This document shows, piece after piece, positions 1 to 19,056 of a stretch of DNA of 19,056 nucleotides. This DNA comes from a virus. Taxonomy: Duplodnaviria > Heunggongvirae > Uroviricota > Caudoviricetes. The notes beneath the pieces are model-generated. The model searched no databases and was not told the origin of the DNA. It saw only the letters and a list, made by a program, of their open reading frames with translations. Numbering within the stretch: position 1 is the first letter of the stretch; every line of letters begins with the position of its first letter. A program made the translations under genes and the position numbers. The stretch lies in IMG/VR virus record IMGVR_UViG_2713896899_000019, positions 1 to 19,056 of that record. The stretch is one strand, 5' to 3'.

Positions 1-1314
1 CTAACCCACTGATTTTAATAAGTCTCTTGTGTCACTTTGGTGACCATGGGACATCATTGGGACATAATCTGCCAGCTTCTGATTCAGCATTGCGATCTGT
101 TCTGCATTACTGTCAGTCATCCATGCTCCGTATACATTGAACACCATCTGGGCACTTGCATGGCCCATCTGGCTGGCAATGAAGCTTGGATTTGCTCCGG
201 CAGATAATGACCAGCACGCATAAGTGTGTCGTGACTGGTATGCTTTCCGGTGCCTGATGCCCGCACGCTTAATGGCTGTTTCCCATGAGTCGCCAATAGA
301 ATCTACCTTGTAGATAAAACCGACCTGTTTGCTTTTTCTAACCACCTGGGGGTTAAATACGAAAGTACATTCATGATTCACTGAACGCCCATATTCACGT
401 AGTTGAACCTTGATGTGGTGCTGCTTACCCAGTCTTGTCATTTCAGCCTGATTTTTCAGGACACTGATAGCGGGCTGGATAAGATGCACAACCCTGTTTG
501 TACTTGCTTCAGTTTTAGGTAGAGTGAACTCACCGAGTTTCGTATAATTGCGCCTGATAGTAATAGTTCCTGCTTTCAGATCGATATCTTCCCAGGCCAG
601 GGAGACCAGTTCACCGTGACGCATTCCTGTGTACACAGCCAATGACCACAGGTTTTTCGTCTGCTGATGTCGGCAAGCATCTATCAGGCGAATAAATTCG
701 TCACGAGTTAGCGGATCTGGCTCTGCCCTGGCTCTTTTAAGAGGCTTAATTCCCTGGAAAGGATTTGCTTCTAAGTAACCGTGATCTGCAGCAAACTGAA
801 ACATTCCTGCGATTGTCGTCATGTAATAATTTACAGTAACGACGCTCCGTCCTTTTGCTGCTGCTTTGTTTTTCGTTGAATTCTGATATCCGGTCAGCAA
901 ATCTTTCCTGATATACAGCAATTCCTCTTTAGTTACCGATGACACCAGTCTGCTGCCTCCAATTTTCGGAACCATCGTTCTTGCAACGGATTCATAGCGA
1001 TTGAATGCATTTGCAGAGATTTCCATTCGTTTCAGATCCAGCCACTTTTCTTCAAGTTCCTTCACCGTAATTTCTTTTTTACTTACCCCAAAAGCCTTGA
1101 GGTTAGGAGAGTCAGGGAACTGCGCAGCGTAATCAAAGTTTCCTGTACGAATAGCAAAACATACAGATGTCCGCAGCTCTCCGGCGATCTTCCTGTTCTT
1201 GGCAGTGTCAGGGACACCAAGATTTTCCCTGACACGTTTACCTTTAAAATTAAACCAGATGCGTAATGTGCCACCGTGGTTTTCGACGCCTGTTGGATAT
1301 TTGACTTTATCCAT
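1..1314 (-). CDS. int: Tyrosine recombinase / phage integrase (437 aa, complete; stop codon at window positions 1-3)
   Basis: Long ORF at the prophage edge. Tyrosine-recombinase catalytic signatures are visible in the C-terminal half (YTGMRHGEL, YQSRHTYA, GHASAQMVFNVYG with the terminal Tyr). The N-terminus looks like an arm-binding domain. A small xis-like gene follows on the same strand. Confidence 0.9.
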   Translation of the reverse strand: MDKVKYPTGVENHGGTLRIWFNFKGKRVRENLGVPDTAKNRKIAGELRTSVCFAIRTGNFDYAAQFPDSPNLKAFGVSKKEITVKELEEKWLDLKRMEISANAFNRYESVARTMVPKIGGSRLVSSVTKEELLYIRKDLLTGYQNSTKNKAAAKGRSVVTVNYYMTTIAGMFQFAADHGYLEANPFQGIKPLKRARAEPDPLTRDEFIRLIDACRHQQTKNLWSLAVYTGMRHGELVSLAWEDIDLKAGTITIRRNYTKLGEFTLPKTEASTNRVVHLIQPAISVLKNQAEMTRLGKQHHIKVQLREYGRSVNHECTFVFNPQVVRKSKQVGFIYKVDSIGDSWETAIKRAGIRHRKAYQSRHTYACWSLSAGANPSFIASQMGHASAQMVFNVYGAWMTDSNAEQIAMLNQKLADYVPMMSHGHQSDTRDLLKSVG

Positions 1315-1369
1315 TGATACCTCCAGACGCCCAAGAGCGATACGAGCTTACATACTTCATGGCATTAAA

Positions 1370-1606
1370 TCACCCAGGTTGTTTGTTTTTCATTGAAGCG
1401 ACCCAGGCATCTATTGCTTTTCTGTTATACATACATTCACTGGAAGGCTTTGGATTACCGTCTGGTGATACGTGAATATACTCTCTTCCAACCATCCAGC
1501 ATTCTTTCCGGGCCCGAAGAATTGTGCCTGGTTTGAGCCCGGTAATTGCGATTAGAACGCTTTCACAAACCCATTCATTGGGAGCCAGTTGAATCACATT
1601 GCCCAT
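1370..1606 (-). CDS. xis: Excisionase-like small DNA-binding protein (78 aa)
   Basis: Lies immediately upstream of int on the same strand. The size and the sequence (ITGLKPGTILRARKECWMVGREYIHV) fit the excisionase-like family as I remember it. The call rests on position plus that family resemblance. Confidence 0.7.
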   Translation of the reverse strand: MGNVIQLAPNEWVCESVLIAITGLKPGTILRARKECWMVGREYIHVSPDGNPKPSSECMYNRKAIDAWVASMKNKQPG

Positions 1607-1614
1607 GCATTACC

Positions 1615-1761
1615 TCACACAACACTCAGCCCACGGCAGTGGCACCACACTTCAAACATTCGTTTCACAATTTCACGACAGTAGAAACCGTCAACATCTC
1701 GTGTCAGGTCATAGCGATTGCCGTAACGCTGGTGGACCCATCGTTCAAATGCTTTATTCAT
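1615..1761 (-). CDS. Hypothetical small protein (48 aa, MNKAFERWVHQRYGNRYDLTRDVDGFYCREIVKRMFEVWCHCRGLSVV), below the ORF-track cutoff
   Basis: Hand translation of the minus strand. The ATG at 1761 is preceded by an AAGGAAG Shine-Dalgarno sequence and lies 4 nt from the stop of the upstream gene. The ORF fills an otherwise empty gap in a tightly packed operon. Confidence 0.35.
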   Translation of the reverse strand: MNKAFERWVHQRYGNRYDLTRDVDGFYCREIVKRMFEVWCHCRGLSVV

Positions 1762-1764
1762 TCT

Positions 1765-2007
1765 TTACTTCCTTTTCATGGCTCGTAATTTTTTCAGATG
1801 AGCTTCCTGCTCTGTTTCTGCCAGAATTTGTCGGTATTCCTGGTGATCGATCCGTTCAAACAGTTCATTAAAATCGTTTATTTTTACCGACTGTGTTCGC
1901 CCATCCATTCTTCTGTACAACACAGTGTTGTTTATGCAGCGAATAATTTTTATCGGGTAGCCAGCACTATCGGTGTATATCTGACCACGTTGAATCAGAG
2001 CGAACAT
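1765..2007 (-). CDS. Hypothetical early-left protein (80 aa)
   Basis: ORF co-oriented with and packed into the early-left operon, with an AAGGA Shine-Dalgarno sequence upstream of the ATG. I am not certain of any family assignment. Confidence 0.55.
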   Translation of the reverse strand: MFALIQRGQIYTDSAGYPIKIIRCINNTVLYRRMDGRTQSVKINDFNELFERIDHQEYRQILAETEQEAHLKKLRAMKRK

Positions 2008-2011
2008 TCCT

Positions 2012-2098
2012 TTATCCCCAGCGGAAAAGCGAATACAGAATAAATGCCACCGCTATTGCAACTCCTACTGCGGTGAATGCTTCAGGCCAATTCATCAT
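2012..2098 (-). CDS. Candidate 28-aa single-pass membrane peptide (MMNWPEAFTAVGVAIAVAFILYSLFRWG)
   Basis: Hand translation. The ATG overlaps the TGA of the upstream 151-aa gene (ATGATGA arrangement). The core is hydrophobic, and the ORF ends 5 nt before the next gene's start. Confidence 0.3.
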   Translation of the reverse strand: MMNWPEAFTAVGVAIAVAFILYSLFRWG

Positions 2099-2550
2099 TT
2101 CACCTCCACGCCGATCCCGGCAATAACACAATCCCGTTTAATAGCTTCTTTCACCCAGCGTTTATAGGTTGCCGGATGGAATTTTGCGTTTTTTCCGGTA
2201 CCGCTCCAGAATGCCTTTGATGTGATATCGGGCAGGGTGATAGTCAGGCCTTTCTTCTTGCTGCTTTCAGAACTTTTGCAAAAAGTTAATGCGTCGCGTA
2301 GTTCTTTAACGCACGCATAGTTTTCTGCTTTCTCTGGATCGCCGGTACGGTGTTCAGCTTCTTGTCTGCACCATTTGAGGACTTTCTCAGCGGCTGCGTG
2401 GAGACGCTGACGTTGCCAGTCGTATGTGTCGACCAGCCCATATGCGTGATCCTTTGCTTTGCTTAATTCAGCTACGAGGCATTCGGAATCAATCAGATTA
2501 TTTTCCGCAGCGGAAAGTGCTTGTTTCAGTCGCTCGATTTCTTCAGCCAT
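2095..2550 (-). CDS. Ea22/Ead-like early protein with a coiled-coil N-terminus (151 aa)
   Basis: The N-terminal heptad-like sequence (MAEEIERLKQALSAAENNL...) and the position in the early-left b-region analogue resemble ead/Ea22-like prophage proteins as I recall them. Confidence 0.6.
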   Translation of the reverse strand: MAEEIERLKQALSAAENNLIDSECLVAELSKAKDHAYGLVDTYDWQRQRLHAAAEKVLKWCRQEAEHRTGDPEKAENYACVKELRDALTFCKSSESSKKKGLTITLPDITSKAFWSGTGKNAKFHPATYKRWVKEAIKRDCVIAGIGVEVK

Positions 2551-2568
2551 GTAATAGCCTGTTTTACT

Positions 2569-2724
2569 CTAGGTATCGACATCATCGTCACTCATATCCA
2601 GTTCCATCGACGCCATCAGAACGGCGTCGTGATAGTTCTGGCTACCGCAGGTGATTGTAACGGCGTAGGAGTCACTATTTTCTCGCTTATGGATAAGTAC
2701 AACTGGGTTTTTGATCTTGCCCAC
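2569..2724 (-). CDS. Hypothetical small acidic-tailed protein (51 aa, GTG start; VGKIKNPVVLIHKRENSDSYAVTITCGSQNYHDAVLMASMELDMSDDDVDT)
   Basis: Hand translation. GAGGTG lies just upstream of the GTG start, and the ORF fills a gap in the operon. The alternative start codon lowers confidence. Confidence 0.3.
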   Translation of the reverse strand: MGKIKNPVVLIHKRENSDSYAVTITCGSQNYHDAVLMASMELDMSDDDVDT

Positions 2725-2732
2725 CCCGCACC

Positions 2733-2828
2733 TCAGTAATTCATTAAAAATTTATATTCAATCAGCGTACCGAAAACGACGGACGCCAGCAGCAGACTAA
2801 ACAGTATGGACAGGAGGAATGACTTCAT
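2733..2828 (-). CDS. Candidate 31-aa membrane peptide (MKSFLLSILFSLLLASVVFGTLIEYKFLMNY)
   Basis: Hand translation. There is an ATGA start/stop overlap with the upstream 73-aa gene. The N-terminal stretch is strongly hydrophobic and signal/TM-like. Confidence 0.35.
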   Translation of the reverse strand: MKSFLLSILFSLLLASVVFGTLIEYKFLMNY

Positions 2829-3049
2829 CACTTTGCCTCCCGCTGTACGATTTTGTAGGCGCGCAGGATGTCGCGTGTTTTTCCTGACAACGATGACTTA
2901 ACCCAGAAAAAGCCGCTGCGGTTTTCAGAGATCCCCTGTACATTAAACAGCACCGCATCAACAACGCGGTTATGCTTTTGCAATGTCAGGCAGGAACTGG
3001 TGATCACGATGTTCGCTACGGCGCCATAGTCCTGGTATTGGATTTTCAT
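2828..3049 (-). CDS. Hypothetical protein (73 aa)
   Basis: ORF in the operon. Its start abuts the stop of the upstream gene (TAAATG junction at 3047-3052). Confidence 0.55.
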   Translation of the reverse strand: MKIQYQDYGAVANIVITSSCLTLQKHNRVVDAVLFNVQGISENRSGFFWVKSSLSGKTRDILRAYKIVQREAK

Positions 3050-3388
3050 TTACATGTTCCCCATAACGGTATCGCTCATGTCGTTGACCATGCTCTGCCA
3101 GATTTCTTTGCCGCTTTGCGTCAGCTCGTTTCCACGAACGCATTTGCTTAACAGTTGAATACCAACGGCTTCCCATTGGGGGTAATTTTCTTTGATAGCC
3201 TTCAGAGCATAACCATCGATTAAGTCCCTGATGCCTTTAACCCCACCGATGATGTTTACTCGTATGGATTGCCCATTGACATTAATCAGGAAATGACCAC
3301 CGCTGGTGGCGGATATGTGGTTGTGCAGTGCCGCCGCATACTGATTTGCCAGCGCATTGAGGCGGAAATTTTGTGTAATGAGTGACAT
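3050..3388 (-). CDS. Hypothetical protein (112 aa)
   Basis: ORF with a TAATG stop/start overlap with the upstream 248-aa gene. No family recognised. Confidence 0.6.
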   Translation of the reverse strand: MSLITQNFRLNALANQYAAALHNHISATSGGHFLINVNGQSIRVNIIGGVKGIRDLIDGYALKAIKENYPQWEAVGIQLLSKCVRGNELTQSGKEIWQSMVNDMSDTVMGNM

Positions 3389-4134
3389 TATTTACCCTCC
3401 CAACCAATCACCTGAAACAGCCCCATCTTCGGGTGATACCAGCGGGTACCACGTGGCTCTGCCTCTGACATCATCTGATGAAATGCTTTCATGAATGGCT
3501 CCAGCTCCACGATAGCCCGGCGCGAAAGAAGACCATCTGGTGTCATAAATTCGTGCGTATCGGTTGGGATGCTGTAGGCATTGACCAGATTGCGGCACTT
3601 AGCATCAGTCATTCCGCTTTTGGCGACCACCTGGCGATAACCGACATATCCGGCGCGCATATTTCCGCGTTTGATGGTTTCCACCGCTTCTGTGACTGTT
3701 TCGAGCTGTTCTTCCACATGATTCAGGCGCTTCTGTTGACGAACAGCGTCGGCGGCTATCGCAGCGATCATCTCGATTTCCGTTAGCGGTGTGCGAGTGC
3801 GGAAGTAGCTGTTAACCAGTTCGCGCTGAACCTGCCAGGCAAGGGCGTCATTGAATGGCTTCGTCAACATCAGGTAACCTGATTCAAAAAGTACAATCCC
3901 TGATGGTGCAAATTTAGAGAATGTTCCTTCCGGGAGGTCCGTACGTATTACGTCCGCACCTAATTCGGCATAATCCACACCGCTGATGAAATGCTCACGG
4001 TTTCGGTTGAATGCTGCACGCGCTGTTCCTTCCGGTCGCTGGTGGACTTCATCAATCATCGCCAGCGTCACAACACGCTGACCGCGATATTCGACTGCCG
4101 GAAGCTGTTTGTTATTGATCGTTACTATGTTCAT
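3388..4134 (-). CDS. KilA-N/ORF6N-type DNA-binding protein, antirepressor-like (248 aa)
   Basis: The N-terminus (NNKQLPAVEYRGQRVVTLAMIDEVHQRPEGTARAAFNRNREHFISGVDYAEL) matches the ORF6N/KilA-N pattern. A central coiled segment is followed by a C-terminal domain, as in phage antirepressor-like proteins. Confidence 0.7.
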   Translation of the reverse strand: MNIVTINNKQLPAVEYRGQRVVTLAMIDEVHQRPEGTARAAFNRNREHFISGVDYAELGADVIRTDLPEGTFSKFAPSGIVLFESGYLMLTKPFNDALAWQVQRELVNSYFRTRTPLTEIEMIAAIAADAVRQQKRLNHVEEQLETVTEAVETIKRGNMRAGYVGYRQVVAKSGMTDAKCRNLVNAYSIPTDTHEFMTPDGLLSRRAIVELEPFMKAFHQMMSEAEPRGTRWYHPKMGLFQVIGWEGK

Positions 4135-4145
4135 TTTCGTCCACC

Positions 4146-4727
4146 TCAGTGCATAACCGGCATGTCTGGCATACCGTCTTTCTGAATCAGTTCAATGAAG
4201 CTGTCATGTAGTATGTTGAGTCCCTCCCGGCCCATCGCTGACAGCCTGAATCCGCATTTCTCGTCAGTTACAACCATGTCCTGATACATACGCAGCGCCA
4301 TCTGCTGGCCAACGTCAGGCCCGTATTTTTCAATTGCGCCCGCCTCGATATGGTTAGCGAGCGCGAAGCGCTCAGACCATGGATAAATGCTGATTGAACC
4401 GGGTTTTCCTGTGTATACAACGGCTGTATCTACGCCGCCCTTGTCATTCTGAACATCGACAGTCCCGTTCTTCTCCTGCTCCTCAGCAATGAACACGGCG
4501 ACAACAAGCCAGCGCCATAGGATGATTTGTTTTTCAATACACGGCATAAACCAGCCGCTTTCAATCCCTTCCATAATGCAAGCTATCAGATCGAGCCCGT
4601 CCGGAATTCGTTTGTCATAGTTACCGTTGTCGATCTGGCGAACCGCAGTTGAATAACCAATAATTCGATTACCAAAACGGATGCCTGTTAATGTAGGTTC
4701 AGGGGTAATGGTTGAATTAATCATCAA
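4146..4727 (-). CDS. Hypothetical protein (193 aa)
   Basis: Long ORF with an AAGGAGAG Shine-Dalgarno sequence upstream of the ATG, co-oriented with the operon. No family recognised. Confidence 0.65.
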   Translation of the reverse strand: MMINSTITPEPTLTGIRFGNRIIGYSTAVRQIDNGNYDKRIPDGLDLIACIMEGIESGWFMPCIEKQIILWRWLVVAVFIAEEQEKNGTVDVQNDKGGVDTAVVYTGKPGSISIYPWSERFALANHIEAGAIEKYGPDVGQQMALRMYQDMVVTDEKCGFRLSAMGREGLNILHDSFIELIQKDGMPDMPVMH

Positions 4728-4757
4728 TACTCTCCTTTTGGTTTGAAGGTTTATTGT

Positions 4758-4979
4758 TCATTTCCGGTCCTTAACTTTGCTGTATCGTTCATGGCTCATT
4801 ACTTCCCAGTTCTGGCCGCCGTCTCGGGACAGCAGCCGCCAGCGGCGATTAACCCTCAGACTCAGGTTTCCGGAGCCGTGCATACGACAGGGATGAATTC
4901 GTCTGGCTCTGAACTGGCGGAGAACACGGACCGCCTGCAGGTGCACCCACTCAGGAATTCGTATTGCTGTTAATGTCAC
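4758..4979 (-). CDS. Hypothetical Arg-rich small protein (up to 73 aa; the true start may be internal)
   Basis: A minus-strand ORF is preferred over the overlapping plus-strand ORF (4743-4973) because every neighbour is on the minus strand. The 29-nt overlap with the upstream gene suggests a later start codon. Confidence 0.4.
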   Translation of the reverse strand: MTLTAIRIPEWVHLQAVRVLRQFRARRIHPCRMHGSGNLSLRVNRRWRLLSRDGGQNWEVMSHERYSKVKDRK

Positions 4980-5160
4980 CGATTTCCTCCAGATCAGGAG
5001 CGATTACCTGATATCCCGCTTTCTTTGCTATCCATAAGAAGGTATCCATGCTGGCAATCATCTCGTTATTGTGAACTTTACGGGTATTTATTACCTGACC
5101 ATTTTCAATCGTCATAATGATCTGTACTTTTTCGTGTATAAGAGGGGATAAATCAGACAT
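4951..5160 (-). CDS. Hypothetical protein (69 aa)
   Basis: ORF with a TGATG stop/start overlap with the upstream 119-aa gene. Confidence 0.55.
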   Translation of the reverse strand: MSDLSPLIHEKVQIIMTIENGQVINTRKVHNNEMIASMDTFLWIAKKAGYQVIAPDLEEIGDINSNTNS

Positions 5161-5519
5161 CAGTTAATTCCTCCACTGATATATTTCTCTTTTACGTAGT
5201 CAACAACCTCTTTTAAAAGGCCGTCCACTATCAGTTTCCCTGATTCAGTGAGATATTCCGTGTGTTGATTAATACCGATGGCATTCTGGTATGCGGTACG
5301 GATTGTTGCTTCTCCTTCCGTCCGTCCATATTCAACACGGGTAAGACCCTCAAATCGTAATAACAACTGGTTCATGAACTGTTCAGTTATTTCTATCGTT
5401 GTTATTTCTCCGTCCGGGAGGTCAACGACGAGCAGATTACTACCTGTTTTACGTTGCATCCGCCGGAGTGCCGCTGTTACCATGCGGCGACGATCTTTAT
5501 AAATGGTTGTACATGCCAT
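5160..5519 (-). CDS. Hypothetical protein (119 aa)
   Basis: ORF in the operon. No family recognised. Confidence 0.6.
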   Translation of the reverse strand: MACTTIYKDRRRMVTAALRRMQRKTGSNLLVVDLPDGEITTIEITEQFMNQLLLRFEGLTRVEYGRTEGEATIRTAYQNAIGINQHTEYLTESGKLIVDGLLKEVVDYVKEKYISGGIN

Positions 5520-5522
5520 TTG

Positions 5523-5621
5523 TTATTTCCCGTATGCTTTTCTGAGAAACAGTATTGCAACTGACCAGTATCCTGCATTAGCCATTAATAATGCGGTTTT
5601 ATAAGCGTTTCTATTTTTCAT
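5523..5621 (-). CDS. Candidate 32-aa membrane peptide (MKNRNAYKTALLMANAGYWSVAILFLRKAYGK)
   Basis: Hand translation. The ORF ends 3 nt before the start of the 119-aa gene and has a basic-hydrophobic-basic layout. Confidence 0.3.
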   Translation of the reverse strand: MKNRNAYKTALLMANAGYWSVAILFLRKAYGK

Positions 5622-5703
5622 GCATCACCATTATTTTCTGGTTGTGGAAATCCACGACCAGAGGCCGTCATGTTTTTATGTGTGATTTTTTACTGAATGT
5701 TCT

Positions 5704-5895
5704 TTATTCGTTGCGTAGTGTTTCTATATACTCGTAAGCCATTTCACAGGTCTTATTCATGGAGCGAATGAGACAGCATAAATAATCGTCTGTCTCTCCT
5801 TGGTCGGGCGAATTCTTAAATATAAATTCAAGCATTGATGTATTCTCTTTTATTTGTGCCGCCACTTCCTCAAGAATATTTAATGGAGTTATCAT
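5704..5895 (-). CDS. Hypothetical small acidic helical protein (63 aa)
   Basis: ORF with a 4-nt overlap with the upstream gene. It is the third gene of the PL-proximal trio. Confidence 0.5.
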   Translation of the reverse strand: MITPLNILEEVAAQIKENTSMLEFIFKNSPDQGETDDYLCCLIRSMNKTCEMAYEYIETLRNE

Positions 5896-6083
5896 GTTCT
5901 TTGCTCCTTAAATGCATCGCATGCGCTTCTGGCGTATTGTTGTGCCAGTAAAAAGATATCATCCGAAAGTTCATCACATTCTTCATCACCGGAAGCCGAA
6001 ATGATTAACCCCGCTTCAAGCAGTACGGCAATGTGATGAAAAGCTGTCTCCGGTTCGTTGGTAAGGCCTTTGAACATTTTCAT
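5892..6083 (-). CDS. Hypothetical small acidic protein (63 aa from MKMFKGL; the ORF track extends it to 6116)
   Basis: I prefer the ATG at 6083. It lies 1 nt after the TAA of the upstream gene and 10 nt downstream of AGGAGG. The longer version would overlap the upstream gene by 32 nt. Confidence 0.5.
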   Translation of the reverse strand: MKMFKGLTNEPETAFHHIAVLLEAGLIISASGDEECDELSDDIFLLAQQYARSACDAFKEQRT

Positions 6084-6084
6084 C

Positions 6085-6501
6085 TTATGCTTCCTCCTGA
6101 TTTTGTTTATAAGCATCAGTCAATAACAACATTGGATCACAGCCAAGAACATTAGCCAGAGGGATAAGCATGCTGATGGTTGGTTCGTACTCTCCGCTTT
6201 CCCACTGGATGATGATTTCTTCATCGAGGTCGAGCAGTCTGGCGAGTTCGGCTGTTGTTAAGCCGCAGTCTTCGCGTTGGGTACGAAGACGGTTGTTGAT
6301 TGCAGAATTTTTGTTCTGTAAAAGCATTGCTGACGATAGCTTTCTGGATATGCTATTTGTCATATCCCATGCCAGTCCTGCGCATGACTCTATATCGCTA
6401 GAGAGCGTAGCATCTGGTGTTGCTTTTGCTATTAGTGTAATGAGGCTGCCGAGGTTTTTCAGTTCTTCGAGACAGTCAAGAGTTGTAGCTTTATTGATCA
6501 T
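6085..6501 (-). CDS. Two-domain protein with an unknown helical N-terminus and a C-terminal XRE-family helix-turn-helix (138 aa); first gene of the PL operon
   Basis: The C-terminal sequence (LRTQREDCGLTTAELARLLDLDEEIIIQWESGEYEPTISMLIPLANVLGCDPMLLL) is a textbook XRE HTH. The start lies about 25-30 nt downstream of the predicted PL transcription start. Confidence 0.65.
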   Translation of the reverse strand: MINKATTLDCLEELKNLGSLITLIAKATPDATLSSDIESCAGLAWDMTNSISRKLSSAMLLQNKNSAINNRLRTQREDCGLTTAELARLLDLDEEIIIQWESGEYEPTISMLIPLANVLGCDPMLLLTDAYKQNQEEA

Positions 6502-6505
6502 GAGA

Positions 6506-6584
6506 TGATACCTCAGTTACGAACTTTGCTTCATGGTAACTAAGGTATCAAGGTGTGGCAAGTGATTTTTGATACTTTGGTTTC
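6506..6584 (-). promoter_or_regulatory. OL/PL: leftward early promoter overlapped by three copies of a TGATAC-N4-GTTAC operator
   Basis: On the minus strand the -35 is TTGCCA (6556-6561), followed by a 17-nt spacer and a -10 TACCAT (6533-6538). The operator-like 15-mers are tgatacctcagttac at 6506-6520, its near-identical copy in inverted orientation at 6536-6550 (between -35 and -10), and tgatactttggtttc at 6570-6584. Confidence 0.55.
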
Positions 6585-6604
6585 TTTTTGTGTTTTGTGT
6601 CTGG

Positions 6605-7261
6605 TCAGAAAATATCCCACCTGGCATCAACCACAACACCTACTATTTCGCAATCATTGTCCATTTCTATGATTGGATATTGTGGATTAAGGGGCTTTAG
6701 AAACGCCTTTCCCATTTCAGAAATATATTTTTTGAATGTTGCTTCATTGGTAGATTTTTTTCTGGCGATGACGTAACACCCTGAAAAAACTTCTTTATCT
6801 GGGTTGACAAGGATCGACATTCCTTCAGGAAATGTTATTCCTACGGGCGAAGTCATTGAGTCTCCGTGCACTTCCAGCCAGAACCCCCTCTCTCCAGCGT
6901 ATTTTACAGAATGCCTCCAATTATCCTGATCATACATGTTGTAGTCATCACCAGCAGTTGCGAATAATCCTGCCTGAACCCAGTTAATTACAGGGTAAGA
7001 GTGTGCTGTGTCTCTCTGTGGGCAGCTCTTAACATTATTTTCCCAATGCTTATCTTTTTCATCTCCGTTCTGAAGCCACTGCGGTGAACACTGCAGTGCA
7101 GCTGCGACTTTAAAAAGGGTGTCACCGTTGAAACTTTTTGTAAGGCCTTGCTCGGCTTTACTGATTGCAACTCTGGTGACCCCTGCTTTTTTAGCCAACG
7201 CATCTTGCGTTAACCCAGCTTTTTGTCGTGCGTTGATGAGGCGTTCACCTAAAGATTTCAT
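6605..7261 (-). CDS. cI: CI-type prophage repressor: N-terminal XRE HTH plus C-terminal S24/LexA-like autopeptidase (218 aa from MKSLGERL)
   Basis: The HTH is QKAGLTQDALAKKAGVTRVAISKAEQG. The C-terminal GDSM Ser motif and a downstream Lys (TFKKY) are typical of the S24 family. The gene is divergent from a cro-like gene. I prefer the ATG at 7261 (AAGGAG 8 nt upstream) over the 243-aa ORF-track start at 7336, which would run through the operators. Confidence 0.85.
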   Translation of the reverse strand: MKSLGERLINARQKAGLTQDALAKKAGVTRVAISKAEQGLTKSFNGDTLFKVAAALQCSPQWLQNGDEKDKHWENNVKSCPQRDTAHSYPVINWVQAGLFATAGDDYNMYDQDNWRHSVKYAGERGFWLEVHGDSMTSPVGITFPEGMSILVNPDKEVFSGCYVIARKKSTNEATFKKYISEMGKAFLKPLNPQYPIIEMDNDCEIVGVVVDARWDIF

Positions 7262-7284
7262 TTTTCTTCTCCTTTCATGGCTGC

Positions 7285-7356
7285 TGATACTAAAGTAACA
7301 GAATTTCTTGATACTTTGGATTCTCGCGTTTAACATTCTTGGATAACAGAGTATCC
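7285..7356 (+). promoter_or_regulatory. OR/PR (and probably PRM): rightward early promoter with three operator copies of the same family as OL
   Basis: PR has a -35 TTGATA (7308-7313), a 17-nt spacer and a -10 TAACAT (7331-7336). The 15-mers are tgatactaaagtaac at 7285-7299, tgatactttggattc at 7309-7323 (overlapping the -35), and an inverted-orientation copy at 7342-7356 (ggataacagagtatcc, with palindromic ends) over the predicted start site. Confidence 0.6.
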
Positions 7357-7372
7357 GGTGTGAGGCTAAAGA

Positions 7373-7624
7373 ATGACCCTTTATGAAATATTAAAAACTC
7401 AATTTAAGACCAATGCCGCTATTGGCCGTAGGTTCCCAAAGAAAGGAAGGCCTCGTGGTAGTCAGGGAGTTGGAAAGTGGAAAACACGGGGCGTTCCGGA
7501 GGATGTTGCCATTCTCTGCCATCTGGATCCGAACATTCCATATACACATCCAAGCTTAGCGCGCACGGGAGAGGTGAAGGGCTTGTATGTCCCAGAATTA
7601 CGTTCAGACAGAGATGCCATCTAG
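7373..7624 (+). CDS. cro: Cro-like small DNA-binding regulator (83 aa)
   Basis: First gene downstream of PR and divergent from cI, with a GAGG Shine-Dalgarno sequence upstream. The sequence pattern (AAIGRRF...SQGVGKWKTRGVPEDVAILCHL) resembles Cro/YdaS-type HTH proteins. Confidence 0.7.
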   Translation: MTLYEILKTQFKTNAAIGRRFPKKGRPRGSQGVGKWKTRGVPEDVAILCHLDPNIPYTHPSLARTGEVKGLYVPELRSDRDAI

Positions 7625-7880
7625 GTACTGCCAGGCAGACGAAGAGTGGATTCAGCAGCAGTTACAGGGGCTGCCTCCGTCACTGAGACGGAAGGTCGCC
7701 CTGAAATATGCGGAGGTATACGAAATCACTTTTGACGCTGAGCCTGTTTCATTCCGCAAGGAGAACAGAGCAAGGCACGAAGCAAACACAAGGCTCCGCT
7801 TGTTTGTGAGAAATCAGGGCAGAGCTTTACAGGGGTATACAACTCAGCCGCCCCTGGCAGGAACGCAATCGCGCTCCTGA
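7587..7880 (+). CDS. Hypothetical protein in the cII position (97 aa; alternative start at 7614)
   Basis: ORF with a good Shine-Dalgarno sequence (GGAGAGGTGAAGG) before the ATG at 7587. It overlaps the cro 3' end by 38 nt. Function is inferred only from position. Confidence 0.5.
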   Translation: MSQNYVQTEMPSRYCQADEEWIQQQLQGLPPSLRRKVALKYAEVYEITFDAEPVSFRKENRARHEANTRLRLFVRNQGRALQGYTTQPPLAGTQSRS

Positions 7881-8129
7881 TTGGTACCGGGCTTAAAGGT
7901 GTCCGGTGGCTGAATCCCAAATCTCATTGCATTTGTGTACTAGCTAAGGAGTACATGCAAAATTCAGTGAGAGGAGGGGAGGGGGAGGAGTGCTCGTGTG
8001 TTAGTGCGAAGCACTGGAACAGGCTTTTCCAACAGACGGGTACATAGGTTAGGTAGATCTCGATCTAAAGGGGGATACCTCTGAAAAAACGGCTGTACCA
8101 TAAAGCTAGTACAAAATGGATAAAAAAGT

Positions 8130-8498
8130 ATGAGTGAAGACCTGAAGCAAAATTTAATCGCTCTCCTGGAAGAGCAATTCATTCGCTCCGATGACAAAGT
8201 CGTTTTCGATTATGTGATGCAGAAAAAAATCAAGTCTCAGGGATACCATCTGCAACGCAATTTCAGCATCAGCATTAGCGGTGGTCGTAAAGGGTTTATT
8301 GATTGCCTGGTTACATCATCAGACGGCCAGCAGTGTGCCATTGAGGTCGATAAGAAGTCTCCCCGCAACCGTTCGTTGATGAAGCTGGCTCAGCTACCTG
8401 AGGGGATGTCAGGCTTTGTCCTGCTCAGGGATGGTAAGCACCCTCTTCGATATAGCGAGAACGGAATTGACGTTATTCGTGCGACGAAATTTAAGTGA
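8130..8498 (+). CDS. Small protein with a possible PD-(D/E)xK nuclease-fold motif (122 aa)
   Basis: ORF upstream of the helicase. The segment GFIDCLVTSSDGQQCAIEVDKK has the D...E-x-D-K-K spacing typical of restriction-endonuclease-like folds. This was recognised by eye only. Confidence 0.5.
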   Translation: MSEDLKQNLIALLEEQFIRSDDKVVFDYVMQKKIKSQGYHLQRNFSISISGGRKGFIDCLVTSSDGQQCAIEVDKKSPRNRSLMKLAQLPEGMSGFVLLRDGKHPLRYSENGIDVIRATKFK

Positions 8499-8559
8499 GT
8501 TGATTCGGAAAGGGGCTGGCAGCCTTTGGGGAGACCACCAGCCATGTGAGGAGGAATCC

Positions 8560-8619
8560 ATGAAAACCACATCACAAAATTATTATCTCATCACTGCGGG
8601 GACAGCACAATGCAGCTGA
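8560..8619 (+). CDS. Candidate 19-aa leader/coupling ORF (MKTTSQNYYLITAGTAQCS)
   Basis: GAGGAGG (8548-8554) sits 5 nt before the ATG at 8560. The TGA stop (8617-8619) overlaps the helicase ATG (8610) region. Confidence 0.3.
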   Translation: MKTTSQNYYLITAGTAQCS

Positions 8620-10268
8620 CAATCACGCCGAATTTTGCACAGGAGCGAGCGCTAAACATGTTGCGCCGTGACTGGAAGGCAAACGACACCTTCATGGTTT
8701 ACTCGCCAACAGGTAGCGGTAAAACGGGTCTGGCAGCCTTCATCGTTGCTGGTTTTGTCAGCCGTGGTATGCGTGTTCTGTTCTGTGTTCCGTACACCAT
8801 CCTGATTGGTCAGACGGCTAATCGGTTCGTGCAGTATGGTTTACCTGGAGATGAAATCGGTTATATCTGGGCGGATCACCCGAACTACGATCCGGACCGG
8901 AAAATTCAGATTGCCAGCGCTGACACGCTTATTCGTCGTGTTTTTCCTGAAAATATCGATCTGCTGATTATCGACGAAGCGCACCTGCGTAAAAAACGCA
9001 TCCTGAAGGATATCGAACGTCTGCGCGGCAAAGGCGTAAAGGTGATTGGCCTGTCGGGTACTCCGTTTTCTCCGTTCCTGGGCAAATACTATGACCGACT
9101 GATTAAGCCGACCACCATCGGCGAGTTAATCCAGCGTGGCGATCTGAGTAAATACGAATTTTACGCGCCAACTAAGCCGGATCTGAAAGGTGTTAAAACC
9201 ACATCTTCGCTTGAGTACGGCCGCGATTACAACGAAACACAGCTGGCTGAAATCATGTGCGGCTCTACGCTGGTGGGCGACATCGTACAGAACTGGCTGG
9301 AGAATGGTCGGGATCTACCTACCATCGCTTTCTGCGTCAACGTAGCCCACGCCAATTACCTGACAATCCAGTTTAACCTCGCAGGTGTTAACGCTGAGGT
9401 AATGACCGCAGACACTCCGGTAGATGAGCGCCAGACCATCATTCACCGCTTTGAAACTGGTGCAACGAAAATCATCGTTAGTGTGGGCGTTCTGGTGGCC
9501 GGCTTTGATAGTGACGTTCGTTGCATCATCTACGCCAGGCCAACAAAAAGCGAAATTCGCTGGTTGCAGGCACTCGGGCGTGGGCTGCGCACCGCACCGG
9601 GTAAAGAGTCCTGCCTTATCTTCGATCACAGCGGCACCGTGCACCGTTTGGGTTATCCGGATTCAATCGAGTACGACGATCTTCCCGGTAAGTCTGACGG
9701 CATGGAGGAAAGCGCGCGCCGCGCAGTTGAGGAACGGGCCGAAAAACTGCCACATGAATGCCCTCAATGCCACTACATGAAGCCAGCTGGCGTCTATGTT
9801 TGCCCTAAATGTGGACACAAGCCGCTGCGAGGTGAAGATGTTGATACTGACACTAGCCGCAAACTTAATAAGCTGGGTAAAAATCAGCATCAGTCGACGA
9901 AGACAGAGAAACAGTCCTGGTGGAGTCAGATCAAATTTTATCAGCGCCAGCGTGCTTCGCTGGGGCGTCCAGTCAGTGATGGATGGTGTGCTCACACTTT
10001 CAGGGAGAAATTCGGTGAATGGCCTGATGGGTTGAGCAGTTTCCCGATGGAAATAAGCCCAGAAGTAAGTAACTACATCAAACACAAGCTGATTCGGTTT
10101 GCCAAAGGCCGTCAGCGGACGCAGAGAACTATAGAAAAATTGCAGGCAACGATTCCTCTGTCTCAGGAACGAGGTGAGCGAAGCGAGATGCCAATAGGCA
10201 CTGAGGCTTGGCGCATCATGCAAGCAAAGCAACAACTCCAGAAAAATATAAACAGTTTGAGTCAGTAA
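8610..10268 (+). CDS. Superfamily-2 DEAD/DEAH-box helicase with a C-terminal zinc ribbon (552 aa)
   Basis: Walker A is SPTGSGKTG, motif II is IIDEAHL, motif III is SGTP and motif VI is QALGRGLR. The C-terminal CPQC...CPKC forms a zinc ribbon. Confidence 0.85.
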   Translation: MQLTITPNFAQERALNMLRRDWKANDTFMVYSPTGSGKTGLAAFIVAGFVSRGMRVLFCVPYTILIGQTANRFVQYGLPGDEIGYIWADHPNYDPDRKIQIASADTLIRRVFPENIDLLIIDEAHLRKKRILKDIERLRGKGVKVIGLSGTPFSPFLGKYYDRLIKPTTIGELIQRGDLSKYEFYAPTKPDLKGVKTTSSLEYGRDYNETQLAEIMCGSTLVGDIVQNWLENGRDLPTIAFCVNVAHANYLTIQFNLAGVNAEVMTADTPVDERQTIIHRFETGATKIIVSVGVLVAGFDSDVRCIIYARPTKSEIRWLQALGRGLRTAPGKESCLIFDHSGTVHRLGYPDSIEYDDLPGKSDGMEESARRAVEERAEKLPHECPQCHYMKPAGVYVCPKCGHKPLRGEDVDTDTSRKLNKLGKNQHQSTKTEKQSWWSQIKFYQRQRASLGRPVSDGWCAHTFREKFGEWPDGLSSFPMEISPEVSNYIKHKLIRFAKGRQRTQRTIEKLQATIPLSQERGERSEMPIGTEAWRIMQAKQQLQKNINSLSQ

Positions 10269-10269
10269 G

Positions 10270-11238
10270 ATGAAAACAGCAGCTGCAGCGAAAGGCCGCT
10301 GGCCTGAAATATTAGAGCACTTCGGCTTGCCGCCGATAACAGGAAAAAATCACTTCAAGGGTGAATGCCCGGTATGCGGTGCACGTGGCAAGTTCCGAAT
10401 TGATGACCGCGACGGTGCAGGAACGTGGATCTGTGTATGTGGTAGTGGCGATGGTATGAAACTTGTCACCCTGACACAGGCGAAGCCATTTAACGAGATT
10501 TGTACCGAAATAGACCGCCTGATCGGTAATGATTACCAACGGGTTAAAATCCCGGTAACCAGCAGCGCCACCAGCTTACGCAAACGGGTATTGAGCAAGT
10601 TTTCAAAACTGGAGGCACTGCGTGGTACATCCGGCGCAGCGTATCTTAATTCTCGTGGAATATTCAGTCTTCCTGCTGAGGCGATCCGGTTCAATGCCAG
10701 GCAGAGACACAACGGGAGTGTGTTCCAGTCTCTTTATTCACTTGCTACGGACGATAAAGGGGAGTTGTGCTATCTGCACCAGACTCTGCTTGATGGTGAT
10801 AAAAAAGCAGATATCGGTAGCAGTGCAAAGCGCCTCAAATCCCTGCAGGAAGATAACTATTTGGATCACGCTCGTTCTGTAGCTATCCGCATGTTTCCTG
10901 TTGCTAGCACTCTGGGTATCGCCGAAGGCATCGAAACAGCGCTGTCAGCGCACCAGATTTATAACGTGAACACTTGGGCAACCATTAACAGCGGCTTTAT
11001 GAAAAAGTTCCGCGTACCAGCTGGTGTTCTGCACCTGATTATTTTTGCCGACCGTGACGAGAACAGCGCCACCGGGCTGGCTGCGGCTTGCGAATGTGCT
11101 CATGCCAATCTGATGGCAAAGAATGACCTGCAGCGCGTGAGCGTGTACTGGCCGGATCACGATGATTTCAACAATATGCTCATGAACGGTGATCAGGTTC
11201 GAGAGCTGGTTTTCCATAAGAAAAAGGCGGTTGCGTAA
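10270..11238 (+). CDS. Primase-like protein: P4-alpha-type zinc-binding motif plus Toprim domain (322 aa)
   Basis: The N-terminal CPVCGARGKFRIDDRDGAGTWICVCG is a primase-helicase zinc-binding motif. The Toprim Glu (AEGIETALS) and DxD (FADRDEN) are present. The start lies 1 nt after the helicase stop. Confidence 0.8.
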   Translation: MKTAAAAKGRWPEILEHFGLPPITGKNHFKGECPVCGARGKFRIDDRDGAGTWICVCGSGDGMKLVTLTQAKPFNEICTEIDRLIGNDYQRVKIPVTSSATSLRKRVLSKFSKLEALRGTSGAAYLNSRGIFSLPAEAIRFNARQRHNGSVFQSLYSLATDDKGELCYLHQTLLDGDKKADIGSSAKRLKSLQEDNYLDHARSVAIRMFPVASTLGIAEGIETALSAHQIYNVNTWATINSGFMKKFRVPAGVLHLIIFADRDENSATGLAAACECAHANLMAKNDLQRVSVYWPDHDDFNNMLMNGDQVRELVFHKKKAVA

Positions 11239-12095
11239 TGCGTACTGATAACAACGAACATAAAGCACTATTCACCATCCCGACGGCAGCGTACAGCTCC
11301 GCCCTCGCAAACATCAAGCCCCTGCCAGAGCAACGGAGAATCACCGGGCATAAGCAGACTGATGCTTATCTTTGGGTGCTGGAGGTTATCCGTCTGAACG
11401 AACCCGCACATCTGGATGCTGCTGAGGCTGCGCTGGTGAAAATTAAAATTTCCCCAAAAGAGGCCCAGGAACGCTATTCGCGTTATCTGCTGGCGAATGG
11501 TGGTGATCCTTTCCAGATTGCTTTCGGTACCATCGGCATGGATAACCCGGCACAGGCAATCAGGATCGCCCGGGAGAATATCAAAAAAGCAACATCAGTC
11601 AGGGCTACGTTTGGTAGCTATGAAGCAGCACTCGAAGATGTGGAAGCCGAGCGAGTGATCAAGTCTTCCCAGAAATTTATCGACGATCATCTCTGGGGCT
11701 GGACTGCAGCCGAGAAGACAGCGGGCAGAATTGATGGCATCCGTATGAATGAAATTGATGATCAGCGTCGTGCATATGTTGATGGCTATCGTGATGTACT
11801 GCCAGAGCCTCATACATTGTCAGACGTAGTTCGTGAGTTTGTTTACTGGGACTGGCTCTACAGTGTTCGCCACACTGCGTCTAAAGAACAGGGCGATGAG
11901 TATGGTTACTCTGAGCATCACGAATCGGTATATGACCGCGAGCGCTACCTTGAAAAATTGCTGATGACCATCAAACCGGTGACACGGGCTGAAGCCGTGG
12001 AGGTGTGTCGTTGGTTTTTGGCAAGCGGAAAGGGCGAATATATGAAAGACAATGGCGCGGCTGTTATTCTTAATCTGGTTGGGGAGTGTGAATAA
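11238..12095 (+). CDS. Hypothetical protein (285 aa), translationally coupled to the primase and Q genes
   Basis: Long ORF with TAATG overlaps at both ends (11235-11240 and 12092-12097). No family recognised. Confidence 0.65.
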   Translation: MRTDNNEHKALFTIPTAAYSSALANIKPLPEQRRITGHKQTDAYLWVLEVIRLNEPAHLDAAEAALVKIKISPKEAQERYSRYLLANGGDPFQIAFGTIGMDNPAQAIRIARENIKKATSVRATFGSYEAALEDVEAERVIKSSQKFIDDHLWGWTAAEKTAGRIDGIRMNEIDDQRRAYVDGYRDVLPEPHTLSDVVREFVYWDWLYSVRHTASKEQGDEYGYSEHHESVYDRERYLEKLLMTIKPVTRAEAVEVCRWFLASGKGEYMKDNGAAVILNLVGECE

Positions 12096-12925
12096 TGAAG
12101 CTTGAGGCATCGCTAAAATACTTCAGTCCTCAGGGAATGTATATCGGCGACGATGTGAAAGGAACCTCTCCGGAACGTCTTACAGGCACCGATGTTATGG
12201 CGGCTATTGGTACCACCAGCAATCGTGAGCGGTTTGGCTTGGCGGCCTTCTTCGGGAAGGCCGGTATCAGCAAGACTGATGAGCAGATGGCAGTCCAAGC
12301 GCTGGCGCGTCACGCGATGGAAATTGCACCGAAGAATGTGCGTAAAGCAGCTGGTGGTGAATTTGGCTGGTGTATGCTGGTACTGGCGCAGTTTGCTTTT
12401 GCTGAGTATTCCCGATCGGCAGACACCAGCGTAACATGCCATAGTTGCAGTGGTACCGGACTAACACCCCGTAAGCAGGTCATTCGTAAGGTTTCATACC
12501 CATGGGGTAAAGCACCATATTGGGCCAGTCGCTCCCGTGCTGTTCGACCGTCAGACTGGGAGAAATGGACAGAGGTAACGGAAGTTGTACCAGTCGTTTG
12601 CGATGTATGTAAAGGGAAGGGAGTGATAAGTGCCAGGTGTCGTTGTGGTGGAAAGGGGGAGGTACTCGACCGCAAAGCTACAAGCGAGCGTGGTGCACCA
12701 GTGTTTAAAATCTGCGAACGTTGCAGCGGAAATGGATTTTCCACGGTACCGTCTACCACAGTATATAAAGTTGTACTGAAGCGGATACCCGAGCTACATG
12801 TCAGGACATGGACGCGTAATTGGAAGCCGTTTCTTGATTCTCTGGTTGACATTTGCCACCAGGAAGAGCGTAAGGCCGATATTGCTTTTCAGAATGTGAC
12901 AAGTTTTGGTGATGATGTGAACTAA
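12095..12925 (+). CDS. Q: Late-gene antiterminator Q, Qin-prophage (QuuQ/YdfT)-like type with a DnaJ-like zinc-finger region (276 aa)
   Basis: Last gene before the late promoter and lysis cassette. The N-terminal region resembles my recollection of E. coli QuuQ. There are four CxxCxGxG-type repeats: CHSCSGTG, CDVCKGKG, CRCGGKG and CERCSGNG. Confidence 0.7.
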   Translation: MKLEASLKYFSPQGMYIGDDVKGTSPERLTGTDVMAAIGTTSNRERFGLAAFFGKAGISKTDEQMAVQALARHAMEIAPKNVRKAAGGEFGWCMLVLAQFAFAEYSRSADTSVTCHSCSGTGLTPRKQVIRKVSYPWGKAPYWASRSRAVRPSDWEKWTEVTEVVPVVCDVCKGKGVISARCRCGGKGEVLDRKATSERGAPVFKICERCSGNGFSTVPSTTVYKVVLKRIPELHVRTWTRNWKPFLDSLVDICHQEERKADIAFQNVTSFGDDVN

Positions 12926-13018
12926 GCTTAGGGTTTTTGCGACATTACACTTGATTTTGTCCGAATCTGTCATGTATGCTTTTAAGCATGTGGAATAATG
13001 CGTAAATGATTTTGATAG

Positions 13019-13040
13019 AAGCCCCTTTCGGGGCTTTTAT
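13019..13040. terminator. GC-rich hairpin terminator shared by the convergent Q gene and the orphan gene
   Basis: The stem pairs aagcccc (13019-13025) with ggggctt (13030-13036) around a tttc loop, followed by TTTTAT on the plus strand and flanked by an A-run on the other side. The stop codon of the minus-strand gene is at 13040-13042. Confidence 0.65.
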
Positions 13041-13972
13041 CATTTCAGCCCTTTTAAAAAGCGTTCGAAATTATGGAATTCAAGTTCATCCGCTGTCGAT
13101 GAGTATTTTATTTTGTTTGCGATGGGACGCAGATTTTTTTTAGTTAGGAATTTACTGGCTTCATGTTTCAGTTTTTTTAATCGCTTGATTCGTTCTTCGA
13201 TTGAACTGGCAATTTTGGCAACATTAGAAATTTCTGGGCTTGGGGCTGTTTGTAGATCAATACACTGAATTTTTTTTAGATCTTCTTTGAGCGCAACAAA
13301 AAAATCACGAAGATTGTTTTCTGGTAAAAGAACATGACTAAATGATACTTTTCCTATGTAGAATTCACTTATTGCCTCTCCAGACTCGCGCATGTGTTCA
13401 TTCATTGCGAACAGAATTGTTTTGGTATTCTTATCAGTTTCCACTTCAGAAAGGGTTACAAGGCCTGTCTGGCTCTTGGTCAAAAAACGAATTTCTGTAG
13501 CACCAAGTCTTCCGGAGTAATTGGAATTTTTACTATTTTCGATGGTAGAAGATAGATAATCTATTGTGGGTTTGATATTTCGTATCGTTTCAATATTTTT
13601 TTGCCACTCTTCACATTTACTTTTTGCGGTGCTAATAATTTCCCGATTGGTTTCGAGTTGCATAAATTTATTGAAACTAAGAACGTTTTCACCAAATTCC
13701 ACACCAAATTCGTTTTTACCACATTTATTTCCGATGTTGGTTTCAATGCCACTAGATGTTTTTACAATATAACCCATTTGATGTGGTTGGTTGCAACCAG
13801 TTAGACCACAGTGGATTTCTTCTTTAAATTTGTAGTAACCAATTATCTCCTCAAGTTGTTGAACTCCTTTGTCTATAGTGGTGACAAAGTTTGGTCTGGA
13901 TATAATTTCCTCCCAGTTTTCAAGTTTCTCGATGCCGTTTTCAGTTCTGAGAAAAATCATGAATCGCTCCAT
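13040..13972 (-). CDS. Orphan 310-aa protein of unknown function (alternative start at 13960, giving 306 aa); candidate moron/defence gene
   Basis: This is the only long minus-strand ORF in the rightward half of the window. It is markedly AT-rich: spot counts of 60-nt lines give about one third G+C, against about one half in Q. GGAG lies 6 nt before the second ATG (13960). A terminator hairpin sits immediately 3' of the gene. I recognise no family. Confidence 0.75.
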   Translation of the reverse strand: MERFMIFLRTENGIEKLENWEEIISRPNFVTTIDKGVQQLEEIIGYYKFKEEIHCGLTGCNQPHQMGYIVKTSSGIETNIGNKCGKNEFGVEFGENVLSFNKFMQLETNREIISTAKSKCEEWQKNIETIRNIKPTIDYLSSTIENSKNSNYSGRLGATEIRFLTKSQTGLVTLSEVETDKNTKTILFAMNEHMRESGEAISEFYIGKVSFSHVLLPENNLRDFFVALKEDLKKIQCIDLQTAPSPEISNVAKIASSIEERIKRLKKLKHEASKFLTKKNLRPIANKIKYSSTADELEFHNFERFLKGLK

Positions 13973-14074
13973 TTGAAAGTGGACCGTTTATTTTATCGGC
14001 ATAAAAATGAGAACACCACAAGTTATTTTATTACCGAATACTTGGTAAAGATGGGTAACTTCGCCACACAGCTT

Positions 14075-14098
14075 AAACCCGCCGCCGTGCGGTTTTTT
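14075..14098 (+). terminator. tR'-like terminator of the short late-promoter leader transcript
   Basis: A short GC stem (ccgc/gcgg, 14079-14092) is followed by T6 (14093-14098). The next bases (tctgcacaacaggtaagagcatt) match, from memory, the sequence just after lambda tR'. The late promoter itself should lie at 13973-14060, but I could not fix its hexamers. Confidence 0.5.
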
Positions 14099-14369
14099 GT
14101 CTGCACAACAGGTAAGAGCATTCTCCCTTATGGGGCTTGGCTTAAATGCACTGAGTGCTCTTATCGTTGTGCTGAATTAAGCGAATACCGGAAGCAGAAC
14201 CGGATCACCAAATGCGTACAGGCGTCATCGCCGCCCAGCAACAGCACAACCCAAACTGAGCCGTAGCCACTGGCTGTCCTGAATTCATCAGTGATAGTTA
14301 CGCTGCGGCCTTCTTTTCCCCATTCCCAATATAAGAACTACGCAATCCGTTACTTGCGGAGGCGTTGCT
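14099..14369 (+). promoter_or_regulatory. Long untranslated late-operon leader, lambda-like at the nucleotide level
   Basis: The stretch gctgaattaagcgaataccggaagcagaaccggatcaccaaatgcgtacaggcgtcatcgccgcccagcaacagcacaacccaaactgagccgtagccactg is nearly identical to my memory of lambda DNA between tR' and S. I accept no ORF here. Confidence 0.45.
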
Positions 14370-14585
14370 ATGAAATCCATGGACAAAATTTCAACGGGCA
14401 TTGCCTACGGCACCTCCGCAGGCAGTGCTGGCTACTGGTTTTTACAGTGGCTTGATCAGGTCAGTCCGTCACAGTGGGCTGCGATTGGTGTACTGGGGAG
14501 TCTGGTTCTGGGCTTCCTGACTTATCTGACAAATCTGTACTTCAAAATCAGAGAAGACAAGCGTAAGGCTGCACGGGGAGAGTAA
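14370..14585 (+). CDS. S: Phage-21-type pinholin (71 aa, dual-start MKSM motif)
   Basis: The sequence [71 protein letters not shown] matches S21 as I recall it. It has two TM segments, Met1/Met4 dual starts and a charged C-terminus. Confidence 0.85.
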
Positions 14586-14589
14586 TTCA

Positions 14590-14940
14590 ATGACTCAAAA
14601 CTATGAACTGATTGTGAAAGGGATCCGCAATTTTGAGAATAAAGTTACGGTAACTTTAGCGTTACGGGACAAAAAACGCTTTGACGGTGAAATTTTTGAC
14701 CTGGACATCTCGCTGGACCGTGTTGAAGGTGCCGCGCTGGAGTTTTATGAGGCAGCAGCCAGAAGGGGCATCAGACAGGTCTTCCTGGATGTTGCTGCCG
14801 GGTTATGTGAAGGGGATGAGCAGTCGCCGGAAAAGCGCCCCGTAATTTTAGATGCGCAGAATGTGTGGATAACCCACAAAGGAAAGCTACCAGGAAGAAT
14901 TACTGGTTCTCTGAAGACTCCTCCAGAATCACAACCTTAA
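14590..14940 (+). CDS. YdfR/DUF1327-like protein inserted between holin and endolysin (116 aa)
   Basis: The N-terminal ~70 aa (MTQNYELIVKGIRNFENKVTVT...RVEGAALEFYEAAARR) resemble E. coli Qin prophage YdfR as I remember it. There is a GGGGAGAG Shine-Dalgarno sequence upstream. Confidence 0.6.
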   Translation: MTQNYELIVKGIRNFENKVTVTLALRDKKRFDGEIFDLDISLDRVEGAALEFYEAAARRGIRQVFLDVAAGLCEGDEQSPEKRPVILDAQNVWITHKGKLPGRITGSLKTPPESQP

Positions 14941-15003
14941 GTCACTGACCGGAACAGATAAACCTGTCCGTGGGCAGAAACCGATAAATCCTGATAAATA
15001 TCC

Positions 15004-15537
15004 ATGAACGCAAAAATCAGATACGGCCTGTCGGCTGCCGTTCTGGCACTGATTGCCGTCGGTGCGCCCGCTCCTGATATTCTCGACCAGTTTCTGGATG
15101 AAAAAGAAGGTAACCACACAACGGCATACCGCGATGGGTCCGGCATCTGGACCATCTGTCGGGGTGCCACGATGGTGGATGGAAAACCCGTTTTTCCCGG
15201 TATGAAACTGTCGAAGGAAAAATGCGACCAGGTCAACGCCATTGAGCGTGATAAGGCGCTGGCATGGGTGGAGCGCAATATTAAAGTACCACTGACCGAA
15301 CCACAAAAAGCGGGTATCGCGTCATTTTGTCCCTATAACATTGGCCCCGGTAAGTGTTTTCCGTCGACGTTTTATAAGCGACTGAATGCCGGTGATCGTA
15401 AAGGTGCATGCGAGGCGATTCGCTGGTGGATAAAAGATGGTGGGCGCGATTGCCGCATACGTTCAAATAACTGCTATGGACAGGTTATTCGTCGTGACCA
15501 GGAAAGCGCATTAGCCTGTTGGGGGATAGATCAGTGA
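15004..15537 (+). CDS. R: SAR (signal-anchor-release) endolysin, T4-lysozyme/GH24 family (177 aa)
   Basis: The N-terminal Ala/Gly-rich weakly hydrophobic segment ([18 protein letters not shown]) is SAR-like. The catalytic spacing E-x8-D-x5-T is visible in [16 protein letters not shown]. The gene follows a pinholin. Confidence 0.85.
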
Positions 15538-15998
15538 GCAGAGTCGCCGCGATTATTTATGCTCTGGTTATCTGCATCATCGTCTGCCTGTCGTGGGCGG
15601 TCAATCATTACCGTGATAACGCCATCGCCTACAAAGAACAGCGTGATAAAAAAGTCAGTGAGCTGAAGCAGGCGATCGCCACCATCGCTGACATGCAGCA
15701 GCGTCAGCGTGATGTTGCTGCTCTCGATGCAAAGTACTCGAGAGAATTAGCCAATGCGAAAGCTGAAAATGAAACTCTGCGCGCTGATGTTGCCGCTGGT
15801 CGTCGTCGGTTGCACATCAAAGCAGTCTGTCAGTCAGTGCGTGAAGCCACCACCGCCTCCGGCGTGGATAATGCAACCAGCCCCCGACTGGAAGACACCG
15901 CTGAACGGGATTATTTCACCCTCAGAGAGCGGCTGATGACGATGCAGATGCAACTGGAAGGGGCACAGGAGTATATCCGCACTCAGTGCATTAAGTAG
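15534..15998 (+). CDS. Rz: Rz i-spanin (154 aa from the GTG at 15534)
   Basis: From [30 protein letters not shown] onward the protein is near-collinear with lambda Rz as I recall it. The GTGA overlap with the endolysin stop favours 15534 over the TTG at 15519 used by the ORF track. Confidence 0.85.
15754..15936 (+). CDS. Rz1: Rz1 o-spanin lipoprotein, fully embedded in Rz in the +1 frame (60 aa)
   Basis: It has a lipobox (LPLVVVGC) and a proline-rich mature region ([18 protein letters not shown]). It is closely lambda-Rz1-like. Confidence 0.8.
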
Positions 15999-16040
15999 CC
16001 TTTTTATCGTGGTAAACATTTCGCAGGGTATGAGGTATTT

Positions 16041-16391
16041 ATGCCATCACTAATTCCACGTGCCTGCCGTAAGCGTGGATGTGCAGGTACAACCACAGAC
16101 AGTTCTGGTTACTGCGATAAACATCGTGGCGAAGGATGGGTACAGCATCAACGCGGACTGAGTCGCCACCAGCGTGGCTATGGCTCGAAATGGGATGCCA
16201 TACGTGCGCGCATACTGAAGCGTGATAATCATCTGTGTCAGAACTGCCTGCGCAATGGGAGAGCCGTTGAAGCCAGAACTGTGGACCACATCATTCCGAA
16301 AGCTCATGGTGGCACGGATGCAGACAGTAACCTGCAGAGTCTGTGCTGGCCCTGTCATAAAGCAAAAACAGCGCGCGAACGCATCAATTGA
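16041..16391 (+). CDS. HNH endonuclease, packaging-associated (116 aa)
   Basis: The H-N-H motif is DHIIPKAHGGTDADSNLQSLCWPCHKAKT, with N-terminal Cys pairs. The gene is adjacent to the terminase genes, as in HK97-type phages. Confidence 0.85.
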   Translation: MPSLIPRACRKRGCAGTTTDSSGYCDKHRGEGWVQHQRGLSRHQRGYGSKWDAIRARILKRDNHLCQNCLRNGRAVEARTVDHIIPKAHGGTDADSNLQSLCWPCHKAKTARERIN

Positions 16392-16539
16392 TAACAGTTC
16401 CCATCTGTAGGGGAGGGGCGGGTCAAATCTCTGCAGCCCTGGCTGCTCAGTACCGCCGCCTGACCCTTCCTCACATCGCCGCAGGTTCGAAAACTTTTTT
16501 TTGGAAATGTGATTAAACGATTGATAGGTAAAACCGATT
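16392..16539. other. Candidate cos / terminase-recognition region
   Basis: Non-coding gap between the HNH and terS genes. It contains nested symmetry: GGGTCA (16420-16425) with TGACCC (16461-16466), flanking the 14-bp palindrome GCAGCCctGGCTGC (16433-16446). It also contains a T8 run (16495-16502). The location is the one expected for HK97/P27-type cos phages. Confidence 0.35.
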
Positions 16540-17022
16540 ATGCCAGGACCCCCGAAAACCCCGCCACGCCTGCATTTGATACGAGGCAACCCCTCAAAAC
16601 GCCCCGTTAAAGACCCCAAAAAAACCGCTAAAAAGGATGAAAAAGGTCTCCCTAAAATTCCGCAACATTTAGGGGCACAGGGGAAGTACTGGTTCAGGCG
16701 AATGGCGGAAGAATTGAATGCGGAAGGGATCATTTCTCAGCTTGATGCGCGTGCACTCGAGTTACTGGTGGAAGCCTACACCGAATACCGGCATCACTGC
16801 GAAACACTCGATGTTGAGGGTTATACCTACCGCACGGAAACGCAGAATGGCGATGTGATGATCAAGGCACATCCGGCTGCGGCGATGAAGGCGGATGCCT
16901 GGAAGCGGATCCGGGCGATGCTTGCAGAGTTTGGTATGTCACCGGCAAGCCGGGCTAAAGTAAATACCGCCGGACCGGATGATGTTGATCCACTGGCAGA
17001 GCTTTTAAAAGCGAGAGACTGA
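16540..17022 (+). CDS. terS: Terminase small subunit, P27 family (160 aa)
   Basis: The N-terminus (MPGPPKTPPRLHLIRGNPSKRP) and the central region (ALELLVEAYTEYRHHCETL...KAHPAAAM...FGMSPASRAKV) are typical of P27-family small terminases. The stop overlaps the terL start. Confidence 0.85.
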   Translation: MPGPPKTPPRLHLIRGNPSKRPVKDPKKTAKKDEKGLPKIPQHLGAQGKYWFRRMAEELNAEGIISQLDARALELLVEAYTEYRHHCETLDVEGYTYRTETQNGDVMIKAHPAAAMKADAWKRIRAMLAEFGMSPASRAKVNTAGPDDVDPLAELLKARD

Positions 17023-18779
17023 TGGCAAAAGTGGCTGACGGGATCCGTTACGCCGAACGTGTTGTTGCAGGAGAAATTGTTGCTGGCGAATTTGTCCGTC
17101 TGGCCTGCCAGCGTTTTCTTGATGATCTGAAGTACGGCGAAGAGCGGGGGATTTATTTCAGTGAACCCCGTGCACAGCACATCCTGAATTTCTACAAATT
17201 TGTGCCCCATGTGAAAGGGGCGCTGGCAGGCCAGCCCATTGAGTTGATGGACTGGCATGTATTTATCCTCATTAATATTTTTGGTTTTGTCATTCCGCTG
17301 GTGAATGAAGAGACCGGGGAAGTTGTCATGCGCAGCGATGGCAGCGGACGCCCGGTGATGGTGCGCCGGTTCCGGACGGCGTACAACGAAGTCGCCCGTA
17401 AAAACGCAAAATCAACCCTGTCATCGGGTATCGGCCTGTATATGACGGGGGCAGATGGTGAAGGCGGTGCTGAGGTGTATTCAGCCGCAACCACGCGTGA
17501 CCAGGCCAGAATCGTGTTTGAAGACGCCAAAAATATGGTCAGAAAAGCCCGGTCGACACTCGGGCGGTTGTTTGATTTCAACAAGCTGGCGATTTACCAG
17601 GAGCAGAGCGCATCAAAATTTGAACCGCTTTCCTCGGATGCAAACAACCTGGATGGTCTGAACATCCACTGCGCCATTATTGATGAGCTGCATGCACATA
17701 AAACCCGTGACGTGTGGGACGTTCTGGAAACGGCAACCGGTGCCCGTCTGCAGTCCCTGTTATTTGGCATCACCACGGCTGGCTTTAACAAGGAAGGGAT
17801 TTGTTACGAGCAACGCGATTACGCCATCAAGGTATTGCGAGGCTATAACAGCGACGTGGAGGGCGCGGTAAAAGACGACTCCTACTTTGCAATTATTTAC
17901 ACGCTCGATGAGGGAGATGATCCGTTTGATGAAACGGTCTGGCAGAAAGCGAATCCCGGCCTGGGCATCTGTAAACGCTGGGATGATCTGCGTCGTCTGG
18001 CGAAAAAAGCGAAGGAACAGGTCTCTGCGCGGGTGAATTTTTTCACGAAACACATGAATGTGTGGGTCACTGCCGAATCTGCCTGGATGGACATGATTAA
18101 GTGGGAGAAGTGCGAATACATTGCTCCACAGCATGAGCTGAAAACATATCCCATGTGGGTCGGCGTCGACCTTGCTCATAAGATTGATATCTGTGCGGCG
18201 GCAAAGCTCTGGCGAACCGATAACGGACATGTTCATGCCGATTTTAAATTCTGGCTTCCGGAAGGACGGCTGGAACGATGCTCGCGGCAGCAGGCAGAAC
18301 TTTACCGGAAGTGGGCAGAGATGGGGAAACTCATCCTGACGGATGGTGATGTTATCTATCATGCTCAGATAAAAAGTGACTTACTGGAATGGATTGGTGG
18401 TGAAAACCTGAGGGAACTGGGATTTGACCCGTGGAGTGCAATGCAGTTCAGTCTGGCGCTGGCTGAAGAAGGGATACCGCTGGTGGAAGTTCCGCAGACG
18501 GTCCGCAATCTGTCAGAGGCCATGAAGGAAACGGAATCACTGGTCTATGCCGGGCGTTTCCATCACAGCAATCATCCGGTCATGAACTGGATGATGTCTA
18601 ACGTTACGGTAAAACCGGACAAAAACGACAACATCTTCCCGAATAAATCCACGCCGGAAGCCAAAATCGACGGCCCTGTTGCGATGTTTACAGCAATGAG
18701 CCGGATGCTGGTCAATGGCGGTGAACCGGAGCCGGATCTGTCTGAACATCTGATTAGTGTTGGTATCCGCTCGCTTTAA
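17022..18779 (+). CDS. terL: Terminase large subunit (585 aa)
   Basis: The size, the ATPase-like motifs ([14 protein letters not shown]) and the C-terminal nuclease region fit the family. The gene is coupled to terS by an ATGA overlap. Confidence 0.9.
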
Positions 18780-18790
18780 CCGAGGACATT

Positions 18791-18973
18791 ATGTTTCTGA
18801 TAATTCTCGCGCCACTGGTGGGCGTGCTGGGTGCGCTTTTGCTGGCGTATGGTGCCTGGCTGATTTATCCCCCGGCGGGTTTTGTTGTTGCCGGGGCGCT
18901 GTGCCTGTTCTGGTCGTGGCTGGTGGCGCGATATCTCGACCGTACACAGCCGTCTGTCGGCGGAGGTAAATAG
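18791..18973 (+). CDS. Small two-TM membrane protein (60 aa)
   Basis: ORF between terL and the portal gene with two hydrophobic segments ([24 protein letters not shown] and [17 protein letters not shown]). Confidence 0.5.
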
Positions 18974-19056
18974 TGTTCTTTTCGGGATTATTTCAACGAA
19001 AAAGTGACGCGCCGGTGACCACGCCAGCAGAGCTGGCGGATGCTATCGGGCTGTCA
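18973..19056 (+). CDS. Portal protein, N-terminal 28 codons only (GTG start; truncated by the window end)
   Basis: The GTG overlaps the preceding TAG. The translation [28 protein letters not shown] runs open to the window edge. The position after terL and my recollection of HK97-family portal N-termini support the call. Confidence 0.55.
   Translation, partial: MFFSGLFQRKSDAPVTTPAELADAIGLS

Follow-up and report, generated by a model that had tools for sequence, protein, structure and literature searches.

A 19,056-nt stretch of viral DNA (the window) is from a lambdoid E. coli prophage similar to phiP27 and phi467. The part of its early-left (PL) operon nearest to the promoter contains three real genes, one (H) for a two-helix hairpin joined to an XRE-family helix-turn-helix (HTH), and two (S2 and S3) for small proteins that consist of a free-standing hairpin. 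In the H family, the hairpin (~55–60 aa) is swapped between phages, in at least eight unrelated-looking types, on a near-invariant HTH core, and it moves together with the cI/operator immunity module. As judged from profile and pairwise alignments, S2 is homologous to the hairpins of H types C1, C2, and D, and S3 to the type E hairpin. S2 and S3 are probably partner subunits of H, and we favor, with a confidence somewhat short of even, the reading that the hairpins are partner modules that assemble with H-type proteins and set the activity of H as an early regulator.

All three genes lie on the minus strand. H (6085..6501; 138 aa; phrog_4739, E = 1.8e-83) divides into a type A hairpin module in the AF2 model (codons 1–60, 6322..6501), which moves with the cI/immunity region, and an almost invariant HTH core (codons about 73–128, 6117..6285), which is a frequent mosaic joint between phages. 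S2 (5892..6083; 63 aa; phrog_4587, E = 1.6e-33) belongs to the S2/C1/C2/D superfamily and S3 (5704..5895; 63 aa; phrog_6882, E = 7e-40) to the S3/E family; S3 also matches positions 1–63 of the 138-position phrog_27579. PHROG annotates phrog_4739, phrog_4587, and phrog_6882 as “unknown function”, and RefSeq names S2 and S3 “hypothetical protein” and H “helix-turn-helix domain-containing protein”. The mechanical ORF of S2 is 74 aa long; the ATG at 6083 is preceded by AGGAGG, and a start at this position agrees with the MK.FKGL start of every homologue. An earlier reading made from the sequence alone (hereafter the sequence-only reading) had described S2 and S3 as two tightly coupled acidic proteins 3′ of H, and this description stands: the TAA of H is followed by one base and then by the S2 ATG, S2 and S3 overlap by 4 nt (ATGA), and the pI is 4.34 for H, 4.45 for S2, and 4.31 for S3. 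Purifying selection acts on S2 and S3 alike (pN/pS = 0.20 for S2 and 0.14 for S3, with pS reaching 0.61 in S3). Two further ORFs follow on the same strand, namely a conserved 32-aa micro-ORF of the same operon (MKNRNAYKTALL...FLRKAYGK; 5523..5621), with syntenic homologues of 35–45 aa in loci L084, L085, L086, and L089 (similarity by eye only), and a 119-aa gene (5160..5519; phrog_1737, E = 1.1e-51), which is the last of the conserved block in all related loci and has syntenic counterparts of 117–121 aa in L084–L089 and in IMG/VR loci.

Upstream of H lies the gene for a cI-type repressor (6605..7336, minus strand; HTH_3 and Peptidase_S24 in Pfam), whose likely true start is MKSLGERL near 7261; the CI homologues of phiP27 (L11) and of the Stx1-phage are 218 aa long. 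A promoter-like site and three repeats lie in the 103 bp that separate the cI stop (6605) from the H start. The site, directly 5′ of H, is a predicted PL-like sigma-70 promoter (TTGCCA-17-TACCAT, 9/12 matches in a consensus scan; 6533..6561, minus strand), and the operator-like repeats overlap it. We designate as putative OL the three copies of TTGATACYTYRGTT found by pattern search in 6505..6582 (6505–6518 on the plus strand, 6538–6551 on the minus strand, and 6569–6582 on the plus strand), within which inverted repeats I3 and I5 also fall. Copies of TTGATACYTYRGTT with 0–1 mismatch were found by this search only in the putative OL and at 7308–7321. The latter copy is part of a putative OR in the cI/cro divergent region (7286..7357), composed of operator-like repeats and a palindrome, with pattern matches at 7288–7301 (minus strand, three mismatches) and 7308–7321 (plus strand); the plus strand at about 7286–7300 resembles, by eye, the OL arm TGATACCTCAGTTAC. 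A 20-nt direct repeat links the two regions (6566–6585 vs. 7305–7324, 90% identical), and a PR-like site is predicted by consensus scan at 7308–7336 (TTGATA, 17-nt spacer, TAACAT). No terminator was predicted between cI and H, so read-through from PRM in the lysogen is possible.

H is like lambda N in position only, being first behind PL/OL beside cI. It is acidic, has an XRE fold, lacks an arginine-rich motif and a match to an N-family profile, and HTH profiles are the only ones that it matches, in agreement with the sequence-only reading that the gene in the N position is not N-like. The small genes farther 3′ in the operon likewise recall Ral, CIII, and Kil of lambda and P22 as small early proteins of the same operon, but the proteins of this operon match none of these in Pfam or NCBIfam.

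The C-terminal part of H (aa 72–123) matches Pfam HTH_3 (PF01381, E = 1.6e-10, 41.3 bits vs. a cutoff of 23), and nothing in Pfam matched aa 1–65, which is the division into a C-terminal XRE HTH and an unassigned N-terminus that had been read from the sequence. With a score above the curated cutoff and a five-helix XRE fold in the AF2 model (pLDDT 75.5), H is a member of the XRE/HTH_3 family. Its HTH core superposes on the N-terminal domain of P22 C2 (rmsd 1.0 Å, 30% identity, Foldseek; phmmer E = 4.6e-5), and the Foldseek matches of the H model are confined to the HTH part. The further description of this HTH as canonical holds for profile and fold but not for charge: the domain has a net charge of -7 and a pI of 4.09, and its recognition helix begins D-E-E, whereas the cI HTH in the same window carries +6, and the N-domains of repressors of the P22 C2, 434, and lambda type carry +5 or +6 with S-N-V or T-R-V at the helix start. 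H also differs from these repressors in lacking the S24 peptidase domain, and many alleles of the H family have a tandem second HTH. Given so acidic an HTH, DNA binding should not be assumed, and H may not be a DNA-binding regulator at all. Assignment of H to DicA, RmrA, CapH, and the like (PADLOC/NCBIfam) was rejected, these being generic HTH matches under the family cutoffs (DicA: 39.7 bits vs. 101).

The H family as aligned here comprises 16 alleles with 34 invariant core columns and eight N-terminal types (N-types). The exchange of modules is visible in the window itself, which shares 5500–6285 with phi467 and 6117–6700 with phiP27, so that the mosaic joints coincide with the edges of the HTH core. 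For six types, the N-type and the cI cluster vary together 1:1. The type A hairpin, which is that of the present H, has its homologues among types A and B alone (hhalign, jackhmmer). In the AF2 models, the N-domain of H forms a helix at residues 2–27, a loop at 28–30, and a helix from 31, and S3 (pLDDT 91) forms a helix at 2–28, a loop at 29–33, and a helix at 34–62. Helix 1 of the hairpins is 50–60% hydrophobic all round, a pattern suggestive of burial within an oligomer.

The kinship of the free proteins is with the N-domains of other H alleles. S2 matches the N-termini of P0103 and related proteins (phmmer E = 5e-7), with hhalign probabilities of 95.4% to C2 and 82.6% to C1, and S3 matches type E (phmmer E = 5.7e-7; hhalign 95.5% to the N-domain of P0097); the ungapped alignment A4 also supports this kinship, and the relatives among N-domains of other alleles share 25–35% identity with S2 and S3. 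A jackhmmer search from S2 retrieves C1, C2, and D together with free proteins of 66, 71, and 121 aa, and one from S3 retrieves type E. The S2-type profile is rare, with only 53 matches among 1.84e9 representative proteins; about 14 of the 53 are long enough to be fusions, and all nine that were tested against Pfam carry one to three XRE HTH domains. Beyond these relatives, S2 and S3 had no match in Pfam, NCBIfam, or PADLOC and nothing below E = 0.7 in a PDB sequence search, and Foldseek with the S3 model against PDB and BFVD returned only generic helical hairpins (E above 0.17). We dropped the idea that S2 and S3 are frameshifted remnants of the second HTH (HTH2) of long H alleles, since the alignment is to the N-terminal hairpins.

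Free hairpin genes accompany H almost everywhere that H was found. A free hairpin ORF lies on the same strand within 1 kb downstream in 94 of 96 H-gene loci, a sample that is redundant with many near-identical E. coli prophages and that also includes the distant relatives L086–L097; the region itself was found in 302 of 5426 complete E. coli genomes. The S2-S3 cassette, nearly unchanged, is found behind H alleles that belong to five N-types (A, C1, C2, D, and G) and occurs with five unrelated cI clusters. H-family genes occupy the N position in many E. coli prophages, and they are found in Stx1a-, Stx2a-, and Stx2d-converting phages and in phiP27 (Stx2e). The three genes occur in part independently of one another, which the sequence-only reading had named as evidence against itself: phiP27 has H without S2 and S3 and carries other hairpin ORFs, and in SaltyDalty and ST16-OXA48phi5.3 genes like S2 or S3 follow cI, with no H. 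From the last two phages it follows that the hairpins can function without H. A profile search of genome contigs with the H alignment returned two unrelated HTH matches only, and a literature search on phiP27 L10 returned nothing relevant.

Since a two-helix hairpin by itself lacks a core, we infer a domain for helix-bundle oligomerization or for binding a partner. The free hairpins would form mixed bundles with hairpin-bearing H-type proteins, either those of the same phage or those of related prophages, and the formation of mixed bundles would set the oligomeric state of H, and hence its activity, just after derepression. The sequence-only reading had offered a regulator with partner proteins as its alternative, and this is what fits best with the near-constant neighborhood of H and hairpin genes and with the XRE HTH fusions in every longer S2-type protein tested. 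If bundles need like with like, the type A hairpin of H, being unlike S2 and S3, would not pair with them in cis. Co-transcription and translational coupling suggest fixed proportions of the proteins and not an antagonist that, like SinI, is regulated on its own.

The proposed control logic would resemble that of SinI on SinR and of AimX on AimC. In Bacillus subtilis, SinR (like SlrR) is an XRE regulator with a two-helix oligomerization module, and an adjacent gene encodes a homologue of ~60 aa, SinI (or SlrA), that enters a mixed oligomer with it. In PMC3163267, SinI is described as mimicking the oligomerization helices of SinR. The partial likeness to the present system is a small protein homologous to the helical module of a regulator, here at the level of the family only (S2 with C1/C2/D, S3 with E). 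The differences are that the module is N-terminal in H and C-terminal in SinR, so that the domain order is reversed; that H, S2, and S3 have no Pfam match to SinI/SinR and no sequence kinship with them; that S2 and S3 lie downstream of H and are translationally coupled to it, whereas SinI is separately regulated; and that S2 and S3 resemble the modules of other alleles and not detectably that of the cis H, the pairing of H with S2 and S3 being putative. In arbitrium phages, AimX blocks the oligomerization of AimC (bioRxiv 10.1101/2025.11.23.689978), which again places in the lysis-lysogeny region a small helical protein that binds an HTH repressor, much as S2 and S3 may bind H. That system belongs to a Gram-positive host, its proteins are unrelated, and its signaling peptide system is absent here; AimX acts on the main repressor, whereas the partner here would be an additional HTH protein, encoded where N would lie.

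A possible alternative, which we consider unlikely and yet the first to be weighed, is that the hairpins are independent early effectors (host takeover or anti-defense, both raised by the sequence-only reading, or inhibition of a DNA-binding protein), that is, acidic binders of a target in the host or in a rival, with H being one such binder fused to an acidic HTH fold. It accounts for the acidity of all three proteins (pI 4.3–4.5) and of the HTH itself, for the immediate-early location behind PL, for a hypervariable family of unrelated-looking types with up to four free hairpin genes per operon (L086), and for the hairpin genes that stand without H in SaltyDalty and the Klebsiella phage. Independent effectors are harder to reconcile with a near-obligatory synteny with H and with longer S2-type proteins that were, in nine of nine cases, fused to XRE HTH arrays and never to another domain. 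Nor do S2 and S3 have any profile or fold likeness to Ral, Ocr, ArdA, or another described anti-restriction or anti-defense family in Pfam, NCBIfam, or PDB, the Foldseek matches being generic only, although this counts as absence of evidence only.

It is rather improbable, in our estimate, that the hairpins are CI antirepressors, with the immunity-linked H hairpin, and perhaps S2 and S3 as well, binding and inactivating CI, the free ones maybe acting against other immunity types in polylysogens. The precedent is the TF-smORF module of linear plasmid-like phages (Silpe et al. 2023, Nature; PMC10432266). In a similar arrangement, a transcription factor encoded by the phage, often of the XRE type, has as its neighbor a small gene whose product lacks known domains; in those modules the small gene is divergent and is switched on by the factor, and its product controls lysis-lysogeny and inactivates the cI of the same phage. 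The 1:1 covariation of N-type and cI outlasts downstream exchange, as in L081 and L095, whose cI are 98.8% identical, and likewise in the short and long forms of type A. Such covariation is, however, equally expected from adjacency, because recombination falls in the conserved HTH core. Moreover, H, S2, and S3 are co-directional and coupled behind PL (1-nt gap, 4-nt overlap) and not divergent, S2 and S3 are paralogues of the regulator's own type of module, and with a CI-repressed promoter CI would already be inactive once the hairpins are made. The occurrence of the same cassette with five unrelated cI types argues that S2 and S3 are not specific to their own cI, and inactivation of that cI by S2 and S3 is thereby indirectly disfavored.

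A bolder reading, which we regard as decidedly improbable, is that the hairpins are a specificity code in conflicts between prophages: each immunity group would have a private type on its H protein, and S2 (C/D-like) and S3 (E-like), being of foreign type, would act as dominant-negative decoys that poison either H or the cognate repressor in rival lambdoid prophages of the same polylysogenic cell, Shiga-toxin phages included, and so decide the winner after induction.

We consider it very doubtful that S2 and S3 are duplicated copies of the N-terminal part of the H gene of the same phage. The sequence-only reading had pointed to words shared by H and S3 at similar spacing. The words are there (LEE at 11–13 in H and 8–10 in S3; K-x-T/S-P-D at 26–30 in H and 27–31 in S3), but their spacings differ by four residues, so that they cannot be co-aligned without a gap. 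Duplication would agree with the predicted hairpins, whose loops fall at the same position, with a weak in-register hhalign match between the H N-domain and S3 (5.6%, P = 0.007, with small profiles; 3.1%, P = 0.014, with superfamily profiles), and with hhalign matches of both to a fourth free hairpin family (14.9% for the H N-domain and 3.5% for S3). BLASTP, however, gave no alignment for any pair among H, S2, and S3, hhalign of type A against S2 or S3 stayed at probabilities of 0.3–5.6%, which are not significant, and jackhmmer never connected the H N-domain with S3, keeping three superfamilies separate. The much closer match of S2 and S3 to the N-domains of other alleles, and the presence of the same cassette in phages whose H has another N-type, also tell against a copy of the cis gene. 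A repeated helical domain with one copy fused to an HTH is thus upheld at the level of the gene family (S2 with C1/C2/D and S3 with E, at hhalign probabilities of 95%) and not for the H–S3 pair that had been proposed; S2, taken earlier for a weaker copy of the H/S3 module, belongs to a different sequence family, and the hairpin architecture that the models of the H N-domain and S3 do share is a generic fold (Foldseek). That S2 and S3 are functionless remnants, left when tandem H alleles recombined or underwent gene fission, as the high mosaicism of the family, short H forms that resemble HTH1/HTH2 recombinants, and truncated gene calls (P0082, which is P0097 without the hairpin) might suggest, is effectively refuted by the purifying selection on both genes and by intact ORFs, ribosome-binding sites, and coupled starts in hundreds of genomes, and we give it almost no credence.

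In the H family, nature offers a clean case of domains swapped on a core that stays fixed, and the fused and the free forms occur next to each other. If the hairpins are independent effectors, they would make up a compact and diverse set of candidate binders for host or phage targets. If they are partner or antagonist modules, as we tentatively favor, they would give lambdoid phages that lack N an additional, protein-level control of the early-left operon, and such control could bear on induction and hence on toxin release.

In the window, a lambdoid prophage of E. coli, we analyzed the genes downstream of the cI-type repressor gene (6605-7336, minus strand; Pfam HTH_3 and Peptidase_S24). A gap of 103 bp separates it from H (6085-6501), which encodes a 138-aa protein with an N-terminal two-helix hairpin and an XRE HTH, and which is followed on the same strand by the 63-aa stand-alone hairpin proteins S2 (5892-6083) and S3 (5704-5895), by a 32-aa micro-ORF (5523-5621), and by a 119-aa gene (5160-5519). 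Across 5500-6700, identity to the chromosomal prophages of strains such as EC2 and SCU-106 is 99.8%, and 302 of 5426 complete E. coli genomes carry this region. Sequenced phages show it as a mosaic: phi467 has window 5500-6285, and phiP27 has 6117-6700. S2 starts at the ATG at 6083, behind AGGAGG and in agreement with the MK.FKGL start of its homologues, so its length is 63 aa and not the mechanical 74. A single nucleotide separates the H stop from the S2 start, S2 and S3 overlap by ATGA, and all three proteins are acidic (pI: H, 4.34; S2, 4.45; S3, 4.31), as the sequence-only reading had described for the two tightly coupled proteins after H. S2 and S3 are both under purifying selection (pN/pS = 0.20 and 0.14, respectively, with pS reaching 0.61 in the most divergent S3 pair). 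H matches Pfam HTH_3 at aa 72-123 (E = 1.6e-10), with no Pfam match at aa 1-65; S2 and S3 had no matches in Pfam, NCBIfam, PADLOC, or PDB, and the PHROG families of all three are annotated as unknown function.

The micro-ORF (translation MKNRNAYKTALLMANAGYWSVAILFLRKAYGK) has syntenic homologues of 35-45 aa, recognized by eye (..AYKTA..LRKAYG.), in SaltyDalty, Klebsiella phage ST16-OXA48phi5.3, and two distant prophage groups, and is probably a real small gene in the same operon as H-S2-S3. Elsewhere in the window, a 310-aa ORF (13040-13972, minus strand) sits between the replication and late regions, in an island of low GC (0.35-0.37 vs. ~0.50 in the surroundings); PADLOC and NCBIfam gave no match for this ORF, which looks like a moron. 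A 122-aa ORF (8130-8498, plus strand), which matches only positions 149-271 of the 417-position phrog_1347 and may be a truncated or split gene, lies directly upstream of a 552-aa gene whose counterparts in phi467 and the Klebsiella phage are annotated as type I restriction R subunit and DEAD/DEAH-box helicase.

The cI-H gap contains a promoter-like site (TTGCCA, 17-nt spacer, TACCAT; 6561-6533, minus strand) and three copies of the 14-nt motif TTGATACYTYRGTT (at 6505, 6538 on the minus strand, and 6569). The only other close copy within the 19-kb window is in the cI/cro divergent region (7308-7321), where there is also a weaker copy with three mismatches (7288-7301, minus strand), and a 20-nt repeat (6566-6585 vs. 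7305-7324) is 90% identical between the two regions. Judged by sequence, this is the expected arrangement of putative OL and OR operators, which supports the earlier placement of H in the N position, as the first gene of PL. The longest cI ORF has 243 aa; phiP27 L11 and the Stx1-phage CI homologues have 218 aa, so the true start is likely the internal MKSLGERL near 7261, which would give a divergent control region of ~110 bp. No terminator was predicted after cI, so read-through from PRM may be possible in the lysogen.

H is modular. The core of the H family (RTQREACGLTTAELARLLDLDEEIIIQWESGEYEPTISMLIPLANVLGCDP) is nearly invariant, with 34 invariant columns in 16 alleles, and is preceded by at least eight mutually unrelated-looking N-terminal segments (N-types A, B, C1, C2, D, E, F, and G), type A being that of this window and phiP27, and type D that of phi467. 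The homology limits of phi467 and phiP27 fall at H codons ~73 and ~129, the two edges of the HTH core, and the core itself (6117-6285, minus strand, codons ~73-128) is nearly invariant across phages of different immunity. With a second HTH, many alleles reach 215-230 aa; compared with these, the short one-HTH alleles P0113, P0110, and P0143 end in GCDPMWLLTG and look like deletion products, formed by recombination of the similar HTH1 and HTH2 ends of long alleles. N-type and cI cluster covary 1:1 in six types, and this link outlasts exchange of all downstream sequence; the cI proteins of a C2 short locus (L081) and a C2 long locus (L095) are 98.8% identical, and type A is found with three different downstream arrangements. 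The H hairpin is therefore part of the immunity module. A functional connection with cI, Cro, or the operators could underlie this; linkage alone could do so equally well, given that recombination takes place in the conserved core.

The sequence-only reading had proposed, by eye, paralogy among the N-terminus of H, S2, and S3. BLASTP gave no alignment for any pair of the three. The shared words LEE and KxxPD cannot both align, because they are 15 residues apart in H and 19 in S3. The hhalign probability between the H N-domain and S3 was 5.6% (P = 0.007) with individual profiles and 3.1% (P = 0.014) with superfamily profiles, the two P-D loops being in register in both alignments, and the two remained separate in jackhmmer searches of 3299 distinct gathered sequences. 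Paralogy of the H N-terminus and S3 is thus without statistical support. AlphaFold2 predicted the same two-helix hairpin for both: helix 2-27, loop 28-30, and a long helix from 31 into the HTH in H (pLDDT 83-89 for the N-domain block, whole-model mean 75.5), and helix 2-28, loop 29-33, and helix 34-62 in S3 (pLDDT 91). Foldseek matched only the HTH part of the H model (P22 C2 at rmsd 1.0 Å), and for S3 returned only generic hairpins (E above 0.17). In helix 1 of each hairpin, 50-60% of the residues are hydrophobic, and they lie all round the helix. Because a single two-helix hairpin lacks its own core, proteins of this kind normally form a bundle with a partner, e.g., Rop.

S2 and S3 are homologous to core-fused hairpins of other phages. 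For S2, the matching N-termini were those of alleles of type C2 (phmmer E = 5e-7 in a 142-sequence set, hhalign 95.4%) and type C1 (E = 1e-5 in the same set, hhalign 82.6%), in an ungapped alignment that type D also fits. For S3, the match was to the N-terminal part of P0097, an E-type allele (33% identity, phmmer E = 5.7e-7, hhalign 95.5%). There are thus three sequence superfamilies, {A, B}, {S2, C1, C2, D}, and {S3, E}, two of which occur both core-fused and free-standing. A fourth hairpin family, free only, was found in relatives L084, L085, and L086; its link to type A (hhalign 14.9%) is the best among weak links to A. The S2/C/D profile had only 53 matches among 1.84 billion representative proteins, about 33 of them free-standing (≤95 aa); the longer matches tested with Pfam, nine in number, all had between one and three XRE HTH domains after the hairpin.

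Synteny was assessed in 96 loci in which H is present and the sequence extends for ≥900 nt downstream of it; these were IMG/VR loci, three phages, the distant relatives L086-L097, and the window itself. An S2-superfamily or S3-family ORF lies ≤1 kb downstream of H on the same strand in 94 of them, S2 and S3 occurring together in 27; at L035, one of the two exceptions, the ORF directly downstream of H resembles, by eye, an IS transposase. The S2-S3 cassette is found downstream of H of five N-types (A, C1, C2, D, and G), a free 66-aa D-like protein lies behind long two-HTH alleles, and the free 121-aa phiP27 L08 has a D-like C-terminal half (HMM E ~1e-10). By contrast, no H is present in SaltyDalty and ST16-OXA48phi5.3, where cI is followed by S2-like or S3-like genes and the S3-like hairpin carries an unrelated C-terminal extension. 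The 121-aa proteins P0149, P0177, and L08 begin with a ~55-aa segment whose motif, ADIVI.G.K.VKNR, is found again in the linker that joins HTH domains in the relative P0155 (333 aa); it may be a second mobile mini-module. An 80-aa ORF (MKNCDAYHICLIGELLD...), by eye another helix-loop-helix protein, overlaps the stop of the H allele L10 in phiP27 (L002) and is also found at L021, L023, L055, and L058; it could not be linked significantly to any other hairpin family, and the phiP27 RefSeq record has only L09, on the opposite strand, in the space below L10.

The HTH of H is canonical by profile and fold, but DNA binding is not to be assumed: with a net charge of -7 (pI 4.09) and a recognition helix beginning D-E-E, it is not typical of DNA-binding XRE domains (net charge of the window's own cI HTH, +6; of the P22 C2 N-terminal domain, +5). 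Long and distant H alleles are likewise acidic (pI 4.7-4.8).

We are confident of the modular anatomy of H and of the homology of S2 and S3 to fused hairpins. Of the sequence-only reading, the observation is confirmed in part and the interpretation supported in part. Among the mechanisms considered, the likeliest, though we stop short of calling it probable, is that free hairpins are partner subunits of H-type proteins, with which they would form mixed helix bundles that tune the early regulator H; this draws on a Rosetta-stone argument and on the physics of hairpins with two helices. The scheme would resemble SinI/SinR (PMC3163267) and AimX/AimC (bioRxiv 10.1101/2025.11.23.689978). In its logic it is like pairs already known, in which an XRE regulator has a paralogous small partner; in contrast to these, the H hairpin is unrelated in sequence, lies at the protein's other end, and is exchanged in many types. 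The module occupies the N position in lambdoid phages, including Shiga-toxin phages, and the families concerned have no member with a described function. Against partnership, the cis-encoded type A hairpin has no detectable relation to S2 or S3, a single S2-S3 cassette is shared by five N-types, a fixed stoichiometry follows from translational coupling, some phages have hairpins without H, and H may not bind DNA. S2 and S3 might alternatively be independent early effectors, e.g., anti-defence or host-takeover proteins, which we regard as unlikely though worth weighing. That the hairpins are antirepressors acting on CI, a reading to which the TF-smORF modules of Silpe et al. 2023 (PMC10432266) are related, seems to us distinctly improbable. 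The literal intragenomic duplication proposed earlier is very doubtful, and recombination debris, contradicted by the pN/pS of 0.14 (S3) and 0.20 (S2), is scarcely credible.

Follow-up and report, generated by a model that had tools for sequence, protein, structure and literature searches.

A conserved intergenic island upstream of a prophage helicase-primase module is a probable replication origin of unusual build

In a lambdoid prophage of the Fels-1/phi467 type, the gene-free island that precedes the replication genes is a real, conserved and composite control element. From the comparative anatomy of its sequence in 131 loci, we consider it to be a cis-acting DNA region and most likely, at a probability of about 0.5, the replication origin of a module that consists of a 97-aa protein, an SF2 helicase and a Toprim primase. 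It is best classed as a probable origin, unusual in its build, of a helicase-primase module that is widespread. The candidate origin is probably still undescribed for this module. Two papers that define the non-lambdoid 'Eru' replication regions describe the helicase and the primase and name no origin, a later literature search returned nothing further, and no public record that carries the island annotates it.

The module is widespread in enterobacterial prophages, and among its members is the 'Eru1' replication region carried by Stx2a phages of highly virulent EHEC. Because the level of replication drives Shiga-toxin gene dosage after induction, interfering with the element may be a way to dampen toxin output. 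With the cis element located, one can test how DNA synthesis starts without O/P-type initiators, what role the ubiquitous 97-aa protein has, and whether a G-rich origin that is not AT-rich is opened by transcription. The island deserves annotation and is a compact marker for typing the module.

The window, that is, the whole stretch of viral DNA that was analysed (19,056 nucleotides), carries the genes and elements listed in the table. The genes flanking the island all point rightward, and no O- or P-like protein was found among the window's genes by Pfam or PHROG. Every sequence feature described in the initial annotation of this DNA was recovered at its position, and the island does indeed lack a credible open reading frame: the longest on the + strand are 28-30 aa, and a single TTG-initiated frame of 77 aa lies on the - strand. 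Homologues differ by indels of 1-2 nt within the conserved core, so that no reading frame is kept in the island; these indels and the short frames rule out a small conserved ORF. GC content across 7800-8199 is 47% and the window's island is not AT-rich, its sense strand being G-rich and C-poor (30% G, 18% C). The tetranucleotide GTAC occurs six times within 7884-8112, compared with about once per 323 bp window-wide. Covariance models of Rfam 15 gave no match anywhere in the window at gathering thresholds and only chance-level matches (E 0.36-7.9) at permissive thresholds in 7500-8500, and a known RNA family was on these grounds rejected as the island's identity. No sigma-70-like promoter was found inside the window's island on either strand, and no intrinsic terminator was predicted inside it, the sole prediction being a - strand hairpin at 8156-8179, within the next gene. 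A repeat search of 7881-8129 found no direct-repeat family and no iterons of ~17-22 bp; no DnaA box is present in the island, where the only match (8080-8088, - strand) carries one mismatch.

Table. Genes and sequence elements in and around the island, numbered from the first nucleotide of the window
Feature	Position	Strand	Description
S24-type CI repressor	6605-7336	-	
cro-like gene	7373-7624		
97-aa gene	7587-7880	+	constant left-hand neighbour of the island
Gene-free island	7881-8129		intergenic
H1, predicted hairpin	7886-7907	+	7-bp stem (7886-7892 with 7901-7907), 8-nt loop TTAAAGGT (7893-7900)
P2, predicted long imperfect hairpin	7915-7979	+	pyrimidine-rich 5' arm and start of the purine tract, with IR-L as cap
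IR-L, putative protein site	7936-7955		TGTAC-N10-GTACA; consensus GTACTAG-N4-CTAGTAC
G-rich polypurine tract	7969-7990	+	non-template strand for the rightward early genes
P3, predicted Y-shaped fold	7990-8043	+	closing helix 7990-7996 with 8037-8043
P3a arm	8003-8015	+	AGTGC-GAA-GCACT, contains GCGAAGC
P3b arm	8016-8030	+	GGAA-N7-TTCC
Conserved box TAGGTTAGGTAG and two GATC	8045-8065		GATC at 8056 and 8062
A-run	8084-8089		6 nt, between the box and IR-R
IR-R, putative protein site	8094-8113		inverted copy of IR-L
122-aa gene	8130-8498	+	optional insert, PD-(D/E)XK nuclease fold
TCCTGGAAGAG motif	8164-8174		inside the first codons of the 122-aa gene
SF2 (ResIII/DEAD) helicase	8610-10268	+	Pfam and PHROG matches
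Zn-ribbon/Toprim primase	10270-11238	+	Pfam and PHROG matches
285-aa gene			between the primase and the Q antiterminator
Q antiterminator	12095-12925		

Records, pattern scans and protein-guided searches yielded a set of 131 loci with 71 distinct island sequences. The pattern scans and protein-guided searches contributed viral contigs and three genome loci; a scan of species-representative genomes gave only three matches, and the taxonomic range therefore comes mostly from viral contigs and protein searches. The island occurs in 58 complete E. coli genomes and, at 95%, 85% and 81-82% identity respectively, in phi467, Fels-1 and two Klebsiella phages, and the module was found in prophages of Escherichia, Salmonella, Klebsiella, Citrobacter, Enterobacter and Yersinia. 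A plasmid origin was discarded as the island's identity, since only one plasmid record carries it. All 131 loci have the same order of 97-aa gene, island, optional gene, SF2 helicase and Toprim primase, and the helicase and primase are syntenic with the island in every examined locus that reaches far enough. Between the stop codon of the 97-aa gene and the start of the helicase gene there are 300-450 nt where no gene is inserted (44 loci, in which the island abuts the helicase gene), 600-750 nt where the 122-aa gene is present, and 850-1000 nt where that gene is replaced by an HNH_3+NUMOD4 gene of homing-endonuclease type. Comparison with phages that share the flanking genes, which had been proposed as a check on the island, found it conserved, the core (7966-8068) of close relatives being 91-95% identical as against 63-83% for the 97-aa gene and 73-84% for the helicase gene. 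A Stx2a phage of Eru1 architecture, whose helicase is 66% identical to that of the window, has the same layout and retains the G-tract and the box in an island of 207 nt.

Distant relatives keep the gene order down to 41% protein identity, the level of a Vibrio phage; loci L148, L150-L154 and L156-L158 are further distant members with the same order. The Vibrio phage island contains AT-rich DNA, four direct repeats of ~20 bp (TACCG..AGTATTA), an intrinsic terminator at the place of hairpin H1 and a sigma-70-like promoter, and the island of L148 has a GC content of 26%. The slot before the helicase is interchangeable: it may be empty or be occupied by a gene of nuclease fold or of homing-endonuclease type, and in distant relatives it can hold an initiator-type gene of the RepL or winged-helix kind (RepL, HTH_Crp_2 or HTH_36 in L152, L156 and L157). 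The record of L067 annotates a RepL-type gene in this slot, for which Pfam gave no match.

Nearly identical helicases can be accompanied by different island alleles (L007, L079), which are exchanged independently of the genes on either side, and the Yersinia allele looks recombinant, with a left flank like that of L039 and a right flank like that of the window. Such exchange, and the presence of HNH/NUMOD4 or PD-(D/E)XK genes in the one slot, would suit a recombination linker or landing pad that serves mosaic exchange or is the target or insertion site of the adjacent free-standing nuclease genes. We give this explanation very little credence, because islands without an inserted gene retain the full architecture, conservation reaches relatives too diverged for homologous exchange, and the covariation and strand-fixed G-richness described below are unexpected for a passive linker.

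In each of the 131 loci, and in the distant relatives too, the island follows immediately on the gene for the 97-aa protein, for which the initial annotation suggested the island as a candidate binding platform and whose family comprises 279 representative clusters. The protein is helical with an Arg-rich C-terminal half; it had no convincing Pfam match (one fell below the cut-off) and no sequence or fold match in the PDB, and its structure model is poor (pLDDT 59). It was considered as an analogue of CII and this was ruled out, since the true CII gene is found upstream of the 97-aa gene in L152 and L157, a coexistence which assigns the 97-aa protein to the replication module and not to the immunity region. 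The AlphaFold2 model of the 122-aa protein (pLDDT 79) has a PD-(D/E)XK nuclease fold, with Bax1, NucS/EndoMS, Card1 and McrC nucleases as its best fold matches in the PDB. These matches make the 122-aa gene cargo and not an initiator, a role that is ruled out by the fold and by the absence of the gene from 44 loci. The 122-aa protein, put forward in the initial annotation for a binding assay, is an optional nuclease-fold insert and not a fixed partner of the island.

The two palindromic sites IR-L and IR-R bracket the conserved core. As first described, TGTAC-N10-GTACA sites occur exactly twice in the window, where 0.01 are expected from shuffles, and their outer 10 nt are perfect reverse complements; the inverted repeat extends to 13 nt at 92% complementarity, with arms 158 nt apart. 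Internal spacing is fixed and the arms are invariant, and the two sites are 147-161 bp from each other in all GTAC-type alleles. Departures of the T:G and C:A kinds are nearly equal in number at IR-L (7 vs 6) and at IR-R (17 vs 18), which indicates that the sites behave as double-stranded DNA sites for protein and not as RNA stems. At the same two positions other alleles carry other repeats: in-phase 8-bp arrays of a sequence similar to AGACGTCT, a 12-bp TTTAGCCATCTA inverted pair or, in the Eru1-type island, TAGTT-type repeats. The 8-bp period was seen by autocorrelation only (0.41 at lag 8, 0.38 at lag 16), Tandem Repeats Finder having reported nothing on these arrays. IR-L and IR-R are thus putative duplex-DNA protein sites that are allele-specific. 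The type of flanking site did not correlate with the 97-aa protein, the C-terminal tail of the helicase, the cro type or the 122-aa gene.

Paired palindromes with conserved spacing resemble 18-bp helix-turn-helix operators (GTACTAG-N4-CTAGTAC), and together with the terminator and sigma-70-like promoter of the Vibrio relative they would be compatible with a transcriptional control region of the replication genes, in which a dimeric regulator on both palindromes, perhaps looping 150 bp, gates a weak internal promoter or blocks read-through. This seems to us improbable. The window's island has no sigma-70-like promoter on either strand, and a simple operator leaves the conserved 100-bp core, the G-tract and the covarying folds unexplained. 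The palindromes are also unlike CI/Cro operators, an identity that was ruled out because the immunity operators are of the GATAC/GTATC type.

The most conserved part of the island is the box TAGGTTAGGTAG, which is near-invariant; the tandem TAGGT-TAGGT word noted earlier is present at 8045-8054. Every one of the 71 distinct islands contains GGTTAR, 64 of them have the exact GGTTARGTAG, and 68 have a GATC no more than 40 nt past the box. The pair of adjacent GATC sites singled out in the initial annotation is real and conserved, while the number of such sites is unremarkable (66 found in the window vs 79 expected). In one locus, the distant L152, the exact 11-mer box stands in the opposite orientation, which argues that the box acts as duplex DNA. 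A run of at least four A within 75 nt past the box is found in 63 of the 71 distinct islands, in surrounding sequence that is variable. To the right, the TCCTGGAAGAG motif coincides with the terminator-like - strand hairpin at 8156-8179; in islands without the 122-aa gene it is non-coding and lies ~20-40 nt before the helicase start. The element may therefore extend rightward to about 8174, into the next gene.

Hairpin H1, which starts 6 nt past the stop codon of the 97-aa gene, is the best-supported structure of the island and was absent from the initial annotation. Across 41 distinct versions its loop TTAAAGGT is invariant, 90.9% of cells are paired and six of the seven pairs have compensatory changes, giving a covariation score of 0.585 compared with 0.243 for shuffled and at most 0.16 for slid alignments. 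G:U pairs outnumber A:C by 29 to 4, an excess that ties the fold to the + strand. Of the 71 distinct islands 70 have H1, which is often duplicated in other alleles; in the window it is the sole hairpin of its kind, the other two TTAAAGGY matches not being hairpins. H1 is a separate, strand-specific element, a single-stranded structure of the + strand that is probably RNA. A boxA before H1 is not conserved, the window reading CGCTCCTGA and the alleles varying as CG-NN-CC within the 97-aa coding sequence. No N-like protein was identified, the small leftward ORFs matching only PHROGs of unknown function, and the leftward operon in the window has no second H1-type site. A nut site of N-type antitermination was rejected for want of a boxA consensus, a second leftward site and an N-like gene.

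The purine run of the initial annotation is the only run of 20 nt or more in the 19 kb and, like the twin palindromic sites, well exceeds what chance would give; this G-tract has the top quadruplex-propensity score in the window. At least two + strand runs of four or more G occur in each of the 71 distinct islands, whose G4Hunter-style maximum on the + strand has a mean of 2.15 and a minimum of 1.48; in some alleles the tract is two G5 runs only. The P2 hairpin was recovered in the fold of the window and in 43 distinct alleles whose arms differ and yet are complementary, for example UCUCAUUG/CAGUGAGA in the window and UCUCGUUU/AAACGAGA in Klebsiella. It has 161 G:U pairs on the + strand vs 28 on the - strand, a difference to which base composition adds. 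For P3, 92.9% of cells are paired, with five compensatory pairs in 15 distinct sequences and a covariation score of 0.235 compared with 0.131 shuffled and at most 0.10 slid. Window-type phages close this fold with GUGCCCG/CGGGUAC, Yersinia with GGAGUUG/CAACUCC and L118, which is on one contig with L035, with UUGAUC/GAUCAA; the P3b loop ranges from 7 to 9 nt across alleles; RNAalifold favours another inner pairing for P3. Only part of the hairpin first drawn at 7989-8015 survives this comparison, since relatives favour the inner pairing AGTGC/GCACT with its GAA loop and not the outer pairing. The GCGAAGC hairpin is kept, with compensatory stem change, in 15 distinct sequences; neither the Eru1 type nor the alleles that lack an inserted gene have it, and enrichment of GCGNAGC in the window is not significant. 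Folding energies were uninformative as to strand, with mean z-scores of -3.4 (+) and -3.6 (-).

The same folds are central to a rival explanation, which we hold to be possible and rather doubtful, namely that the island acts as RNA: a structured untranslated segment of ~250 nt in the early transcript that controls expression of the helicase and primase by protecting against Rho, by processing or stabilising the transcript, or through the Arg-rich 97-aa protein, which would bind H1 and modulate read-through. The strong covariation, sense-strand G:U bias and invariant loop of H1 speak for it, as do the covarying folds P2 and P3 on the same strand and the Arg-rich helix of the 97-aa protein. The G-rich, C-poor sense strand is the opposite of a Rho loading site, the Vibrio relative has its terminator where H1 would be, and the lack of an internal promoter-like site means that the island is presumably transcribed from the early promoter. 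On the other side, IR-L and IR-R vary as duplex DNA sites, the most conserved box is oppositely oriented in L152, and the conserved GATC and allele-specific 8-bp arrays are features of a DNA type. Rfam gave no match even at permissive thresholds, both strands fold with equal z-scores, H1 occurs only once in the window and has no conserved boxA, and in distant relatives the same slot is AT-rich repeat DNA with no conserved fold. The structured non-coding RNA offered in the initial annotation is accordingly upheld as single-strand structure for parts of the island, where the comparisons read alike for RNA and for single-stranded DNA.

Among the functions first proposed, a replication origin is the best fit to the comparative anatomy, and we prefer it as the simplest cis-acting DNA element that would accommodate the DNA-type features. 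We base this reading on the fixed synteny with the helicase-primase pair in 131 loci and in distant relatives; on the paired inverted DNA-type sites, 147-161 bp apart, with other repeats at the same positions elsewhere; on the conserved GATC and A-run and a box that is also found inverted in a distant relative; and on a core that is more conserved than the flanking genes in close relatives. That AT-rich repeat DNA or RepL-type genes fill the same slot in distant relatives, and that the slot for inserted genes is interchangeable, point the same way. Several observations count against an origin. The window's island has no AT-richness, direct iterons or DnaA box; the flanking sites could not be assigned to any protein; and the swapping of island alleles between nearly identical helicases means that there is no tight co-evolution with the helicase. 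The inversion of the box is seen at one locus only, the GCGAAGC hairpin is missing from some alleles and its motif is not enriched in the window, folding energies favour neither strand, and an RNA function explains the strand-specific covariation equally well.

Opening of such an origin is possibly triggered by transcription through an R-loop or G-quadruplex, a mechanism that we infer from the covarying folds of the + strand and from a G-tract that keeps to one strand in all 71 distinct islands. Early rightward transcription would cross the island, and the G-rich non-template strand would promote an R-loop or G-quadruplex that leaves the + strand single-stranded. The freed + strand would then fold, including a GCGAAGC mini-hairpin like those of the priming sites of phage G4 and RSF1010 ssiA, and the phage helicase and primase would be loaded onto it; specificity and timing would depend on the flanking sites, on the box and on methylation of GATC by Dam. 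In its complete form this would be a 'G-loop' origin, where a transcription-made R-loop or hybrid quadruplex displaces a folded strand that loads helicase and primase, and where specificity comes from interchangeable flanking sites together with the 97-aa protein, perhaps also a ligand of H1 on the transcript; this scheme we regard as unlikely. If it is true, a bacterial virus would here have an origin that needs neither a classical initiator nor an AT-rich unwinding element.

Known replication and transcription signals each share some properties with the island. The origin of lambda lies inside gene O by gene P and has four O-binding repeats of 18-19 bp, then an AT-rich stretch of ~40 bp. Like it, the island is in the early right operon, just before the replication genes; unlike it, the island is intergenic, without direct repeats and at 47% GC in a phage without O/P. 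An origin of the lambda type was rejected, as the window has no O/P, no 18-19-bp repeats and no AT-rich stretch. H1 resembles lambda nutR/boxB as an early-transcript hairpin whose loop is conserved and differs from nut in its 8-nt loop, with no conserved boxA and no site in the leftward operon. The put RNA of HK022, a phage that lacks N, is ~70 nt in length with two long bulged stems, and one copy follows each early promoter (PMC9378689). Both put and, putatively, H1 are cis-acting RNAs on the early transcript of a lambdoid phage. The description of put sets H1 apart, however, because H1 is of 22 nt with a 7-bp stem, is sometimes present twice and is found only after the 97-aa gene.

Hallmarks of an iteron-type origin are likewise absent from the window, which has no set of three or more repeats of ~17-22 bp and no DnaA box in the island and whose only A-run there is of 6 nt; the Vibrio relative has four direct repeats, and in-phase 8-bp arrays occur in a number of enterobacterial alleles. 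In staphylococcal pathogenicity islands and other primase-helicase replicons such as P4, the origins lie downstream of rep and have an AT-rich centre, and the Rep helicase carries the specificity. The island is like them in being non-coding, beside primase and helicase genes, and in the element-specific repeat sets that flank a centre, and is unlike them in lying upstream and having the 97-aa protein as partner.

R-loop origins include ColE1 RNA II, T4 oriF/oriG and mitochondrial CSB II with its hybrid G-quadruplex. These share with the island a G-rich non-template tract downstream of an early promoter, found in all 71 distinct islands, and structured surroundings, and the two G5 runs of CSB II are matched in some island alleles. 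The phage differs in having its own primase and flanking protein sites without a counterpart in those origins. GCGNAGC mini-hairpins are reported at the origin of phage G4 and a related CCGAAGG mini-hairpin in RSF1010 ssiA, and the G4, ssiA and ssiB signals are ~40 nt in length and act on single-stranded templates (PMC13037366). The island and the signals of G4 and RSF1010 ssiA/ssiB have in common one-strand hairpins, predicted in the island, with a mini-hairpin of the GCGNAGC type beside a primase encoded by the replicon, although in the island the mini-hairpin is confined to some alleles.

In herpes simplex virus oriS, two inverted recognition sites surround an AT-rich centre, the origin-binding protein UL9 is an SF2 helicase, and a strand-specific hairpin form has been proposed. 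The island has no sequence relation to this eukaryotic-viral origin; it is bacterial, its centre is G-rich and conserved, and the variable tail of the phage helicase does not track the type of site. What the two have in common is an inverted pair of sites around a centre, an SF2 helicase encoded by the replicon and a single-strand fold, proposed for oriS and covarying in the island, and the paired inverted sites that typify oriS and pathogenicity-island origins are present in the island.

The conserved element may reach leftward beyond the non-coding island into the 97-aa gene, because the nucleotide sequence of this gene's final codons is conserved, even as far as Klebsiella, and this stretch, which reads CAGGGGTATAC..CCCCTGGC, can pair as CAGGGG/CCCCTG. 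At the other end, TCCTGGAAGAG sits inside a hairpin-forming stretch at codons 12-15 of the 122-aa gene and, in phages that have no such gene, is non-coding and lies immediately 5' of the helicase start; on the minus strand, our scan also called a terminator-like hairpin here. Inside the island, the 5' strand of the helix of P3, the Y-shaped fold of the plus strand, has the form GTGCYNG and can alternatively pair with ACAGGC or ACGGG within the loop of its arm P3b. Since this alternative pairing shows matching changes in two lineages, it is possible that the P3 region adopts two mutually exclusive folds.

Two more distant loci were also compared. L152 carries TAGGTTAGGTA followed by GATCGAG, in the orientation opposite to that of the window, and a short G-run remains on the gene-sense strand; this run may simply be the ribosome-binding site of a small ORF. 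In the Vibrio phage relative, L067, an intrinsic terminator with the loop TTAATC occupies the exact position of H1, the hairpin which follows the 97-aa gene in the enterobacterial phages, and a sigma-70-like promoter lies directly upstream of a gene annotated as RepL.

Coordinates of the features discussed (L-numbers are related loci compared with the window)
Feature	Location	Remark
Candidate CI/Cro operators	window 6506-6582 and 7308-7366	GATAC/GTATC-type palindromes
Final codons of 97-aa gene	window 7827-7860	
Alternative pairing of P3 helix 5' strand	window 7990-8025	
Hairpin-forming stretch	window 8156-8179	
Slot gene	window 8130-8498; L007 2718-3350; L156 670-1110; L157 3096-3521	
Helicase C-terminus	window 10100-10268	
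8-mer arrays	L007 2560-2600 and 2680-2720; L064/L065 upstream flank; L071; L118	
Inverted block	L152 3937-3965	
Terminator and sigma-70-like promoter	L067 2237-2264 and 2513-2541	

The repressor gene is flanked on each side by palindromes, for example TGATACCTCAGTTAC/GTAACTAAGGTATCA and GGATAACAGAGTATCC, that are likely CI/Cro operators. Around the island, the GTAC palindromes are replaced in alleles with the HNH/NUMOD4 gene, and in the Yersinia allele, by 3-7 in-phase tandem 8-mers, with a measurable 8-bp periodicity, whose sequence is similar to AGACGTCT, the consensus of the 'met box' bound by MetJ in E. coli.

The approximately 50 C-terminal residues of the helicase form a mosaic hot spot with a few recurring types of tail; identity in this segment is 18-74% between helicases that are elsewhere up to 98-100% identical. 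The slot that follows the island and precedes the helicase gene is also interchangeable; its occupant varies from phage to phage, being a PD-(D/E)XK nuclease-fold gene, an HNH_3+NUMOD4 homing-endonuclease-type gene, or a RepL or winged-helix gene, or the slot is empty. The top fold match of the PD-(D/E)XK protein is Bax1, the nuclease partner of the SF2 helicase XPB.

Follow-up and report, generated by a model that had tools for sequence, protein, structure and literature searches.

The closest described counterparts of the gene reported here are single genes encoded against a phage late operon. The TaiEcA gene (orf63) of phage phi80 lies antisense in an operon under Q control, and the lysogen expresses it at a level that falls upon Q expression; its product is a tail-assembly-inhibition defence, and the arrangement has been described as a 'noncontiguous operon' (PMC11364771). 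Tab, of the Pseudomonas phage JBD26, is a minus-strand gene of the late operon that has its own promoter, is expressed by the prophage, and gives defence (PMC10884400). The control region of such lambdoid operons, the pR'-qut-tR' unit of lambda, P22 (gene 23), and phi80 (gp17), comprises a -35 hexamer, a spacer element, a -10 hexamer, a -10-like element, and a terminator within about 120 nt after Q. A moron of the Hendrix type is an accessory cassette lying between genes that are adjacent in related phages.

The locus compared with these systems lies in a 19,056-nt stretch of caudovirus DNA (IMG/VR record IMGVR_UViG_2713896899_000019), referred to here in its entirety as the window. An earlier note on this DNA placed the stop of Q at 12925 and a single long ORF on the minus strand at 13040-13972, and both positions were confirmed. 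That ORF, which we call the cargo gene, and its surroundings are made up as follows:

12095-12925, plus strand: late antiterminator Q, 276 aa, of the lambda/P22/phi80 Q family
12951-12980, plus strand: predicted late promoter pR', with -35 TTGATT (12951-12956) and -10 TATGCT (12975-12980)
12956-12965, plus strand: TTTGTCCGAA, a conserved spacer motif and putative Q-binding element
12992-12999, plus strand: -10-like GGAATAAT in the initial transcribed region, a candidate pause signal
13014-13045, plus strand: intrinsic terminator tR', with a GC core at 13019-13036 and a T-tract to 13045
13040-13960, minus strand: cargo gene of the phrog_7003 family, encoding an uncharacterised soluble protein of 306 aa (the listed ORF reaches 13972)
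13967-13995, minus strand: cargo gene signals, a Shine-Dalgarno GGAG (13970-13967) and a -10-like TAAAAT (13995-13990), 29 nt upstream of the ATG
14034-14099, plus strand: a further element with a second, weaker terminator (stem 14081-14093; T-run as far as 14099) that bounds the E. coli cassette on its right side
14100-14369, plus strand: late-operon leader to holin S, which starts at 14370; the first part (14100-14122) matches lambda DNA

Q was identified by two stretches of Pfam PF03589 (E 1.5e-51) and by phrog_127; in tblastn it matched phi80 gp17 at 41% identity, and also P22 gp23 and HK97 Q. A unit with the layout of the lambdoid late promoters follows it directly. The core motif of pR' was found 18-41 nt past the Q stop in all 79 IMG/VR loci, and it occurs in loci of E. 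coli, Salmonella, Cronobacter, Klebsiella, Yersinia, and Morganella with or without the cargo ORF. Two spacer classes of the unit were distinguished, TTTGTCCGAA and TTTGCATAAA. The window's spacer, part of a unit known from sequence prediction, is unlike its lambda, P22, and phi80 counterparts; in phi80 the gp17(Q) site is annotated at the same position. A counterpart of GGAATAAT, of the type TGGGA(A/T)AT, occupies the corresponding position in other loci and in phi80, and by analogy with lambdoid pR' promoters it is a candidate sigma70-dependent pause signal for Q loading. A palindrome overlapping the -10 hexamer (ATGCTTTTAAGCAT, 12976-12989) was considered as an operator or RNA hairpin and dropped, since only 9 of the 79 related loci have a comparable perfect inverted repeat (arms of at least 5 nt) around the -10/+1 region. 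Rfam had no match in the window that reached gathering threshold, and within 12850-14400 its matches were at chance level.

The hairpin at 13019-13036 folds on the plus strand with a minimum free energy of -21.2 kcal/mol (z -6.4), and on the minus strand with -18.3 kcal/mol and a poor U-tract. A hairpin with a T-run lies 82-113 nt past the Q stop in 71 of the 79 related loci, with varied stem sequences, and a terminator is annotated at the matching position in both P22 and phi80. The earlier note had recognised this hairpin and taken it for the cargo gene's own terminator; the structure is real, but it is best read as tR'. It probably ends the convergent cargo-gene transcript as well. The TGA stop of the cargo gene (13040-13042) falls within its T-tract. 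The same note had the cargo gene inserted between Q and the late promoter, its 5' end abutting the late-promoter region. The first of these statements does not hold, as the pR'-tR' unit stands right after Q (12951-13045) in 79 of 79 loci independently of the cargo; the second was an interpretation that found no support, the predicted pR' lying at 12951-12980. With the unit directly after Q, the cargo ORF is downstream of tR' and antisense within the leader of the late operon.

The gene thus has the position that characterises Tai-type genes, antisense to the late operon and downstream of the predicted pR' (12951-13045). Both it and TaiEcA are single genes set against a Q-controlled late operon in a lambdoid phage with the same Q family. 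TaiEcA, however, lies past the lysis genes and before the packaging genes, whereas the window's gene comes right after tR'; and Tai is paired with a cognate anti-defence gene located on the late transcript, whereas none was identified in the window, where 13973-14369 held no conserved candidate partner (counter-defence) ORF. The proteins showed no similarity when the family profile was aligned by hhalign with phi80 gp52/orf63 (TaiEcA; probability 0.1%). Tab shares the minus-strand placement within a late operon, but the window gene's own promoter is only predicted; at 83 aa, located between terminase genes and confined to close relatives, Tab is unrelated to the cargo protein in sequence and size.

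The interval between Q and S had been proposed as a cargo site, and the comparison of related prophages that the earlier note suggested bore this out: slots that were empty, that held a remnant, or that held other cargo were all found, so that the slot varies among phages with the same Q module and the cargo gene is non-essential. In the Klebsiella phage ST11-OXA48phi15.1 the slot is empty, Q-pR'-tR' leading straight to the holin; E. coli 2015C-3121 retains only a 72-nt 3' remnant of the cargo gene; and Cronobacter ENT39118 and many IMG/VR contigs have unrelated reverse genes in its place. Of 80 related IMG/VR contigs, 25 contain a member of the cargo family, in every case on the minus strand and 109-137 nt past Q; the 55 closely related Q modules without it include both spacer classes. 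Among complete E. coli genomes with the window's Q type, 38 of 41 carry a family member. Elsewhere the slot contains stx2f (phi467), a PipA-family effector, TerB, or IS elements; in phiP27 it contains L22, a homologue of the defence gene PD-Lambda-1 (E 2e-89), and one PD-T4-10_A match was found among the slot contents. Such cargo (stx2f of phi467, L22 of phiP27, the reverse genes of Stx2a_1447 and ENT39118) shares with the window's gene the slot and its presence/absence polymorphism, but the proteins are unrelated (hhalign found no relation between the family and the ENT39118 slot gene), and stx and L22 point in the direction of late transcription, the window's gene against it.

The cargo gene is also set apart by base composition. 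As the earlier note had estimated, the region is AT-rich, with a G+C of 0.34-0.39 over 12900-14099, while Q and the lysis genes have 0.49-0.54; the coding sequence itself has a GC of 0.354 and a GC3 of 0.303 where the surrounding loci have 0.48-0.52, and the contrast recurs across six genera. Horizontal acquisition had been deduced from this composition, a deduction we could not sustain: family members in E. coli, Salmonella, Yersinia, Morganella, and Phytobacter have 35-39% G+C at dS >1, so that low G+C is a stable trait of the family and not evidence for recent foreign origin. In E. coli, H-NS typically binds DNA with such a G+C (35%), and the gene could for that reason be silenced instead of constitutively expressed. 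The gene is absent where its flanking elements adjoin and differs from its surroundings in composition, both marks of a moron. We read it as an antisense moron in the lambdoid cargo slot, behind the Q-linked pR'/tR' unit and upstream of the lysis genes, and put the probability of this reading, with the workings proposed below, at about 0.5.

The protein is not the orphan it had been taken for. It matched the phrog_7003 HMM along its full length (E 6.6e-111; residues 5-310 against profile positions 1-309 of 309), and 846 cluster representatives (50% clustering) match its family. They are mostly genes of prophages or mobile elements and usually antisense to their neighbours; PHROG 7003 has no functional annotation, and the family is far wider than it and includes non-phage contexts. 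In 54 family sequences (20-57% identical), C51, C56, H60, and C80 are invariant. The motif, C-x4-C-x3-H-x19-C, supplies the four conserved Cys/His ligand candidates of a zinc finger or zinc knuckle, and on this sequence pattern it is a putative Zn site. The AF2 model (mean pLDDT 88.4) has an N-terminal beta domain, which holds the four residues, and a C-terminal helical domain. It gave no structural match to a known zinc-binding fold, and Foldseek against BFVD returned nothing at E <= 0.001. Pfam and NCBIfam gave no significant match for the protein, nor did Pfam for the 54 family members, and searches of PDB sequences with the single protein and with the profile returned nothing below E 0.07. 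A literature search on the protein accessions and phrog_7003 found no papers, and the papers on Stx2f phages do not discuss the gene.

A defence function is plausible for this protein, if somewhat short of an even chance. The main competitor, which we consider possible but clearly less likely, is that the gene is a lysogenic-conversion or host-fitness factor without a part in defence, for example a protein that binds nucleic acid or protein and so alters host physiology or virulence. Position alone is no sign of defence, since non-defence cargo (stx2f, a PipA-family effector, TerB, and IS elements) occurs in the slot too, and the hosts of the cargo gene include Stx2f STEC, mouse-gut, and clinical isolates. 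No known defence model matched: no family of PADLOC-DB v2.0.0 hit the window's protein at E <= 1, and neither the type-B allele nor the Pseudomonas Atpa001 homologue had a hit at E <= 0.01, while the positive control, phiP27 L22, was assigned to PD-Lambda-1 (E 2e-89). Some distant homologues also reside in ordinary chromosomes near housekeeping genes: in marine bacteria they follow nrdAB, and in Alloalcanivorax the neighbours are panB and an SseB-family gene. Against a host-fitness role, the protein has no TM segment, signal peptide, or secretion signal and resembles no effector or metabolic family, and its family is overwhelmingly carried, in many genera, by temperate phages and mobile elements, a distribution more in keeping with inter-element conflict than with a host-specific trait. 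A narrower family alignment recovered 11 genomic loci. In Klebsiella ST13-OXA48phi12.2 and Pseudomonas Atpa001 the homologue is antisense and next to the repressor, in a Bordetella prophage it is antisense near the terminase, and further homologues adjoin integrase, ImmA-like, or TA genes.

The association of the cargo gene with Q raises another explanation, that its product is a phage regulator of late transcription or of Q itself, silencing pR' or Q in lysogens or timing lysis, and co-evolving with the Q C-terminus and its binding site. Besides the high frequency of the family among complete E. coli genomes with this Q type, two E. coli alleles that are only 26% identical to each other are each tied to their own Q C-terminal segment and promoter-spacer class, with a breakpoint between the two C-terminal types near nt 644 of Q, and in Yersinia and Morganella Q and the ORF are still convergently linked at identities as low as about 40%. 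Physical linkage alone explains such co-inheritance, however. More than half of the related Q modules (55/80) do without the gene, in both spacer classes, a Phytobacter member is paired with an unrelated Q family (DUF1133/PF06530), and other members sit by a repressor or outside phages. We consider a regulatory role unlikely.

Less probable again is the anatomy originally proposed, in which pR' would lie between the start of the ORF and about 14075, tR' would be 14081-14099, and the cargo gene would fall between Q and pR', outside the late transcript. In favour of this arrangement, the T-run at 14081-14099 is followed by TCTGCACAACAGGTAAGAGCATT, 23 nt identical to the sequence directly past lambda's tR' T-run, GATGGGTAACTTCGCC before the T-run resembles lambda's initial transcribed region, and in PhiR5_1 the 14034-14099 element lies 39 nt past a 126-aa Q. 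The terminator noted earlier at 14075-14098 does exist as a terminator-like stem (14081-14093) with a T-run, but it is weak (z -0.25; 14060-14105 folds no better than shuffled sequences), and its identity as tR' was not upheld. The element has a counterpart of 85-87% identity in phiP27, Stx2a_1447, and PhiR5_1, and is common to phages with unrelated Q types (113 and 126 aa), while it is missing from Salmonella, Yersinia, Morganella, type-B E. coli, and Klebsiella loci with the window's Q family. The post-Q unit, by comparison, is present in every one of the 79 loci in its two spacer classes, is, in the Klebsiella phage without cargo, the sole promoter/terminator unit ahead of the holin, and has homologues in phi80 and P22 that are annotated as pR'/tR'. 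The element after the cargo is a second terminator, unrelated to the first, that the lambda, P22, and phi80 units do not have; homology among E. coli loci stops at its T-run. The sRNA StxS was also considered for 14034-14098; StxS belongs to phages with a 144-aa Q and has its 3' end 258 nt downstream of pR'. Beyond the leader, holin S was identified by PF04971 (E 1.4e-35).

The cargo gene most likely starts at M5 (ATG, 13958-13960) and not at the listed ORF end of 13972, given the GGAG 6 nt upstream and the 306-aa length of nearly all homologues and RefSeq models. Its predicted promoter has a weak -35, but E. coli, Salmonella, Phytobacter, and Yersinia share a conserved -10-like hexamer with its flanks (GCGATAAAATGAACG), and Morganella has TATAAT. 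An independently transcribed cassette, as the earlier note envisaged, is plausible with this predicted promoter and a terminator shared with tR'. Measured against copies at dS 0.8-1.2, dN/dS was 0.09-0.11 (0.04-0.06 in the N-terminal and 0.11-0.14 in the C-terminal domain); by this sequence comparison the gene is under strong purifying selection, and together with the full-length phrog_7003 match this marks it as a real gene and not a chance ORF. That it is instead a decaying, non-functional passenger with a relic foreign composition is very improbable: some copies are split by frameshifts (phi467, L043, L045) or otherwise frameshifted or truncated (L042 among them) and one lineage has deleted the gene, but dN/dS near 0.1, an intact frame of 305-316 aa across genera, the invariant Cys/His motif, and the confident fold all speak against decay.

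For the antisense moron, the following sequence of events is proposed. In the lysogen, transcripts from pR' would halt at tR' (13019-13045), at the 3' end of the cargo gene, and transcription of the cargo gene, starting from its own promoter (about 13990) and ending at the tR' hairpin, could proceed free of collision. Upon induction, Q-modified RNA polymerase would cross tR', about 0.9 kb antisense to the cargo gene, and the second terminator, and continue into S and R; this convergent transcription would dampen the cargo gene by the noncontiguous-operon logic of phi80 Tai. The product would be a soluble cytoplasmic protein with a conserved, putatively Zn-binding N-terminal domain and a faster-evolving helical C-terminal domain. 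Its likeliest role would be a benefit to the lysogen, the leading candidate being exclusion of, or defence against, other phages. More speculatively, and with slightly less confidence than for a defence function in general, the gene may encode a new single-gene prophage immunity protein that joins an undescribed zinc-binding N-terminal module to a fast-evolving helical sensor domain, has Q-dependent late transcription as its off-switch, and modulates stx2f output in Stx2f phages. For such a protein, antisense placement behind tR' would provide a Q-driven off-switch when its own prophage goes lytic, and thus a means of avoiding self-immunity.

These comparisons give, by prediction, a new location to the late promoter and the terminator that go with a widespread Q type, which occurs in Stx2f phages and in many prophages of E. 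coli, Salmonella, Klebsiella, and Enterobacter, and they place a cargo slot right behind tR'. Toxins, effectors, a known defence gene, and many reverse-strand genes without known function occupy that slot, and the cargo gene is its commonest occupant in E. coli. It represents a large unannotated family in which the fold is predicted with confidence, the Cys/His motif does not vary, and no relative is known, a combination that makes it a cheap and concrete candidate for screens of defence or lysogen fitness. In phages of the phi467 type, stx2f transcription must cross the convergent cargo gene, which may thereby influence expression of the toxin.

Between antiterminator Q and the holin gene S the window carries a single long ORF, on the minus strand at 13040-13972 (hereafter the cargo gene). 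The genes and elements around it are as follows:

10270-11238, Toprim/zinc-ribbon primase
11238-12095, 285-aa protein of no known function (phrog_6204)
12095-12925, antiterminator Q (Pfam PF03589, matched in two stretches, E 1.5e-51)
12951-12956, -35-like TTGATT, then an 18-nt spacer with TTTGTCCGAA
12975-12980, -10-like TATGCT
12992-12999, -10-like element GGAATAAT
13019-13036, hairpin with a T-tract to 13045 (-21.2 kcal/mol, z -6.4)
13040-13972, minus strand, cargo gene
14370-14585, P21-type holin
14590-14940, DUF1327/YdfR protein
15004-15537, lysozyme

The G+C content is 0.34-0.39 over 12900-14099, compared with 0.49-0.54 on either side. What the earlier note had observed in the sequence, namely the long opposite-strand ORF, the drop in G+C, the hairpin at 13019-13036, and a weaker terminator-like site, was all correct. 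In the E. coli, Salmonella, and Cronobacter relatives, too, the phrog_6204 gene always stands between primase and Q, its start and stop codons overlapping theirs; the phrog_6204 protein gave a weak PADLOC match to PbeC (E 0.0015) and is sometimes labelled 'helix-turn-helix domain containing' in RefSeq. On the plus strand, a 151-aa ORF with a GTG start (13811-14266) covers the cargo gene's 5' end together with the second terminator and runs across the homology boundary at 14099; it is most likely spurious.

The placement of the cargo gene between Q and the late promoter, as first proposed, is not supported: a pR'/tR'-like unit lies directly after Q. Such a unit followed the homologous Q in every locus examined, including E. 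coli 90-3040, E. coli 2015C-3121 (which lacks the cargo ORF), the Salmonella, Yersinia, Morganella, and E. coli type-B loci, Cronobacter phage ENT39118 (which carries a different reverse gene), and Klebsiella phage ST11-OXA48phi15.1, which has no cargo and where it is the sole such unit before the holin. Of 80 IMG/VR contigs whose Q is 75% identical or more, 79 extend far enough past Q to be scored; the core promoter motif was found 18-41 nt past the Q stop in 79 of 79, with two spacer classes, TTTGTCCGAA and TTTGCATAAA, and a hairpin with T-run 82-113 nt past the stop in 71 of 79, with highly varied stem sequences. The window's Q belongs to the lambda/P22/phi80 Q family. The annotated pR', qut-like site, transcript start, and tR' of P22, at 43-136 nt past gene 23, have the same geometry as in the window, as do the -35, gp17(Q) site in the spacer, -10, and terminator annotated directly after Q (41% identical to the window's) in phi80, which has a second terminator before its holin. 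Given this unit after every related Q and the annotation of P22 and phi80, 12951-13045 is very probably the cognate pR'-qut-tR' unit, which would place the ORF downstream of tR', antisense within the late-operon leader.

The second, weaker terminator-like site (14081-14093 plus T-run) ends a 65-nt segment (14034-14098) that is 85-87% identical to one in phages phiP27, Stx2a_1447, and PhiR5_1, whose Q proteins (113-126 aa) are unrelated to that of the window. The 23 nt past its T-run (to 14122) are identical to lambda DNA just past lambda tR', presumably the reason that the element at 14075-14098 was initially named tR'-like. Its fold was no improvement over shuffled sequence, and the Salmonella, Yersinia, Morganella, and type-B loci do not have the segment. 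Homology among E. coli loci with the window's allele (type A) stops exactly at this T-run, the right-hand boundary of the cassette. We read the element as a module boundary, possibly left over from the promoter-proximal region of a different Q type, and it may be an extra barrier to non-antiterminated transcription leaving the AT-rich cargo.

The cargo ORF is a real, constrained gene. Compared with copies at dS 0.8-1.2, dN/dS was 0.09-0.11, with 0.04-0.06 over the N-terminal 95 residues versus 0.11-0.14 over the rest. Translation most likely starts at the second ATG (13958-13960), which has GGAG upstream at the correct spacing and gives 306 aa, the length of nearly all homologues and RefSeq models; the gene's stop codon falls within the T-tract that follows the 13019-13036 hairpin. 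The gene is not an orphan, as had been supposed: the protein matches phrog_7003 end to end (E 6.6e-111), and searching 1.84 billion cluster representatives with a profile returned 846 relatives at E <= 0.001 (159 at E <= 1e-30), almost always of 280-320 aa. Close homologues, all labelled hypothetical, occur in E. coli, Salmonella, Enterobacter, Citrobacter, Leclercia, Pectobacterium, and Providencia. Nor can low G+C be taken as a mark of recent foreign origin; at 35-39% in all enteric members, inside loci of 46-52%, it is a stable trait of the family and thus no sign of recent arrival. Interrupted copies exist: in the Stx2f reference phage phi467 (L001, 6118-7035) the gene is split by two frameshifts and annotated as two CDSs, and in three IMG/VR contigs (L042, L043, L045) it is split or truncated. 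At least one of the frameshifts falls at a homopolymer T-run, and these copies may reflect sequencing error or decay.

Across 54 members of 20-57% identity, ten residues are invariant (Y43, C51, C56, H60, G63, G77, C80, G81, F85, and N276); the Cys and His residues form a C-x4-C-x3-H-x19-C pattern suggestive of a putative zinc site. The AlphaFold2 model (mean pLDDT 88.4) has two domains, the N-terminal one rich in beta strands and the second made up of long helices, and the protein has no hydrophobic segment (top Kyte-Doolittle 19-residue mean 0.73). Speculatively, the conserved N-terminal module and more variable helical C-terminal domain could make an effector-plus-sensor protein. No significant match to the protein was found in Pfam, NCBIfam, or PADLOC (the 2023 release has no model for the family), to the 54 members in Pfam, among PDB sequences queried with the single protein or the profile, or by Foldseek of the model against BFVD. 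Literature searches by accession or PHROG id found no paper on the protein, and the Stx2f-phage papers examined do not discuss the gene.

The window's Q type was present in 41 of 5426 complete E. coli genomes, 16 with the window's cargo allele and 22 with a 314-aa allele (type B) that is 26% identical (BLASTP E 1e-26), shares the Cys/His motif, and goes together with another Q C-terminal segment and the TTTGCATAAA promoter-spacer class. The other three retain a deletion remnant: only 186 nt past Q, of which about 72 nt belong to the 3' end of the cargo gene. Because the changed Q C-terminus travels with the TTTGCATAAA spacer and the divergent allele, recombination inside Q is implied, which would swap the Q C-terminus, binding site, and cargo as one block. 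Q in the 22 genomes is 97-98% identical to the window's Q before a breakpoint near nt 644 (~12738) and divergent after it. Elsewhere, Q and the cargo gene also lie next to each other and converge: in Salmonella, where the pair is found with two different virion modules, and, at about 40% identity, in Yersinia and Morganella. The Phytobacter cargo gene likewise stands between Q and the holin-lysozyme genes; the Q there is of an unrelated family (DUF1133/PF06530).

The family occurs in 25 of the 80 IMG/VR contigs, always on the minus strand and 109-137 nt past Q. For 70 contigs, at least 2 kb of sequence past Q was available; among these, the first ORF of at least 100 aa to start within 1.3 kb of Q ran on the minus strand in 33 and on the plus strand in 32, and 5 had none. 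ORFs starting within 1.5 kb formed 53 sequence clusters, most in one to few contigs. Run on 38 representatives, Pfam and PADLOC identified holins, lysozymes, IS transposases, an HNH endonuclease, a PipA-family effector, TerB, DUF6575, DUF6367, and one PD-T4-10_A match. Presence in 25 of 80 contigs and the varied slot contents thus show that the gene is not universally conserved with this Q type, in agreement with its earlier description as variable cargo. In phi467 the cargo gene is followed by stx2f. The equivalent slot of phiP27, upstream of stx2e, is held by a validated defence family, since L22 is a PD-Lambda-1 homologue (PADLOC E 2e-89); L22 (L003, the phiP27 sequence, 1744-2973) lies between Q and the shared 14034-14098-like element and has a T5orf172/MUG113 domain. 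The Stx2a_1447 slot (L028, 860-2423) holds two reverse-strand genes of 179 and 343 aa, and that of ENT39118 (L030, 3435-3929) one of 164 aa; all three are unrelated to the cargo gene, have no known function, and directly follow Q. PADLOC matched none of the three proteins, and the 179-aa protein has a weak membrane-protein-like Pfam match. The slot is a true cargo hotspot with mixed contents, of which defence genes are only a part.

More distant homologues lie beside the repressor, antisense to leftward early genes, in Klebsiella phage ST13-OXA48phi12.2 and Pseudomonas phage Atpa001; near a CI-like S24 repressor in Pseudomonas fluorescens; antisense and adjoining terminase in Bordetella; near an integrase and a Bro-N protein in Piscinibacter; adjoining an HTH/ImmA-like gene in Thermomonas; on a Rep3 plasmid-like contig; and in an island with TacA-type TA genes, a PLD-like gene, and an integrase. 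Most of the family resides on mobile elements, above all temperate phages, and its genes usually run opposite to the surrounding transcription. A same-strand second gene lies 3' of the homologue in ST13-OXA48phi12.2 (L032, 4454-4888; 144 aa) and Atpa001 (L033, 4500-5489; 329 aa), so some members may work as two-gene units, unlike the window's single gene; neither second gene matched Pfam or PADLOC. A minority of homologues occupy ordinary chromosomal neighbourhoods, which cautions against assuming a phage-specific role. In marine metagenome contigs (L019-L021; e.g. L019, 4592-5446), a 284-aa homologue, 33% identical over its N-terminal part, is encoded directly after nrdA-nrdB, on the same strand, and is followed by a 79-aa ORF; the surroundings are chromosomal, not phage. 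In Alloalcanivorax (L034) a similar stand-alone homologue has panB on one side and an SseB-family gene on the other.

Sequence comparison shows where the pR'-like unit, terminator, cargo gene, and lysis genes lie, and the following working is proposed. In the lysogen, constitutive pR' transcripts would stop at tR', at the 3' end of the cargo gene, which would be transcribed from its own predicted promoter (a conserved -10-like TAAAAT at 13995-13990, 29 nt 5' of the ATG, with a weak -35). Upon induction, Q-modified polymerase would run antisense through the cargo gene and both terminators into S and R, lowering cargo gene expression. Such 'noncontiguous operon' behaviour has been shown for TaiEcA of phi80, a phage of the same Q family, where Tai is present in lysogens and falls on Q expression (PMC11364771); JBD26 Tab is a minus-strand defence moron with its own promoter within the late operon (PMC10884400). 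Both differ from the cargo protein in being unrelated to it. We favour an independently expressed moron dampened by late transcription, with a probability of roughly 0.6. DNA of 35% G+C is typically H-NS-bound in E. coli, and expression in the lysogen is therefore not to be assumed. As to function, an anti-phage role is the leading candidate, though less likely than not; another lysogen-fitness function is unlikely, and a regulator of Q or late transcription is improbable.

The cargo gene is genuine, well-delimited cargo of a known kind, a moron in a lambdoid late leader. Its family is large and unannotated; the fold is predicted with confidence, the Cys/His motif is invariant, and no relatives of the family could be detected. 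The product is thus an unproven but reasonable candidate for a new protein of defence or lysogen fitness encoded by a prophage.

Follow-up and report, generated by a model that had tools for sequence, protein, structure and literature searches.

A widespread family of phage and plasmid proteins with a predicted Cys3-His zinc site, encoded antisense to late transcription in lambdoid prophages and possibly involved in exclusion or defence

The sequence analysed here (hereafter the window) is a stretch of 19,056 nucleotides from a virus of the class Caudoviricetes (IMG/VR record IMGVR_UViG_2713896899_000019). The gene under study lies on its complement strand, in an accessory slot bounded by a Q antiterminator gene on one side and by a holin gene on the other (Table 1). 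The genomic context of this gene is the most informative evidence that we obtained, and it was left unused in the original prediction, which had been made from the sequence alone. The late promoter pR' and terminator tR' of phage lambda were the basis of comparison for the block between Q and the gene, and by this analogy we infer that the block acts as a late promoter followed by the terminator of the late leader. The promoter-like part is conserved across five loci whose downstream genes share only 25% identity. The terminator-like hairpin has a fold energy of -26.3 kcal/mol (z = -5.5), adjoins the antisense gene at its 3' end and includes the stop codon of that gene. In the alignment, this hairpin is preserved in the divergent alleles of loci L112 and L013 despite changes on both of its arms.

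Table 1 Features of the accessory slot and of the gene under study (window coordinates; residues counted from M5)
Feature	Position	Strand	Basis
Q antiterminator gene, convergent with the studied gene	12095..12925	+	Pfam PF03589, E = 1.5e-51
pR'-like late promoter: -35 TTGATT (12951-12956), 18-nt spacer, -10 TATGCT (12975-12980)	12951..12980	+	read from sequence
tR'-like terminator of the late leader: 13-bp GC-rich hairpin, then T-run	13013..13042	+	fold energy, hairpin conservation
CDS, 306 aa + stop, from the likely true start M5	13040..13960	-	ORF list, translation, homologue lengths/starts, RefSeq, PHROG 7003
Residues 87-306, fast-evolving helical part	13043..13702	-	
A7 homopolymer inside the gene (codons W-Q-K-N)	13596..13602	-	A6 in phi467 and at least two IMG/VR prophage contigs, splitting the gene
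N-terminal domain (residues 1-86), the best-conserved region of the family; five beta strands, three of them long and two short, and helix 78-85	13703..13960	-	
Codon of C80 (earlier C84), predicted zinc ligand 4, first turn of helix 78-85	13721..13723	-	invariant 96/96
Codon of H60 (earlier H64), predicted zinc ligand 3, second residue of return strand 59-68	13781..13783	-	invariant 96/96
Codon of C56 (earlier C60), predicted zinc ligand 2, hairpin-tip loop	13793..13795	-	invariant 96/96
Codon of C51 (earlier C55), predicted zinc ligand 1, first residue after strand 36-50	13808..13810	-	invariant 96/96
GGAG ribosome-binding site of M5	13967..13970	-	read from sequence
Upstream in-frame ATG used in the original prediction, adds MERF; probably not the start	13970..13972	-	few homologues so annotated
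TAAAAT, candidate -10 of a promoter belonging to the gene; weak -35	13990..13995	-	consensus level only
Holin of P21 S type, closing the accessory slot on its far side	14370..14585	+	Pfam PF04971, E = 1.4e-35

Translation of positions 13040-13972 on the complement strand gives a protein of 310 residues, of which residues 54-90 read HCGLTGCNQPHQMGYIVKTSSGIETNIGNKCGKNEFG. The cluster C55-x4-C60-x3-H64-x19-C84, on which the original prediction was centred, is present in it with exactly this spacing. The second ATG (M5, 13960) is likely the true start, since homologues are nearly all 305-307 aa long and begin with MIF or MIT at the equivalent Met, a GGAG stretch precedes it by 6 nt, and the TAAAAT hexamer lies 29 nt upstream of it. 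Hence, the residue numbers of the original prediction fall by 4 (C55, C60, H64 and C84 become C51, C56, H60 and C80), and numbering from M5 is used below. An identical CDS of 306 aa is annotated by RefSeq in E. coli 2015C-4136CT1. Annotations that begin at the upstream ATG were found for only a few homologues (P0006 and P0016, each 310 aa); only ~17 nt separate this codon from the candidate -10 upstream, and the Shine-Dalgarno sequence of M5 starts with the G of this ATG.

The gene also carries candidate signals of its own. Its GGAG stretch is kept in the 77%-identical allele of locus L114, and GATAAAAT-N-ACGGTCCACT is conserved between this allele and the window. In homologues from Klebsiella and Providencia phages, the sigma-70 matches are stronger and lie 30-41 nt ahead of the start. 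The promoter and terminator calls are consensus-level; promoter-like and terminator-like sites were no commoner in a scan of positions 12700-14600 than in shuffled sequence. No tRNA genes were detected in the tRNA scan, and a search of the whole window against Rfam gave no match. Some alleles are interrupted at the homopolymer within the gene: an A6 tract was read in L001 (phi467), L064 and L076, and in phi467 the gene is annotated as two CDS. L049 displays a split pattern like that of the A6 alleles.

Several traits identify the gene as an accessory element. Its GC content is 33-37%, against ~50% (0.47-0.54) in the flanks, a base composition unlike that of the surrounding phage genes, as is typical of morons. 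It is also present, absent or replaced between otherwise similar phages, another moron trait: a clean deletion in the related prophage L115 left 27 codons, and in vB_EcoS-611R1, L112 and L113 the slot holds an allele of only 25.6% identity, such replacement occurring between phages whose flanks are ~96-98% identical. The C-terminal part of Q and the allele of the gene are exchanged jointly, with a homology break at nucleotide 644 of Q. As for signals of its own, the gene has the strong hairpin at its 3' end, plus promoter candidates that are consensus-level here and better in the Klebsiella and Providencia copies. We conclude that the gene is a moron in this prophage, i.e., a low-GC insert with a candidate promoter of its own.

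This arrangement recurs in lambdoid prophages, in which the gene lies antisense to late transcription just after Q, the pR'-like promoter and the tR'-like terminator. A convergent Q neighbour was found at 33 loci and a Q-like protein of the DUF1133 type at seven further ones, with holin and lysis genes placed divergently on the other side. Prophages of Providencia and Serratia carry the gene in the same slot despite encoding a different Q family. The pairing of gene and Q is kept in seven E. coli contexts that span three different replication modules; seven of the eight inspected E. coli contexts with the matching Q family retain the gene, and the eighth has a deletion remnant. In Shiga-toxin phages, the gene is found directly upstream of stx2f, stx2e-like or stx2i, between pR' and the toxin genes, and in Stx2f strains stx2fAB and two tRNA genes are located between the gene and the holin.

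Outside of this slot the settings are diverse, and the gene always stands alone. No conserved partner gene was found: when the genes next to it were compared for the Vibrio, Pseudomonas, pQBR103, L010, Klebsiella and Providencia loci, they proved mutually dissimilar and unlike the family. In Klebsiella phage ST13-OXA48phi12.2, the gene is antisense and ~0.5 kb downstream of a leftward (pL) promoter, which overlaps operator-like repeats beside a CI-like gene, in a slot equivalent to that of rexAB. Pseudomonas phage Atpa001 has two genes on the complement strand near its repressor, and the gene is one of them. Neighbours of defence type, accompanied by CI-type repressors, include RexA, PDC-M66A/B, PDC-M07, HEC-01/09 and an AriA-like protein. 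These are single occurrences, of which only one was placed on a map, namely PDC-M66B in L041, where PDC-M66A/B are ~2 kb from the gene; PDC-S33 was placed in L023. Meanwhile, the copy on a Vibrio vulnificus plasmid is near an antirestriction gene, a gene with a zincin-like metallopeptidase domain and hok, a neighbourhood that we take to resemble a plasmid leading region. The copy on the Rep3 replicon L010 lies among DNA methyltransferase genes, and the family is widespread on megaplasmids of Pseudomonas and Burkholderia. Several chromosomal copies are found among housekeeping genes, outside of defence islands and mobile elements, for example behind nrdAB in marine contigs or, in Alloalcanivorax, between panB and sseB.

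The protein had been described as an orphan, which it is not: it matched PHROG 7003 with E = 6.6e-111 (residues 5-310 in the 310-aa numbering, over positions 1-309 of the 309 of the profile), and 571 related clusters at 50% identity (E <= 1e-3) were retrieved from prophages, plasmids and chromosomes of Gamma- and Betaproteobacteria. The same PHROG is matched end to end by eight divergent relatives of phage, plasmid and chromosomal origin. PHROG 7003 is only a cluster label of unknown function that carries no structure or literature. Thus, the earlier statement that no family could be assigned fails as regards PHROG 7003 and holds as regards characterised families, none of which was reached by sequence or structure. 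Full-length homologues extend down to ~22% identity, and 12 complete E. coli genomes carry intact copies of the gene with a nucleotide identity of at least 94%. A degenerate DNA pattern matched the window and 12 of the 15 loci compared, and then 93 viral contigs. The protein search with a profile of the N-terminal domain yielded fragments only. Domain fusions were sought among the family matches and none was found, every match being a stand-alone protein of ~280-330 aa. The 96 close homologues, the 571 clusters, the invariant residues and the confident structural model described below show that this is a real gene under selection, belonging to a large, uncharacterised, single-gene family.

Searches for a known function were negative throughout. 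Neither Pfam nor NCBIfam nor PADLOC gave a useful match to the protein, and Pfam gave nothing useful for the 96 family members or for 10 members that share only the N-terminal domain. Among the defence-protein profiles of PADLOC-DB 2.0 (2023), no family matched even at E <= 10. Sequences of the PDB were searched with the protein alone, with the full-length profile and with that of the N-domain, and no hit fell below E = 0.04. No nucleic-acid-binding family or fold was found at a meaningful score, and the sequence and structure searches detected no catalytic or known domain. The set of hallmarks of HNH or beta-beta-alpha-metal nucleases (a catalytic His ending strand 1, conserved Asn/His in hairpin and helix, fold likeness) was looked for and not found. 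All family annotations read "hypothetical", with no annotation or experiment tying a member to phage resistance, and the family accessions tried in full-text literature and in the DefensePredictor supplements were not mentioned there. Two candidates were considered and set aside. The Gifsy prophage defence protein GiPD474 is a different protein, a ParA-like ATPase encoded near the immunity region, and the passages of the Tai (tail-assembly-interference) paper reached by a term search hold no matching description and no mention of zinc.

A small predicted Cys3-His zinc site in the N-terminal domain is well supported at the sequence level. C51, C56, H60 and C80 do not vary at all among 96 homologues, whose identities span 20-86%, nor in a set of 114 sequences, so the conservation in homologues that had been proposed as a check of the site was found in full. 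Since the mean column identity of the 96-sequence alignment is 34%, the invariance of the cluster is far beyond chance. It is the only such Cys/His cluster in the protein, as had been proposed, and the only two other cysteines are indeed C116 and C233 (C120 and C237 in the earlier numbering). The additional histidine mentioned beside the site (H54, here H50) does not belong to it, its column being occupied by P (28), H (24) and R (12). In the 96 sequences C80 is followed by an invariant glycine, and the invariant residues of the family are Y43, C51, C56, H60, G63, G77, C80, G81 and N276. In the structural model, two ligands are in the tip loop of the long hairpin 36-50/59-68, one opens the return strand and one is in the first turn of helix 78-85, which are the positions expected in a knuckle-plus-helix zinc finger. 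Indirect support comes from the modelled strand register (36-50/59-68/73-77, then helix 78-85), which would put all four ligands at one end of the sheet. The zinc is probably structural rather than catalytic, as protein ligands would fill all four coordination positions. This domain is also the most conserved part of the protein, with a mean pairwise identity of 45% against 23-25% for the rest. Such a pattern suits a constant module better than the specificity-determining sensor that had been proposed for the N-terminus.

The remainder of the protein is an elongated helical body that evolves fast. Residues 87-306 include long helices at 87-128 and 241-271, shorter helices, short strands at 167-173 and 197-204, and three C-terminal helices; the conserved motifs within this part are ENxL[RK] near 214-218 and FLxxxNL, which contains N276. 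Structure prediction and fold search, which had been suggested as a follow-up, gave a confident AlphaFold2 model (pLDDT 95.3, pTM 0.85) with no relative in the PDB: the best Foldseek hit of the full model had E = 0.16, and the zinc domain has no PDB relative. The model has no low-confidence segment, and the three helices of the tail reach a pLDDT of 94-98, so the tail looks like part of the fold and not like a free appendage. The basic and helical character noted earlier for the last ~70 residues is real in this protein (pI 10.1; 16 K+R against 8 D+E; helices predicted) and is not a trait of the family, in which these 70 residues carry a net charge of +1.3 +/- 3.1, positive in only 59% of members, against +8 here. 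Hence, the idea of an oligomerising or nucleic-acid-binding tail is not borne out. With a GRAVY of -0.5 and no obvious hydrophobic segment or signal sequence, the protein is probably soluble and cytoplasmic.

Based on these findings, we tentatively postulate, at slightly less than an even chance, that the gene is a lysogen-expressed moron with a predicted structural Cys3-His domain, silenced by lytic transcription, whose product is probably an exclusion or defence protein. From the layout of the gene relative to Q, pR' and tR' we infer an expression pattern that is on in the lysogen and off in the lytic cycle. In the lysogen, pR' transcripts would end at tR', at the 3' end of the gene, leaving it active. 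Upon induction, Q-driven read-through of tR' would send late transcription antisense over the whole gene and shut it off, sparing the prophage's own lytic cycle. The protein would act in superinfection exclusion or in a defence of the abortive-infection type, through binding and not through catalysis; the invariant zinc domain may serve as a constant module for contact with a conserved target, and the variable helical body may set specificity. The recurrence of position and orientation in independent settings, the replacement of alleles and the combination of a variable body with a constant N-terminal domain all count for this reading, as do the occasional proximity to defence genes at loci away from the Q slot and the lack of a conserved partner; together they suggest a role in conflicts between mobile elements. 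Counted against a role in defence are the absence of PADLOC matches and the housekeeping-gene neighbourhoods of several chromosomal copies, and the Vibrio vulnificus plasmid neighbourhood suits an anti-defence or establishment role equally well.

The original prediction joined an N-terminal, metal-dependent nucleic-acid or protein sensor to a basic helical tail with a role in oligomerisation or nucleic-acid binding. The invariant site and the pI of the tail of this orthologue speak for it, but the charge of the tail is not conserved across the family, the tail helices are modelled at high confidence and do not look like a free appendage, conservation is highest in the N-terminal domain, which is unusual for a specificity-determining sensor, and the searches gave no nucleic-acid-binding family or fold at a meaningful score; we regard this model as improbable. 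No likelier, in our view, is a regulator of the late switch, in which the protein, or mere convergent transcription, would damp Q-dependent read-through into stx or lysis genes or set its timing. Such a regulator would account for the tight linkage to Q, pR' and tR' in E. coli, the joint swapping of the Q C-terminal part with the allele, the location between pR' and the toxin genes, and the overlap of the tR' hairpin with the stop codon. It is at odds with the settings that lack Q, namely the cI/pL regions of Klebsiella and Pseudomonas phages, the plasmids and the chromosomal sites free of phage genes. Its transcription-only form also conflicts with the strong protein-level conservation over the 571 clusters, by which the protein itself must be selected, beyond the act of transcription.

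Marginally less probable still is an anti-defence or establishment protein, for instance an inhibitor of host immunity, that would be expressed upon entry of the plasmid or phage rather than protect the host. The leading-region-like neighbourhood in Vibrio vulnificus, the methyltransferase genes around the Rep3 copy, the abundance on megaplasmids and the small, non-enzymatic, fast-evolving nature of the protein, which many anti-defence proteins share, fit this role. However, in both phage slots the gene is antisense to lytic promoters, the opposite of what is expected for a gene of early infection; moreover, 306 aa is large for a typical phage inhibitor, and prophages and stable chromosomal sites retain the gene. 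The existence of frameshifted, truncated and deleted copies might also point to a chance ORF or a decaying pseudogene without function, but this is refuted by the conservation data, with full-length homologues down to ~22% identity that keep the invariant residues, a confident structure prediction and intact copies in 12 complete E. coli genomes, and its probability is close to nil. Returning to the lysogen-expressed exclusion protein, a more far-reaching form of this reading is possible, if rather unlikely: PHROG 7003 would represent a novel immunity or exclusion system made of one protein, whose zinc-binding fold lacks any solved relative and which achieves self-immunity through its antisense layout behind pR'/tR' or pL. 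Convergent transcription at the prophage's own lytic switch would silence the gene, and infecting phages would still meet the protein made beforehand. In Shiga-toxin phages, the convergent unit between pR' and stx2f/e/i could possibly also set the basal read-through into the toxin genes.

If the inferred role is true, the family is an unrecognised and widespread single-gene player in phage-phage and phage-plasmid conflict. Its fold and zinc site, which have no solved relative in the PDB, make it a target for structure determination and for a defence assay. Antisense placement behind a lytic promoter controlled by a repressor or by Q would be a simple and general route to lysogen-only expression, and this layout is usable as a search rule for other lysogen-only genes. 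As the gene is the immediate upstream neighbour of stx2f, stx2e-like and stx2i, its transcription could affect toxin expression, and lineages that differ in this respect could be recognisable by the frameshift and deletion alleles of the gene, which are frequent. Even if no phenotype is found, this is a well-defined "dark" protein family that deserves a domain entry.

Among known zinc-binding folds, the site is reminiscent of treble-clef-like fingers, such as those of C1 domains and PARP-1, in that two ligands come from a knuckle at a hairpin tip and one from the first turn of a helix. It differs from them in that the fold scores are far below the level of homology, and the C-x4-C-x3-H-x19-C spacing in its 86-residue, five-strand context matched no family searched. 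As for the biological role, lambda rexAB, P22 sieB, HK97 gp15 and lambda bor are lysogen-expressed exclusion genes or morons that are dispensable for lytic growth; they are located beside cI/pL or in the late region, carry their own signals and are expressed from the prophage. The bor gene is antisense to late transcription, as is the gene studied here, and the Klebsiella phage copy occupies the slot that rexAB holds in lambda. Of their products, RexB, SieB and gp15 reside in the membrane and Bor is a lipoprotein, whereas the protein studied here is unrelated to them in sequence and has no obvious hydrophobic segment or signal sequence.

A functional parallel may be BstA, which at ~300 aa is similar in size and has an N-terminal domain of KilA-N type. 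The studied protein displays neither such a domain nor a match to a BstA-type profile; it bears no likeness to BstA in sequence or fold, has no Pfam KilA-N match and no PADLOC match to any model, and its zinc domain is without a PDB relative. In Salmonella phage BTP1 and other prophages, BstA serves as an abortive-infection defence made up of one protein, which protects the lysogen from other phages with a built-in sparing of the resident prophage (PMC8585504). The likeness lies in a single prophage-borne gene, for which antisense late transcription would be the counterpart of the self-sparing of BstA.

The window corresponds to a lambdoid prophage of E. coli, an stx-negative relative of the Stx2f phages that is 98% identical to Stx2f phage phi467 across 79% of the window length and is also related to phiP27. 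Its genes include an integrase, a repressor of the CI type, a replication module of helicase-primase type, a Q antiterminator (PF03589), a holin of the P21 type, lysozyme, Rz, an HNH endonuclease and a P27-type terminase (RefSeq annotates the equivalent subunit as P27 family). The gene under study lies between Q and the holin, on the opposite strand to both. In Stx2f strains, the stx2fA/B, tRNA-Thr and tRNA-Gly genes are located between the gene and the holin (L006, 5934-8603); in the window this interval (13973-14369) spans only about 400 bp, with no tRNA genes and no Rfam match. The 285-aa protein encoded just upstream of Q accompanies the helicase-primase module in many related prophages (neighbour cluster c2, 21 loci).

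Features of the gene and its surroundings in the window
Feature	Position	Strand	Remarks
285-aa protein	11238-12095	+	no Pfam match
Q antiterminator	12095-12925	+
pR'-like promoter	-35 12951-12956; -10 12975-12980		TTGATT; TATGCT; in conserved block after Q
Hairpin with T-run	13013-13042		13 bp, GC-rich; -26.3 kcal/mol, z = -5.5
Gene under study	13040-13972	-
Second terminator-like hairpin	14081-14103	+ (late strand)	GCCGCCGTGCGGT then TTTTTTG; between the gene's promoter region and the holin
Holin	14370-14585	+
DUF1327 (YdfR-like) gene	14590-14940	+	inserted in lysis cassette between holin and lysozyme
HNH endonuclease gene	16041-16391	+	directly 5' of small terminase gene

Our translation of the ORF agreed word for word with the sequence features on which the original prediction was built: the C-x4-C-x3-H-x19-C spacing is exact, only two other cysteines occur, and the last 70 residues are basic (pI 10.1). 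The true start is very probably the second ATG, at 13960, since nearly all homologues are 305-307 aa long and begin at this Met, the RefSeq annotation uses this start, and a GGAG motif and a conserved TAAAAT are found 6 and 29 nt 5' of it, respectively. Residues are numbered here from this Met; the numbers of the original prediction are higher by 4, so that its H54 is H50 here. The protein had been described as an orphan, which no longer holds, as its entire length aligns with PHROG 7003, a family of unknown function (E = 6.6e-111). This unannotated family is the only one to which it demonstrably belongs. Its 96 near relatives are found in Enterobacterales, and when 1.84 billion cluster representatives were searched exhaustively with HMMER, 571 homologous clusters passed E <= 1e-3, of which 297 also passed E <= 1e-10. 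Nearly all of the best 150 of the 571 matches are 280-330 aa long, and no fusions to other domains were seen among the matches listed. Searches against Pfam, NCBIfam and PADLOC gave zero matches for the protein or its 96 relatives, and the profile searches run gave none to known defence families.

Most members of the 96-homologue alignment are 22-30% identical to the query, and only nine columns are invariant: Y43, C51, C56, H60, G63, G77, C80, G81 and N276. All nine hold in an alignment of 114 sequences. The invariance of C51, C56, H60 and C80, which are the cysteines and histidine of the proposed zinc knuckle, is strong evidence for a Cys3-His metal site, and these four residues are the predicted ligands of a bound zinc. 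The preceding histidine of the proposed cluster (H50) is not conserved, its column being occupied by P in 28, H in 24 and R in 12 of the 96 homologues. Zinc sites in which the protein fills all four coordination positions are generally structural rather than catalytic, and the same is more likely here, since protein ligands would fill all four. In the AlphaFold2 models, C51 and C56 are located in the 8-residue tip loop of a long hairpin (36-50/59-68), H60 comes second in the return strand, and C80 falls in the first turn of helix 78-85, after a third strand (73-77). The strand register places all four at one end of the sheet, suggesting that they converge in space.

Structure prediction yielded a confident full-length model (mean pLDDT 95.3, pTM 0.85, zero segments below 50). 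In the fold search, the best Foldseek match to the PDB had E = 0.16, and when PDB sequences were searched with the protein itself and with two profiles, nothing scored below E = 0.04; neither value indicates homology. The fold is thus predicted with confidence, and no solved relative was found in the PDB. The model comprises an N-terminal beta domain (1-86), a 42-residue helix (87-128), a region of shorter helices and two short strands (133-233; pLDDT 80-84 at 171-200), a 31-residue helix (241-271) and two terminal helices. Mean pairwise identity is 45% in the N-domain versus 23-25% in each of the three later segments, where the conserved motifs are ENxL[RK] near 214-218 and FLxxxNL with the invariant N276. 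The zinc domain would be the constant module of the protein and the helical body its variable module.

The gene always stands alone: its neighbours, compared across loci from Vibrio, a Pseudomonas phage, pQBR103, a Rep3 replicon, Klebsiella and Providencia, resemble neither each other nor the family. We used a degenerate DNA pattern built from the invariant residues to retrieve 93 IMG/VR viral contigs, followed by crude gene calls and clustering. Among these, the gene converges on a downstream Q of the PF03589 type in 33 loci and on a DUF1133 Q-like protein in seven; the opposite flank carries holin and lysozyme genes and, in about six loci, stx2f A/B, each of them divergent. Providencia and Serratia prophages carry the gene in the same slot. 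The Serratia prophage also encodes an Acb2/Tad1-hairpin protein just past its lysis genes (L012, 5979-6260), and this Pfam family, one of anti-CBASS/Thoeris sponges, occurs twice among the neighbours in the viral loci.

The gene is rare in complete E. coli genomes (15/5,426 by nucleotide search) and tightly tied to the Q family of the window. In seven of the eight E. coli contexts inspected, a family member is antisense directly after Q; these seven comprise three replication modules and are followed by stx2f, an stx2e-like gene, stx2i, tRNA genes, or the holin directly. The eighth (L115, E. coli 2012EL-2448, NZ_CP027586, ~3277-3780) retains the last 27 codons only, having lost about 930 bp in a clean deletion by comparison with L116, to which it is otherwise 92-96% identical. 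It is the one inspected among three genomes that have an 87%-identical Q and lack the gene. Phage vB_EcoS-611R1 and two further loci (L112, L113) carry a 314-aa allele only 25.6% identical to the window protein, between flanks that are 96-98% identical. The 97.5% nucleotide identity between the window and vB_EcoS-611R1 ends inside Q, at nucleotide 644 of 831, and this mosaic boundary suggests that the C-terminal part of Q, the late promoter and terminator, and the antisense allele are exchanged as one block. A very large E. coli record of a plasmid collection (NZ_CP114132.1, 438,722 bp) likewise carries the pair of Q and a 611R1-type allele, at 424837-426733, and so contains a prophage or phage-plasmid.

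A conserved block lies between the stop codons of Q and the gene. Its hairpin is kept in divergent alleles despite changes on both arms, and the stop codon of the gene falls within the 3' arm. By analogy with the well-established pR'/tR' pair of lambda, leader transcripts from the pR'-like promoter would stop at the hairpin in a lysogen, and Q-modified polymerase would continue antisense across the whole gene; the second hairpin may be a further Q-dependent read-through point. Candidate sigma-70 promoters lie 30-41 nt 5' of the start codons; those of the Klebsiella and Providencia copies are good, that of the window is weak. Across 12700-14600, a generic scan for promoters and terminators found sites no more often than in shuffled sequence.

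The same antisense logic appears in a second, independent slot. In Klebsiella phage ST13-OXA48phi12.2, the homologue sits on the opposite strand, with a CI-like gene on one side and the early-left operon on the other, the position of rexAB in lambda. A 20-nt operator-like repeat (AATGTACCTTTAGTTACCTT) occurs in three copies flanking the CI-like gene (5928-5982, 6738-6757), the third between this gene and cro; they look like oL and oR operators. A leftward promoter (TTGACG-17-TACATT, 5956-5928) overlaps two copies, so pL transcription would cross the gene antisense, about 0.5 kb downstream. The annotated 144-aa ORF between homologue and repeats (5454-5888) looks doubtful. Pseudomonas phage Atpa001 has two complement-strand genes near its repressor, one of which is the homologue. 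In another twelve IMG/VR loci, the gene has a common small convergent neighbour (cluster c5), and at least one of them (L035) carries a DUF2303 gene, as found beside the Klebsiella copy, for which reason we read the twelve as the same early-left slot. The layouts at both slots, together with the candidate promoters, suggest that the gene is on in the lysogen and that convergent transcription silences it once the resident prophage turns lytic.

Outside phages, family members are carried by plasmids of Vibrio vulnificus, Burkholderia, Pseudomonas (pQBR103 among them), Alteromonas and Enterobacter, as well as by a Rep3 replicon with many methyltransferase genes. A few chromosomal copies have no mobile-element genes nearby: those of marine contigs follow nrdAB, and that of Alloalcanivorax is flanked by panB and sseB. 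The 36 viral loci that lack a nearby Q supplied 143 representative neighbour proteins, among which Pfam identified CI-type repressors, Cro and integrases, and PADLOC identified single instances of RexA, PDC-M66A/B, PDC-M07, HEC-01/09 and an AriA-like protein. Of these, PDC-M66B alone was mapped; in L041 it lies some 2 kb away from the gene. These single occurrences lend modest support to co-location with defence genes and are not a statistical enrichment.

The GC content of the gene (33-37%, versus about 50% around it) and its repeated loss are hallmarks of a moron, an independent accessory gene of a phage. A homopolymer at 13596-13602 (T7 on the + strand, A7 in the gene) has seven residues where the gene is intact, but is shortened to A6 in phi467 and in at least two prophage contigs of IMG/VR (L064, L076), splitting the gene into 136-aa and 188-aa ORFs; L049 has the same split pattern, seen from the gene pattern alone. 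The shorter tract may reflect true inactivation, phase variation or a sequencing error. Truncated alleles are present in complete genomes, and the recurrent losses by A6 slip, truncation and deletion indicate that the phage can do without the gene.

Collectively, these genes form a real, selected, single-gene family with an invariant Cys3-His cluster, recurrently placed antisense behind Q/pR'/tR' or pL in temperate phages. The original prediction joined an N-terminal metal-dependent nucleic-acid or protein sensor to an oligomerising or nucleic-acid-binding Lys/Glu-rich tail. The metal site is retained in our reading; the tail is less easily kept. Its charge of +8 is near the family maximum, the family mean being +1.3 (sd 3.1; positive in 59% of members), so the nucleic-acid-binding tail rests on a trait peculiar to this orthologue. 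The tail also looks unlike a free appendage in the model, given its pLDDT of 94-98 and lack of low-confidence segments. Possible rival readings are that the protein regulates the late switch or stx read-through, that it is an anti-defence or establishment protein, or that the sensor-plus-tail model of the original prediction applies. We consider conflict between mobile elements more likely than a host-specific virulence role, since the family spans gut, soil and marine Proteobacteria, resides on phages and plasmids, shows allele replacement at a fixed slot, and encodes a probably cytoplasmic protein (GRAVY -0.5; no obvious hydrophobic segment or signal sequence).

Based on these findings, we postulate that the gene is a prophage moron, probably protective, built on an undescribed fold. 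Its expression would be restricted to the lysogen by antisense shut-off and, more tentatively, it may act in exclusion or defence through binding rather than catalysis. The function is a hypothesis for which the gene is a strong candidate for experiment, and its location beside stx genes adds practical relevance. The lysogen-expressed prophage exclusion proteins rexAB, sieB and HK97 gp15 are functional analogues of the proposed role; like BstA, they have no sequence or fold relation to the protein. Lambda bor, also unrelated in sequence or fold, comes nearest in its antisense-in-late-region layout. The nearest functional analogue class is that of lysogen-expressed exclusion and abortive-infection proteins, such as BstA (PMC8585504).
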